The notes under the pieces were generated by a model. It saw only the letters and a program-made list of their open reading frames with translations. It had not been told where the DNA came from and did no database searches. A stretch of 64,000 nucleotides of DNA from Obrimoposthia wandeli (lineage: Eukaryota). This document shows, one piece after another, positions 1 through 64,000 of the stretch. Location: contig CDROCS010003952.1 of the NCBI GenBank assembly GCA_977020255.1, positions 1 through 64,000 on the forward strand, written 5' to 3'. Both the position numbers and the translations under genes were made by a program. Every line of letters starts with the position of its first letter. The stretch's first letter is position 1.

Positions 1-146
1 TCAATGTAAGAAGGTTGATATGTACCGTTCTCTACTATGATGACCAATACATCTTCGCCTAATGCTGCCTGCTTAGGTTTGTATAACCAAAACCACCAAA
101 CAATGGCTGCAATGAGTAAGACCCCTGCAATATTGACTAACATCAT
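1..146 (-). CDS. Small membrane-anchored cupredoxin-domain protein, partial (runs off window start), downstream of copA
   Basis: Own translation: MMLVNIAGVLLIAAIVWWFWLYKPKQAALGEDVLVIIVENGTYQPSYI...; RBS AGGAAAT upstream; this N-terminus is typical of small cupredoxin genes beside copA. Not in the ORF track. Confidence 0.7.
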   Translation of the reverse strand, partial: MMLVNIAGVLLIAAIVWWFWLYKPKQAALGEDVLVIIVENGTYQPSYI

Positions 147-177
147 AATTATTTCCTTATGTTTTGGTGTAGTTCTG

Positions 178-2442
178 TTAATGTTCAGTCGGTTTAAACA
201 AACGTAAGCGGTTGGCATTTGTTACTACGGTTAATGACGAAAAGGCCATCGCAGCGCCCGCGATAACAGGATTGAGTAACAAGCCGAAGAACGGATATAG
301 GATCCCAGCAGCAAAGGGCACGCCTGCCACGTTGTAGATGAAGGCGCCAAACAGGTTTTGTTTTATATTACGCAGTGTCGCCTTACTTACTGCAATCGCA
401 TCGGCGAGCCCGTGTAACGACCCCCGCATCAAGGTAATATCGGCACTTTCAATGGCGACATCAGTGCCGGTGCCAATGGCAAAACCGACATTGGCTAGCG
501 CGAGCGCTGGCGCATCATTAATGCCATCTCCGGTCATGCCCACGATTTCATTTTCCATCTGCAGCGCTGCAATTTTTTTGGCTTTGTCTTCGGGCAGGAC
601 TTCGGCAAAGAACTCGGTAATGCCAACTTTTTTAGCGACAGCTGCGGCAGTTTCATTGTTGTCACCGGTTAACATGATGACTCGTATGTTATTACGCTGC
701 AGGCGTTTGATTGCTTCGATGGAATCAGCTTTGATCGGATCTGCGACTGCAATGATGGCGGCTAATGTGTTATTGACTGCAAAATACATCGGGGTTTTGG
801 CTTCCTTTGCCAGTGTCTGCGCTTTTATAAGGTATGCCGAGATGTCGATATTCCGCTCCTGCATTAGTTTCTGGTTACCGAATAATAACTCTTGACCCCC
901 ACAGTTGGCTTCGACACCGAGCCCTGCAATCGCGTTAAAACCGTCAATTTTTTTTAGTTCGATGTCTTTCTCAAGTGCAGATTCAACAATGGCTTGGGCC
1001 AGCGGGTGTTCAGATCCTGCTTCTAGGCTGGCGGCTAATTGCAACACCGTCTGTTCGTTGTCAGCATTGGCTAAACAGATATCTGTTACTGTCGGTGCGC
1101 CTTTAGTGATTGTACCTGTCTTATCTAATACCATGGCGGTGATCTTCGATGCTGTCTGCAGGGCTTCGCCATTTCGGATCAAAACACCTGCTTCCGCGGC
1201 TTTACCGACACCGACCATGACCGACATTGGCGTGGCGAGGCCAAGGGCACAGGGACAGGCAATAATCAATACAGTGGTCGCGGACACAATGGCGAATGCA
1301 ACCGTAGGGTCGGGGCCAAAGTTAAGCCAGACTAACGCACTCACGATGGCTATTATCATGACTGCTGGCACAAAGTAGGCCGAAATAACATCCGCTAGAC
1401 GGCCAATCGGTGGCTTAGAGTTTTGCGCTCGTTTAACCATATTAATGATCTGCGCCAGTGCCGTATCTTTGCCTACTCTGGTCGCTTTAAAAATAATGGA
1501 GCCGGTCTTGTTTATTGTGCCAGCGACAACCTCATCGAGCTCGGATTTTTCCACTGGCATGGGTTCACCTGTCAGCATTGATTCATCAATCGCGGTATGT
1601 CCCTCGACGACGATACCATCGACCGGTATTTTTTCACCGGGGCGGACTCTTACCACATCATTTAATAAAACCTGGGCGATCTCGATATCAATTTCTTTGT
1701 TGTCTCTTATCACTTTAGCGGTCTTGGCATGCAAGCCAATAAGCCGCTTGATAGCTTCGGAGGTTTTTCCGCGTGCTTTGACCTCTAACGCCAGGCCAAG
1801 GTTGATTAAACCGATGATCATCGCGGTGGCTTCAAAATAAACATGCCGCGCCATTAAGGGAATGGCATCGGGAGCAAACACCACAACCATGGAATATAAC
1901 CAGGCGGTTCCTGTCCCTAAAGCGATGAGCGTATCCATGTTGGCAGAATGATTTTTAAAACTGTGCCAAGCACCCACATAGAAATGTTTACCGGAAAAAT
2001 ACATGACGCCTAACGTCAATAGGCCGACAACCAACCAGGCTATTCGTTCGCCGGTAGTGGTGACTGTCATTTCACCACCGACCAGGCTGTAAATCATCAA
2101 CGGCACACCCAGTAATAAGGCAACGGTCATATCCCGCATCAGGCGTTGATAATAAGCCCATTCTGCTTTTTCTTTTTCATCCAGCGCATCCTCTGCAGAA
2201 CTTTCTTCCAGGATCTTGGCGTTGTAACCGGCGCTTTCAACTGCTGTTATCAATTGTCGGTTAAAAAACGGTAAGTCTTGGTCGGTATGCGTTGTCACCA
2301 TGACCGTTCTGTCGGCAAAGTTCATCTCTGCGGTGTTCACGCCCATGACCTGGATGAGCGCCGTTTCAATTTTGCTAACACAACTGGCACAACTGGCACC
2401 GTCAACAATTAATTGAACCGTTTGTGAGACATTTTGATCCAT
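178..2442 (-). CDS. copA: Copper-translocating P1B-type ATPase
   Basis: N-terminal HMA motif GASCASC, TGE(P), intramembrane [26 protein letters not shown]...P and MAFSS Cu(I)-ATPase signatures. Confidence 0.97.
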
Positions 2443-2543
2443 TTTTTATTTCCTTATTGATTGCTGTTTCGTTGACGTTATCAATGTAGGTTTGACTTAA
2501 TCATGTCGTTATTTAAAAGTTGCGCTTTAATCATAGCTTTCAA

Positions 2544-2583
2544 ACCTGACTCGGGGGTGTCAGGATTATGACAAATATGACAG
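2544..2583 (-). promoter_or_regulatory. Candidate copA operator region: dyad CCTGAC-N8-GTCAGG plus weak CusR-like box ATGACAAATATGACAG (2568-2583)
   Basis: Seen in sequence 100-140 bp upstream of the copA start; -10-like TATGAT on the minus strand just downstream. Regulator identity is inference. Confidence 0.4.
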
Positions 2584-2815
2584 CTTCAAATGAGAGTGGT
2601 GATTTTAAAGTTCTTATCATCCAAAATAGATTGTGATACATGACGCCGACATTTGGGCGCTATAGCGCTGTCCATCTGTGAAATTAAGGCGCAGAAGGGT
2701 GGTCCAAGGAGTAAAGTAGCAGGGTGTGTTTGAGAGTGCTTAACAGCACTAACCGCATCCCAAAAGGAGAACGGCTAGTTAACAACAGTATGTTGCAAAG
2801 GACTTATTACTTAAC

Positions 2816-3244
2816 TTACTTAGCGTGAGGCATTTGTTCTTGTGCTTGATGTTGCATCATCTGGTCCATCATCTGTCCCATCATGCCCATCTGGTTCTGT
2901 AACATATCCATACGCATTTCCATTTGGGTACTATTTACTGTGTTTTTGCCACCATGCATCATCGTACGCATGCCTTTCTGCATTTCATCCATATGCTTTT
3001 GCATCAATTTGTTACGTTGACTTTGGTCGTTCGTTTCCTTGATTTTTGCCATGGTATGATTCATCGCTTGTACATTTTTTTGCATAGCAGCCATCTGATC
3101 CTGCCCCATCATGCTTGAATTCATTTTATTTCCCTCTTTATTGGACTGGTGACCGTGATCATTAGCCCAAGCGATGGGGAAAAGGCTGGTCAGAGAACCA
3201 ATAAACAGAGTGGCTAATAGAAGATTATTTTTCATTTTTGACAC
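2816..3244 (-). CDS. Secreted Met/His-rich helical protein, putative periplasmic Cu/Ag sponge
   Basis: Signal peptide (..IAWA|NDHGH); 27 Met in 142 aa by my count; lies in the copper cluster. Confidence 0.7.
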   Translation of the reverse strand: MSKMKNNLLLATLFIGSLTSLFPIAWANDHGHQSNKEGNKMNSSMMGQDQMAAMQKNVQAMNHTMAKIKETNDQSQRNKLMQKHMDEMQKGMRTMMHGGKNTVNSTQMEMRMDMLQNQMGMMGQMMDQMMQHQAQEQMPHAK

Positions 3245-3403
3245 CTTAATATATTAAGTTGCTTGATGGATTGGTAGCCGTATTACCGATTGTTACTACG
3301 GATTGCGCTTGCAGGCCTGAGAGTCGTGTGAGCCTAGCTAGATAGTAGGACAGGATATAAATTCCCGCCAATGACTGATAGCGCTATTAAGATGTTTTAT
3401 GAG

Positions 3404-3419
3404 ATTACAGAATTGTAAT
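3404..3419. promoter_or_regulatory. CusR/CopR-type box ATTACAGAATTGTAAT
   Basis: Palindromic ATTACA-N4-TGTAAT between the divergent Met-rich gene and cupredoxin gene; resembles known Cus/Cop boxes (ATGACA-N4-TGTCAT). Confidence 0.7.
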
Positions 3420-3529
3420 ATTCAAGATAGTTCTTTGTCAGTTTGGCCTGCTAAATTGCTATTTAGATGATATTTTATTGCAGCGTTAAACTATTCTTAT
3501 AGAATTCAAATAATGAAAGGACTAAATTG

Positions 3530-4102
3530 ATGACTAAAACACTATTAAGTATTGTTATCGGTAGTGCATTCGCCACTGTTGGTTATGTTAGTGCAGCCCC
3601 TGACCATAAAGACATGGGACATGGTAATGACAGTAACACTTTGCAGGAACAACATAAATCTATGGCTGGAATGGACCATGGGAAAATGCAGGGAACCGGC
3701 GGTTCTGCACATGGTTCAGAGGCAAACCTTGCTGGTGAACCTGGCAAAGATCGTGATGTTTCTCGAATTATCACTGTTATTGCAGATGATACAATGCGCT
3801 TTTTTCATGAACCACTAAATGTAAAAAAAGGTGAAACAATTAAGTTTGTTGTTACCAATAACGGCACAACGACACACGAATTCACTATCGCAACGAAAGA
3901 TGACCAGAAAAAACATGGTAAGATGATGATGAATAACGCAGCTATGCACCATGGACCTGGAGGCAATTCAATTACCATTCAGCCAAACGAATCCATGACG
4001 CTCACATGGAAATTTGGGCATGCAGAGCAAATTGAAGCGGCCTGTAATATCCCCGGGCATTACCAAGCTGGGATGTATAGTTCGATTGATGTTTCTAGTT
4101 AG
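3530..4102 (+). CDS. Periplasmic cupredoxin (CopI-like / plastocyanin-azurin family) with His/Met-rich N-terminal linker
   Basis: Signal peptide, HEF motif and C-terminal C-x-I-P-G-H-x2-A-G-M type-1 copper site; ATG at 3530 preferred over TTG at 3527. Confidence 0.88.
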   Translation: MTKTLLSIVIGSAFATVGYVSAAPDHKDMGHGNDSNTLQEQHKSMAGMDHGKMQGTGGSAHGSEANLAGEPGKDRDVSRIITVIADDTMRFFHEPLNVKKGETIKFVVTNNGTTTHEFTIATKDDQKKHGKMMMNNAAMHHGPGGNSITIQPNESMTLTWKFGHAEQIEAACNIPGHYQAGMYSSIDVSS

Positions 4103-4135
4103 CTGGTCGTGTATCGTTAAGTCTTTATATGAGCA

Positions 4136-5491
4136 CTATAACGATATATCTCTTGTTTTAGATAAACGAATGAAAAATTGTGTATTACCTTGTGTTGACT
4201 CGACCCAAATTTGACCGCCAAGTGCATTGACTAACGCCTTTGATAGGGTTAAACCGATCCCGATATTAACGGTTGAATTATCATTGCAGGTGAAATTACG
4301 TTCGAATAAGTGTTTACAGTCATCTGCAGGAATCGTTTTTCCGGCATTGGATACGGAGAGTTGGATATTTTCATTTTCCTCGCTAATGTCGATCATTATC
4401 TTACTATTGTCATTCGCATGGCGGACTGCATTTGATAGCAAGTTACCTATGATTCGGCGTAATAGCGCACTATCAGTGTCTAGTTCAGCCTGACCGTGGA
4501 TCACGATATCGACATTTTTTTCATCTGCAAGTAATTGAAAATATTCTGCAAGCTTACAGGATAGTTCGTATACATTGACCATTTCACTATTGATCGTGAG
4601 CTGCTCGCTTTCTGCTTTTGCCATAAGTAGGACATCTGTTACTGTCTTAGATAGGAACTCTAATTCTTCGATGTTGCACTCAAGAGTGTCTTGGTATTCA
4701 AGAGCGCTTCTTTCACCTTGCAACATACACTGATTCCTCACCGTCATTGATGCCAGTGGCGTTCTTAATTCATGGGCGAGATTTGCTGCATAAAAAGATA
4801 ATTGATCGAAAGAGCTTTTTAACCGCTTGAGCATCAGATTGAAGACCTGAATCGATGGTTGCATCTCTTGGGGATATTCAGCCGGATCAAGCCTAGTTGA
4901 AAGGGTGTTCACGTCTATTTTGCTGGTTTCAACACTGAATTTACGGATCGGAGACAAACTATACCAAGCAATAAAAGCCCCTATGAGGCTAAGTACAAAG
5001 CACATCAGACCCATGCTTAAGATCATATTTTTAGTCGAGCGACCTAAGAATTCGGCATGATTACTGACATCTCTTATCACGATTAAACGAAATGACTCAC
5101 CGTCGGTCTTTGTGGTTATGCTCGCGATACCTTTATAATGAACCATGCCATTCTGCCAAGTCACCAACTGGCCTAGAACACCATTACGTAGTTTAGCTGG
5201 AATAACAATGCCCTGAGATGATGATGGGATTAATTGACCGGTTTTGTCGACGCCCAAAACCGATGTGTCTGGATGATCGTCAAGGATAGTACTTAAAACG
5301 AGTTCTTTATTGCTAGCACTATCATTTATAGCCTTAATGACCATGTCACTTTTATTGAAAATGTATTGCTTATCCATATCATTGAAGTGTTGGTTACTGA
5401 ACCACCAAAAAGATGCAATCGCAGAGCCTATGATAAGAAAGTAGCTGAGCGTAAAGTGGACGGTTAATGTGGTGGCAATAGAACGTTTCAC
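4136..5491 (-). CDS. cusS: Heavy-metal sensor histidine kinase
   Basis: Two TM segments, HAMP, H-box [12 protein letters not shown]-box [13 protein letters not shown]; overlaps the cognate regulator by 4 nt. Confidence 0.85.
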
Positions 5492-6162
5492 GACCTGAGT
5501 TCCAATACATACCCCATGCCCCTCACCGTATGGATCAGTGGCGATGAAAAACCATTATCTATCTTGTTTCGCAGGCGTTTGATCGCGACTTCAATGATAT
5601 TTGTGTCACTATCAAAATTGATGTCCCACACTTGACTGGCAATTTGAGATTTAGAAAGTACTTGCCCCTGCCGTGAAAGCAAAAATTCAAGTAAAGCGTA
5701 TTCTTTCGCGGTGAGATCTATGGTGTCTCCGCCTCTTTTTACTTTTCTTTTTAATAAATTAAACTCTAAGTCTCCGGCCGTCAGGGTTGAACCGTCTGTT
5801 GAGCCTTTGTCGCGTAACTGATTACGGATCCGCGCTAATAACTCACAGAAAGAAAAAGGTTTACTCATATAATCATCTGCGCCAAGCTCTAGTCCTTGAA
5901 CCCTATCGGCCACATCGTCACGCGCCGTCAGCATGATTACGGGTAAATACTTGGTTCTTAGGCGTAAACGTTTTAATACGTCCCAGCCGTTCATTCCCGG
6001 CAGCATTACATCTAATAAAACCAGATCATAATCGACTTCATCTGTTTGATGTAAGCCATCAATACCGTTATCAACTAGATCGACGCTAAAACCACTCTCG
6101 TCTAGCCCTTGTTTGAGATATTTACCTAGTTTAACTTCATCTTCGACAATAAGAATTTTCAT
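5488..6162 (-). CDS. cusR: Heavy-metal response regulator (OmpR family)
   Basis: MKILIVEDE..., [39 protein letters not shown] typical of CusR/CopR. Confidence 0.92.
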
Positions 6163-6335
6163 CAGCCTTCCATGCGAATTGTAACTGTGTTGTTAGATTG
6201 GTATTTCATTGTTATTTATCAAGAATAGATCATTGTTTTCTATAAGACTACATTGACACCGTGGACTCTTGTTGAGCTAATTATCACAAACTGGTAAAGA
6301 GTATAATACATTCATTACTGAAAACTGACAGGAGG

Positions 6336-6351
6336 ATTACAATTTTGTCAT
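6336..6351. promoter_or_regulatory. CusR/CopR-type box ATTACAATTTTGTCAT
   Basis: Near-consensus palindrome upstream of cusR. Confidence 0.7.
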
Positions 6352-6401
6352 TTTAACCTTGAAAGGTTGTTAATCACCTTGAGAACTAAGAATATTTAAA
6401 G

Positions 6402-6417
6402 CTGACAGAGTTGTAAT
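6402..6417. promoter_or_regulatory. CusR/CopR-type box CTGACAGAGTTGTAAT
   Basis: Second box 66 bp from the first, on the side of the DUF3047-mscS genes. Confidence 0.6.
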
Positions 6418-6711
6418 ATTGACGACATCCCTGTGACAGTTTAGGACGCTAGTATTCAAGGCGTACCGTTTAACAACATCAAAGTGAATAATATGAAAAA
6501 GGCAGTAATCGATAATCAACGAATACAACGGTCACTACGCCTATTTATATTATATGCCCACAAAATTACGGGATTTTGTATTATAAGTTACAGTACTGAT
6601 GGTCTTACTCCGCAAAAAAATAGCCAATGGTTCGAGGTCAATCGTCGCATTACCAGGTTGTCAGGCAAAGCGGGTATCGGTACTTAGAGCCATATATTAA
6701 GAGGTCCGGTT

Positions 6712-7365
6712 ATGTCGACACAATCATTTATTTTTGTATTTTCGCTTATTTTTAGCGCTGCGACACAGGCTGCTGTAGTTGATGATATTAGCGTGGCAAG
6801 ATTTTCAGCGAAAAGTCTAGACGGATGGGAAGTTAAAATTTTCAAAGGCAAAACGAGTTATGCATTAGTACCGCAGGACGGCACTATTGTACTTAAAGCG
6901 GATAGCAGTGGTAGCGCTTCGGGCTTAGGAAAGGAAATTAAAGTTAATATTAAAAAATATCCCTATTTGACATGGAGTTGGAAAGTTTCTAATAGGTTAG
7001 GTCCTATGAATGAAAGGAAAAAGTCAGGTGATGACTATGCGGCCAGAATATATATCATTGTTTCGGGAGGGCTCTTTTTTTGGAATACCAAAGCACTAAA
7101 CTATGTGTGGTCGAGCAACTTGCGCAAAGGTACGTCTTGGCCGAATGCTTTTGCTGGCAGCAATGCGCAAATGTACGCGGTCCGTTCTTTCGATGACCAG
7201 CTAGATACTTGGTATGAAGAAAAAAGGAATGTTTATGAAGATTTGAAACAAATGTTTGGTACAGAAATAAAATATATTGATGCTGTTGCATTGATGACAG
7301 ATACAGATAACGGCTCAGGAAATGCGGTTGCTTATTATGGCGATATCTCGTTCACTCAAAAATGA
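6712..7365 (+). CDS. DUF3047 family secreted protein
   Basis: Signal peptide; PYLTWSWKV, GDDYAARIY, ALNYVWSS, AVALMTDTDN motifs. Confidence 0.8.
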   Translation: MSTQSFIFVFSLIFSAATQAAVVDDISVARFSAKSLDGWEVKIFKGKTSYALVPQDGTIVLKADSSGSASGLGKEIKVNIKKYPYLTWSWKVSNRLGPMNERKKSGDDYAARIYIIVSGGLFFWNTKALNYVWSSNLRKGTSWPNAFAGSNAQMYAVRSFDDQLDTWYEEKRNVYEDLKQMFGTEIKYIDAVALMTDTDNGSGNAVAYYGDISFTQK

Positions 7366-7477
7366 CCCTTATAAGTTTAATTGAAAGATTTATCTGTCTA
7401 TATAAATGGTTATGTTTTTCGATGATCATGGGCACTGCCTATCATCAAATGTTGATACTCTAATTATCTACCAATAG

Positions 7478-9760
7478 TTGGTTATTACTATGCCCAAGGT
7501 TGCTCTTTCAAACGTTTTTAGCCGTAAAATTTTCGCCACATTATTTATTTTAATGAGTTTGATGCTGAGTTATTCAAGTTTTTCTTATGCGTATGGTGGT
7601 GATTTTTTCAAGCAACAAAGTCCTGTGGTACACAGTGACGCTAGTCAAAATAGTCTGAACGTAAATAAGCTTGATATTAATGCTTTAGATGGTGATTACA
7701 GATATAAAAATGTTGATATGGCTAGGTTCATTTTTTTAATAGATGCAAAAAATAGAAAGGATCAGTTGCTAACGAGCTTAGAGCGTTGGCCTGAGCATCA
7801 AGACAAATTGATAAATAATTTAACTAATGGCCAAGGTTTGGAACGATTATCTTCACTGTTTAGTATTTTTGTATTAATGCTTGTTTCTGGGATTGTTGTT
7901 GAGCGGGTTGCCAGTGTAAAAATGGACACTTTTTCAGAACAGGTAGCTGAAGAGAAGGGAAGTAGCTTTAGGGATAATCTTGATTATTTATTGATGCGTG
8001 GTATTTTCCAGTATGTGGGTATTGGTATTTTCGCGGTCACTGCTGCGCTTATCTCTCTCTATCATTATGGTGACACGGATCCTTTCCGTTTATTAAGCCT
8101 CCACGCACTCGTGCTCATTGTAAAAATACGTGCATTAATGATTTTACTGCGATTGATTTTAGCGCCTTATGCTAAAGGTAATCGGTTGTTTAAAATTAAT
8201 TGTGAATCTGCCAGCCGTCTGTATTGGTCGACCCTTATTTTCATGGCTACCTACCTTGTTATTACTACATTTTGGCATTTTCTCGTATTGCTTTCGCTCG
8301 ATACAATTTTATTTGCATTAATTATCCCTTCGACTGGTATGATTTTAAATATTTTATCGATTGCCTTTATTTGGTTTAATCGTTCAACCATTGAAGCCAT
8401 GTTTATCGATGCAAAAGAAACGAGCTCAGCATTCACGCGTTTTTTACGTCAAACTTGGGCGATGATTTTAACCATTTGGTTATTTATCGCTTGGGTCTTT
8501 TGGGCAACATTCGAGTTCTTGGGCTATTATGAGCAAGCTAACCACGTTAACCCAATCTGGTGGCTGACCTTTACTGTTCCAATGTTAGACCGATTAATTT
8601 TTGTTATTCTAAGCCAATTAAAACGTACCACTTGGTTACAAAGTCATTCTTATGAAATTCGTTGTGATAAATTTATCCGCCGAGTGATGATTGCATTAAG
8701 AATTCTGTTTGTGGCTGTTATTTTTTATCACATTGATGCCGGCTTTGATCATCATGCGTGGGAAAAATTCAGGAATAGTCTTGGCGGCTTTATCCAAATG
8801 TTTGTTGATATTATTGTTGTCATTATTTTGGGTTATGCGATTTGGGAAGTTATTCAATCTGCTATAGAGCGTCACCTTCCTTATGATATGGTTTACCCAA
8901 GTAATGATAATGGTACATCAACGCTAGATGGTGAAGGGGGTGGTACAGGTGCTTCTCGTTCTGAAACACTATTACCTTTAGTGCGTTCATTTTTATTGAT
9001 GCTTTTGTTCTCTTGTGTGCTGCTACTTATACTGAATATTATTGGTGTTGAAATTGCGCCACTGCTTGCTGGTGCTGGTATCGTTGGTATTGCGGTCGGT
9101 TTTGGTGCGCAAAAGTTAGTACAGGATGTTATTTCGGGAATATTCTTTTTACTTGATGATGCATTCCGTAGTGGTGAGTATATTGAAGCGGCAAGTTTAC
9201 GCGGAACTGTTGAGCGTATTTCTATTCGTTCTATTACTTTACGTCATCACCTTGGTGCCGTGCAGACTATTCCTTTCAGTGAAATTGCCACCGTGCGAAA
9301 CTTATCACGTGACTGGATAACGAAGAAGCTTGAGTTCCGTTTGGATTATCGGATTGATGTTGAAAAGGTACGTAAGTTAATTAAGAAAGTCGGTCAACAA
9401 ATGCTATTACACCCAGAATACGGACAACATTTTATATTGCCGTTAAAATCACAAGGGGTGATCCGGGTTGAAGAATCTGCACTCATATTCCGGATGAAGT
9501 TTACTTGTATACCTGGCGAACAGTGGGTTATTCGTCGAGAAGCATTCAGACTCGTACAAGAATCATTAAAAACCAATGGAATCGAATTTGCTCATCGTTC
9601 TGTACATGTATTGACACAGAATAGTGAGAAAAATAAAGAACCCCTTAAAGATATCATCGAACAAAAAGATGAATTAGTTGAAACGTTGGGAGCTGTTGCT
9701 GCATTAAGTGTATCTGCTGAGATCAAAAAGAATGACAAAATAGATTCAGATTATGACTGA
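7478..9760 (+). CDS. Large MscS-family mechanosensitive channel
   Basis: Multiple TM helices, then PLLAGAGIVGIAVGFGAQKLVQD..SG, FRSGEYI, GTVERISIRS; start may be ATG 7490. Confidence 0.88.
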   Translation: MVITMPKVALSNVFSRKIFATLFILMSLMLSYSSFSYAYGGDFFKQQSPVVHSDASQNSLNVNKLDINALDGDYRYKNVDMARFIFLIDAKNRKDQLLTSLERWPEHQDKLINNLTNGQGLERLSSLFSIFVLMLVSGIVVERVASVKMDTFSEQVAEEKGSSFRDNLDYLLMRGIFQYVGIGIFAVTAALISLYHYGDTDPFRLLSLHALVLIVKIRALMILLRLILAPYAKGNRLFKINCESASRLYWSTLIFMATYLVITTFWHFLVLLSLDTILFALIIPSTGMILNILSIAFIWFNRSTIEAMFIDAKETSSAFTRFLRQTWAMILTIWLFIAWVFWATFEFLGYYEQANHVNPIWWLTFTVPMLDRLIFVILSQLKRTTWLQSHSYEIRCDKFIRRVMIALRILFVAVIFYHIDAGFDHHAWEKFRNSLGGFIQMFVDIIVVIILGYAIWEVIQSAIERHLPYDMVYPSNDNGTSTLDGEGGGTGASRSETLLPLVRSFLLMLLFSCVLLLILNIIGVEIAPLLAGAGIVGIAVGFGAQKLVQDVISGIFFLLDDAFRSGEYIEAASLRGTVERISIRSITLRHHLGAVQTIPFSEIATVRNLSRDWITKKLEFRLDYRIDVEKVRKLIKKVGQQMLLHPEYGQHFILPLKSQGVIRVEESALIFRMKFTCIPGEQWVIRREAFRLVQESLKTNGIEFAHRSVHVLTQNSEKNKEPLKDIIEQKDELVETLGAVAALSVSAEIKKNDKIDSDYD

Positions 9761-10369
9761 CAAAATGTTGTTAAAAAAAGTTTGGCATACCTAATCAGTT
9801 AAAGTCTTGTAACATGGCCGTTATCGATAGTTATATAGTTGCAGGACATTTTCCAGAACAAAACCTTATCTGAATAACTATAAATAGAAATGTATTCTAA
9901 CAAGGTTTTGTCTATAAATGGTTTAGGATGCTCGATCTAAGCTTTGTGAACAATACATGAATCATGTTAGTGACAACTTATGAACGTAGATAATTTATAT
10001 GTTACTTAATCGGGGAATGGGGAGTTGGATAGGTATTTTCTGGTTCTGTAGCTTCGAATTACCGATTAAACAATTTACCCATTAAAGAATGTTCAGGTTT
10101 AACTGTTCATCAATCCAAGCTGATTACTAGGGTCTTTCTTAGTCTATGTTAAAGACACGCTAAATCGCTTGGGTTGAATCACAGGTGTTTTGCATCAGTC
10201 AGTACTAAAAAGAAAATCTTACGCCTATCCCAGCGATTGAAGAGTCCACATCGGTATCAAATACAAGGTATTCTGCATAAATATCAATTGTATCTAAAAC
10301 ATCGATGCTAGCACCAATACCGCCGAATATCTCTTTGAAGTGGTAGAGTGATTTTGGCCACCTAACTAG

Positions 10370-11587
<1,218 letters not shown>

Positions 11588-12270
11588 CCACTTCACTTCG
11601 CCATCAGCATCATCTTTCGATGAACCCACCTCAACATCAATATTAACTAAAGCGACACCTAATTTTGCATAAACCTCAAAAAATGGCTCTATTGGTAGGT
11701 AACCAACACCTGCTAGCGTAAAGGCTGATGCATCAATATCATAATTAGTATTTGCTACTGTGCCACTATAACCACCAAGGTCGTAATAACCCAGTTCGGC
11801 TGCAACCATAAAAACATTAGAGTCGATGAGGGTATAGCCGACGAATAAACCAGGTACAACGTCGTCGTCATTGAAGCCACCTTCTTCTACATTGGTCTGA
11901 TACATACCAGCGCCAATATACAAACCATCTGCATGCGGCAGAGAAGGACTGTTGGCCGCGAGGATAAAGGTGGTCATTGCTATTAATTGAGGGGATTTAT
12001 TCATGTAAGCTTCTGTCTATATATCGACTTTAATTACGTTAGTCTTCCAAAACCTCTTACAAGCATTATGTTCTCCAACTTTCCTTTCACTTCATTTCAG
12101 TGAATCATTATGGATGTAGAGCATTTATATGTGATTGAATAGGGGGTAGGATCTGGTATGACGGAAACATAATGCAGCTATTAGTATTACGGCGAGGGAT
12201 TAAGATGCGTGGTTTAGACTGTGGACGAGAAGAGTCCCCTTGCTAGGAGGACTTTTATTTTAACTATTGA

Positions 12271-13626
12271 TTAATAAGAGATTTGCATCATTTTATGTAA
12301 TCGTTCGAAAGCAATCGGGCTTGCTTTTAGTGTCATGCGTATACCATCTTGAAGATATTCTTCATCTATTACCTGCATTTTACTGTGGATCTCACCCATG
12401 ATGCCACTGGCAGTATAAGGGATTTGGAAACAAGCATTACACATGGTTTTTTCTAGTGCATTTTGAATTTCTCTATGCACTAACGCGACATCAGCTTTGT
12501 CACGTGAACTGATTAGTAGCGCGTCAGGGTATTTCTCTAACAATTCTAATTGCTGATCATCGCTTAAACAATCGACCTTATTCAACAATAATAGTTTGTT
12601 ACTCAAATCGGTATTTAACTCATGTAATACATGGTTAACAACGGCTAGTTGAGAAGCGAAATTCTCGTCCGATGCATCAACCACATAAAGCAATAAATCC
12701 GCATTCTTTGCTTCTTCTAGCGTTGAATGGAATGATGCGACCAAATCATGAGGCAATTTTTGGATAAAACCAACGGTGTCCGAGATTAAAATACGCGGTT
12801 GTGTCGGTGGAAGTAGGGTACGTACCGTCGTATCTAACGTAGCAAATAGTTTATCTTCAACTAAAACTTCACTGCCTGTTAGGGCGCGCATTAACGATGA
12901 TTTACCAGCATTGGTATAACCCACTAACGCGACAGTTAATTGTTCGATACGACCACTGCTTCGACCTTGCATTTCGCGTTGTAACTTGGTTAGCTCACGT
13001 CTTAGCTCGGCGATTTGAGTACGAACACGGCGACGACTAATCTCAAACACCGTTTCACTGATTGAACGGCCTTTTTGACGCTCGCGATCGCCACTGCTTT
13101 CATCACGTAATCGCGGTGTTAAGTAATTAAGTCGCGCGATCTCTACTTGCAGCTTCGCGGTACGTGTACGTGCATGCTTACTAAAAATTTCGATAATAAC
13201 GCGGGTACGATCGTAAACCTCAACCCCTAATGCCTCTTCAACATTACTTAATTGATTCGGGCTTAATTCACAGTCAAATACCACGACATTAGCTTGTCCT
13301 TTAATGCCGGGTGTTGTTAATAATTCGCTTAACTCGTCTTGGTCAAATTCGAGCGGCGGCTCATCTTGTTCTGATGCCGTTGACTCACCTGTTAACGTTG
13401 CTAATTCTTCTAGTTTACCAGAGCCTAATACGGACAGCTGTTTGGTCGATTTTTGTCGTTGCGTTTTAGTCCCTACCACAGTAAAGCCGAGAGTATTTAC
13501 TAAACGGCCTAATTCAGATAGTGATTCGTCCACATCCTCTTGAGTAACACAAGGTGTGCGAATAGAAATTAGTAAAGCGCGGGTAACAGAGTTATCTGTT
13601 GTTGAAATCGACATGTAGGTGCTCAT
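12271..13626 (-). CDS. hflX: Ribosome-splitting GTPase HflX (paralog outside the hfq-hflKC locus)
   Basis: VYDRTRVIIEIF..HA, QVEIARL, GYTNAGKSSL, LFATLDTT, DTVGFI, FHSTLEE, NKVD. Confidence 0.92.
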   Translation of the reverse strand: MSTYMSISTTDNSVTRALLISIRTPCVTQEDVDESLSELGRLVNTLGFTVVGTKTQRQKSTKQLSVLGSGKLEELATLTGESTASEQDEPPLEFDQDELSELLTTPGIKGQANVVVFDCELSPNQLSNVEEALGVEVYDRTRVIIEIFSKHARTRTAKLQVEIARLNYLTPRLRDESSGDRERQKGRSISETVFEISRRRVRTQIAELRRELTKLQREMQGRSSGRIEQLTVALVGYTNAGKSSLMRALTGSEVLVEDKLFATLDTTVRTLLPPTQPRILISDTVGFIQKLPHDLVASFHSTLEEAKNADLLLYVVDASDENFASQLAVVNHVLHELNTDLSNKLLLLNKVDCLSDDQQLELLEKYPDALLISSRDKADVALVHREIQNALEKTMCNACFQIPYTASGIMGEIHSKMQVIDEEYLQDGIRMTLKASPIAFERLHKMMQISY

Positions 13627-13779
13627 TGCTTAAAGTCATATGGGGTGCATCCTACCTGTTTATGCTTTGCTTATATATGCTTTACTTCGATTTATAAAAA
13701 ATTAGGCTTTATAAAATATAATTTTACTCAGACCTTGGTTTCTTGCTATAAATATACTTTGCTTACAGGAGTTAGCGTT

Positions 13780-14418
13780 ATGCATATTTTAAATTTTGAA
13801 GCTTTTTTGATCGCGATTACTATTTTAACGTTAACACCGGGTCTGGATACCGCATTGGTGATCCGTAATAGTAGCCGTTCGGGATACATTGACGGCTGTG
13901 TGACCAGCCTTGGGATCTGTTCTGGGTTGTTTGTACACGCGATGTTTTCTGCGCTTGGGATCTCGGCTATTTTGCTGCAATCGGCAGATTTGTTTCAAGT
14001 GGTGAAATGGATTGGCGCTGCCTATCTCATCTGGTTAGGGCTTGGTAGTCTTCGCGCTATCTACAAGGGTAGTAATAAAGTAGCGATGCTCCAGGAAGAT
14101 AACGGGGTATCTAGCGCTAGACGTTCACTACGTGAAGGTTTTCTTTCGAACGTGCTAAATCCTAAAACGGCCATTTTCTATCTCGCGTTTTTACCGCAAT
14201 TTATTGATCTTAATTACTCACCGATTTTGCAGTCGTTCACGATGGCTAGCATCCACTTTTTAATCGCTATGATCTGGCAATGTAGTTTAGCGTTTGCCAT
14301 TAACTCAGCTAAAAAATTATTTAAAAGTAGTGCCATGATGAATTGGATGGAAGGTGTGACGGGCGTGGTGCTCATTGCATTAGGCGCGAAGTTATTACTG
14401 TCGGATGACAAGCTTTAG
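13780..14418 (+). CDS. LysE/RhtB family amino-acid exporter
   Basis: LTPGLDTALVIRNS, GAAYLIWLG, GFLSNVLNPKTAIFYLAFLPQFI; ATG 13780 with GGAG RBS. Confidence 0.9.
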   Translation: MHILNFEAFLIAITILTLTPGLDTALVIRNSSRSGYIDGCVTSLGICSGLFVHAMFSALGISAILLQSADLFQVVKWIGAAYLIWLGLGSLRAIYKGSNKVAMLQEDNGVSSARRSLREGFLSNVLNPKTAIFYLAFLPQFIDLNYSPILQSFTMASIHFLIAMIWQCSLAFAINSAKKLFKSSAMMNWMEGVTGVVLIALGAKLLLSDDKL

Positions 14419-14444
14419 CTGTTTAGTAAATATGGCTTTACGCC

Positions 14445-14484
14445 AACGAATAAGACTGACATATGAATGTCAGTCTTATTCGTT
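14445..14484. terminator. Bidirectional terminator-like hairpin between convergent genes
   Basis: Perfect 18-bp arms AACGAATAAGACTGACAT / ATGTCAGTCTTATTCGTT with 4-nt loop. Confidence 0.7.
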
Positions 14485-14502
14485 TAAACGGTGTTTATGT
14501 CA

Positions 14503-15207
14503 TTAATGGCTGGTAATGAGATCCTTTACCATAGGCTCTACCATTTTGTTTACCACTTCATTTAATCGAGCCGTCTTTGTGTTTTGCAACCCCGATGTGC
14601 CACTTACCCAGTCAACCATTTGGGCTTGAGAATAGACTGCTTCACCAGTTTTTGCACGTATAGCATATAATCTCATCTCCATTGGTAACCTAATTTCACC
14701 AGAGGCAATGATATCTCCCATCATAGTAAACTGATTCTTCATCGAACTGATGTTATCTTCTTCTTCAAGGTCGAAGTCAATAACGGCATGAACACCAAGT
14801 CCTCTGCTAATAGATGCGATCACTTCATGTAATTCTTCTGAGTCATCGGTTAGAAGATCCATTGATGGATTTTGACGTTGGAGCTCTTTCCTAAACGCGT
14901 CAGCAGAAACCACTTTAAATTCGCCAGATTCTTCGAGGGTTTTCTGAATACTTTTGATCATGACTTTGTAGATTCGTTTATTGTCTTTGGGAAAATCGTC
15001 CATATAATCAATGTAGTTAGCAATTGTTACAGACTTAACCTTATGAAACACTTTATTTTTAACTGGCTGTTCTTCCAAGTTTTCTTGAGTGACGGCTTGA
15101 AGATCAAATTGAGTTGCTTGGGTGCGCATATTAATTATAGCGCCACAACCTGACAAATAACTGACGAGGATTGCTGCTGTTATTATTTTAAGTATATTCA
15201 TTTTCAT
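14503..15207 (-). CDS. Hypothetical lipoprotein
   Basis: MKMNILKIITAAILVSYLSG|C lipobox from ATG 15207; no recognised domain. Confidence 0.7.
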   Translation of the reverse strand: MKMNILKIITAAILVSYLSGCGAIINMRTQATQFDLQAVTQENLEEQPVKNKVFHKVKSVTIANYIDYMDDFPKDNKRIYKVMIKSIQKTLEESGEFKVVSADAFRKELQRQNPSMDLLTDDSEELHEVIASISRGLGVHAVIDFDLEEEDNISSMKNQFTMMGDIIASGEIRLPMEMRLYAIRAKTGEAVYSQAQMVDWVSGTSGLQNTKTARLNEVVNKMVEPMVKDLITSH

Positions 15208-15583
15208 TATTACTATCCCTGATATAATATTATTTTTAATAAACAAGCTCTTATAGCTCTTATAGCTATGTAAGCGACTGATTTTGACTTCATTTTGTAT
15301 TGAAGTCAAAAATTATTTATATATTTTGGGGGGTAAATAAAGACAAAGTTAGCGTATTGATTTAGTTTTAGGCGGCACGCAACCCGATCCACTGCACCCT
15401 CAGCACTAAATCATGTAAACGCGACTGGCGAAAATGCTCACTTTAAAACGTTTTTAAGTTGGTCATTAATTATTTCAAGTGGTTAGCTTTGCAGCAATTA
15501 CGTGGTTTTTTTAGCTGAAATGATGTAAGTATTGAAGTTATAGTAATTTATTATTGTACCTAGCCCTTTCAATAAAGCTAATC

Positions 15584-15638
15584 ATCAGCGTACCAGACAA
15601 AATAATGTAAAAAACATTATTTTGTCTGGTACGCTGAT
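15584..15638. repeat. Perfect 25-bp inverted repeat with A5 loop
   Basis: ATCAGCGTACCAGACAAAATAATGT-AAAAA-ACATTATTTTGTCTGGTACGCTGAT. Confidence 0.95.
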
Positions 15639-15693
15639 CAGATCGAATCGACTGGTTCAACTCTTTATGTATATGCTGGAAAAGGAAGTTTCG

Positions 15694-16596
15694 ATGAATG
15701 TAGACGTTATACTCGTAAATGCATTTACAGCGAATGGTACTGGTGGCAATCCCGCAGGAGTCGTGCTTAATGCTGACAAGTTATCTGATGCGCAAAAGCT
15801 AAGTATTGCACAAGCGGTGGGTTATTCTGAAACTGCTTTTGTATCAAGTGATGAGGAAGTCGATTTTGACGTTTCCTTCTTTACGACGACAGGTGAAGTT
15901 GATTTCTGTGGTCATGCAACATTAGCCACATTTTCAATCATGCATCAAATGGGGATACTTGCTACTGGTCAATATGTCCAGAGGACAAAGGTTGGGCTGT
16001 TACCGATTGCGATTGCATCAAACAGCCAAGTCATCATGGACCAACAGTTACCTAAAATGCTCGGTGGTTTTTGTTACCAAGAGATCTCAGCTGTCATTGG
16101 TATTGAGCGCTCAATTCTAGCAAGTACGAAATTACCCATTGAAGCTATATCAACGGGATTAGCTGATCTTATTATTCCGGTGCCGACTGGGCACCTAGAT
16201 TTAATCGAACCCAACAGCGAAATAATTGCTGATTTCTGCAAACAACATGACCTTGTTGGTTTTCATGTTTTTGAACTTTGTCCACTAGACAGCGAATTCA
16301 CCGCCAGTTGTCGTAATTTCGCACCGTTATTTGGTATCCCTGAGGAATCGGCCACTGGCAGTTCAAGTGGTGCTTTAGCGTGTTATCTCGCAAAGTATGT
16401 TCCTTTAGGCAGTGATAATAAAAATCACAATCACTATGTTTTTGAGCAAGGCAGGGCGATGAATTGTACATCGATTATCACAGCATCTGTCGAGTCAAAC
16501 GAGTCAAACGATTCAACAATAACGCGCGTTAAAGTCGGCGGTTTAGCGAGTGAAATTGGTACTGTGTCAATAAACCCCTTTCACTCTCTCGACTAA
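15694..16596 (+). CDS. PhzF-family (DAP-epimerase-like) isomerase
   Basis: NAFT..GGNPAGV, YSETAF, EVDFCGHATLA, EESATGSSSGALACYL. Confidence 0.9.
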   Translation: MNVDVILVNAFTANGTGGNPAGVVLNADKLSDAQKLSIAQAVGYSETAFVSSDEEVDFDVSFFTTTGEVDFCGHATLATFSIMHQMGILATGQYVQRTKVGLLPIAIASNSQVIMDQQLPKMLGGFCYQEISAVIGIERSILASTKLPIEAISTGLADLIIPVPTGHLDLIEPNSEIIADFCKQHDLVGFHVFELCPLDSEFTASCRNFAPLFGIPEESATGSSSGALACYLAKYVPLGSDNKNHNHYVFEQGRAMNCTSIITASVESNESNDSTITRVKVGGLASEIGTVSINPFHSLD

Positions 16597-17475
16597 AAAA
16601 TCCACCGCGGCTTTTATTTTTGGCACTTGATAACGTTGTTTTTGATACAACAAAAACACCCCCAAATTTGCCCGCTGCGTGATATCAATACTTGGTGTGA
16701 TCGTAAGCTCTGTCAGTTCACCTGATTCAATATACGGTTTTAATGCCCAGCGTGGCATCAGCAAAATACCTAATCCCGCGACGGCTTTTTCTACTAGCCA
16801 TTTACCATTGTTACTGATGAGTACCCGCTGTGCGGAAACATCCTGCCACTGATTGTCTATTTCACAGATCCAAGGGGTAGGGCCATTCGGGGCTTTAAAA
16901 TACAGGCCTTTGTGTTGCTTTAACTCCATAGCATTAACGGGCACACCATAGGTATCTAAATAACTGGGCGCGGCGACGGCGATGAAATTGTTATCCATCA
17001 ACTTGATAGCCAGTACACGTTCATCGGGTGCATAACCGCCTCTAATCGCCAGATCTACCTCATCACGCCCTAATGTCGATAAGTCATCACTCAGGCTTAC
17101 ATTCAAGGTGATCTGCGGGTATAGCTCTCTAAATTCGTCTAACAGCGGTAATAATATGCGCTCACCAAAACCCACCATTGAGCTGATATTCAATACGCCC
17201 ATGGGTGTCGATTGATAGTTTCTTACCGTTTCATCACTGTGTGCTAATAAAGACAGTACTTCGCTGACCTGTTGATAATAGATTTGACCTATTTCAGTTA
17301 AGCTCACCGCTCTTGTCGTACGTTTTAATAGCGTAGCGCCAAGGCTTTTCTCTAGGTCTGCAACCCTGCGCGACAGCGATGAAGGCGGCACCGAAAACAG
17401 CTCAGCGGCTTTACTAAAACTGCCATGTTCTACCACTTTTACAAAATACTTTAATGCTCTTAATTGATCCATCAT
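16567..17475 (-). CDS. LysR-family transcriptional regulator
   Basis: HTH FSKAAE...SSLSRRVADLEKSLGATLLKRTTR; PBP2 domain; divergent from the oxidoreductase operon. Confidence 0.93.
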   Translation of the reverse strand: MMDQLRALKYFVKVVEHGSFSKAAELFSVPPSSLSRRVADLEKSLGATLLKRTTRAVSLTEIGQIYYQQVSEVLSLLAHSDETVRNYQSTPMGVLNISSMVGFGERILLPLLDEFRELYPQITLNVSLSDDLSTLGRDEVDLAIRGGYAPDERVLAIKLMDNNFIAVAAPSYLDTYGVPVNAMELKQHKGLYFKAPNGPTPWICEIDNQWQDVSAQRVLISNNGKWLVEKAVAGLGILLMPRWALKPYIESGELTELTITPSIDITQRANLGVFLLYQKQRYQVPKIKAAVDFLVERVKGVY

Positions 17476-17490
17476 TCACTCTCATCGCTA

Positions 17491-17511
17491 TTATTGTCTT
17501 TAAGACAATAA
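17491..17511. promoter_or_regulatory. Perfect palindrome TTATTGTCTT-T-AAGACAATAA, likely LysR operator
   Basis: Directly upstream of the LysR start; half-site TTAAGACAATAA recurs near 17547-17558. Confidence 0.6.
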
Positions 17512-17574
17512 ACATTCGCTAATTAGTCTCTATATCTTACATTAAATTAAGACAATAATGGCTCATAGTTAATT

Positions 17575-17679
17575 ATCTTTCAGACGGTACGACTCATCTT
17601 TCAGGCAGTACTCTTAACCTTTTAGGCAATTAGACTCATCTTTCAAGCAATACTCTTAACCTTTCAGACATTATCATTC
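17575..17679 (+). repeat. Five degenerate ~21-bp units containing a 42-bp-period direct repeat
   Basis: 17591-17628 vs 17633-17670 match at 34/38 nt. Confidence 0.85.
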
Positions 17680-17694
17680 ACAGGAAGCAAGCAC

Positions 17695-18693
17695 ATGACA
17701 ACATATACAGCGATCAATCTTATTAAACGTCCAACTGGCGGTCCAATCAATGCAGCGCTATTTGAAGTAGTGCAAAAGCAAATGCCGACTGTGGGCGAGG
17801 GCGAGTTTTTAGTTAAGCAAAGCCATATGTCACTTGATCCAGCTATGTTTGGTTGGATGAGCCCGGATACCAACAGCTACATTCCACCAGTAGGCTTAGG
17901 TGATGTAATGCGTAGTTCTGGCATCGGTGAAATTGTCGAAAGTAACCACCCCGATTTTAGCGTGGGCGATCGCATGATGGGTATGATGGGCTGGCAGGAA
18001 TACTTCCTAAGTAACGGCCAAGGCCTGAATAAAGTAACAGCGCCACTACCTGATGAAGCGATATTATCAATTTTTGCCTTACCTGGATTAACCGCGACTC
18101 AAGGTTTATTTAATGTGGGTAAACCTAAAAAAGGTGAAACTATTATTGTCACGGGTGCAGCAGGTTCGGTTGGCTCTATTGTTGGTCAGTTAGCAAAAGC
18201 AGATGGCCTGAAAGTAATTGGTGTTGTTGGCAGTGACGAAAAAGCTGATTGGATTGTTAACGAATTAGGTTTTGATGCAGCGATTAACTACAAAAGTGAT
18301 GATTTAGACGCGCAATTGGCAGAACATGCCGCTGATGGTATTGATTTGTATTTTGAAAATACGGGTGGTGCGATCCAAAGTTTAATTATTGATCGTATGA
18401 ATCCACATGGCCGTGTCATGGTATGTGGTCTAATTGCTGATTACGCAAACGAAGTACCAACACCTGGACCAAGCTGGTTGAACGTGATTAAACGTCGCCT
18501 GACTATTCAAGGTTTCACTATGCCGGATCATTTCCATGAAGTACCAGCATTACTCGAAAAGCTAACACCTTATGTTATGGCCGGTAAAATCAAACACAGA
18601 TCGCATGTATTAGAAGGTTTAGAATCATCTATTGATGGTTTAAACTTATTCTTTACTGGTGAAAACAAAGGTAAGTTGATTGTAAAACTTTAA
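17695..18693 (+). CDS. NADP-dependent oxidoreductase (CurA/YncB, prostaglandin-reductase-like)
   Basis: SLDPAMFGWM, GLTATQG, VTGAAGSVGSIVGQLAK, CGLIADY, NKGKLIV. Confidence 0.9.
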   Translation: MTTYTAINLIKRPTGGPINAALFEVVQKQMPTVGEGEFLVKQSHMSLDPAMFGWMSPDTNSYIPPVGLGDVMRSSGIGEIVESNHPDFSVGDRMMGMMGWQEYFLSNGQGLNKVTAPLPDEAILSIFALPGLTATQGLFNVGKPKKGETIIVTGAAGSVGSIVGQLAKADGLKVIGVVGSDEKADWIVNELGFDAAINYKSDDLDAQLAEHAADGIDLYFENTGGAIQSLIIDRMNPHGRVMVCGLIADYANEVPTPGPSWLNVIKRRLTIQGFTMPDHFHEVPALLEKLTPYVMAGKIKHRSHVLEGLESSIDGLNLFFTGENKGKLIVKL

Positions 18694-18789
18694 TGTCTAA
18701 TGATGCATGGCTTATTAAGTGAGTGCCTTATAAAGTAAGTGGCTAATCGTCACTTATTTTTTGCTTTATTAAACGGGATTGAATTTAAT

Positions 18790-19433
18790 ATGAATAAATT
18801 ACAAATCGATATTGTGTCAGATGTGATGTGCCCTTGGTGCATTGTCGGATACAAAGGTTTAGAGTCGGCGCTTGAACAACTTGCGCCGGGCATTGAAGCG
18901 ACAATCAACTGGCTACCGTTTGAACTGAATCCGCAGATGCCGAGTACAGGCCAAGACATGCAAGAACACTTGGTTGAGAAGTACGGCATCAGTGAACAGC
19001 AAAGTGTGCGAACAGAGAGATGATCAGTCAGCGCGGCAAGGATGTTGGTTTTGATTTTAACTTTGCCCCAAATATGCGCATGATCAACAGCTTTGATTTA
19101 CACCGATTATTAGCGTGGGCTAACGAGCAGGGCAAGCAACATGCATTGCAAATGGCCTTGTTTAGTGCGCACTTTACTGACAATGTCTCTTTGAGTGATG
19201 ATGCAAGGCTTATCAAAGTCGTTGATTCAGTTGGCCTTGATGTGGTGGTAGCTAAAAAAATCCTCGACTCTGATGAGTATGCAGCGCAAGTACGCGCAGA
19301 ACAAAAGCTGAGTATGGACAGGGGCATTAGTTCAGTGCCGACTTTCATTATTAATAATCAGTATTCTATTGCTGGTGGCCAAACTGCAGATACTTTTAAG
19401 CAGGTTTTAACGGAAATCACGCAGGAAACATAA
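18790..19433 (+). CDS. DsbA/FrnE-family oxidoreductase, frameshifted near 19006-19010
   Basis: SDVMCPWCIVG..WLPFELNP in frame 1, then INSFDLHRLL..GISSVPTFIIN in frame 2; one added base restores SVANREMISQRG. Confidence 0.8.
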
Positions 19434-19459
19434 AAGCAGCCCGCTATTGGCAGTTACAA

Positions 19460-19834
19460 TTAACTGCCAATAGCATTAAGTCCTACCATAGCGAGTGCGG
19501 TTAAAGCAGGCAGGCCTTGTACGACAAGAATAGATTTTTTTGCTGTTAGGCCACCATAGAGTGCTGCAACTAACACGCATGAAAGAAAGAATATTTGAAT
19601 TTGTACGCCAACTATCATATTCGGATGTAGTAATCCCCAAATTAGACCTGCAGATAAAAAGCCATTATAAAGCCCTTGATTGGCAGCAAGCACTTTTGTT
19701 GTTTCAACATCTTCTTTTTTGATTCCAAATATTTTTCTGGTGCGCGGTTTTGTCCACATAAACATTTCTAAAATTAATATATATACGTGTTCTATTGCGA
19801 CTAGAGCAACAAAGAATGTGGGTAGATATTCCAT
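19460..19834 (-). CDS. DUF1304 membrane protein
   Basis: LVAIEHVYILILEMF, LAANQGLYNGFL..GLIWG. Confidence 0.85.
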   Translation of the reverse strand: MEYLPTFFVALVAIEHVYILILEMFMWTKPRTRKIFGIKKEDVETTKVLAANQGLYNGFLSAGLIWGLLHPNMIVGVQIQIFFLSCVLVAALYGGLTAKKSILVVQGLPALTALAMVGLNAIGS

Positions 19835-20031
19835 AATAACAGCCTATGATAAAATAACGACATTGGATTTAATGAAGGTAAAGGTAACGTTAAATTCTAA
19901 ATTTAACAATGGCTTATTTATTTTTCCTTTTTGTCATTATATACATGGCTTTATCAGATCGTGCTAAAGCGTCATTGAATGTATCTTTGGTTGCTCGTTC
20001 AGGTTCTACTCGTCCTTAGCATCTGAATCGC

Positions 20032-20156
20032 TGCACTATTTTGGTGTAACTCGATATTAAATTGCACTAGTTTGGTTATACCAACTCTTTATTATTGTTG
20101 TATTTAAAAGTAAGTCTTTGAATTTTAATCGTTATATTTATTGGCACAGAGATTGA
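20032..20156 (+). promoter_or_regulatory. NtrC sites and sigma54 promoter of glnK-amtB
   Basis: TGCACTATTTTGGTGTA (20032-20048), TGCACTAGTTTTGGTTA (20063-20079); -24/-12 TGGCAC-N5-TTGA (20142-20156). Confidence 0.8.
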
Positions 20157-20204
20157 ATTAACTTTAAACATATAAATGTTAACAGTCGATACTTGAGGAT
20201 CTCT

Positions 20205-20543
20205 ATGAAACTAATAAGCGCAATTATTAAACCATTTAAACTCGATGATGTTCGTAAAGCCGTAGCCGATATCGGAGTGGAAGGATTAACAGCGACTGAG
20301 GTTAAAGGTTTGGGTCGCCAAAAAGGTCACACCGAGCTATATCGTGGCGCTGAATACCAAGTTGATTTCTTACCAAAAGTGAAATTAGAGATCGCAACTC
20401 AAAGTGACAATGTTGAACAAGTCATTGAAGCGATTAAAAATGCGGCTTACACAGGGAAAATTGGTGACGGTAAGATCTTTGTTTACGACTTATTACAGGT
20501 TGTGCGTATCCGTACCGGTGAAATGGATTCAGAAGCGATTTAA
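20205..20543 (+). CDS. glnK: PII nitrogen regulatory protein
   Basis: 112 aa; KGLGRQKGHTELYRGAEY, GKIGDGKIFV; upstream of amtB. Confidence 0.95.
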   Translation: MKLISAIIKPFKLDDVRKAVADIGVEGLTATEVKGLGRQKGHTELYRGAEYQVDFLPKVKLEIATQSDNVEQVIEAIKNAAYTGKIGDGKIFVYDLLQVVRIRTGEMDSEAI

Positions 20544-20556
20544 AGGGAATATATAT

Positions 20557-21789
20557 ATGCAAGAATTAACAACTACAGTGACGGAGCTGCGCTTTGCACT
20601 CGATACGTTTTACTTTTTAATGTCTGGTGTACTGGTGATGTGGATGGCGGCAGGTTTTGCCATGCTAGAAGCAGGCTTAGTTCGCTCTAAGAATACCACC
20701 GAAATTTTGACTAAGAATATCGTGCTCTATTCAATTGCATGCATCATGTTCTTACTCGTAGGTTATAACATTATGTACGTCGATAATGTTGAGGGCGGTA
20801 TTATCCCGTCATTTGGTTCGTTAATTGGAACACAGGCTGAAGGCGCTGACCATTCACTTGAATCAGACTTCTTTTTCCAAGTTGTATTTGTGGCAACAGC
20901 AATGTCTATCGTGTCCGGTGCTGTGGCTGAACGTATGAAGTTATGGGCCTTCCTTGCTTTTGCTGTCGTGCTCACCGCGGTTATTTATCCGGTTGAAGGC
21001 TATTGGACTTGGGGCGGTGGTTTCTTATCTGAAGCGGGTTTCTCTGATTTTGCTGGTTCTGGTATTGTTCACATGGCGGGTGCATCGGCTGCATTAGCGG
21101 GTGTGTTATTACTCGGTGCACGTAAGGGTAAATACGGTAAGAATGGTGAGGTACACCCAATTCCGGGTTCAAATATGCCACTCGCGACATTAGGTACATT
21201 TATTCTATGGATGGGTTGGTTTGGTTTTAACGGTGGTTCACAGTTATTAATTTCTGATGCCGAAAATGCAACGGCTGTTGGTCTTATCTTCCTGAACACC
21301 AATGCTGCGGCAGCGGGTGGTGCGGTTTCTGCGTTGATTGTGACTAAGTTCATGTGGGGTAAAGTAGATTTAACCATGGTACTTAATGGTGCATTAGCGG
21401 GTCTTGTTACTATTACTGCTGACCCTCTGAGTCCAGCTCCGGCATTTGCAACATTGTTAGGTGCTTTAGGCGGGGTATTGGTTGTATTTAGTATTGTGGC
21501 GCTGGATAAAGTGAAGATAGATGATCCAGTTGGTGCTATCTCTGTACACGGTGTGTGTGGGTTATTTGGTTTAATGGTTGTTCCATTTAGCAATGGCGAT
21601 GCAACATTCTCTGCTCAATTATTTGGTGCTGTGATTATCTTTGCTTGGGTGTTTGGCGCAAGTATCCTTGTATGGACAGTGCTTAAAGCAACCATGGGTA
21701 TTCGAGTGACTGAAGAAGATGAAATGATCGGTATGGATATGGCTGATTGTGGTATTGATGCTTACCCTGAGTTTATTACGACTAAATAA
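20557..21789 (+). CDS. amtB: Ammonium transporter
   Basis: GFAMLEAG, SGAVAER, DFAGSGIVH, WMGWFGFNGGS, DDPVGAISVHG. Confidence 0.95.
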   Translation: MQELTTTVTELRFALDTFYFLMSGVLVMWMAAGFAMLEAGLVRSKNTTEILTKNIVLYSIACIMFLLVGYNIMYVDNVEGGIIPSFGSLIGTQAEGADHSLESDFFFQVVFVATAMSIVSGAVAERMKLWAFLAFAVVLTAVIYPVEGYWTWGGGFLSEAGFSDFAGSGIVHMAGASAALAGVLLLGARKGKYGKNGEVHPIPGSNMPLATLGTFILWMGWFGFNGGSQLLISDAENATAVGLIFLNTNAAAAGGAVSALIVTKFMWGKVDLTMVLNGALAGLVTITADPLSPAPAFATLLGALGGVLVVFSIVALDKVKIDDPVGAISVHGVCGLFGLMVVPFSNGDATFSAQLFGAVIIFAWVFGASILVWTVLKATMGIRVTEEDEMIGMDMADCGIDAYPEFITTK

Positions 21790-21806
21790 ATCGATGTAAT
21801 ACTTGG

Positions 21807-21841
21807 AAAAGAAAGCTCAGCATTTTCTGGGCTTTCTTTTT
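21807..21841. terminator. Intrinsic terminator after amtB
   Basis: AAAAGAAAGCTCAG-loop-CTGGGCTTTCTTTT. Confidence 0.8.
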
Positions 21842-21881
21842 ATAATAAGGAGATATAACAATAACTTATTATATCTCTTGT

Positions 21882-22643
21882 TTATAAACTTTGTGTATCA
21901 CAGAGTAATTCGGCATAACGTACCATCGGAATATTCATTTCCACTTGCAACAATGCCCCTTTTGCCAGCAATGCTTCTCGGCTTATCAACGGAATGTCGT
22001 TTTTGAATGCGAGTATAATCGTGTTGCCACCTTTTACATCGAGACTAAGAAGTTGGTTGTCAAATTCTAGCGCCAGTAATTCATCTAACGCTTCTCGTAA
22101 TTCAGGCGTCGTATTGCAGATATTGAGGACCAGGACACCCTGTTGGTTGAGTGCATTATTACAATCACGTAAGTAGGTTGCCTGTACTTGCTTCGGCTCC
22201 ATGCCTTGTGAGTTGTATAGATCTGAAAAGATAATATCGCTTTTTATGTCGGTATTTTTCATGTAATTCACCGCATCATCGATATGAATGCTGAGGCGTT
22301 CTGTGTCGGGTAAGTAAAAATACGCTTTTGCGGCTGTCGCCACTGCTTCGCGGTATTCAATTGCGTGCACGTTCAAGGTTGCAAAACTACTGAGCAAGTT
22401 CTTTGCCATTGAGCCCGCGCCCAGTCCCATGACGGTAGCCGTTTTGACTGTGGGGATAAAAAATAAACCCGCCATCATCGCTTGGGTATAATCCAGATGT
22501 AAGCCATTAATGTTATTTAGTTTCATGCAACTTTGATAGATCTTGCCATCAAAACTGAGGATCCGACTGTTCTTGGTTTCGTAAACATAAACTGGGCCGT
22601 GTTCATCTTCTGTTGATGAGATGCAGGTTCCTTTAATATCCAT
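21882..22643 (-). CDS. Spermidine-synthase-like SAM-dependent methyltransferase
   Basis: LHLDYTQAM, GLGAGS, IHIDDA, DIIFSDLY, GVLVLN. Confidence 0.8.
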   Translation of the reverse strand: MDIKGTCISSTEDEHGPVYVYETKNSRILSFDGKIYQSCMKLNNINGLHLDYTQAMMAGLFFIPTVKTATVMGLGAGSMAKNLLSSFATLNVHAIEYREAVATAAKAYFYLPDTERLSIHIDDAVNYMKNTDIKSDIIFSDLYNSQGMEPKQVQATYLRDCNNALNQQGVLVLNICNTTPELREALDELLALEFDNQLLSLDVKGGNTIILAFKNDIPLISREALLAKGALLQVEMNIPMVRYAELLCDTQSL

Positions 22644-22866
22644 GGTCTTTTTAATATCTCTTCAATACGTGAATATAACTGATAGGTCATTATAACGGAA
22701 AACGAGGTAATAGAAGTAATATCGCCATATTTCAATGAATTTAGCTCGAAGGGTGAAGATTAGGTGTTATTTTGTGAGGTGTGTAAAGAGTTGGTGACTT
22801 TAAAAGGCATGAATATAAATGAGTACCTACAATATGTCTATGTAACTCTAATGGGATAGGAATATC

Positions 22867-22968
22867 ATGAGACAATTGTTATTAAACATATTTAAGAAAA
22901 AACGACAATCAGTGTGTTTAAATGAAAGACTGAAATATGCCATGATTGAAAACCCAAAGAGGTCATAA
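22867..22968 (+). CDS. Candidate 33-aa small protein
   Basis: MRQLLLNIFKKKRQSVCLNERLKYAMIENPKRS*; AGGA RBS upstream; hairpin at 23024-23050 downstream. Confidence 0.35.
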   Translation: MRQLLLNIFKKKRQSVCLNERLKYAMIENPKRS

Positions 22969-23053
22969 CCACTATTAACCGGCACGATTCACTTTTATTA
23001 TTAATTGGCATTACTCACCTTAACGGTGACAGCATTACCGACTGTCACCGCGA

Positions 23054-23677
23054 TTAAATAATACGTCTAAACGTCAAGTTAATACGCGGGGTATCAACCT
23101 TAAGCCTTTTTGGTAAAGCATGATGCCAATGCTGCTGGCAGTATCGCATTAACAGTAAATCACCCTGTTCAAGTTCGACTGATACTTGTTCTTTTGTGGC
23201 TTTATGGCGGAATTTGAAACTGCGTGTCGCACCAACACTGACCGATCCTATACAACTTTGGTCCATGTTCGTTTCATCATCACTGTGCCAACCCACGTAA
23301 TCAGTACCGTCACGGTATAAATTACATAACACCGCATTAAACTTTTCGTTATGTATTGCTGTTATTTTATCGGCTAATTGCAAAAGTGAATGAGGCCAGT
23401 CTAAGACTTTATGTGTGACAGCGTTATAGCGATGTTCTCTGTCCGTATACAGACATACCAAGCGTTTTGGTTCTACCCATTGGCCATACATAAACAGTTG
23501 CTGCGTTTCCCAATGAATAAGTGACTGAAGCTCAGACAGATCAAGATCTGTAAAAAAATTAGGATAAAGCCAAGCTTCGCCATCTCGCGGTAGAACTTGT
23601 TCTGGTTCTCGCGTAAATAAGTCTAAATTCATGGGTAATGTCATGTGGGATGCTTGCATATAAGAACATCCCATCAT
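23054..23677 (-). CDS. AlkB-like 2OG-Fe(II) dioxygenase
   Basis: FNAVLCNLYRDG.DYVGWHSDDE, HALPK, RINLTFR. Confidence 0.9.
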   Translation of the reverse strand: MMGCSYMQASHMTLPMNLDLFTREPEQVLPRDGEAWLYPNFFTDLDLSELQSLIHWETQQLFMYGQWVEPKRLVCLYTDREHRYNAVTHKVLDWPHSLLQLADKITAIHNEKFNAVLCNLYRDGTDYVGWHSDDETNMDQSCIGSVSVGATRSFKFRHKATKEQVSVELEQGDLLLMRYCQQHWHHALPKRLKVDTPRINLTFRRII

Positions 23678-23793
23678 ATTAACTAAAATATAATCATGTC
23701 ACAATCTCAATGCTGATTGTTTACGCCATCTTACTTACCGCTAAAAGAGCCTCTGCCATGTGAAGCATTGACTCATGTCGTCAAGCAATGCCA

Positions 23794-25005
23794 TTAACTC
23801 ATGTCATCAACTAGTGTCGTCACCACTTGTGGGTTACTGTGTAATGTTCGATGTACTGGACACCTATCTGCGATCTCCATGAGTCGTGTTTTTTCGGCAT
23901 CACTCAAGGGGCCTAACAGCTGCACTTTACGGATTAATAATTCTATTTTTTGATTAGATTCCGTCACATTACTGGCATCTTTTATATAATCACGCTCGTG
24001 AGATAAAGATACTTCGACATGCTCGAGGGGGATCTTCTTATGATCCGCATACATACGAATTGTCATCGCAGTACAGGCACCTAAAGCAGCCAATAAATGT
24101 TCATAGGGATCGGGCCCTGTATTTTGGCCTCCGACTTGTGTTGGTTCGTCGGCATACCAACTGTGGTGGTCACTAAAAACAGATTGCTGAAATTTATGGT
24201 CGAGTTCCGCTACCGTAATGTGCCCTTTGGTTACTTGGGGGCGGGATATTACCGCGACTGGGATATATCGGCTTGCCCATCCGGAAATCGTTTGCGCAAC
24301 ATATTCACTGTCGATTGATTTTGATAACAGATGATCGGCTGTGTCTAAGCTAACAAAGCTTTTAGGGTGCTTGGCCGCTTTATAGATTTTCTCGGCATCT
24401 GCAATATCGACAGTTAAATCGATGGGAGAATGCAATACCAGCAACGCCTTATTCAGATGCTGTATATGCCCTGTCGTTTGGTTACGCAAATCATCTATAA
24501 ATTGTTTTTTAATCGTAAACTCACGTGGACCCAAACTTACTTTTGCACTGCCGCTTTGTTCTATTGTATCGAGGTGGGCATCAAAGTTGTGTATCACATG
24601 GCTTGCTTCAAACGGAGCGGAAATAGTGACGACTGCTTTTACTTTTGGCAGTTTACCTGCCATCGCTAACACCGCTGCGCCACCGAGACTATGTCCGATT
24701 AATAGTTGTGGTGCATCATAATGCTGTTCAAGAAATTCTGCCGCTGCAAGCAAGTCTTCGGTATTGGATGAAAAATTGGTATTGGCAAAGTCACCGTCAC
24801 TGTTACCCAAGCCGGTGAAGTCAAATCGAAAGACAGCAAAGCCATGTTGCACTAAAAACCGGCTAATTCGCGAGGCGGCTGCCACATCTTTACCACAGGT
24901 AAAACAATGAGCAAATAATACATAGGCTCGTATCGCTTGGTCAGGTGTTTCAAGCAAGCCAGCTAGGTTTTGTCCTTGACTCGGAAATTCTACTTTTGTT
25001 CTCAT
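23794..25005 (-). CDS. Bifunctional alpha/beta-hydrolase / OsmC-domain protein
   Basis: [21 protein letters not shown]; OsmC part [23 protein letters not shown]; ATG 25005 preferred. Confidence 0.9.
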
Positions 25006-25270
25006 CGATTTGATCCTAGGTTTGTAATAAACATGTCGGATAAAAACCACTTAATGTTTTATCCGTAATTTGAAAGTCATTTATGGTGCTTTCCTATCTG
25101 TAATGTATAAGTAATCGTATCTGTAATGCATAAGTATAGTTGTACTTGCAGCACTATTATTCCTTAAGTTGAAAGACTAATTCATGCCTATTTTTAAAAT
25201 TTGGGAGTGAGAATGCAATAAAAGATAAGTCGTGTTAGTGAGGGCGTTGTGTGAGCGAGGATTATTGAAA

Positions 25271-25307
25271 TAACCAAGCTGCCACATGATTAATGACAGC
25301 TTGGTTA
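25271..25307 (-). terminator. Hairpin after the cus operon
   Basis: TAACCAAGCTG...CAGCTTGGTTA. Confidence 0.6.
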
Positions 25308-25325
25308 CAGGAGGATTAATGGGAA

Positions 25326-26084
25326 TTAGTCACATTTAATACGATATTCTTTATGACTCTTCTTGGTATGTTGCTTAATTTCCTTAAGCACTGTTTTAAC
25401 TTCTTTTTTACCGTTTGCTGTTTGTAATTGGGTAAACAGATCGGTTAATTTTTCAATGCCTTGCTGATACCCCTGATGCTGCATGTGAGTTTTGTGGTCC
25501 ATGCCGGGCATGTTTTCCATTTGGCTATGATCCATCGCTGGCATATTTTTATTCATGGCTGACATGTCGTGATCCATCGCCGCCATATCGTGATTCATAG
25601 CTGGCATGTCTTTATTCATCGCGGACATGTCATGATCCATAGCAGGCATATCCTTCTTCATGCCTGCCATGTCATGATTCATCGCAGGCATATCCTTCTT
25701 CATGCCAGCCATGTCATGATTCATAGCAGGCATATCCTTCTTCATGCCAGTCATGTCATGATTCATCGCAGGCATGTCCTTCTTCATGTCAGCCATGTCA
25801 TGATTCATCGCAGGCATGTCGTGATTCTTCAGCTTTACCGGAACCTCATTTTTTGCCTTCATTGAATTGGCAAGTAACTTAGTTACCTGAGCTTGCATGG
25901 CCGTGGCATCATTACGTTTAAATGCCGCGACATAGGATTTTAAGTCGTCATTCATCTCTTTCATCATGCCGCTTAACACGGTATCTTCACAGTGCGTTTC
26001 GCCATCATGTGCGAATACTGGCAGACTGAGTGCGGCAGACAGTACTAGCGATCCTGCTATCGTTTTTGTCATTTTGTTTAACAT
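25326..26084 (-). CDS. Secreted cytochrome b562-like four-helix protein with inserted Met/His heptad-repeat array
   Basis: Signal peptide VFA|H; LSGMMKEMNDDLK, EVPVKL, YQQGIEKL, KKSHKEYR resemble b562 segments; last gene of the cusCBA operon. Confidence 0.7.
   Translation of the reverse strand: MLNKMTKTIAGSLVLSAALSLPVFAHDGETHCEDTVLSGMMKEMNDDLKSYVAAFKRNDATAMQAQVTKLLANSMKAKNEVPVKLKNHDMPAMNHDMADMKKDMPAMNHDMTGMKKDMPAMNHDMAGMKKDMPAMNHDMAGMKKDMPAMDHDMSAMNKDMPAMNHDMAAMDHDMSAMNKNMPAMDHSQMENMPGMDHKTHMQHQGYQQGIEKLTDLFTQLQTANGKKEVKTVLKEIKQHTKKSHKEYRIKCD
25530..25823 (-). repeat. 14 tandem 21-bp units encoding [H/K]DMxxM[N/K/D] with a 42-bp higher-order period
   Basis: aa 88-185: HDMPAMN HDMADMK KDMPAMN HDMTGMK ... 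KNMPAMD. Confidence 0.95.
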
Positions 26085-26113
26085 GGTACATTCCTTTTTA
26101 TAATTGTTAATTG

Positions 26114-29100
26114 TTAATTGTCTGTTGTTAATTTTTTATTCGAGGCTGCGGTACTGTCATCTTCCTCGGTCATGATCGATTTCAAGCTGAACTGTTTCCA
26201 CAGGTAGAACATGGCCGGTAGTACCAATAAGGTTAGCACTAATGCTGAAGCCATACCGCCAATCATTGGCGCGGCAATACGTTGCATCACTTGTGAGCCA
26301 GTACCTTCACCAAACATGATGGGCACAAGACCGATGATGACAGTGGCAACGGTCATCATTACCGGACGTACCCGCAAACCAGCCCCTTCCATTATCGCTT
26401 GACGTAATTTTGCTCTGGTTAGTTGCCCAGCTGCAATGGCAGCATCGAGAGATTGATTTAAATAAACCAACATGATAACCCCAATTTCAACGGCAACACC
26501 AGCGAGGGCGATGAAGCCAACGCCGACGGCAATCGAAAAATTATAGTTGAGCAAGTAAAGTAACCAGATACCACCGATCATCGCCAGCGGTAAAGTACCT
26601 AAAATCAGTAATACTTCACCGACACGTCGAAATGCCAAATACAGCAGTAAGACGATAATACTGAGTGTTGCAGGGATCACCACTGTTAAGGTGTCTTTAG
26701 CGCGCTGCATATATTCATATTGACCAGACCAAGTAATTGAATAACCCGCAGGTAAGTCGAGCTGTTCAGCCACGGCCTGTTGCGCGTCCAGCACATAAGA
26801 ACCAAGATCACGGCCAGCGATATCAACATAAATCCAGCCATTGGGGCGGGCATTTTCAGTTTTTATCATCGGTGCGCCATCTTCGACATAAACGTTGGCT
26901 ACATCGCTTAATGCAATACGAGCACCTTGCGGTGTAATTATCGGCAGCAACTTCATTTGCTCTATACTATCGCGATACGCTTGCGGATAACGCACATTAA
27001 CAGGATAACGCTCTAAGCCTTCAATGGTTTGGGTGACATTCATCCCGCCAACTGCGGTGGATACTACGGCTTGCACATCAGCAATGTTAAGACCATAACG
27101 TGCAGCTTTTGCCCGCTGTATATCGACCTTAACATAACGACCACCGGCGACTCGCTCAGCATAAGCAGAGGTTGTACCTTCAACGTTAAGCAATATTTTT
27201 TCTATGTCTTTACCAATTTTTTCTATTTCAGCTAGTTTCTCACCTGCTACCTTAATACCGATAGGGGTTTTGATACCTGTGGCTAACATGTCGGTACGTG
27301 TTTTGATTGGCATTACCCAGGCGTTTGTGACACCAGGGAACTTGATCAATGAGTCTAATTCTTCGCGTAAACCTGCAGATGTCATGCCGTCTCGCCACTG
27401 ATCTTTGGGTTTTAAACTGATGAAGGTTTCTATCATCGTTAATGGCGCGGCGTCTGTTGCTGTTTCTGCACGTCCAGCTTTGCCCCAAACACGTTCTACT
27501 TCAGGCACTGTTTTGATCAATTTATTGGTTTGTTGCAGCAATTCTCTGGCTTTACCGATACTGATCCCCGGATAGGTAGTCGGCATGTACATTAGGTCAC
27601 CTTCATCAAGAGGTGGAATAAATTCACTGCCGATCTTGTTTACCGGATAAAAACCGACCGCAAGTAAACCCGCAACCAGAAATAACATCAGCAAGGGGGC
27701 TTTTAAACTGAATTTTAATAGCGGTCGATACAGGGCAATAAGACCACGATTAATCGGATTTTTGTGTTCTGGTAGTACCTTACCGCGAATGAAGTAACCC
27801 ATCAGAATCGGCACTAACGTAACAGCGAGTCCGGCAGCCGCTGCCATTGAATAAGTTTTGGTAAAGGCGAGGGGAGAAAACATCTTGCCTTCTTGTCCTT
27901 GCAGTGCAAATACTGGCACGAAACTGAAGGTAATGATCAGCAGCGAAAAGAACAGTGCTGGACCGACTTCGGATGCAGCTTTGCTGATCACCTGCCAACG
28001 ATTTTCATCCGTCAACGGTGTTTTTTCCATGTGTTTATGCACATTTTCAACCATCACGATAGCACCGTCGACCATAGCACCAATGGCGATAGCGATACCG
28101 CCTAATGACATGATGTTGGCATTAATACCCTGCCAAGACATGACGATAAACGCCACCAAAATACCAACGGGTAAACTGACTAATACCACGAGCGAACTGC
28201 GAATGTGGAACAGAAATACTGCGCACACGACAATCACCACAAGAAACTCTTCAAATAGTTTTTCGTAGAGGTTTTCTACGGCATTATCAATCAGGGTAGA
28301 ACGATCGTAAGTCGGAACAATTTCAACACCTTCCGGTAATGATCCCTGCAACGTTTTAAGTTTAGCCTTGACGGCTGCAATGACATCACGGGCATTTTCG
28401 CTGTAACGCATGACGATGATACCGCCAACAACTTCACCTTCACCATTAAGCTCCGATACACCACGGCGCATTTGCGGTCCGGTGACTATGTCTGCCACAT
28501 CACCGAGTAATAATGGCGTGCCAGTTGGACTCAGTTTTAGCGGGATGTTTTTCAGGTCATCAATCGAACTGATATAACCATTGGCGCGTACCATATATTC
28601 CGCTTCAGCCATTTCGATTACACTGGCACCAGCTTCTTGGTTGCCCTGTTGTATCGCTTTACTAATGGCAGACAATGGAATTTGGTAACTGCTTAATTTA
28701 TCTGGGTCAACACTGATCTGATATTGTTTGACCATGCCGCCGACCGTCGCCACTTCCGATACACCCGGTACGGTTTGCAGTTCATACTTTAAGAACCAAT
28801 CTTGTAAACTGCGTAATTCGCTAAGGTCATGATTACCGCTGGTATCGGTTAACGCATAGGAATAGACCCAGCCGACGCCTGTTGCATCGGGTCCTAATGC
28901 TGGTTTGGCTGTGCTAGGCAGATTCGGGGTTACCTGAGAAAGGTATTCAAGTACTCGAGACCGAGCCCAGTACATATCAGTACCATCTTCAAAAATGACA
29001 TAAACATAAGAGTCGCCAAAGAAGGAGAAACCACGCACTGTTTTTGCTCCAGGTACTGACAGCATCGCGGTCGTTAGCGGGTAGGTGACTTGGTCTTCAA

Positions 29101-29281
29101 CTACTTGTGGCGCTTGCCCTGGATAACTGGTTTTAATGATCACCTGTACATCAGAGAGATCTGGGATCGCGTCGATCGGGGTATTTTTGACTACAAAGCT
29201 GCCGTAGACAATAATAATAAAGGTCGCTAACAAGACTAGCATCCGATTGTGGATCGACCATTCAATAATGCGTTTGATCAT
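26114..29281 (-). CDS. cusA: Cu(I)/Ag(I) RND efflux permease
   Basis: IDAIPDLSDVQVIIKTSYPGQAP, DLMYMPTT, WVMPIK, MSLGGIAIAIGAMVDGAIVMVEN. Confidence 0.97.
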   Translation of the reverse strand: MIKRIIEWSIHNRMLVLLATFIIIVYGSFVVKNTPIDAIPDLSDVQVIIKTSYPGQAPQVVEDQVTYPLTTAMLSVPGAKTVRGFSFFGDSYVYVIFEDGTDMYWARSRVLEYLSQVTPNLPSTAKPALGPDATGVGWVYSYALTDTSGNHDLSELRSLQDWFLKYELQTVPGVSEVATVGGMVKQYQISVDPDKLSSYQIPLSAISKAIQQGNQEAGASVIEMAEAEYMVRANGYISSIDDLKNIPLKLSPTGTPLLLGDVADIVTGPQMRRGVSELNGEGEVVGGIIVMRYSENARDVIAAVKAKLKTLQGSLPEGVEIVPTYDRSTLIDNAVENLYEKLFEEFLVVIVVCAVFLFHIRSSLVVLVSLPVGILVAFIVMSWQGINANIMSLGGIAIAIGAMVDGAIVMVENVHKHMEKTPLTDENRWQVISKAASEVGPALFFSLLIITFSFVPVFALQGQEGKMFSPLAFTKTYSMAAAAGLAVTLVPILMGYFIRGKVLPEHKNPINRGLIALYRPLLKFSLKAPLLMLFLVAGLLAVGFYPVNKIGSEFIPPLDEGDLMYMPTTYPGISIGKARELLQQTNKLIKTVPEVERVWGKAGRAETATDAAPLTMIETFISLKPKDQWRDGMTSAGLREELDSLIKFPGVTNAWVMPIKTRTDMLATGIKTPIGIKVAGEKLAEIEKIGKDIEKILLNVEGTTSAYAERVAGGRYVKVDIQRAKAARYGLNIADVQAVVSTAVGGMNVTQTIEGLERYPVNVRYPQAYRDSIEQMKLLPIITPQGARIALSDVANVYVEDGAPMIKTENARPNGWIYVDIAGRDLGSYVLDAQQAVAEQLDLPAGYSITWSGQYEYMQRAKDTLTVVIPATLSIIVLLLYLAFRRVGEVLLILGTLPLAMIGGIWLLYLLNYNFSIAVGVGFIALAGVAVEIGVIMLVYLNQSLDAAIAAGQLTRAKLRQAIMEGAGLRVRPVMMTVATVIIGLVPIMFGEGTGSQVMQRIAAPMIGGMASALVLTLLVLPAMFYLWKQFSLKSIMTEEDDSTAASNKKLTTDN

Positions 29282-30747
29282 TACATGTCACCTTCTACGT
29301 CGTCATCATCAAAGTCTAACCAATCTAGCGCGTCATCACTCTCTGTCTGATCCATTGTCGAATGATCCATAGCCATAGCCATTGCTGGTTGCTGTGGGGA
29401 TTGTTGTTGCGAAGAGACCGGATCGATACGATTAAAGTCTGCTGTTAAGCTCGATTCGGAATCAATCAGGAATTGAGCACTGGTCACGACCTTATTTCCC
29501 GCGGTTAAACCCGTTATTACTTCAACATAACCCGCTGATTCTCTTCCTATCGTAACCCTGACAGATTGATATTGACCGTCGCCTTTGGCAAGTACTATCC
29601 GATCAAAATTGCCAGCACGGATCACGGCTTCGCGAGGTACCTGTAAGCTGGTGGACTGAGTTTGACTGAGCAATTTCAGCTTGGCGAACATATTAGGTTT
29701 TAACTGTTTATCTTCATTACTAAATTTAACACGGACTTTCAGTGTTCGAGTCGCTGCGTTTAATTCTGGATAGATGTAATCAACCTCGCCATGCCAAGTT
29801 CTGCCTGGGAAGCTATCAAGTTGCATTTCACCCTTATCGCCGACTTGTACTAAACCTGCTTGCGATTCAAATACTTCAGCTTGCAGCCAGATCTCATCTA
29901 ACTGTCCCGCTTCGATGATCTGTGCGGCTGGTGTGATGTAAGCGCCTTCACGTACGCCTAACTTGGTAATAAAACCAGACTCAGGTGCGAAGACCGTGAC
30001 ATTCTGTTTGGCTTTGCGCTTGCTGCTAATCTGACGGATCTGTTCTTTACTGATACCGAGTGCAGACAAACGGTTTTTTGATGATGAAATTAAGGTTTTA
30101 TTGCCGATACGTAATGCATTGAGCAACTCTTCTTGGGCTTTAACTAATTCAGGGGAATAAAGTGATAGTAGTTTTTGGCCCTTCGTTACTTGCTCTCCTT
30201 CTTCTTTGATGTAGAGCTTTTCTATCCAACCAGATACACGGCTATTAATTTGCCATAGCGTATGTTGATTAAACTCGAGCAGACCCACGGTATTGATTTG
30301 TGGGATGAAGGGACGCTGGCTGACGGTTTGAGTGCGCACGCCTAAGTTGTTTTCTACGCGTGGAGAAATGGTGACTAACCCTGCATCACTTGCAGCTGCA
30401 GATGATTCGCCGTAGACAGGGACGAGATCCATGCCCATCGGTGATTTACCGGGCTCATCGCGACGATAATTGGCATCCATCGGAGCGACCCAATACAGCG
30501 GTTCTTTCTCTGCTGACGCTGACACTGGAACATCGGGATAAACTGGCACGAGATCCATGCCCATCGGTGATTTACCGGGTTCATCACGGCGATAGTTAGC
30601 GTCCATTGGTGCTACCCAATAAAGTGGTGTTAGTTCCGCGGCTTTAGCCGTACTATTTGTTAAGTTATCAGCTTGATAATTTGTAAACCAAACGCCTGCG
30701 GTCAACCCGAGGGCAAGAGTAATTGAACTTGCTATGATTGTTTTCAT
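29281..30747 (-). CDS. cusB: RND membrane-fusion protein with two N-terminal heavy-metal-binding repeats
   Basis: Two identical PLYWVAPMDANYRRDEPGKSPMGMDLVPVY units; MFP core; TAATG overlap with the cusA start. Confidence 0.93.
   Translation of the reverse strand: MKTIIASSITLALGLTAGVWFTNYQADNLTNSTAKAAELTPLYWVAPMDANYRRDEPGKSPMGMDLVPVYPDVPVSASAEKEPLYWVAPMDANYRRDEPGKSPMGMDLVPVYGESSAAASDAGLVTISPRVENNLGVRTQTVSQRPFIPQINTVGLLEFNQHTLWQINSRVSGWIEKLYIKEEGEQVTKGQKLLSLYSPELVKAQEELLNALRIGNKTLISSSKNRLSALGISKEQIRQISSKRKAKQNVTVFAPESGFITKLGVREGAYITPAAQIIEAGQLDEIWLQAEVFESQAGLVQVGDKGEMQLDSFPGRTWHGEVDYIYPELNAATRTLKVRVKFSNEDKQLKPNMFAKLKLLSQTQSTSLQVPREAVIRAGNFDRIVLAKGDGQYQSVRVTIGRESAGYVEVITGLTAGNKVVTSAQFLIDSESSLTADFNRIDPVSSQQQSPQQPAMAMAMDHSTMDQTESDDALDWLDFDDDDVEGDM
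30412..30627 (-). repeat. Duplicated 90-bp metal-binding module in cusB (30538-30627 and 30412-30501)
   Basis: Protein-identical; 15 of 30 codons differ, all synonymously. Confidence 0.92.
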
Positions 30748-30755
30748 GTCGACCT

Positions 30756-32012
30756 CTATAATGCTTGAAAATAACGAATGCGCGCTAATGTTTTTAGACC
30801 CTGGAAATGCAACTGATGATATTCAAGCTCTAGGGCCTGCTCATCCATAAACGCCTTAATTACCTGCTCAAAGCTATTGGTATTGAGCTGATAACCTTGT
30901 AAAGATGCTTCGGTATTACGTTTAGCATGAGGAAGTAGGGTGTCTTGATAGCGTTGTAATCGAGATTCCGTATTCAGGAAATTAGCGATAGCACCGTTTA
31001 AAATGCCATTGAATTTAATCAACAGCAGATCTTTCTCGGCTTTTTTAATGCCCTTGCCCTGTGTGGCAGCGATGACAACTTGGTCTTGGCGATTACCGGT
31101 AAACAAGGGGATATTCATGGTGACAGAACCACTGAGTAAATCACTGCGCGCGGATCCTGTTGTCATGTCTAATGCTTCTCGGTGGCCGTAACCCACATCG
31201 ACTTTAAAGGCCGGTTTATACGATTCATTGGCTATTTCGATGGTGTTTTCAGCTACATCAATTGCTTGCTGCGCGGCGAGTACTTGGGGATGGTTTGCGA
31301 GCAATTTATAATGCACAACTTGACCTTGCTTGGCATAATCACGGCTTGCTTGCCACTCTGGAATTTGTGGATCAAGTTGGCCGAAAGCTTGTGAACCAAT
31401 CCAAGAAAGCAACTGGCCACGTAATGCTTGTTCTTGTTGGGCGAAGGCTGCAATTCTATCGTCGAATTTAGCCAATTCGAGTTCGGCATTAATAAGGTCT
31501 TGATTTTGCTTGTAACCAAGCTCAAATTGACGGTAGAGGTTATCTACATTCAACTTAAATAAGGCTTGGTTTTTTTGCAAAATTTCTTGAGCAAGTTTGG
31601 TAAAGCGAATATCAAACCAAAGTTCTCTGATCTTTAGTTTTAGCTCTGCTTGACGGTTAGCTGACAGCAGTACGCTTTGCTGCGCTTGCAGGTTGAAATT
31701 GTTGGCGTTTAACGTGAGTGTATCGCCGCGAGAAAATTGTTGTGACATACCAATACTAAACTGCGTCATCGGATCGTCAGTTAACGAGAAGCTGTCTATT
31801 GGTACATTCGCTAAGCCGAGTTTTATCATCGGATCAGTCAGTTGTGATGAACTGATCGCTTGCGCTTTAAACCGGGTCTGCTGAGCAGTGTAGATCTGGG
31901 CTGTTGGATCGCTTTGCAGGGCGAAGTTTTCCGCTGCAGATAGCGTTAACAGCTGAGCATTAACATTAAATGTAAATAACGTTAATAGCCCAAAATAAAT
32001 TTTGGATGGCAT
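30756..32012 (-). CDS. cusC: TolC-family outer-membrane factor of the Cus system
   Basis: Signal peptide; DPMIKLGLANVPIDSFS..DPMTQ..GMSQQF; position upstream of cusB. Confidence 0.85.
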   Translation of the reverse strand: MPSKIYFGLLTLFTFNVNAQLLTLSAAENFALQSDPTAQIYTAQQTRFKAQAISSSQLTDPMIKLGLANVPIDSFSLTDDPMTQFSIGMSQQFSRGDTLTLNANNFNLQAQQSVLLSANRQAELKLKIRELWFDIRFTKLAQEILQKNQALFKLNVDNLYRQFELGYKQNQDLINAELELAKFDDRIAAFAQQEQALRGQLLSWIGSQAFGQLDPQIPEWQASRDYAKQGQVVHYKLLANHPQVLAAQQAIDVAENTIEIANESYKPAFKVDVGYGHREALDMTTGSARSDLLSGSVTMNIPLFTGNRQDQVVIAATQGKGIKKAEKDLLLIKFNGILNGAIANFLNTESRLQRYQDTLLPHAKRNTEASLQGYQLNTNSFEQVIKAFMDEQALELEYHQLHFQGLKTLARIRYFQAL

Positions 32013-32050
32013 TTTTATTCCTTATTAATTGATTTTTAAAATAATTAAAA

Positions 32051-32446
32051 TCAACCAATAAGAGGGGGACGATATAAGCTTTCTGGATGTTGTTCAGGGA
32101 GAGGGGCAGGGAAATACAATACAGTCGTTGTTTGCTCTTGGCTGGCAACGATTAATAGATTCGTGCTGATAAAAGGCAGTGAACTGGCGGTGCTACAATC
32201 ACCATAATTGCACATGTCACAATTACTTTCGCTCATCGCGGTAAGATGATTGCTGGTTGACGTATCATCCATTTGACAAAGATTGTCTGTGTTTTCGTCT
32301 AAATTGCCTTGCATCATGTCCGGCATCATTTGCATGTCACACGGAATATTTGCAGACATAACGTGGCTGTTCATTGCCTGAAGAGGTAATGAAAATGAGT
32401 TTATTAATAATAATAAAACCAAAGCCAAAGCGCGCATGAAAGACAT
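32051..32446 (-). CDS. Secreted Cys/Met-rich leader protein ending LYRPPLIG (CzcI/CopL-like)
   Basis: Signal peptide, PCDMQMMPDMM, CDMC, C-terminal YRPP; stop 38 nt before cusC. Confidence 0.7.
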   Translation of the reverse strand: MSFMRALALVLLLLINSFSLPLQAMNSHVMSANIPCDMQMMPDMMQGNLDENTDNLCQMDDTSTSNHLTAMSESNCDMCNYGDCSTASSLPFISTNLLIVASQEQTTTVLYFPAPLPEQHPESLYRPPLIG

Positions 32447-32466
32447 CTTTTAATGAAAGTACATGT

Positions 32467-32497
32467 AATTTAAGCATTACCCCTATGGTAAGGTCAA
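32467..32497 (-). promoter_or_regulatory. MerR/CueR-type promoter of the leader-cusCBA operon
   Basis: Minus strand TTGACC, 19-nt spacer TTACCATAGGGGTAATGCT, TAAATT; dyad ACCTTAC-N7-GTAATGC resembles the CueR operator ACCTTCC-N7-GGAAGGT. Confidence 0.8.
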
Positions 32498-32545
32498 GAG
32501 GGTAAGGGCAAGTTTTTGCGGCGCTGTTTATTTATACACCGCATA

Positions 32546-32574
32546 TTGACAATATAGCAGGTCTTATAGATAAT
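32546..32574 (+). promoter_or_regulatory. Sigma70-like promoter for the divergent leader/copG unit
   Basis: TTGACA-17 nt-GATAAT. Confidence 0.5.
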
Positions 32575-32603
32575 TCGTCGTAATTAAGTAAGAAGAGTTT
32601 GTT

Positions 32604-32972
32604 ATGCTAATACCAAGGCGTGTGATTAAGGTGATCTGTCTGTTGCTAGTGAGTATTGTACTCTCGAGCCAGCTTGCCTATGCGCCACTTTCTGCTCATG
32701 AACGGTCAAATAACATTGCAGCCATCGATAATGCTATGCATTGTGATGCCGGGCAGATGATGGCTAACAACGCAAAAGCTAACTGCTGTGATTCTTTGGA
32801 AAGTAATATTGAAAATCAATGTTGTTTCTCCAGTGCGACCACAAGTTATGCCATTATTTCATTATCCTCTTTGAATGCACGTCAGCCTTACACACTAAGC
32901 CTGATTAACCGTGATCCATCTAAAGCTAGTTTTACCATCCCTGCTCTCTTGTATCGACCTCCCATCGTTTAA
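32604..32972 (+). CDS. Secreted Cys-rich leader protein ending LYRPPIV
   Basis: Signal peptide, MHC, two CC pairs, C-terminal YRPP. Confidence 0.65.
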   Translation: MLIPRRVIKVICLLLVSIVLSSQLAYAPLSAHERSNNIAAIDNAMHCDAGQMMANNAKANCCDSLESNIENQCCFSSATTSYAIISLSSLNARQPYTLSLINRDPSKASFTIPALLYRPPIV

Positions 32973-33176
32973 TATTCCTTGTACTACACCACACATACGT
33001 TTGTTGCTTAATCTATGACTATCGATATAAATAGCAATATTGATATCGACATAGATGAGGGAACATAGATTAAAAATGTGCTATCGATGTCAAAAATAGA
33101 CCGATTGAACTAATCTATAAGCAAAGTGTGCTGGCTATCCAAATTAAGTAATACTTCGAAATTTAAGGAATTTAAG

Positions 33177-33617
33177 ATGAAAACGATTATCCAATTGATT
33201 GCCATATTATCACTCACATTTAGTGCTGTTGTATTCGCCAAACCAACGATTGAGTTATACAAGTCACCGTCATGTGGTTGCTGTGTAGCATGGGCAGATA
33301 TCATGGAAGAAAAAGGCTATAAAGTGAATGTGCATCATCAACGTGATTGGTCAGCGGTGCAGAAGAAGTTCGGCATGCCGAATAGTTTACAGTCTTGCCA
33401 CACGGCTGTTGTTGACGGTTATATGATTGAAGGGCATGTGCCAGAAAAGGATGTAGCACGTTTACTTAGCGAACGACCGAGTGATATTACCGGTCTTTCT
33501 GCTCCCGGCATGCCGCAGCATTCCCCTGGTATGGCTGCACCAGGCCAGGACTATAAAGACTTTAACGTTGTTGCGTTTGATAAAAATGGCAACTTGAGCT
33601 TATATAAAAAGTACTAA
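33177..33617 (+). CDS. copG: DUF411/CopG periplasmic copper protein
   Basis: YKSPSCGCC..W, SCHTA, IEGHVP, GLSAPGMP.HSPGM; ATG 33177 with AAGGA RBS. Confidence 0.88.
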   Translation: MKTIIQLIAILSLTFSAVVFAKPTIELYKSPSCGCCVAWADIMEEKGYKVNVHHQRDWSAVQKKFGMPNSLQSCHTAVVDGYMIEGHVPEKDVARLLSERPSDITGLSAPGMPQHSPGMAAPGQDYKDFNVVAFDKNGNLSLYKKY

Positions 33618-33628
33618 GGTAATGAGGA

Positions 33629-33654
33629 AATAGAGCAGTAAGTGCTGCTCTATT
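33629..33654 (+). terminator. Hairpin after copG
   Basis: AATAGAGCAG...CTGCTCTATT. Confidence 0.55.
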
Positions 33655-33988
33655 GCCTTAATATTTCCATCATCTTTCCATGATTTCCCCACAAGCTCTC
33701 CAACATATCTAAGCCATATCCACACCACGCTACAGGGCGTAATTTAGTGACTGTTGAAATAGATGGCATTACCTATAAGGAAGTAATCAAAAGAGGTTGT
33801 GGACAGACTCTTTACAGAGCGCTATCTTATCTAATACAAATAAATCACAACATAAGTGATAAAAGGATGAAGCCAAGGTTTTTAACCACAGGCTTTACAA
33901 GAATGACAGACGACTTAATAACCGGGTGATTGTTCGAAAAAATACCCTGCTTATAATTTTGGGTAAGAATTTAAAGGGAAGTTTATAT

Positions 33989-36900
33989 ATGATGAGCAGA
34001 AATACTAAGCATCACGGTCTCTATCGTTCAGAGTTTGAACACGATAGCTGTGGTATCGGCTTTGTTACCAATCTAAAAGGTAAAAAGTCGCACGATATTA
34101 TTCAGAACGCACTTACTATGCTGGAATGCATGGAACACCGAGGCGGTACTGGCTTTGATGTTAAAAGTGGTGATGGTGCAGGAATATTGATCCAGATCCC
34201 GCATGATTTTTTCAAAGCAGAAGCCAGTGAACTTGGCTTCCAGTTACCTCCTGAAGGCGAATACGGCGTAGGGATGATCTTCTTCCCTAACGATCCCGAG
34301 CAAGCGGAGAAAAGCCGTGAGGTTTTTAATGCTGCGATTGAAGAACTTGGTTTAAGCATACTCGCTTATCGTTCGGTACCAACGGATAATTCGATGTTGG
34401 GGGTAGCCTCGTTTGACTCTGAGCCTCAGATTGAACAGGTATTTATCCAAAAACCGAATGATCTTACTCAACAGGTTTTTGAACGTAAGTTATTTGTGTT
34501 ACGTAAATACACGTCACACAAGCTTAACAGAACCATTGCTAAAGAAACCGATGAGTTTTATATCGCTTCTATGTCCTCGCGTACCATAGTGTATAAAGGG
34601 CAATTCACCACCGCACAGGTGAAACAATACTACCTCGATTTGCAAAATGAACGCGTTACGACTGGCCTCGCCATGTTCCACTCCCGTTTTTCAACCAATA
34701 CATTCCCGGCATGGCGTCGAGCACAACCGTTCCGCTATTTATCTCACAACGGTGAAATTAATACCGTTCAGGGCAATGTCAATTGGATGAACGCGCGCGA
34801 AGCGATGTTTAAATCGATAAACTTCAGTGACGCCGAACTGAAAATGATCAACCCGGTATGTAACCGTGGTAATTCAGATTCTGCAAACCTTGATATGGCG
34901 ATTGAGCTGCTTGTGCTCAGCGGACGTCCACTGGCTCAGGTCATGATGATGATGGTGCCGGAAGCATGGCAATCTCAGGAAGACATGGATCCGGTTAAGC
35001 GCGCTTTTTATGAGTATTACGCTTGCATCATGGAACCATGGGATGGCCCAGCTTCTATTTCGTTCACCGATGGTAAAATGATTGGCGCCACACTCGATCG
35101 TAATGGCTTACGTCCTTCGCGTTACTTGCTCACCAATGATGGCACGTTGATCATGGGTTCTGAAACGGGCACCATCTGTATCGATCAATCGACTGTCGTA
35201 GAAAAAGGTCGCTTGCAACCGGGCAAGATATTTATTGCCGATTTGGAACAAGGCCGCATTATCAGTGATGATGAGGTTAAAAATGGTATTTGCTCTGCAC
35301 AACCGTATGAACGATGGCTGAGTGAAAACAAAATACTGTTGAACGAGCTGCCAACGCCAGCAGCATCTGTCAGTCAAGCTGAGTTACCAAACCTGAGAAA
35401 AATTCAAAAAGCGTTTGGCTACAGCAGTGAAGATCTTAACCTGATTTTGGCGCAAATGGTCGACAGCAGCAAAGAGCCGCTTGGTGCTATGGGGACAGAT
35501 ACCCCGTTAGCGGTACTTTCCGATCGCCCGCAGCAGTTATCTCACTATTTTAAACAGTTGTTTGCTCAGGTAACTAATCCGCCGATAGATCCGATCCGAG
35601 AAGAGTTGGTGATGTCTTTGCGTGGTTATGTCGGCAACTCGCACAACTTATTGACAGAGACGCCTGCGCATTGTCACAAGATTGAAATTGACCAGCCAGT
35701 GCTAACCAATGAAGAGTTTAAAAAGCTGCAGCAAATTGACCATAATCATCTGCAGTCTAAAACGATTGATATTACCTTTAGAGCCACTGGTAAAGAGGGG
35801 GCTCTGAAGGCCGCACTTGATCGTATCTGTTTGTATGCCAAAGATGCGGTTAATAATGGTTATGCGTTGTTGCTATTGAGTGACCGTAACATCGACACCG
35901 ATCATGCCGCGATACCGTCGGTACTGGCGACCGCTGCGATCCATCACTATTTGATCCGCGAAGGTTTACGTGCCAAAGCCGATCTTATCCTCGAAGTTGC
36001 CGATATTCGTGAAACGCATCACTTTGCCACTGTCCTCGGTTTTGGCGCAGCAGCGGTTAACCCTTATCTGGCACTTGAAAGTTTGTACAGCTTGCGTGAT
36101 GACGGCGTTATTAATCCTAAATTCAGTAATGACGTCGTTGTTGCTAAGTATATCAAAGCCGTTGGTAGTGGTTTGTTGAAGATCTTCTCGAAAATGGGGA
36201 TTTCAACATTACAGTCTTACCAGGGTGCTCAGATATTTGAAGCGCTGGGTATCAACAGTGATGTTATTGATAATTACTTCACCGGTACGGTAAGCCGCAT
36301 CGAAGGTATTGGCCTAGATCAAATCGCGACAGAGGCGTTAATGCGCCACCGTGACGGTTTCTTGCCAGAAGACCGTATTGCCGCTGATGACCTGTTGAAG
36401 ACTGGTGGCGAATACGCTTGGCGTCATGACGGGGAAAAGCACCTGTTTAACCCAACTACTATTCGCTTGCTGCAGCATTCTACAGCGAGTAACAATACTG
36501 CACAGTTTAAAGAATATGCAAAAGTCGTTGATACACAGAGTAAAAATGCATTTACTTTACGTGGTTTGCTCGAATTTAGTGCCGACCATAAATCTATCCC
36601 ATTAGATGAAGTGGAGCCGATCGAAAATATTTTCAAACGTTTTGCTTCCGGTGCTATGTCCTTTGGTTCTATTTCTTGGGAAGCGCACACTACGCTCGCC
36701 ATTGCCATGAATCGTATTGGCGGTAGAAGTAACAGTGGTGAGGGCGGTGAAGATCCGATTCGCTTTACGCCGATGGAAAATGGCGATTCGATGAAGTCGC
36801 GGATCAAGCAGGTTGCTTCTGGCCGTTTTGGGGTAACCAGTCATTACCTGACGAATGCAGACGAATTACAAATTAAAATGGCGCAAGGTGCCAAGCCGGG

Positions 36901-38650
36901 CGAGGGTGGCCAATTACCTGGGCATAAGGTTGATGCCTGGATTGGTCGTACACGTGGCTCTACGCCTGGTGTAGGACTCATTTCACCGCCGCCGCATCAT
37001 GACATCTATTCTATCGAAGATTTGTCACAGCTCATATTTGACCTTAAAAACGCTAACCGTGAAGCGCGGGTAAATGTGAAACTGGTATCTGAAGCGGGTG
37101 TGGGTACTATCGCATCGGGTGTGTGTAAAGGTTATGCCGACGTAGTTCTGATTGCTGGCCATGATGGCGGTACTGGTGCTTCACCACTGAGCTCGATCAA
37201 GCATGCGGGTCTGCCTTGGGAACTTGGCCTCGCTGAAACCCATCAAACACTGGTGCGTAATCATTTACGTAGCCGTATTACGGTGCAAACCGATGGGCAG
37301 TTAAAAACACCACGCGATCTGGCCATAGCGACCTTGTTGGGTGCGGAAGAATACGGTATGGCGACAACTGCGTTAGTGGTTGAAGGCTGTATCATGATGC
37401 GTAAATGTCACTTAAATACTTGCCCTGTCGGCATTGCGACACAAGACCGAGAGTTGCGTGGTCGCTTTAGTGGTCAGGCTGATATTTTGGTTAACTTCTT
37501 TACCATGATGGCAGAAGGCTTACGCGAAATCATGGCAGAGCTAGGCTTTAAAACCATTAATGACATGGTTGGACAAACCCAGTACTTGAGAACGCGTACC
37601 GATGTCGATCATTGGAAATACAAGGGTGTTGATCTCTCGCCGTTGTTGCACAAAGAACAATGTGCAGCCGACGAAACCCTATACTGTTCTAAAGAACAGA
37701 AACACCTGATTGACGATATTATTGACCGTCGCATGATGGAAGACGCCAAGGATGCACTGGAAAATCAAACGCCAGTTAATCTTGAGTACGATGTAGTGAA
37801 TACCGATCGTACTATTGGTGCCATGCTGTCTAACGAGATCTCGAAGAAATATGACGCTGACGGTCTGCCGGAAAATACCATCAAGGTTAAGTTTAACGGT
37901 TCGGCAGGTCAGAGTTTTGGTTGCTTCTCAGCTAAGGGCCTTCGCTTTGAGCTTGAAGGTGATGCGAATGACTATTTTGGTAAGGGATTATCCGGTGCCC
38001 ATTTGGTTGTTTACCCACCTAAAGTGGCCACTTTTGAAGCCAGTAAAAATATCGTCATTGGTAACGTTGCCTTGTTTGGTGCAACCTCGGGTAAAGCCTT
38101 TATTCGCGGTATTGCCGGTGAACGTTTCTGCGTACGTAACTCAGGTGCTACCACGGTTGTTGAAGGTGTGGGCGATCACGGTTGTGAATATATGACGGGT
38201 GGTAAGGCTGTTATTCTTGGTCAGACCGGGCGTAATTTCGCTGCGGGTATGTCAGGTGGTATTGCTTATGTTCTAGATGACAACAATGATTTAGCCAGCA
38301 AATGCAACATGGAAATGGTGCAGCTTGAAATACTTGAAAACGTTAATGATATTGCTGAACTAAAAGCCCTCATTACCGAGCACAAAGACAATACTCAATC
38401 GGATGTGGCAGAAGACTTGCTCGCCGACTGGGACAGTGCCGTTAAACGTTTTGTAAAAGTCATGCCTGTTGATTTCAAAAAAATGCAACAGTATATGGAC
38501 CAAGCACGTAGCACGGGTAAATTTGAAACTGAATATGATGTGGCAGTTTCCCGAAGCATTCTGACATGCATCTTGGAAATTGGCAGCTCAAAGCGCCTGG
38601 AGCTGAATAGAGACAATATTATGGGAAATCCAAATCGATTTATGAAGTAG
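33989..38650 (+). CDS. gltB: Glutamate synthase large subunit (3' end probably frameshifted near 38550; true stop about 38606-38610)
   Basis: EHDSCGIGF, HRGG, HNGEINT, EPWDGPA, KQVASGRFG, GGTGASP, GEGVGDHGCEYMTGG-like GXGXG domain; ATG 33989. Confidence 0.96.
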   Translation: MMSRNTKHHGLYRSEFEHDSCGIGFVTNLKGKKSHDIIQNALTMLECMEHRGGTGFDVKSGDGAGILIQIPHDFFKAEASELGFQLPPEGEYGVGMIFFPNDPEQAEKSREVFNAAIEELGLSILAYRSVPTDNSMLGVASFDSEPQIEQVFIQKPNDLTQQVFERKLFVLRKYTSHKLNRTIAKETDEFYIASMSSRTIVYKGQFTTAQVKQYYLDLQNERVTTGLAMFHSRFSTNTFPAWRRAQPFRYLSHNGEINTVQGNVNWMNAREAMFKSINFSDAELKMINPVCNRGNSDSANLDMAIELLVLSGRPLAQVMMMMVPEAWQSQEDMDPVKRAFYEYYACIMEPWDGPASISFTDGKMIGATLDRNGLRPSRYLLTNDGTLIMGSETGTICIDQSTVVEKGRLQPGKIFIADLEQGRIISDDEVKNGICSAQPYERWLSENKILLNELPTPAASVSQAELPNLRKIQKAFGYSSEDLNLILAQMVDSSKEPLGAMGTDTPLAVLSDRPQQLSHYFKQLFAQVTNPPIDPIREELVMSLRGYVGNSHNLLTETPAHCHKIEIDQPVLTNEEFKKLQQIDHNHLQSKTIDITFRATGKEGALKAALDRICLYAKDAVNNGYALLLLSDRNIDTDHAAIPSVLATAAIHHYLIREGLRAKADLILEVADIRETHHFATVLGFGAAAVNPYLALESLYSLRDDGVINPKFSNDVVVAKYIKAVGSGLLKIFSKMGISTLQSYQGAQIFEALGINSDVIDNYFTGTVSRIEGIGLDQIATEALMRHRDGFLPEDRIAADDLLKTGGEYAWRHDGEKHLFNPTTIRLLQHSTASNNTAQFKEYAKVVDTQSKNAFTLRGLLEFSADHKSIPLDEVEPIENIFKRFASGAMSFGSISWEAHTTLAIAMNRIGGRSNSGEGGEDPIRFTPMENGDSMKSRIKQVASGRFGVTSHYLTNADELQIKMAQGAKPGEGGQLPGHKVDAWIGRTRGSTPGVGLISPPPHHDIYSIEDLSQLIFDLKNANREARVNVKLVSEAGVGTIASGVCKGYADVVLIAGHDGGTGASPLSSIKHAGLPWELGLAETHQTLVRNHLRSRITVQTDGQLKTPRDLAIATLLGAEEYGMATTALVVEGCIMMRKCHLNTCPVGIATQDRELRGRFSGQADILVNFFTMMAEGLREIMAELGFKTINDMVGQTQYLRTRTDVDHWKYKGVDLSPLLHKEQCAADETLYCSKEQKHLIDDIIDRRMMEDAKDALENQTPVNLEYDVVNTDRTIGAMLSNEISKKYDADGLPENTIKVKFNGSAGQSFGCFSAKGLRFELEGDANDYFGKGLSGAHLVVYPPKVATFEASKNIVIGNVALFGATSGKAFIRGIAGERFCVRNSGATTVVEGVGDHGCEYMTGGKAVILGQTGRNFAAGMSGGIAYVLDDNNDLASKCNMEMVQLEILENVNDIAELKALITEHKDNTQSDVAEDLLADWDSAVKRFVKVMPVDFKKMQQYMDQARSTGKFETEYDVAVSRSILTCILEIGSSKRLELNRDNIMGNPNRFMK

Positions 38651-40106
38651 CAAGAGCCTACCAGAAGATCGCGATCCGAAGACGCGTTTACTGACCGCGT
38701 TATACCCATCATCATATGGAAACGGCAGATATCGAAAAACAGGCATCACGCTGCATGGATTGTGGTGTGCCGTTTTGTCAATCGGCAGTATCACAATACG
38801 CCCCGGCGGTTGCTGGCTGCCCGGTCAACAATATCATTCCTGAGTGGAATGATCTGATCTATCACGGCCGCTGGAAAGAAGCGGTACAGTTGCTGCATAA
38901 AACCAATAATTTTCCGGAGTTCACAGGTCGTGTTTGTCCGGCTCCTTGTGAAGGGGCTTGTGTACTGGGGATCAATGCTGAACCCGTCACAATTAAACTT
39001 CACGAGTACGCGATTATCGAAAAAGCCTTCAAAGAGGGCTGGGTTGTCGCTAACATTCCAAGCAAGCGCACGGGTAAAACGGTTGCGGTTATCGGTTCTG
39101 GCCCTGCAGGCATGGCAGCGGCTGCGCAGCTTAACTCCGCAGGCCATAGGGTGACTGTCTATGAACGCGCCGACCGTATCGGTGGTTTGTTGATGTACGG
39201 TATTCCTAATATGAAACTGCAAAAGGAGATCGTTCAGTCGTGTGATTCATTTATGCTGAAGAAGGTATTGTGTTTGTAACCAATACTGAAGTGGGTAAAG
39301 ATATTTCTGCAAAGCAGCTTGAACAGGATTTTGATGCGGTGGTGCTGTGCGTCGGTGCTACGGTTCCTCGCGACCTAATGGTTGAAGAAGGCCGTGAACT
39401 TAATGGTATCCACTTTGCAATGGACTTTCTAAAAGCGAATACCAAGAGCTTGCTAGACAGTGATCACGCAGATGGCAACTACATTAATGCTAAAGGTAAA
39501 AATGTGGTTATTATCGGTGGTGGTGATACCGGTACTGACTGTGTAGGCACATCGTTACGCCATCAGTGTAACAGTGTTGCCCAGTTAGAAATCATGCCGC
39601 AACCGCCAGGTTCACGACAGGACAATAATCCTTGGCCACAATGGCCGAAGCAACTTTTGGTTGATTACGGTCAAGCAGAATCGATAGCGGTGCAAGGACA
39701 GGATCCACGCCAATACCTGGTGATGACCACTAAAATTGAAGGCGATGACAACGGCAATGTTAAAGCCGTTCATACGGTGAATGTTGAGTGGCAACGTCAG
39801 CCTAATGGCGCAATGGTGCCGCATAAAATCCCAGGTAGTGAGAAAATACTGCCTGCCGATATAGTCTTGTTAGCAATGGGCTTTATGGGACCGGAAGGTG
39901 GCTTGATTGAGCAGTTTAATCTTGAAAAAGATGGACGTTCTAACATCAAGGCCGAGTACGACAAGTTTGCGACCAGCAAGCCGGGCATATTCGCCGCCGG
40001 AGACGGACGTCGTGGTCAAAGTCTTATTGTATGGGCTATTGACGAAGGCCGTCGTGCTGCCCGTGAAGTAGATGCTTACTTGATGGGAAAAAGTTACTTA
40101 CCTTAA
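38621..40106 (+). CDS. gltD: Glutamate synthase small subunit, broken by several frameshifts (about 38640-38735 and 39240-39270)
   Basis: MGNP start; [57 protein letters not shown]. Confidence 0.92.
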
Positions 40107-40121
40107 CGCTCGTTGAAATAT

Positions 40122-40156
40122 AAAAAAAGGCGAATCATTTATGATTCGCCTTTTTT
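40122..40156 (+). terminator. Intrinsic terminator after gltD
   Basis: AAAAAAAGGCGAATCAT-TT-ATGATTCGCCTTTTTT. Confidence 0.9.
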
Positions 40157-40196
40157 ATATCAATATTTTATGGTGTGAAGCCGTTAGTGCTTGGGA

Positions 40197-40430
40197 CTAG
40201 GGTCGCATGCATCTAAATATCACTTTAAACGTATTGCCTTTTGAGCTCGGATTTTCAAGTAAGGTTAATGAACCCTGATGTAACTTGGTTATATCATTGG
40301 CAATCGACATGCCTAACCCTGCGCCATCGCCTTTCTCTGTATGAGCACGGAAAAAACTTTCAAATATTTTGGCTGATATCTGGGTGGGAATCGCTTTGCC
40401 ATTGTCTGAAATGAGGATGTTAATTGCGCT
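40197..40430 (-). pseudogene. Orphan C-terminal HATPase fragment of a sensor histidine kinase
   Basis: Own translation: SAINILISDNGKAIPTQISAKIFESFFRAHTEKGDGAGLGMSIANDITKLHQGSLTLLENPSSKGNTFKVIF...* (G1, F, G2 boxes). Confidence 0.8.
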
Positions 40431-40991
40431 AAACCTTGCTTTAAATTGCCCTCAGATACTTTCGGATTGTGGTGATAATAATTGCCCCAAACTTCTTCGT
40501 CATCTTGAACGTAGTCGGCGTTGGCTGGCGTTAATATGACAGGGTGCAGTTTTAAGCGCGTCATCATGGCGTGCAGCGGATCTGTGGCTGTAAATATGCA
40601 CCATTCATAACCTGCATTAACAAGGTGTTCAGCCATCAGCATAAAGTGCAGCGGTGACATGCCTTTGGAAAATGACGCAAGCTGACCAAATTCAATCAGC
40701 TTGTTCTTGAAATAGGTTGCTCAAACGTATCAGACATTAATTGGTCGGCAGGCGCGTGAAGATATTGCTCCAAGAACAGCGGGGCGCTATCTGCTTCACG
40801 ATATCCACAAGCCGAAAGGATGGCATTTTTTTCATCTAAAATAGCAACAAACATGGGCATGAACTCATGGATATGCGCATTGAACGCGATGCTGTATCGA
40901 GAATAGATGTAGCATTCAACATGCGCTCTTAAAGGGTGATTAGCATCGATCACTGCCAGAGTGTAATTGTTTATCGATGGGTATAGTCCAT
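40313..40991 (-). pseudogene. Thermostable hemolysin (delta-VPH-like) family gene, frameshifted and truncated
   Basis: FMPMF, CGYREADSAPLFLEQYL, LIEFGQLASF, WCIFTAT..L, WGNYYHHNPKV across broken frames. Confidence 0.8.
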
Positions 40992-41325
40992 ATGCTTTAC
41001 CTTGTTTGTTGATTCTGTATTTACTTTAACAAGGGAAACTTAAGGGAAAAAATAAATGTAAAAAATATAGATTTTAGGTACTTTTTGGATGACGAATGAC
41101 AGAAGAGGTAATACGATTGTATCGTTACCAACATATCTGTATTTAACGCTCATAGAATTGATAATTAACTCTTTTTGTGTTGAATTAATCGATTTTTAAC
41201 GGAAGAATCAAGATTTTATCGCGAAGTTACTTTTGTATTCAATATTGTATTTTATTGTATGGTAAGGTATTCCATTTTTTAATATCCGGCAGTTATATGG
41301 AATTTACTATTAAAATGGATTTGAA

Positions 41326-42870
41326 ATGTTTGAGTTAGATATTCGTACTTTATACGTTGTCATGGCGCTTATCTCGATTGGCTCAGCAGTCGCTTTAATT
41401 TCTTTGTGGCTATCGCAGTCTCGGCGTAACGGCGCTGGTTTTTGGGCTGCTGGCATGATCTGTATTGCAGGCGGCAGTATCTTAATCTGTGGACGCGGTA
41501 GTATCCCCAATTTTATGTCTATCGTTGTGGCTAACTTACTCTATACGGTCGGTTTTTTGCTTATATTAAGGGGTATTCGAGTTTTTGCTAAACGCCCTCC
41601 TTTACTATTGCTGGATTTTGGTTTACCGCCTATCGTAGCGGCACTATTCTATTATTTCACCTATTTCGAGCAAAATATAACGATCAGAATAGCCGTTGCA
41701 TCTGTAACCTACATGATCACTTGTTTTGCCATTGCCACTACTTTGTTAAGTGATAAGAATGCACCTTGGCGAAATGCTGGGTTTGCGGTTGTGACTGTGT
41801 TTGGTTTATTTGGCATTTTTCATGGTATTCGAGGCGTGATCGCGCTGCTATCTCCTTTCCAGCATGGCTTGATGGAAACGAATATATCGTCGTCATTCGT
41901 GGTTTTAGGCGGGTTGTTTATTCTTTGGGGGAGTGCAATCACACTTATCTTGTTGACCCGTGCAACATTGGAATCGGAACTGCGTATTGCTTCTCTTGCC
42001 GTTAATCAATCAGCGTCATCGATAATTATTACTGATACAAGTGGCGCTATTGAGTATGTTAATCCTGCCTTTACACAGAAAACGGGGTATATCCTCGATG
42101 AAGTACTTGGACAAAATCCTCGCGTTCTTCGTTCTGGAGAAACAACAGATGAAGAATACGCGGCTCTTTGGCAAGCTTTGTCTGTCGGGGATAGTTGGCG
42201 TGGGGAATTTCATAATCGTAAAAAGAATGGTGAATTATTTTGGGAAATTGCATCAATAGCACCAGTTAAACAGAAAAATGGCAAAGTTAGCCATTATGTT
42301 GCGGTGAAGGAAGATATTACCGCGTTGAAGAATGCCGAGACGCGCATACTACATATGGCCAATCATGATGCCTTAACAGAGCTTCCGACGAGACGACTTG
42401 CGATGGATTGTCTTGTTAATAACTTGGCTGTAGCGAACAAGAACAACACAAAAGCTGCTGTACTGTTTGTTGATATTGATGGTTTTAAGATGGTTAATGA
42501 TACTTTCGGACATGATGCTGGTGATCAGGTTCTAAAGGAAATTGCTGGTCGACTTTGTTCTTGTGTTCGCGAATTTGATACGGTTGCGCGTGTCGGTGGT
42601 GATGAATTCTGGGTTTTACTGACAAATATGCCCAACAAGCATTGCATTATCACTATCGCAGAAAAGTTGATTAACGTGGTGTCAGCGCCGTATCAACTAG
42701 AGGGCGAAAGGGTGAATATTGGCGCTAGCATTGGTATTGCGTTATATCCTGATCACGGCATAAGCCCACAGGAATTAGTTAATTTGGCAGATAAAACGAT
42801 GTATCAAATAAAACGCCAAGGAAAAAATAACTATGGGTTCGTAGAAGCAAATACCGAATTACATATTTAA
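41326..42870 (+). CDS. Membrane-bound PAS diguanylate cyclase
   Basis: About 6-7 TM helices, PAS (YVNPAF..TGY..EVLGQNPRVL), GGDEF motif, DIDGFK.VND..GH..GD. Confidence 0.92.
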   Translation: MFELDIRTLYVVMALISIGSAVALISLWLSQSRRNGAGFWAAGMICIAGGSILICGRGSIPNFMSIVVANLLYTVGFLLILRGIRVFAKRPPLLLLDFGLPPIVAALFYYFTYFEQNITIRIAVASVTYMITCFAIATTLLSDKNAPWRNAGFAVVTVFGLFGIFHGIRGVIALLSPFQHGLMETNISSSFVVLGGLFILWGSAITLILLTRATLESELRIASLAVNQSASSIIITDTSGAIEYVNPAFTQKTGYILDEVLGQNPRVLRSGETTDEEYAALWQALSVGDSWRGEFHNRKKNGELFWEIASIAPVKQKNGKVSHYVAVKEDITALKNAETRILHMANHDALTELPTRRLAMDCLVNNLAVANKNNTKAAVLFVDIDGFKMVNDTFGHDAGDQVLKEIAGRLCSCVREFDTVARVGGDEFWVLLTNMPNKHCIITIAEKLINVVSAPYQLEGERVNIGASIGIALYPDHGISPQELVNLADKTMYQIKRQGKNNYGFVEANTELHI

Positions 42871-43049
42871 AATATGCTGATGCCCACCATTAACTTATCA
42901 CTTTCGTCTTAGCATTTTATATGATTAGAGAGGGCAAGAAACAGAAATTAAGCCCATAATTACAACTAGACAACGCTGGTGGTTCGCCTAATCAGCAAGT
43001 TAAGTCATGATCGACACCGTGCTCGATCTCGTATTTATAGGATAATGAT

Positions 43050-44018
43050 ATGCAAAGGTTTAAAAACATCATTTGTGTTGTAACGCTTGACCCTAGCAGC
43101 AGTGCTACATTAGAACGCGCGGTGGTTTTAGCAAACAATAACCAGGCTAAGCTTACTGTTGTCGAAGTGATTGAAAAAATACCCGCGAATATAAACATAC
43201 CCGCTAGCATTCTGTCGCCTGATAAGATTGAGGCCACTATAGTCACCGAGCATCTAAAAGAACTGACCGCACTGGTTGCGCCATGGCGAGACGACATTGA
43301 TATTAAAATCAAGGTGCTGGTGGGGACTCCGTTCTTAGAAATTATCTACGAAGTATTGCGTAACAACTATGACCTGGTCATTAAGGCCGCAGAAAGTGAT
43401 ACTCGATTGAAAAGCGTTGTTGGCAGTAATGATATGCATCTGCTACGTAAATGTCCTTGTCTAGTTTGGCTGATCAAATCGGAATCAGCTAAATCATATC
43501 GCCGCATTCTTGCTGCTATCGATGTCGATGAGCAGGTGCCAGCGGAAGAACTAGAAGCTAAACGCTTACTTACTCATAAAGTCATCGACATGGCGAGTTC
43601 ATTAGCTATGTCTGAATTCGCTGAACTGCATATTGTTCATGCGTGGGAAAAGCAATACCCGGTGAAGGCTCAGAAGCGGGTTCCTGACTGTATCTTGTGA
43701 ACAGGATTGCAGGCTTATATCGAGAAGGAAAAAGAGCAGCAGCCTGGGCTTGGTCTAGTGATGGAGGTGGTAAGTTGGGACGTAATACTTTTGAATATCT
43801 AAACCCACGTCGCATTTGCTCAAGGCAGCACACAAAAGGATTAAGCATTAGCTGATAAGATTGAGGCTGATATAGTGGTCATGGGCACTGTAGGTCGCAG
43901 CGGTATTTCTGGTTTCTTTATGGGTAATACCGCTGAAACAATCCTCAATCGAATCGATTGTTCAATACTTGCCGTTAAACCGCCAGGATTTGTCACACCA
44001 GTGACTTTGGACAAATAA
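43050..44018 (+). CDS. Tandem universal stress protein (UspE-like), frameshifted between about 43650 and 43860
   Basis: DMHLLRKCPC.VW, ILAAID; C-terminal MGTVGRSGISGFFMGNTAETILNRIDCSILAVKPPGF in another frame. Confidence 0.82.
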
Positions 44019-44079
44019 AACTAGGCTAACTAACCTGAATATGGCAGGCTGTTATCTTCGTTATGATAAGGTTAATGAC

Positions 44080-44695
44080 ATGCAATTAGATTTTTCCGAC
44101 TTTTCAGCTAGCCAACGTTATCACTTGATGACACAGACCATTATTCCGCGACCTATTGCGTGGACACTTACCGATTCGGGTGATGAAAACTACAACCTCG
44201 CGCCATTTTCTTATTTTACTGCAGTGTCGAGTGAACCTGCTTTGTTAATGATCTCTGTGGGGAAAAAAACCCAATGGCGATAACAAAGATACACTCACTA
44301 ATATTCTTAAAAACAAGAAAATGGTTATTCACATTGCTTCAGCTGATCAAGCTGAACTGGTGACTAAAACTGCGGCGACATTAGCACATGGCGAATCAGA
44401 GCTTGCTGATTCGGGTTTAACAACGACAGCGTTTGAAGATTTCCCATTACCGCGACTTGCGCAATGCGATATTGCCTATGGTTGTGAGCTTTATGAGATT
44501 AAAGAATTGGGTGATGTACCGCAAACCCTTATCTTTGTAGAAGTTAAGCAGCTTTACCTGAGTGACACCGTGGTCAGTCAAGATGCTAAAGACCGATTAA
44601 GTATTGCCGCAGATAAAGTCAAACCCCTCGCACGATTAGGCGGCGGGGAGTACGCATCCATTACCGCGCCTTTTAGTCTGCAAAGACCGGACTAA
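44080..44695 (+). CDS. Flavin reductase-like FMN-binding split-barrel protein, frameshifted near 44270-44285
   Basis: IIPRPIAW, NLAPFSYF, KPLARLGGGEY. Confidence 0.85.
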
Positions 44696-44715
44696 ATTAT
44701 GTTATCGGATGGGTA

Positions 44716-45426
44716 TTAATGCATTTTACCGTTAAACGCGATAAGTGAACCACTTAGATTAGTTTTCGTTGGCTGAGTCAGTTCAATCATTAACTCGGCC
44801 ATTTCAGGTGGATCTACCCAGGTCGAATGATCAGCATCAGGCATCGCATCGCGGTTTACTTGGGTATTCACGATCGTTGGTAGTATCGCGTTTATCTTAA
44901 TATTATGTACAGCACCTTCGGCTGCCATACTTTCGACAAGTCCATTTAATGCGAGTTTTGATGCCATGTAAGGGCCAAAACCTGCAGGGATATTACGCAC
45001 TGTATCGCGAGCTGAAACGAACATGATAGAGCCGCCACCGCTGAGTGCCATAGCATTAAAGATTTCACGACCAAATACAAACGCAGTCATAAAGTTAGCG
45101 TTGAATATGTTTTCTACTTCTTTTGCTTCAATGTCTTTCCAAAATCGCCACGTGAAAATACCTGTGCAATGGTAGTGCGCTTCAATGTGACCTAAAATAT
45201 TGACAGCCTTGGCTGTAAGCGTTTTGCTCTCTGCTTCATCAGCTAGATCACCAAGCAGCACTGTTAGCTTACCAGCGTATTTATCTTCCATTTGTTTAGC
45301 GCGAACGTCATCACCTTTGCGGCCAAATGCGACAACCTTAGTACCTGATTCGATAAGATTATGGATGATTATTTTTGCGGTAACCGAAAAGCATGCTGCG
45401 ACGGTCGCTGTTTTAATATTATTCAT
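44716..45426 (-). CDS. Short-chain dehydrogenase/reductase
   Basis: YMASK (YxxxK), INAILPTIVNT.VNR.AMPDAD..WV.P. Confidence 0.85.
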   Translation of the reverse strand: MNNIKTATVAACFSVTAKIIIHNLIESGTKVVAFGRKGDDVRAKQMEDKYAGKLTVLLGDLADEAESKTLTAKAVNILGHIEAHYHCTGIFTWRFWKDIEAKEVENIFNANFMTAFVFGREIFNAMALSGGGSIMFVSARDTVRNIPAGFGPYMASKLALNGLVESMAAEGAVHNIKINAILPTIVNTQVNRDAMPDADHSTWVDPPEMAELMIELTQPTKTNLSGSLIAFNGKMH

Positions 45427-45545
45427 GGTGTTCCTTTAAGTACTTGAAATTATTGTTGTGAGTCATCATATACTTTGTGATAAGTGTTGTGAATTATGTA
45501 AAAGACAATACATTTTTGCTTAAACCGCAAAGCGTATTCTTCGTT

Positions 45546-45890
45546 CTAAAAGAAAATAACGAGGCCAGATAGCGACAATGTCACCATGGCTGGAATACCG
45601 TCTTTCCACGTATCAAAACGCAGATGAAAAAAGATAGCGCCTAATGATGTCGCCAATAACGCTGCCGCACCAAGCAAGCCTAATTCACTGCTTTGAAACC
45701 AGATGCAGGTCGCGCCAAACAACTCGACAATACCAATCAGCGCCATTATCTGGCGGTTTAATCCATATGATTGAAAGAATTCAAGCTGCTTTTCAAAGAT
45801 CATTTTTTGCCAACCGAATAATTTGATAGAGCCAGCGAATAAGAAGAAGGCTGAAAGCAATGCAATAATGACAGTGATAAAGGTATTCAT
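45546..45890 (-). CDS. DoxX-family membrane protein
   Basis: FFLFAGSIKL, IGIVELFGA, GAIFFHLR. Confidence 0.82.
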   Translation of the reverse strand: MNTFITVIIALLSAFFLFAGSIKLFGWQKMIFEKQLEFFQSYGLNRQIMALIGIVELFGATCIWFQSSELGLLGAAALLATSLGAIFFHLRFDTWKDGIPAMVTLSLSGLVIFF

Positions 45891-45980
45891 GGTGTTTCCT
45901 CATTTATTAACTTGTAATGAGTGTAAGCTTGAATCATTATGAATAAAAATGATTGCGGGGAGTAAAGCCAATTAAGCGGA

Positions 45981-46912
45981 ATGAAAGTAACATTGCCAAA
46001 GCGGACTTCAACCCCACTTTAAATCGCTGCAAGCACTACCCTGAAGAGCAGGCGTCGGACGCCGCGCGGCAAAGAAAGTAATGAACGTGAGTCAGTCTGC
46101 AATGAGTCACACCTTGACTCGGCTTAGAGATACCTTCAATGACTGCCTTTTTTATAAGGCATGCTGGAGGGTTGGGAAACCTACTTGCCCGGGCTCTTGA
46201 ATTGGCCAATAAACTTAACCTTTATTCTTAATGAAATTGATAAAAGTTGTTAGCGCTTCAAATCGTTAGGACCTGTCACGTGCATACATGCTCGATTTCG
46301 ACTCCAGACTCATGACTTTCTCGTCGCGTCATACCTTGCCAACGCCATACGAGAGATTAATGATGCTGCACCGAATATCATTAGTGATATTCAAATGCTG
46401 AGTAAAACGGCTTATGATGATTTGGATGCGGGTAAGCTTGATATGATCATCGGGTCAGGGGCAAAGCCAACTCAAGTTTATGCAAAAAGCGGCTTATTTC
46501 CGACGAGGTGTTAGTCTGCTTTCTATTAGATCAGGGAACGGGTATTGGCGACTTGGAATGCTGAGGCGCTATTTCAGCAAAGTAATACAAAGTCGAGTCT
46601 GTTGATGAGCAGGTGACGACTCTGTTACTCAGTGCGGTAATGCAGCAGGAATGCTCTGGAACGGAAAATCGGTTTGTATGTGCTGAAACACTTAATCTAC
46701 AGTTAGCACTATTAGCCAATACTAAACTCATTTCCTTCTACCGGAATCAATGGCAGAACAAGGACGTAAGTTATATGGGCTCACGGCCGGAGTCGTGTCC
46801 ATTTCTTTACCCAAGGTGGCCTCCTCCATTCGCGGCGTGTATGGCACGAAAAGACATCAAAACGATTCGCTACATAAATGGGTACGGAGTCGGATCAGCG
46901 ATGCTTTTGTGA
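45981..46912 (+). pseudogene. LysR-family regulator, heavily frameshifted
   Basis: Recoverable segments NIAKADFN, MNVSQSAMSHTLTRLRDTFND, INDAAPNI, DDLDAGKLDMIIGS; divergent from the DoxX-SDR genes. Confidence 0.75.
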
Positions 46913-47148
46913 GTTAATTATAGTAAAATTAAGAGCTCACCTCATCGGTGTAAGCTTGGTTTTATAGACAGGTAAGGTTTTGCTTTTAGCCTTCTGCGTA
47001 TTTTATTTGATTTTAAGATAGCTTGGCTTTTGATTCTCAATTTGTAATTAACAAGAGTGTTGTTATTGTTGACCGTAATAAAGTGACAGTGGAATTGACG
47101 GTATACGGCATTTCATTTAACGAGCTGATCGTGTCTTAGAGGATTGCC

Positions 47149-47820
47149 GTGATTTCAAAGTACTTCGCTGGGTAGAATATGGTTCATTTGTGCTTGCGCT
47201 GGTGGCTGGGCTTATTAATTCCATCGGATTATTAGGTTTCAAACATCAAGCCGTTTCCCATTTATCAGGTACAGCGACATTGCTCGGCTCCGGCATTATT
47301 ACGTCCAGTTTTACTGATGTGCTGCATTTGGCTTGCGTGATCCTTAGCTTCGTCATCGGTTCTGTTATATCGGGTTATTTCCTGCGTAGTGGTGCATTAA
47401 AATTGGGTCGTAACTACAGTGGCCTGCTGGCTTTAGAAGCGCTGTTTATTTTAGGTTCTATTTATTTATTAGTACAAGGATCCGTACAAGGTAATTATTT
47501 GGTTTCAGCAGCTTGCGGCTTCTGCAGTAGTTTTACCCTTGTCACGACTTACAGTGGCGCGGTTATCCGCACAACCCATTTAACGGGCATATTTACTGAT
47601 TTGGGTATTATGCTAGGGGCTAGGTTACGAGGTCAGCCATTTGATAAAAGAAAGGCGTCCTTGTTTATCTTAATTATTACAGGTTTCATTTCGGGTGGTA
47701 CACTTGGTGAGTATTTTTCACCGTGTTAAATTCCCATGCCTGTATATCCCGCTGGAGATTTGCTTGTTGCCGGGTGCATGTCTTTATTCAGTCATAATGC
47801 CAAAGTCAGCAGGGTATGAA
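47149..47820 (+). CDS. YoaK/DUF1275 membrane protein, frameshifts at both ends
   Basis: LALVAGLINSIGLLGF..AVSHLSGTATLLG, IRTTHLTGIFTDLG. Confidence 0.8.
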
Positions 47821-48008
47821 GCGTTATTAAACATAATTTTACGTTGATACCCTGCATTTAAGCAAAAAGTAGTTTGAGATAACAGAAAGAAAATAAGTCG
47901 GCTTTACATCGATTCTTAGCATACCAAGGTTGATGTGCATCAGTAAATCAACTTTCGAGTGAGTTATGGTGAGCCAGTTAGTTAATGCAGAATGTTAAGG
48001 AATTTAAT

Positions 48009-48737
48009 TTGAAAAAGGGTTGCTATTATCTTGGTTGCTGAAGATGAAGGAGCAAATCTGGGCATGAAACTTCGTTGGTTTTTCAGCATGAAGGTTACCA
48101 AGTGAGTGAGGCTGCGAGCAAAGCTGAAATGAATGTGGTGTTGGCAAATCACCACATCGACCTTGTTATGCTTGATATCAACTTGCCAGACGAAGATGGC
48201 TTGATGATCACTCGAACCCTGCGCGGGCAGTCAAATATCGGTATTATTCTGGTTACTGGTCGCATCGACGCCATTGATAAAATTATTGGCCTAGAAATGG
48301 GGGCTGATGATTATGTCACCAAACCTTTTGAGTTACGCGAGTTACTTGTACGGGTGAAAAATTTGTTATGGCGTATTTCACTGACAACGCAGGCCAACAA
48401 TGCCTTGGAAGATGTCAGCAAAGTTGAACGTGATGATGACTTATTTTATTTTGGTCCGTATAGTTTTGATATTTCCAAACGAAAACTGTGTCTAAACGGT
48501 GAGCAAATAAAACTGACCAAAGCGGAATACGACATGTTAGTCGCCTTCAGCGCTCATCCTGAACAGGTGTTATCTCGAGAAAAATTACTGACTCTGATTG
48601 ATCATAGAGTCGAAGCGCCCAATGATCGTACGATAGACGTATTAGTACGTCGACTGCGTAATAAAATAGAATCAGATCCGAAAAATCCTGCGTATCTTAT
48701 TACTGTGCATGGCGAAGGTTATTTATTCGCGTGTTAG
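48009..48737 (+). CDS. torR: TMAO response regulator (5' end frameshifted; clean frame from about 48075)
   Basis: LDINLPDEDGL, GLEMGADDYVTKPFELRELLVRVKNLLWRI; adjacent to torT/torS. Confidence 0.85.
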
Positions 48738-48747
48738 GTTCATTTAA

Positions 48748-49763
48748 TTAAGGGTTAACCGAATAAACCGGTTTGAAATAACTCGGCGACAACGATTGCG
48801 CAGTAGGGAATTTCGCTAACAATTCTTTGGTGAGCGTTAATATTTCAGGCGCCAGATCCTTGGTGATTTTTTGCTTTAATAAATAATCAGTGGCTTGATC
48901 TATGGCCATTGCACCTTGCAATACCATTTGGTCAGAATTGGCCATCAGAATTTTACCGCGGAGAATACCACGATACACGCCGGCGACTCAGTATCATTTC
49001 TAAGACTTTTGTGGTCGTCTGCTTCTGCTAGATTAGCCAACTCGCCAATCGCCATTTCCGCCATTATCGCATTGCCAGCAAGGTAATCGAGCTCATTGTG
49101 ACCATCCTGATTAACAAATTCAGCCAGGGTTTCATTAATGAGTGAAAACTGACGCATTTTATTATTCAAACCATGTTTAATTGCTACAATCTCGACATCA
49201 CTATTTTTCAGCGCATCCTGTAAACCCAAGGTCGCTTGTTGACTGCCGCCACCAGAGTTAGGACCGGGGAACCAGGCTAACTTGAATTTTTCAGCGTTAT
49301 CTGTTTTAGGGTGTTTATGACTCAGGAATTGCCCTAACTTTGCCCCCATTTGATACCAAGATACGCCCGTACGGCCTGTCAGACTACTGGTGGACACTTC
49401 GTTTACCAAGCCAAATAAAGGTACGGTTTTATTCAGTTCTGCGAGTCTGGCACTGAGTTGTTCAAAGTACACAGCACCAACTAATATGGCATCGGCATGC
49501 CATTGCAAGCACTGTTCAATTTGCGTCCATTGCTCCAAACTATTTTTATAACCGCCAGCTTCCAGCACTTTTAATGATACAGCTCTTTGTTTTGCACGTT
49601 CAGTCATGCCAAAATTGATACTTAGCCAATATGAATCTTTCAGATGTGGATAAACAGCACAAAGACGTAGTGGTGCTTGAGCCTGTTCAGTGTTTGCTGA
49701 TACTGGCGCATTGAACAACAATGTGATAAATACTAACTTGATGAATAGGAACAAAGATTTCAT
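48748..49763 (-). CDS. torT: Periplasmic TMAO-binding protein, frameshifted near 48985
   Basis: LCAVYPHLKDSYWLSINFG, LEAGGY; C-terminal VYRGILRGKILMANSDQMVLQG in a second frame. Confidence 0.9.
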
Positions 49764-49865
49764 AATAGGTTTCCCATGTCATTTCACTTAAATGTGCATA
49801 TGGTTGGGGCTTAGTAGATTAGCGTTTAAATTGGGTACAGCTGTTTTTTAGTTTTAGTTCTAGTC

Positions 49866-52829
49866 ATGCTAGCAAAGGAGATTACATTGCGATTTCGTCA
49901 AAGTATAGGTAACAAGCTGTTATTCGCGTTTAGTTTTGCCGTTTGCTTATTGGTTGTCATCAGTACCGTATCGTGGCATAGCTTGAGCCTTATTGCCGAC
50001 AACGGTGAAAAGCTCACGCAACAAACGTTGCCAACGTTATCCAGCGCCCGTGAACTAGCGAACATCAGTTTGCAAATAACCAATCGTACTACCTTACTGA
50101 AAAATGCCACCAGTGACATTGAGCGACATAATATTAATGCTGAATTGACCCAGTTAAACCTTGCTATTGGCAAGCAGTTTAAAGCCTTTGATGCTTCTGA
50201 GTTTGGCAATAGTAATGGTAATAGCAATATCCGTCACCTGATATTGCAAAAAACCAATATCATCAACAATATCCGTCAGCTCAATGACAATGCCAAATTA
50301 CAAATTCAACAGTACCAGCAGCGCAAAACGTCATTTCAACAGGTTACTGTTGATGTGCGACATATTTTTCAGCTGTCGCAATCTCAAGTAGCCAATGCTA
50401 ATACGTTTGCTTTAGTCAGATTAAGCGGACTTTATGACTTAATTGAGCAAGGTCAGGATAGCAACATTATCTATCAAGACATTGATCTTATTATTGATGA
50501 AGATCTTAATTTATTAGATAAAATGACTGCATTGGAAAAGTACAGCTTAGAACTGGGACAAGTCGCAGATCTTATAATGACCACTTCGACAACAGAACCA
50601 TTGACTCAATTAACCCAACAAAAAGATCAACTTTTATACATTATCAATCAGCTGGCGGATTCAATCAAGGATCCTGATCGTTTAGAACGCGCCAAGTCTG
50701 CAATATTAAGACTGACTGTTTTCAATGATTTAATCAGTCAGCAGCGCGATTATCTCAATCTAGAACAACAACAGAATAACTTACATCTGCATATATCAAA
50801 GCAATTGAGTGAGCTTAATCAGGGCATTCTGGCCTTAGTCGAAACACAAACTAAACAAGCTCTAGAAACCAGTAAACAACATCAAAAGCAGGTTGCTTGG
50901 TCGCAGAGCAGTCTTTTACTCGCTACCTTTTTGTCATTAACCGTGATTATTGGGGTAATGTGGAAAATTGTATATCAAGGCATCGTATTCAAATTATCCA
51001 ACTATACCCAAGTGATTAAAAAGCTTGCAGAAGGTGATCTTGAAATCAGTGTCGAGCCTTCTAATGACGAAGAATTAAAGCAAATGGCATTGGCGCTTGA
51101 TGTGTTCCGTGACAACGCGGTAAAAAAACAAAAGCTTGAACAAGCACAAATTGAAACGGAAAAAGAATTACGTTTGCATAAAGAAAACTTAGAGCAACTG
51201 GTAAAGCAAAGAACAGCGCAGCTCATGCTAATTAATCAACGGCTCAATGATGAATCTGTAGGACACGCATTGGCAAAGAAGCAGGCGGAAGATGCCAATA
51301 ATGCTAAATCAGTATTTCTTGCTAATATGAGCCATGAGATCCGCACGCCAATGAATGGCATGTTGGGTACATTAGAATTGTTAGCGGATACGCCACTGTC
51401 TACGCAACAACAGACTTATACCCAAACTATTCTGACATCGGGTGAAAACCTGTTAGAGATCCTCAATGACATTCTAGATTATTCAAAGATTGAAGCCGGT
51501 CATATCGAAGTATCGAAACGCGCGGTTAATCTAGCGCGTTTGGGCAATAATGTGATCGAACTGATGGGCGCGAGGGCTGAAAAAAAAGGACTGGATTTAA
51601 CCTTTAATCTGGATGCCGAATTGGATAGTTGGGTGCTTGCGGACTTGGGTAAGCTTCGCCAAATTATCATTAACTTAGTGAGTAATGCGATAAAATTCAC
51701 GGTCACAGGCAGTGTTTCACTGACAATGAGTAAGCATCAACACGAACTTAGTTTTAGCATTACCGATACAGGCTGTGGCGTCGCACTGAATAAACAGCAA
51801 ACCATTTTTGAAGCCTTTACTCAAGTGGCGAACTTAAGCAGCGCAGCTGGCACTGGCCTAGGTTTAGCTATTTGTCAGCGATTGGTATCGGCAATTGGAG
51901 GGTCTCTGTCGTTAACGAGTATGGAGGGACAGGGCAGTTGTTTTTTCTTTAGCATTCCATTAGAAGTAGCCCCACAAGCCTTGATCAACAAACAATTAGC
52001 GATAGCGACAAGCGTAATTGCAACTGACGACTGTTTCCGTATCCTCATTGTTGAAGATAACCAAATCAATCTTGATGTTGCTTGCGCACTGGTTAAAAAA
52101 TTAGGTCATCAAGTTTACAGTGCTTGCGACGGGGCTTCTGCACTGGCGTTGTATTCCCAGCAGGATGTTGAACTGGCCTTATTGGACATCAACCTACCGG
52201 ATATGGATGGCGTCGAACTGGCTAGCCGATTGCGTAAGATGGCGCAGCATAATCAACGGCCATTAAAGACAATTGCAGTCTCTGCTCATGTCTTTAAACA
52301 AGACATTACTAAGTTTATCGATTCAGGATTTGATGGTTTTATTGCGAAACCGGTACAGATGAAACGCCTTAAAAGTACCATTGCTAAGGTGATGGTAAAT
52401 GAAGTCGGCTTTGATGCGGTTGATAATACAATAGAGAACACAATAGATAACACAGTAGATAAGATAGACTCTCTGCCGTTATTAGACAGTGTCACATTGT
52501 TTGATTCTGCAACACTTGAGCAAGACCGTCAATATCTAGGTAAAGACAAAATTATTGCGCTAGTGCAGTTATTCTGCCAACAGACGCAGTCGGATTACAG
52601 TGATTTTTCTGTACTGAATGCAGAACAACAAGAAAAATTACTGCATAAATTGAAAGGCGCCGCGATTGCGTTAGGGCTTACTGCTTTGTATGACCTTTGT
52701 AATGAATTAGAACACTCATGTAAAAGTAAAGCGTTAACAACATCGCAATTATCAGCGCTCGATTTATTGATTACTGATTCTGTCGACCAGCTACAAAAAT
52801 ATTTAACCCAACTTGCTGACGAGGTTTAA
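49866..52829 (+). CDS. torS: TMAO hybrid sensor kinase
   Basis: Long helical periplasmic domain, [16 protein letters not shown], receiver (LLDINLPD), HPt (LHKLKGAA); divergent from torT. Confidence 0.9.
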
Positions 52830-53216
52830 TTTAAATTAATTGAACTGACCATGAATTATTAGTTAGCACGTATCTAAAACTTGAATATCACGGTCGTTGA
52901 CCACTCCACTCTCATATTATAATTTAAGAAATTAATATTTTATTGACTATGATTAATAATTTTATAAATATGCGTGTGTATAATAATTTTATTAGTGGTT
53001 GTGTATATGTTGATTAATATTTGTTATATATTCAGTCTGAAATCCAAAGGTTAAAATTTAAATTATCGCTATTATCTTTATTTTTAGTAAGGTGTATATA
53101 GCGTAATTAAATTAAATAAGCTCGCCATTAAAAAATGTTTGATGAAGTATCGCGGAATAATTATTCATTGACAGTGAGTTATAAAATGCCGTTATTACAA
53201 ATGATTAAGGAAAATA

Positions 53217-55310
53217 ATGTTTAAAAGTATACGCACACGCATTGCCATTTTTGCTGGGTTAACAATGGCTTTTACCTTGTTGATCGCAATGGGGATTACC
53301 ACCAATGCTTTTACTAAAGTTAATCAAGAAATAACGGCAAAAGTTAAAACACAATTAACGGATGCGACCACTTTAAACTTACGATCTACTGCAAATAATC
53401 AAGCGAACACCCTCGAAAGTCAACTATACCCCGTTTTAGCAAACTTGAAGCAAATACGTTCCATCATTGAACTGAGCGCACAAAACAAAGCAGATGCTGA
53501 AACTATTGTTACGCAGTTTATTGCTGCACTTGAAGCGCAAAACAAAGCGGTATTTGCTGGTTACATGGTTTGGGAAGAAGAAACATGGCCACAAGAGACG
53601 GCAGGCAACGTAGCAAAAGCATTCAATACTAAAGGCTATTTAGCGCCCTTTTTCTCTCCGAACTCAAATGATAGTTTTGATGTTGTCGCAATGGAAAACT
53701 TCAACAACACAGCGCTGAATAGTAATGGCGAACGTACCGATGACTGGCATTTAATGCCTTATGAAACCGGTAAAACGTTTGTCATGGAACCCTATATGTA
53801 TTCAGTTCGCGGCCAAGAAGAACTGATCACTACCATCAGCCAACCATTAAAACTCAATGGTAAAATTATTGGCTCACTTGGTTTTGACCTATCTTTGGCT
53901 GAACTGCAAGGACAGAGCGAGCAATTGGCTAAAAACCTCTATGATGGGAAAGGTCATATTCTTATTTCCTCATGGAAGGGTGCGTTACTCGCTAATAGTA
54001 AAGACAGCAGTAACATCGGCAAGAAGGTGCCTTCAGAGCTTTTATCAAAATGGAAAAAAATTCAAAACTTAGCGATATTAAATGACGTTGGTATGCTTAC
54101 TATTGGTAACGATGAATACGCTATTACTTCTATTGAGACCTCTGGTTCACCTTGGGTTGTCATGGTGTCTATTCCAACTAATGAACTAACTCAGAGTGTT
54201 GCTGACTTTGAATCTTGGAGTCATGATCAAAATTCAGCTGCATTAGGAAAAGGTATCATTGCAGGTTTAATTGCAACAATCATCGGTATTGCAGCAATGA
54301 GTATGATTGCTCATTCGTTAGGTAAAGCTTTGATTAACTTAGTTGAACGTTTTAAAGATGCGGCTCAAGGTGATGGCGATTTAACCTATCGAATCATAGT
54401 TAAAGGTAATGATGAAAGTGCGCAATTGGCATATTGGTTTAATACTTTCCTTGCGCGTATGCAAGAGATGTTACTGACTGTAACGCAAAGTGCAGACCAA
54501 GTTGATCAAGGGGCTGGTAAGGGGCTGCAAAGTGCGGCACGTTCTAAAGAGCAACTTGATATGCAAGCCAATGAAGTGCATTCATTAGCAACTGCGATTA
54601 ATGAAATGAGTGCCACAGCTCAAGAAGTCGCTAATTCAGCCGTACAAGCAGCTTCGGCCGCAAGTCAAGTTCAAGATAATAGTGTCATTGGCATTAACCG
54701 AATGCATAGCGCTGTATCGTCTGTAGAAAGCTTGGCGCTCCAAATCAACAATGCCCAAAACCAAACCAAAACAATGGCGGAATCGAGTCATTCGATCCAA
54801 GGGATAATAGAAGAAATCAGCGGTATTGCTGGACAAACTAATCTACTAGCCTTAAACGCTGCGATTGAAGCTGCACGAGCAGGCGAAGCTGGCCGTGGAT
54901 TTGCTGTCGTCGCAGATGAAGTTCGTAATCTTGCCACCCGCACGCAAACATCGACGGAAGAGATCGGTTCTATGTTGGAAAAATTAGAGCAAGAAACACA
55001 ATCAATAGTAAAATTAATGCTGCAAAGTCAAGAACAAGCCTTAGATACTAAGCAAGAAACAGAAGCGGCACAACAAGCCTTTTCTGAAATAAACCAAGCG
55101 ATTGATGTTATTAACGATATGAATAATCAAATCGCATCTGCGGCAGAAGAGCAAAGCAGCGTTTCTGAAGATATTAACCGTAATGTTGTACGAATTAATG
55201 ATACTGCAATGGAAGTAATCGAAAGTATGAGTGCTTCGGTAATAATTAGTAATGAATTAACAGAAAGTGCGACTAATCTACGTAGTGAATTAAGTCATTT
55301 TAAAATATAG
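53217..55310 (+). CDS. Methyl-accepting chemotaxis protein with dCache sensor (PctD/PacA-like)
   Basis: Two TM segments, dCache (W...P.ETGK..MEPY.Y..GFD), [35 protein letters not shown]. Confidence 0.92.
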
Positions 55311-55330
55311 AACTTAATTAAATTTAGTTT

Positions 55331-55362
55331 AAAACAGCTTCAAATAATAGGGGGCTGTTTTT
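55331..55362 (+). terminator. Intrinsic terminator after the MCP gene
   Basis: AAAACAGCTTC...GGGGCTGTTTTT. Confidence 0.75.
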
Positions 55363-55622
55363 ATTTAAACCTTAACTTAATATAACTTAAAATAACTTAA
55401 CTTGTCACAATTTGAATTAATTAATAATTTCTACAATTTATACCTCGTAACTAGGTATATACAACTTTACAGTTTAATAATAAAGTGAGCGCGTCTATAT
55501 ATAATGATTTAGTCAGTCAGTGTACAAATCATTAAATATAAGAATGAATGAATATATCACTGCTATTACTTACAATGAGATTGTTTAATCTAGCTTATGT
55601 TTAAGGTCATGTTGTAGGAGCT

Positions 55623-56630
55623 TCAATTAGATACACTAGTCAAAAATTGACCCATCGGTGATGATGGTGTGCAGTTATATGTATTGAACCCACAGCTATA
55701 CAACACGCCTTTATGATTCATATAATTCGAGTCACTGCGGTTAAGATCTAAAGGCGCTCCGTTATAATCACTTACGTTGCAGCATGCTTGTCTATCGTGG
55801 TTCAGTGAAGCTGAATGCTGAGTAGACAAGGCTTGGGTTATCGCTGCTGTAGCACTGAAGTCCCATAAGCTGCCGCCACCGAGTTGTGGTTTCGGTAACT
55901 TCACATAACAAGCTGGTGGACTTTCGAGCACGCCAATGGCATTCATAACTGCGCCGCAGCTGTTGATGACCTGTAACTCTAATCCTTGTTGCATTGCCTG
56001 TGTGGTTAATTGCTCAATCACTGCGGGGTAGCGAGCGTCTTGCTGAAAACTGCGGTCGATATACAAACTTAATACTGAACTAATAGATTTCGGTTGATTA
56101 GACTTATTTACTTGTTCAAGCTGTTCTGACAGTTCAGGACGCCAAGGCATTCCATTCTTCAGTATGCTCGATATGAGTGGTTGGGCATTAATGGCCTGGT
56201 AGAGGCCGTTCGTACTAGGATTATACACCACGCCAATGATCGGTTTACCTGCCATATCAACCAACGCGATAGACACGGCAAAGCCATTTCCACCTTCAAT
56301 AAAGGGTAGGGTGCCATCGAGTGGGTCTATACACCAGAAATAGTCTTTATGAAAACGGGCGTGAGTGGCGACATCTTCCTCGCAGGCATTTTCTTCAGTC
56401 AACAAGGCAATATCATATTGTGCGATGGTGGGTTCTAGTATCGCCAATATTATCGCTTGGCTATCCAAATCCACTTGCGTTACCACCTGTGCACTTAAAC
56501 TCGATCCGGCTTGCTTACTCTGCACTTGCAGTGAATATCTATCCACGCTATTGATGAAGTCACCTGCTTTCAACGCTGCATCGGTAGCGAGTTGTAATAG
56601 CTGTTCTAACTGACAAGCGCTTAGTTTCAT
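55623..56630 (-). CDS. Inositol monophosphatase / CysQ family phosphatase
   Basis: LLTEE, WCIDPLDGT..F, LWDFSA. Confidence 0.88.
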   Translation of the reverse strand: MKLSACQLEQLLQLATDAALKAGDFINSVDRYSLQVQSKQAGSSLSAQVVTQVDLDSQAIILAILEPTIAQYDIALLTEENACEEDVATHARFHKDYFWCIDPLDGTLPFIEGGNGFAVSIALVDMAGKPIIGVVYNPSTNGLYQAINAQPLISSILKNGMPWRPELSEQLEQVNKSNQPKSISSVLSLYIDRSFQQDARYPAVIEQLTTQAMQQGLELQVINSCGAVMNAIGVLESPPACYVKLPKPQLGGGSLWDFSATAAITQALSTQHSASLNHDRQACCNVSDYNGAPLDLNRSDSNYMNHKGVLYSCGFNTYNCTPSSPMGQFLTSVSN

Positions 56631-57712
56631 TGTGTTGATAGACCTTTATCTGATGAATTTAACGGCGCTGTGTTTAACAGTACAAGTGCCTGCTTAGTCA
56701 GCGCTTCGGTATAGCTATTTATCTTCCAATGGCTCGGACTCCAGCCTTTCATGAAGCGTTGGAAATCAGCCCAAGCAACACAATAAAGTGATCGCCACGC
56801 ATCTTCCACTGCTTGCGGATTTATATCTGGTTGTAGTTCGGAAAGTGCTTGCTGTAATTTGTTAAAGTAATAATTAAGTAGTTCTGGTACAGCTTGATCG
56901 CACTGTTGATGTGGCACGCAGCTACTTAGCAATAAGATCACGTCTTTCATGCCGCAGCCTTTGCCGACATATTGAAAGTCAACACCCGCCACGCGATCGC
57001 CTGTTGCTGTGAAGCAGAAATTAGCCAGTTTAGCATCACCATGAATAAGGGTTTGAAACTGGCATTGCTGTAATGTTTTATCTATTCGTTCAGCGGCTTG
57101 CTGCAATGGTATATCGGTTAGTTTTTCTAGCTCGTCAGGGCGAGTCGCAAGATGCCAGTAACTGCCGCATTCCCACAGGCCATCGGGTTCAATAGCAAGG
57201 TGCTGAGCATGGAAATAAGCCAACCAAGACAAGCAAGATTCTATTTGTTTATAAGACGCTTGTTTATATAAAGTCTGTGTATACGACGTTTGTTTATACG
57301 GAATCGATTTAGGCTCAAAACTGGTGAATGTCTGTGTAAACCCTAGCATGGCTAAGTCTTCCATGATCAGTAATATCTCATCATTTTGTTCGTTAACATA
57401 CAGACATTTAGGCACAGGACATTGCGGCAGACAGTGATTCGCGTAATGCTGATACCAGTGTAATTCTACTTGATATGATGTTAACTTTCGCTGATGAGAG
57501 CGTGACGTATTCCAACCGCGAGGATGTACCTTAGGTTGGGGTAATTTAATATGCTTAACAATGACTGAAGTATACTGACTACCGCTCAATGTGGCACGAA
57601 AAAGCTCGCCGTATCCACCCCATAACGGTTGGATTAACTGGGTGCTGACAACATGATCTGCAGTCATTGCATTGGCAACGGCTTGTAAAACGTCTGTAGG
57701 TATACTCATCAC
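56627..57712 (-). CDS. APH/choline-kinase-like phosphotransferase
   Basis: SYQVELHWY, TLIHGDAKLANFCF, VDFQYVG.GCGMKD. Confidence 0.85.
   Translation of the reverse strand: MMSIPTDVLQAVANAMTADHVVSTQLIQPLWGGYGELFRATLSGSQYTSVIVKHIKLPQPKVHPRGWNTSRSHQRKLTSYQVELHWYQHYANHCLPQCPVPKCLYVNEQNDEILLIMEDLAMLGFTQTFTSFEPKSIPYKQTSYTQTLYKQASYKQIESCLSWLAYFHAQHLAIEPDGLWECGSYWHLATRPDELEKLTDIPLQQAAERIDKTLQQCQFQTLIHGDAKLANFCFTATGDRVAGVDFQYVGKGCGMKDVILLLSSCVPHQQCDQAVPELLNYYFNKLQQALSELQPDINPQAVEDAWRSLYCVAWADFQRFMKGWSPSHWKINSYTEALTKQALVLLNTAPLNSSDKGLSTQ
57239..57298 (-). repeat. 4 x 15-bp repeat encoding YKQTS YTQTL YKQAS YKQIE
   Basis: Read directly in the kinase CDS. Confidence 0.75.
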
Positions 57713-58018
57713 TGACTCATTAACTTTAATAGATGAATAGTGTACAAAATAGTGCGGTTGATGGGTACCTTTCGTTTCAGGTCTTGGTTCGTCATAACCA
57801 ACTCTGCTAGAATAAACGCCCTCTATTAAGCTCTAAATGGATCGTTATGATACAAGCTGTGATTTTTGATATGGATGGCGTTCTTATTGATTCAGAACCC
57901 ATGTGGAAAGAAGCTGAGAAAGACGTTTATTAGGCGACAATTAACTTGTCCGGTTGACGACAACTAGCTTGGCCGGTTTTGGTACACTCTAAGCATATGA
58001 AATCTTTCGGAGATCGAT

Positions 58019-59518
58019 ATGCCTGGGAAGCCCATAACCCAACAACAGGTTAAGTTATATATGTCTTATCGTAATCAACCCAAACAATCTCAGGCTAAAG
58101 CAGCAGCGAAAGCCGGTATATCAGAGCGAACAGCTCGACGTATTGATACTCAGCAACATCAAGTGCAAGGTCAGCCAAGACAATACCGTACGCGTAAAGA
58201 TCCATTTGATGGCTTGTTCGAGGCACATCTAGTGCCGTTATTAAAAACTAATCCGGCCTTACAACCAATTACCCTACTCGATGCACTAGAAGAGCATGCG
58301 CCTGGCAAATTCGACCATAAGCACTTGAGAACCCTGCAACGCAGGGTTAAACGCTGGCGAGCTAAAGAAGGACCAGATCAAGAAGTTATATTCCTTCAAC
58401 TTCACACTCCCGGTGATATGGGGATCTCTGATTATACTTGGGCAAATGAACTCAATATTTCGATTGCAGGTGTCTCTTTCAAACATAAACTTTATCACTA
58501 TCGTTTGGTCTATAGCGGCTGGACATATGTGCAAACAATACTCGGTGGAGAAAGCTTTGAATCGCTTTCTTCTGGCTTTCAAAATGCACTCTGGGCAAGT
58601 GGTGGCGTGCCACTGAAACACCGTACTGATAGCCTTAGCGCTGCATTTAAAAATCACACTGAAGAGACGATACTCACCCAGCGATATGAAGCTCTATGCA
58701 AACATTATGGAGTCAACCCGACCCGAAATAACAAAGGGGTCGCGCATGAAAACGGGGCAATTGAATCCCCAAATCGTCATTTAAAACGGAAAATGGAGCA
58801 GCAGCTACTGTTGAGAGGAAGTCGTGACTTTAATGCGCTGGCCGACTACAACCAGTTCATCAATCTAATTGTCGCGAAAATTAATCGCCAGTGTAAAACA
58901 CGATTTGAAGAAGAAAAAGTGCATCTCTCAGCACTACCTTGTCGTCGTACTAATGAATTTAGCGAGCAATTTGTCAAAGTATCATCAAGCAGTACTATCA
59001 ATGTAAAAAGAGTGACTTACACAGTGCCATCACGACTTATCGGCAGTGGATTACTGGTACACATTTTTGATGACCGATTAGTATTATTCTACGGCCATGA
59101 GCTAACACTTACGCTTGATCGCGTTTATGCTGAAGCTCCTTTACGAGCTCGCAGCATCAACTATCGGCATATTATTCATTCCTTGGCCAAAAAACCGAAT
59201 GCATTTAAGTGTTCACGCATTCGTGACGACATCGTTCCTGTTGGTGATATGTCACTGCTGTGGCAGCAATTAACAGCTCATAGCGTGAGCGACTCTGATT
59301 GTAAATACATGGTTAACTTACTGTTGCTTGCACACAATTATGATTGTGAGGGAGCACTAGGGCGTTATGTATTAGCGAGTATTGAAAGCGGTCAGCGAGC
59401 CACCATTGAGCAGTGCAGAAAATTGTTCGGCCCTGAACGAATTGAAGTGCCGAAGATTAGCACTCAACAACACAGTCTTAGTGGTTATGATAATTTAATC
59501 GGAGGGTTAAATGGCTAA
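58019..59518 (+). CDS. istA: IS21 transposase
   Basis: HTH, GISDYT, HRTDSLSAA, KGVAHENGAIE. Confidence 0.93.
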   Translation: MPGKPITQQQVKLYMSYRNQPKQSQAKAAAKAGISERTARRIDTQQHQVQGQPRQYRTRKDPFDGLFEAHLVPLLKTNPALQPITLLDALEEHAPGKFDHKHLRTLQRRVKRWRAKEGPDQEVIFLQLHTPGDMGISDYTWANELNISIAGVSFKHKLYHYRLVYSGWTYVQTILGGESFESLSSGFQNALWASGGVPLKHRTDSLSAAFKNHTEETILTQRYEALCKHYGVNPTRNNKGVAHENGAIESPNRHLKRKMEQQLLLRGSRDFNALADYNQFINLIVAKINRQCKTRFEEEKVHLSALPCRRTNEFSEQFVKVSSSSTINVKRVTYTVPSRLIGSGLLVHIFDDRLVLFYGHELTLTLDRVYAEAPLRARSINYRHIIHSLAKKPNAFKCSRIRDDIVPVGDMSLLWQQLTAHSVSDSDCKYMVNLLLLAHNYDCEGALGRYVLASIESGQRATIEQCRKLFGPERIEVPKISTQQHSLSGYDNLIGGLNG

Positions 59519-60275
59519 TGTACAAAGCTTACCTATATTGCTCAAAGAGTTACGTTTAGGTGCCATTGCTAAAGCATGGCCGGAATTGTCAAAGAAAGCA
59601 GTCGAAGAACAGTGGCAACCAGAAGTATTTCTCGCTGAGCTCTGTGAAATAGAAGCGTCACATCGCTATGAAAACAAACTAAAACGTTTATTAAAAGACA
59701 GCCAATTGCCCATTGGGAAACAGTTGTCACAGTATGATTTCAGTGAGGTATCGGGGATCTCAGCACAGCAAATAAAACAAAAAATGCAGAACTTGGACTG
59801 GCTTAGGCAGGGTCACAATATCTTATTATTTGGCGCTAGCGGGCTTGGTAAAACGCATCTAGCCTCAGCGCTAGGTTACGCCCTCATTGAGCAATCAGTT
59901 CGGGTTAAATTCAGTACCAGTACGGCCTTAGTGCAGTTGTTACAGAGGGCAAGAGAAGAACTTAGGCTCGAGGAAGCGCTCAATAAATTAGACAAATACG
60001 AGCTGTTGATACTTGATGATATTGGTTATGTGAAAAAGAGTGACAGTGAAAGTCAGGTGTTATTTGAGTTGATCGCACATCGTTATGAACGTGGAAGTCT
60101 TTTGATTACAACAAATCAAGCGTTTAGTGAGTGGGATAGTATATTTGGTGACAATATGATGACCGTTGCAGCGATCGACAGACTTGTACATCACGCGGTA
60201 ATTTATCAAATAGAAGGGGAAAGTTATAGAAAGAAACAAGCAATGAAATCGAATGCTAAAAACCGGCCAAGTTAA
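59511..60275 (+). CDS. istB: IS21 AAA+ helper ATPase
   Basis: GASGLGKTHLA, LLILDDIGY, ITTNQ.F..W, DRLVHH. Confidence 0.95.
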   Translation: MANVQSLPILLKELRLGAIAKAWPELSKKAVEEQWQPEVFLAELCEIEASHRYENKLKRLLKDSQLPIGKQLSQYDFSEVSGISAQQIKQKMQNLDWLRQGHNILLFGASGLGKTHLASALGYALIEQSVRVKFSTSTALVQLLQRAREELRLEEALNKLDKYELLILDDIGYVKKSDSESQVLFELIAHRYERGSLLITTNQAFSEWDSIFGDNMMTVAAIDRLVHHAVIYQIEGESYRKKQAMKSNAKNRPS

Positions 60276-60925
60276 TTGACGCCAACCGGCCAAAGTAGTT
60301 GACGTCTAATAGACGTTTTTACTTCTGTTGGCGTTGAAGTGAGTGATACATTATCGGCTTTTACTGCTTCAATGACGACGCGAGAAGTGACTGAATTTTG
60401 GTATAGCCATTTCCCTTGGTCAGGTAAAAGCTTAGAAGACGTTGAAAATGAAGTGGTTGAGCGCGTGGAATTCCTGATTTCCGAAAAGGGTAAACCGATG
60501 GCGGGCGTAAAAGAAATTTTAGATTTATTCCATCATCAAAACCTTAAAATAGGTCTTTCAACGAATGCGCCGTTTAAATTAATATCGGTAGTACTGAATA
60601 AACTCGATATTGCTCACTACTTTCAAGCTATTTCCTCTGCGGAACATGAAACCAAAGGGAAACCTCATCCAGCTGTGTATTTGTCTACAGCGAATAAATT
60701 AAACGTAGATCCTTCAAAATGTATCGCATTTGAAGATTCACTGACAGGCATCATGGCGGCAAAAGCGGCCAACATTAAAACGATAGCTGTACCCTCGGAT
60801 TTAGAGTTTACAGACGACAAGTTTGAAATATCTGACTTTAAACTTAAGCGGTTATCAGATTTTACCCTTTCTCATCTACAAGAAATGGCAAACAAGACCT
60901 AGTTTAGTTATCCATTCAAAAATTA

Positions 60926-60967
60926 GTAAGCATGACAAAAAGCACTTATGTTTTTTGTCATGCTTAC
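60926..60967. terminator. Hairpin with 16-bp arms after hxpB
   Basis: GTAAGCATGACAAAAA...TTTTTGTCATGCTTAC. Confidence 0.7.
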
Positions 60968-60988
60968 AGTACCTTTAAAGTTTTAGCG

Positions 60989-61385
60989 CTAAGCCGAATT
61001 TGCCCCAAAGTGTGTTAGCGAAGGCTTGATTTTGCTATAGTGAAACTAATCTAAAGTCTATTTAACGAGATGGCGATGAGCAATAAAATGCAACCAGACA
61101 AAAATTTAGCAGAAGATTTGACACCCAACAATGAGCTAACGTCTCTGTCACTTGCTGAGATAGTACTTAAAGCATCGGCAAGCGACCATCAAATTGCGCT
61201 AAAAAGAATAGAAACACTATTTGATGCAGAACTCAATACGCCTGAAGGTGATGAGCTTGAGAGGCTGATCGTTTTTGTTGAAGCATATGAAAATGAGTAT
61301 TACCCAATTTGAACTGCTCCTACTCATTTATGTCCATCTACGTAGTGCAATAACACTAAGCCGCATTTGCCCCTAAACGAGTTAG
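60989..61385 (+). repeat. Pair of imperfect ~30-bp direct repeats (60989-61018 and 61356-61385) bracketing a small ORF
   Basis: CTAAGCCGAATTTGCCCC-AAAGTGTGTTAG vs CTAAGCCGCATTTGCCCCTAAACGAGTTAG. Confidence 0.75.
61070..61312 (+). CDS. HigA-like antitoxin N-terminal module lacking the HTH domain
   Basis: ALKRIETLFDAELNTPEGDELERLIVFVEAYENEYYPI* matches the N-terminal half of HigA-type proteins. Confidence 0.65.
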   Translation: MAMSNKMQPDKNLAEDLTPNNELTSLSLAEIVLKASASDHQIALKRIETLFDAELNTPEGDELERLIVFVEAYENEYYPI

Positions 61386-61628
61386 AGCGGTTACTCAACC
61401 GCAATATGTTCATATATATTTGCCATAGATTTGTTCATGTGAGAGATGGGTATGGTTTTTCACATCACAACCAATCGAAGCACCCAATTATGTCGTAAAT
61501 ACGTTTCCCATCAGAGCACCGTTAACCACTAGTTTTTAAATGTTGGTAAATTGAAAAACTATTAAAATGATATGATTACGCCGATTTCCTCAGAGGTCAA
61601 AGGTCAAAAAAGCTCGTGGCCTACCTTT

Positions 61629-61662
61629 TTGCGTCCGCACTAAAGCCATAGTGTGGACGCAA
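61629..61662 (-). terminator. Hairpin after the siderophore MFS gene
   Basis: TTGCGTCCGCACTA...TAGTGTGGACGCAA. Confidence 0.65.
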
Positions 61663-61680
61663 GTATAGACAGTTGTAATT

Positions 61681-62865
61681 TTAATTTTCTTCTTTATTTA
61701 TCTTTTTAGCGTATATGACGATTAAAATAATCATGATCATGTAAGTTACCGTAATCATTGAAAACCCTTGGTTTATGGCTAAAAAACTGATACTAATTGC
61801 ACCAATTCCAATACCTATTAATGCGCCAAGCTTGTTCGCACTGTGGCCCATACCGATACTTTTCCCTATTTCATTTGTCGTTACTAATTTCCGTAACTGC
61901 ATAAATAATAACGGTAGAATAGCGGCAAGAAAAATACCCCATATAAAGCGTAACAAGCCTGCTAGTAACAAGCTTTGTTCTACAAAACTAAAAGCAAACT
62001 GTGATAGACCTGCCATGGTACAGATTAAAAGCAGACTATTTTTTATTTGTGTATTATTAGCTCGGTCAAAGTATCGCCCCCAATAAGGAGCGAAAAGTAA
62101 AATCGCTAAGCCTGTTAGCCCGTATAATATACCGATTTGCAATGAGCTTGCCTCTAATACTTCTTGCCCATAAATGGCAAAAAAGCTACTCGGCAAACGT
62201 TTAGCAAGTTGTGCCAACGCCAATAAACAAAGTAAGACTGGTAGGCTAAAAAGAGGGGGAGAAGTAACTTGTGTTGTAGATTTTCCTGTGGATTTTTTAA
62301 ATGGAACGTTTTTATCTTCAGGTAATAACAAAGCGAGAGCAAAAAATACCAACAAACAACTAATCGACCCCAATGTAAACACACAATCAAACCCCCTGTA
62401 ATCGATTAGTATCCCACCTAAAACAGGCCCTAATAGTGTACCCGCGGCAACAGATGATTGTAATTTACCCAAAATATGACCTTGTTCTTGTACTTTAGTC
62501 GAACGCAAGGCATAAGCTTGCATCGCAGCAATCGACCCTGCGCAAACACCTTGTACAAAGCGGATTAAACAAATCCATTCCACTTCTTTTACATAAAGTA
62601 ATAAATATTGTGATAGAGCTAAGACAAATAGTGCTCTTAATATCATATATTTATGCCCTATACGATCACCTAGTTTACCCCAGAGGGGCGCACTAAGCAT
62701 GGCACCTAATAGAGGTAATATATAAATGAGGGCAGAAAATACTGATAAACTGACACCTTGGCTCTGTTGAGATAAAATAAGTGGCCAAAAAGGGCCACTC
62801 ATTTCCATCGAACCAATCGCGATTATTTGACTAAGCCACAGTAAACGAATCACACTGGTTGGCAT
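61681..62865 (-). CDS. MFS transporter, probable siderophore exporter
   Basis: About 12 TM helices, PLWGKLGDRIGHK motif A; overlaps the NIS synthetase. Confidence 0.85.
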   Translation of the reverse strand: MPTSVIRLLWLSQIIAIGSMEMSGPFWPLILSQQSQGVSLSVFSALIYILPLLGAMLSAPLWGKLGDRIGHKYMILRALFVLALSQYLLLYVKEVEWICLIRFVQGVCAGSIAAMQAYALRSTKVQEQGHILGKLQSSVAAGTLLGPVLGGILIDYRGFDCVFTLGSISCLLVFFALALLLPEDKNVPFKKSTGKSTTQVTSPPLFSLPVLLCLLALAQLAKRLPSSFFAIYGQEVLEASSLQIGILYGLTGLAILLFAPYWGRYFDRANNTQIKNSLLLICTMAGLSQFAFSFVEQSLLLAGLLRFIWGIFLAAILPLLFMQLRKLVTTNEIGKSIGMGHSANKLGALIGIGIGAISISFLAINQGFSMITVTYMIMIILIVIYAKKINKEEN

Positions 62866-64000
62866 CTAATACCGCCTCCTGACTTAAAGGATTCAACAAT
62901 GCCTGATAGTTATACTCATTGTTATTGGCTAATCTCATTAAGGTAAAACGTTTCATTTGCCAAGGCTCATTTAATAACGCTTGATATTCCTGTGCCCACC
63001 ATTGCGGTGGCGCATTATGTTTGGTTTGAGCAAAAATAGTGGCAATACGTTGGTAGGCCATTTTCCAAGCTAGGGCTTCATCAATATAACCCCGCACCAC
63101 CAAGTGATTAATTAATTCTGAAAGATGACAAATAAATACCGCGTGTAATAGTTTATTTCTGACATCTTGTTCGTCATTACTCAGTACACTTTTATCTTGG
63201 TGAAACTCAAGTTTTTCACCGCTAGAGATAAACGTGTCTTGGTGTGCTCTAAAAGCCCCAAAGTCTCTTAATAGAAGCGATTGCGGTTGGCCCTTATCAT
63301 TAAAAATCATCATGGAATTTTGCTGATGAGCCTCTAGGCTAATGCCAAAGCGTAAATATACTTGTAGTACAGGTGTCAGCAACACATCAAGATAAGTTTC
63401 CAAGACGGATTCGATAGAGAGTTGGTTGCTTTGGGCTATCTCTGCAAATAAAGAGTCCGAACTCGGGGTGTCGGCCATGAGTGTCGCAACAGGTACGGCA
63501 ACTTCATTATCTATTAACTTTTCACTGGGGTTCTGACGGAATAGCACCGAAAAGTATTTGCCATATTTTTCTTCTCTGTATTTATCGCCGGCGTAATGTA
63601 GCCCTGGTGCTTCGCGCATGACGCGTAATTTACAGCCAATCTCTGGGTATTTTTCAGCTATGGTTTCTAAAAAATGACTTACTCTTGGTCCCATATGGCA
63701 AGAACGATTGGATAAAACGCGTTCCGCACTGGTTAAGCGCATTGCGATCGGCAGTTTTATATGCGGGTAAAATGATGAGTTCTCAGGTACTAAGGTACGA
63801 AAAGACATAGTCGGTCCACAGTTTATTTGTGGTCCTGAGTCGAGTAGCAATAAGTCCTGTTTAACAATTAAGTCGGCAAAAATTTCGGGTAAAAAGCTAT
63901 CTGCCTGAAATGGGTGCACTGGCACGGGAATATAATCATTAGCGTTTACATTGAGCTTGAATAATGCCGTTTCCCAGCGCTGTTGCCACTCTGGATACTG
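62831..64000 (-). CDS. IucA/IucC-family (NRPS-independent) siderophore synthetase, 5'-truncated by window end
   Basis: Frame open to the window edge; IPVPVHPFQ, TMSFRTL, HIKLP..LTS, GISLEAHQQN, LLRDFG. Confidence 0.9.
   Translation of the reverse strand, partial: QYPEWQQRWETALFKLNVNANDYIPVPVHPFQADSFLPEIFADLIVKQDLLLLDSGPQINCGPTMSFRTLVPENSSFYPHIKLPIAMRLTSAERVLSNRSCHMGPRVSHFLETIAEKYPEIGCKLRVMREAPGLHYAGDKYREEKYGKYFSVLFRQNPSEKLIDNEVAVPVATLMADTPSSDSLFAEIAQSNQLSIESVLETYLDVLLTPVLQVYLRFGISLEAHQQNSMMIFNDKGQPQSLLLRDFGAFRAHQDTFISSGEKLEFHQDKSVLSNDEQDVRNKLLHAVFICHLSELINHLVVRGYIDEALAWKMAYQRIATIFAQTKHNAPPQWWAQEYQALLNEPWQMKRFTLMRLANNNEYNYQALLNPLSQEAVLDANQCDSFTVA

Follow-up and report, generated by a model that had tools for sequence, protein, structure and literature searches.

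A putative cytochrome b562-family protein with a long Met/His repeat array, encoded behind cusA in a predicted Cu(I)/Ag(I) efflux operon of Moritella

The 64-kb stretch of DNA analyzed here (the window) includes an operon of cold-water Moritella origin, with five genes in the order copL-like, cusC, cusB, cusA, and a last one designated X. All are on the minus strand. Reading in the direction of transcription, the features are:

32051-32446, minus strand: gene 1 of the operon, CopL-like secreted Cys/Met protein, 131 aa (NF033807 CopL_fam, E 1.4e-5, below cut-off)
30756-32012, minus strand: cusC-type outer-membrane factor (PF02321, OEP family)
29281-30747, minus strand: cusB adaptor (CusB-type domains, N-terminal HMBD motif twice, without a CusF domain)
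26114-29281, minus strand: cusA, Cu(I)/Ag(I) RND pump, 1055 aa (TIGR00914, CusA/CzcA family, 1287 bits)
25326-26084, minus strand: gene X, predicted secreted protein of the cytochrome b562 family, carrying a Met/His array (open reading frame, matches to both halves of the Pfam b562 profile, 128.9-bit match to relatives)
25270-25308, minus strand: 16-bp hairpin followed by a U-rich stretch, just 3' of the X stop codon; likely operon terminator

To judge by its gene content, the locus is a CusCBA Cu(I)/Ag(I) efflux operon, with a Met-triad CusA, an HMBD-containing CusB, and an outer-membrane factor. The predicted CusA shares 59.5% identity with E. coli CusA; Met573, Met623, and Met672 are conserved in it, as are the relay methionines other than Met755. 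CusF was searched for with the PF11604 profile and with E. coli CusF as query, and was found neither in the operon nor elsewhere in the 64-kb window. The window also has no cytochrome b561 gene; a DUF411/CopG gene is found 7 kb from X. The M. marina locus has a CopL-like gene in the same position as the one here.

The earlier note on this DNA had described X as the last gene of a cusCBA operon with no cusF, 29 nt after cusA, and the coordinates and gene order agree with this: the cusA reading frame including its stop codon ends at 26114, X begins at 26084, and an AAGGA ribosome site is found 8 nt before its ATG. Promoter-like sites in the gap between the two genes are not in excess over shuffled sequence, and a promoter belonging to X alone was rejected on this ground. 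The hairpin after X has a predicted free energy of -24.2 kcal/mol (z = -7.1; none of 200 shuffles was as stable), and with the U-rich stretch that follows is likely to be the terminator of the operon. Because of the 29-nt gap, the hairpin, and the lack of excess promoter-like sites, X is read as the last gene of a copL-like/cusC/cusB/cusA/X unit. Of the public sequencing runs found in a search for transcripts, one is possibly RNA and covers just a part of cusA, from a relative; the others are DNA or of unspecified type.

Gene X itself was identified in the open reading frame listing as a minus-strand frame with an ATG start, encoding 252 aa. From N- to C-terminus its features are:

26010-26084, minus strand: predicted signal peptide, residues 1-25, predicted cut between VFA and H (read from the sequence)
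25989-26009, minus strand: mature N-terminus H26-x4-H31-C32 (His26, His31, and Cys32 present in 36/36 Moritella-type proteins)
25821-25979, minus strand: predicted helices 1-2, residues 36-88 (AF2 pLDDT above 90, profile alignment)
25962-25964, minus strand: Met41 codon (aligns with b562 Met7)
25533-25826, minus strand: array of 14 Met/His heptads, residues 87-184 (Tandem Repeats Finder; pLDDT below 50)
25473-25532, minus strand: end of the array, degenerate but conserved, residues 185-204 (D-H-S-x-M ... T-H-M-Q-H, running into helix 3)
25344-25496, minus strand: predicted helices 3-4, residues 197-247 (AF2, profile alignment)
25353-25355, minus strand: His244 codon (aligns with b562 His102)
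25332-25334, minus strand: Cys251, the penultimate residue (pairs with Cys32 by shared conservation)

The hydrophobic N-terminus aligns with the signal peptide of the b562 precursor in a profile alignment, and X is predicted to be secreted to the periplasm; the cleavage site (...LPVFA/HDGETHC) was placed by the AXA rule. There are no cysteines besides Cys32, which is nine residues before Met41, and Cys251, which is seven after His244. The H26-x4-H31-C32 sequence left at the mature N-terminus could possibly be a copper site, a disulfide partner for Cys251, or both.

Most of the middle of the protein is repeat. Tandem Repeats Finder reports a period of 21 nt in 14.3 copies (25527-25827), with an 84-nt super-period at 88% matches. 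The 14 heptads follow the pattern N/K/D-H/K-D/N-M-x-x-M, with methionine at positions 4 and 7 and histidine or lysine at position 2. The 98 residues from 87 to 184 include 28 Met and 9 His, and residues 185-204 a further 4 of each; of 39 Met in the whole protein, 29 are in the segment counted as the middle for family comparison. A direct reading thus agrees with the earlier note on the 14 heptads and 28 methionines, and also on Cys32 and Cys251 at the mature termini, which are conserved as a pair (see below). In its degenerate end, array-bearing proteins share, with few or no exceptions, H186, S187, M189, M192, M195, H200, and H203. The AlphaFold pLDDT is below 50 over the array, which suggests that it is disordered without metal. 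Were it helical, Met at i, i+3, and i+7 would share one face.

Tandem M-x-x-M and H-x-M motifs of the PcoE/SilE type are present in the array, and a profile of the array alone matches CopA-type multicopper oxidases, CopB, and HMBD proteins. Arrays of this type serve as Cu(I)/Ag(I) ligands in CopA-type oxidases, in CopB, and in the tails of CusB and CusF, and by analogy that of X may do the same. The length of the array is variable. Family members have middle segments of 16 to 105 residues with 4 to 29 Met, that of the window's X being the longest; in the subclade to which this X belongs the repeat unit is the heptad, and other clades have units of 8-16 residues based on D-H-S-x-M. The nearest locus is that of Moritella dasanensis ArB 0140, with syntenic flanks at 93-98% DNA identity. 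Its X is 224 aa, shorter by in-frame deletions of 63 and 21 nt, or exactly four heptads. Heptad number therefore changes in frame between near-identical strains, and the description of the array as expandable, together with the proposal that repeat number varies beside cusA, is upheld. Public unitigs match the array in the window with no differences, as two overlapping pieces neither of which spans it, and the exact heptad count of X rests on the assembly.

The sequence on either side of the array resembles soluble cytochrome b562. Searched whole, X scores 16.6 bits (E 0.013) with Pfam Cytochrom_B562 (PF07361), for which the gathering score is 30 bits. The match is split: residues 38-86 align with profile positions 3-48 (E 0.0018, 19.3 bits) and residues 203-248 with positions 54-102 (E 0.002, 19.1 bits), and the two halves are colinear. 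Among 38 close family members, 29 match PF07361, which is the only family to be matched repeatedly; the orthologue with the shortest array (P0026) matches it end to end (E 2.5e-5, 25.3 bits). Single-sequence searches of the PDB with either half of X gave nothing meaningful, b562 being reached by profiles only.

An exhaustive profile search over 1.8 billion representative sequences yielded 106 proteins. Many of these are 132-161 aa long and match the N- and C-terminal stretches of X, and are hence relatives without the array. They are its nearest relatives, with E values down to 1e-28 against the family profile, and have the same ligands, Cys pair, and N-terminal His motif. An aligned set of 54, consisting of array-less relatives and a few short-array proteins, was used for comparison with E. 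coli b562. All but two match Pfam b562 (52/54; best E 2e-16), and the profile of the set matches the E. coli b562 precursor in one colinear alignment (E 2.1e-10). In this alignment the invariant Met falls on Met7, the His of K-S-H-K-x-F/Y-R/K on His102 (in AYHQKYR), P-L-K on PPKL (Pro82 in X), and Y-Q-x-G on FRHG. The earlier note had drawn these motif correspondences, had named Met41 and His244 as the ligands, and had put the array in the loop between helices 2 and 3; the profile alignment supports the first two, and the third is likewise upheld.

A stricter test used an HMM built from 48 array-less relatives only, drawn from the set of 54, against X with residues 88-199 deleted. As the earlier note had expected, the match survives loss of the repeats: the deleted protein scores 128.9 bits as a single domain over profile positions 2-145 of 145, and the best of 2000 shuffles scores 15.5. 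By these alignments, X belongs to the b562 family, if as a divergent member, with its array placed in the helix 2-3 loop, and Met41 and His244 fall where b562 has Met7 and His102, the axial ligands of its heme. Since X has no CXXCH, a c-type heme was rejected.

The AF2 model of X has helices at residues 36-56, 60-88, 197-222, and 226-247, all with high pLDDT, and the core is predicted to be an up-down-up-down four-helix bundle. For fold comparison, either X with its array trimmed (VIA-align) or a short-array orthologue (Foldseek) was used. Trimmed X aligns with b562 chains at Z 9.7-10.6 over ~103 of 106 residues, but designed four-helix bundles score the same or higher, so the fold match is not by itself specific for b562. 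With Foldseek, the top Swiss-Prot matches of the orthologue are all soluble cytochrome b562, and b562 variants take most of the top PDB ranks (probability 0.97-1.0, TM ~0.7 by target, identity 15-21%, E only 0.1-0.3). The structural check proposed by the earlier note thus returns a four-helix bundle with b562 at the head of the Swiss-Prot matches, at a score level not specific among bundles. In the structure of b562 itself (PDB 256B), the heme end of the bundle is where helix 1 begins and helix 4 ends, and the loop joining helices 2 and 3 is there too; because they share this end, the array and both cysteines of X would flank the heme pocket.

Conservation was counted over 98 proteins, among which Met41 is invariant (98/98):

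Moritella-type (n = 36): Met41 36/36; His244 36/36; Cys pair 36/36; His26, His31, Met44, Pro82, and His200 36/36
Array-less or short-loop relatives (n = 50): Met41 50/50; His244 50/50; Cys32 50/50, Cys251 49/50
Psychromonas-type (n = 12): Met41 12/12; His244 4/12; Cys pair 8/12

In the set of 38 family members, 36 have the Cys pair and the other two have lost both. That the cysteines are lost only together would suit a disulfide clasp, or else a metal site formed by the pair. The Psychromonas-type proteins without the His ligand (8/12) or without the Cys pair (4/12) retain the array and the place after cusA. Because the His has been lost in part of this clade, a pump-linked role may not strictly need heme.

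Array-bearing relatives are found in Moritella, in Psychromonas, and in a genome labeled Vibrio sp. 1-Bac 57, which groups with Psychromonas. The order cusC-cusB-cusA-X occurs in five Moritella and seven Psychromonas genomes and on several metagenome contigs, at every locus with enough upstream DNA, so that the linkage to cusA foreseen in the earlier note is conserved across two genera. The genes outside this core vary; in Psychromonas-type loci, genes for a CXXCH protein, CopG, CopC, and CopD follow X. No CusF was found in any array-bearing locus, apparent matches being to the Met repeats in the CusB tail of one further locus (L007). That locus is the one converse case: array-bearing X and CusF never co-occur among the loci examined. 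Its CusA is 86% identical to that of the window, its CusB has a CusF domain (PF11604, E 5e-17) at the C-terminal end and, after that, a Met/His array of its own, and an array-less X-b561 pair is divergently placed beside its cusCBA genes. From these loci, the Met/His array may be read as a movable module of the Cus system, carried either on a CusB-CusF fusion or on X.

The array-less relatives are found in other company. Three of them, in unrelated contexts, are each followed directly by a gene for a membrane cytochrome b561 (PF01292). In all, four relatives with no array or a short one adjoin b561, and one of these has the order cusA-X-b561: at locus L025, cusA, an X with a short Met/His loop, and b561 are codirectional, 30 and 19 nt apart. 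At another locus (L005), a CopL-like gene is followed by an array-less relative. Some array-less relatives are apart from cus genes. In a tree of the core sequences, array-less and short-array members are interspersed, forcing at least four changes, with many forks unresolved. Since there is no single clean origin in the tree, one array insertion event is not claimed.

Several known systems resemble X in part. Soluble cytochrome b562 (E. coli CybC, PF07361, PDB 256B) is likewise a secreted four-helix bundle with a core of ~106-120 residues, Met and His in the ligand positions, a Pro-rich turn after helix 2, and aromatic-x-x-Gly at the start of helix 3. X differs from it by ~100 additional residues of Met/His repeat in the helix 2-3 loop, by an N-terminal H-x4-H-C and C-terminal Cys that probably clasp the heme end, and by its place in a copper efflux operon; identity is ~20%. 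CusF (PF11604, from E. coli CusCFBA) is also a small secreted cus-operon protein with Met/His ligands. However, CusF folds into a beta-barrel of five strands and has a single Cu(I) site (His/Met/Met/Trp), whereas X is modeled as all-helical and would be multi-site with a probable heme; in E. coli, cusF is between cusC and cusB, and X is the last gene here. X has no PF11604 match and no similarity to E. coli CusF. It is not a member of the CusF family, and may work in a CusF-like way by analogy.

For the array, the nearest counterparts are PcoE/SilE and the Met-rich inserts of CueO, CopA/PcoA, and CopB, with which it shares M-x-x-M, H-x-M, and D-H-S-x-M repeats and probable disorder when metal-free. 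In those cases the array stands by itself or is attached to a cupredoxin or porin fold, while that of X is on a b562 bundle. The Met-rich segment of CueO feeds Cu(I) to a copper redox center, whereas the neighbor of the X array would be a b-type heme. Finally, the array-less Cys-pair b562-like proteins differ from X in having no array and in usually forming a two-gene module with b561 (PF01292, CybB family) that does not follow cusA; locus L025 is intermediate between the two arrangements. No characterization of the b562-like/b561 module was found in the literature searched.

Taken as a whole, the reading considered most probable, at roughly 55%, is that X is a heme-bearing b562 relative that serves CusCBA as a copper-capture accessory and has a redox-active heme. 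X would be a periplasmic protein of a Cys-clasped branch of the b562 family that has kept both heme-iron ligand positions. It would be made on the same transcript as CusCBA and bind heme b through Met41 and His244. The array would collect Cu(I)/Ag(I), at perhaps 7-10 ions per 14 heptads, and hand it either to CusA or to CusB, at the two N-terminal metal sites of the latter, as CusF does in E. coli. The heme would make X redox-active, and most likely would allow nearby copper to be switched between Cu(II) and Cu(I). This copper could be held at D-H-S-x-M ... T-H-M-Q-H, or at His26, His31, and Cys32. The potential of E. coli b562 is near +170 mV, thioether-bound Cu(I) is stabilized, and the pump accepts Cu(I) alone. 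For these three reasons, the favored direction would be reduction of Cu(II) to Cu(I), the substrate of the pump; indeed, electron flow in one direction alone is plausible, as Met-bound Cu(I) would be hard to oxidize at +170 mV. A membrane partner of the cytochrome b561 type, encoded outside the window, would connect the heme of X with the quinone pool and supply the electrons.

Against this proposal run the score of X below the Pfam gathering level, the nonspecific fold match with its high Foldseek E values, the lack of a b561 gene in the window, and the losses of the His and of the Cys pair in Psychromonas-type orthologues.

Of the alternatives, a metal sponge or chaperone without heme survives best, and is considered improbable overall. 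The b562 bundle would then be a scaffold, Met41, His244, His31, Cys32, and Cys251 a copper site, and the array a buffer for periplasmic Cu(I)/Ag(I) of the PcoE/SilE kind, with no redox chemistry. The array is of a type common to non-heme copper proteins, and the His, Cys, and Met residues gathered at one end of the bundle could hold copper. Apo-b562-like bundles are stable, and, as noted, designed bundles do as well in the fold search. Several Psychromonas-type orthologues, moreover, lack His244 and the Cys pair and retain the array and operon place. Against this, the pair of residues conserved family-wide, including in the 50 array-less members, is exactly the pair of b562 heme ligands, and array-less members with no obvious copper storage adjoin a membrane b-type cytochrome, which fits an electron carrier and not a store. 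With its links both to copper and to a b-type cytochrome of the membrane, this branch of the b562 family is most easily understood as carrying electrons.

Decidedly less probable is a redox protein that gives electrons to, or takes them from, another partner, for instance CopG (DUF411), a cytochrome c, or a multicopper oxidase, or else a sensing module with the array as its reporter of periplasmic copper; the place after cusA would then serve copper-dependent expression only. The DUF411/CopG gene near X in the window, the run of CXXCH protein, CopG, CopC, and CopD genes after X in Psychromonas-type loci, and the array-less relatives away from cus genes would all suit such a role. However, cusA is the sole constant neighbor of array-bearing X while the other copper genes vary, and the array can be carried instead by the adaptor of this pump system, in the form of a CusB-CusF fusion. 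That X is an artefact of assembly or annotation, or else a low-complexity reading frame in decay, might be suspected from the absence of a single public contig spanning the repeats and from Psychromonas sp. KJ10-10, but is effectively refuted by conservation: over 40 distinct sequences, belonging to two genera, have the frame of X intact, their lengths differ only by whole repeat units and in frame, constraint on the cores is clear, and unitigs match the array exactly. In Psychromonas sp. KJ10-10 the operon is visibly decayed, X included.

The heme-bearing copper-capture role of X can be extended, tentatively and with doubt. X could be the periplasmic end of a so far unrecognized, oxygen-independent relay (quinone pool, membrane cytochrome b561, b562-type heme, copper) that would set the oxidation state of periplasmic copper for the RND pump, with the array as a Cu(I) landing pad and hand-over arm. 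Cytochrome b562 is a much-used model and engineering scaffold, including for designed metal sites; as far as we know, its natural function has never been settled. If the relay is real, b562 proteins, or at least those of the Cys-clasped branch, would have the role of exchanging electrons with metal ions in the periplasm.

The earlier note knew of no description of a b562-type core combined with a Met/His copper array, and none turned up in the literature searched. Taken singly, the parts are known, whether the fold of b562, the copper arrays of Met and His, or the cus operon; their combination, its place in the operon, and the link to b561 appear to be undescribed. A putative copper arm with many sites, beside a b562-type heme site and tied to a Cu/Ag pump, gives a testable hypothesis of function for this branch, and makes X a candidate for a new class of accessory to Cus-type pumps without CusF. 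It could conceivably also provide for oxygen-independent handling of Cu(II)/Cu(I) in marine bacteria of cold or deep waters. In addition, the array provides a clean natural case of in-frame change in repeat number, which may tune capacity to the environment.

A minor result concerns nomenclature. NCBI names the X orthologues "copper resistance protein CopA", because the array repeat is common to CopA-type oxidases. Identity with a CopA/PcoA multicopper oxidase was rejected: X has no Cu-oxidase domains, and has only the Met/His repeat in common with these proteins. Assignment to the b562 family would correct a systematic misnaming in the databases as "CopA" or "multicopper oxidase".

In the window, the operon runs on the minus strand from a copL-like gene through cusC, cusB and cusA to the gene for X, a secreted b562-family protein with an array of Met/His heptads. 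Genes at and beyond its head are:

32051-32446, minus strand: small secreted Cys/Met-rich protein, weakly CopL-like (NF033807, E 1.4e-5), first gene of the cus operon
32604-32972, plus strand: second small secreted Cys/Met-rich protein, divergent from the preceding gene
33126-33617, plus strand: DUF411 (CopG-type) periplasmic copper protein, 7 kb from X
33926-38650, plus strand: ordinary glutamate synthase large subunit (1574-aa ORF)

The two divergent Cys/Met-rich proteins share the C-terminal end L-Y-R-P-P; in another locus (L005), an array-less b562-like gene is preceded by a similar gene whose product ends in L-F-R-P-P. The window CusB (29281-30747, minus strand) has two HMBD matches, that is, a duplicated N-terminal metal-binding motif; at its C-terminus, a short run of Met and His residues precedes an acidic tail.

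Elsewhere, b562-like genes are found with cytochrome b561. On a metagenome contig (L025:3-2109), the 3' end of cusA, a b562-like gene whose product has a short His/Met loop, and a b561 gene follow one another in the same orientation, separated by 30 and 19 nt; this arrangement is intermediate between a b562/b561 pair and the window's gene order. At L007:191-8342, an array-less b562-like gene and b561 lie divergently upstream of a cusCBA set whose CusA is 86% identical to that of the window, and whose CusB carries a fused CusF domain bearing its own Met/His repeat tail.

The DUF411/CopG family is also found downstream of X in several Psychromonas loci. In one locus of this type (L002:8739-11370), X lacks the equivalent of His244 (the residue aligned with the E. 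coli b562 heme ligand His102). The first gene after it encodes a secreted protein of 180 aa that contains a CXXCH heme-c motif but has no Pfam match; DUF411/CopG, CopC and CopD come next. In Psychromonas sp. KJ10-10 (L023:6-6216), the cusB and cusA matches are split over several frames and X is missing its N-terminal half; the entire cus-X operon appears to be decaying. In Moritella marina (L001:8865-12895), the heme synthesis genes hemC, hemD, hemX and hemY immediately follow the cus-X operon, probably by coincidence, since the window neighbors differ.

Within X, the profile of helices 3-4 (residues 192-252; window 25329-25511, minus strand) aligns to E. coli b562 helices 1-2 (residues 6-36). 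For the same region, this fit is slightly better than that to helices 3-4, a hint that a helix hairpin may have been duplicated inside the b562-like family.

In the best public run, the 3' end of X (window 25329-25476) is represented by two variants, with 1 and 11 differences over 148 nt; the sample therefore contains two related strains.
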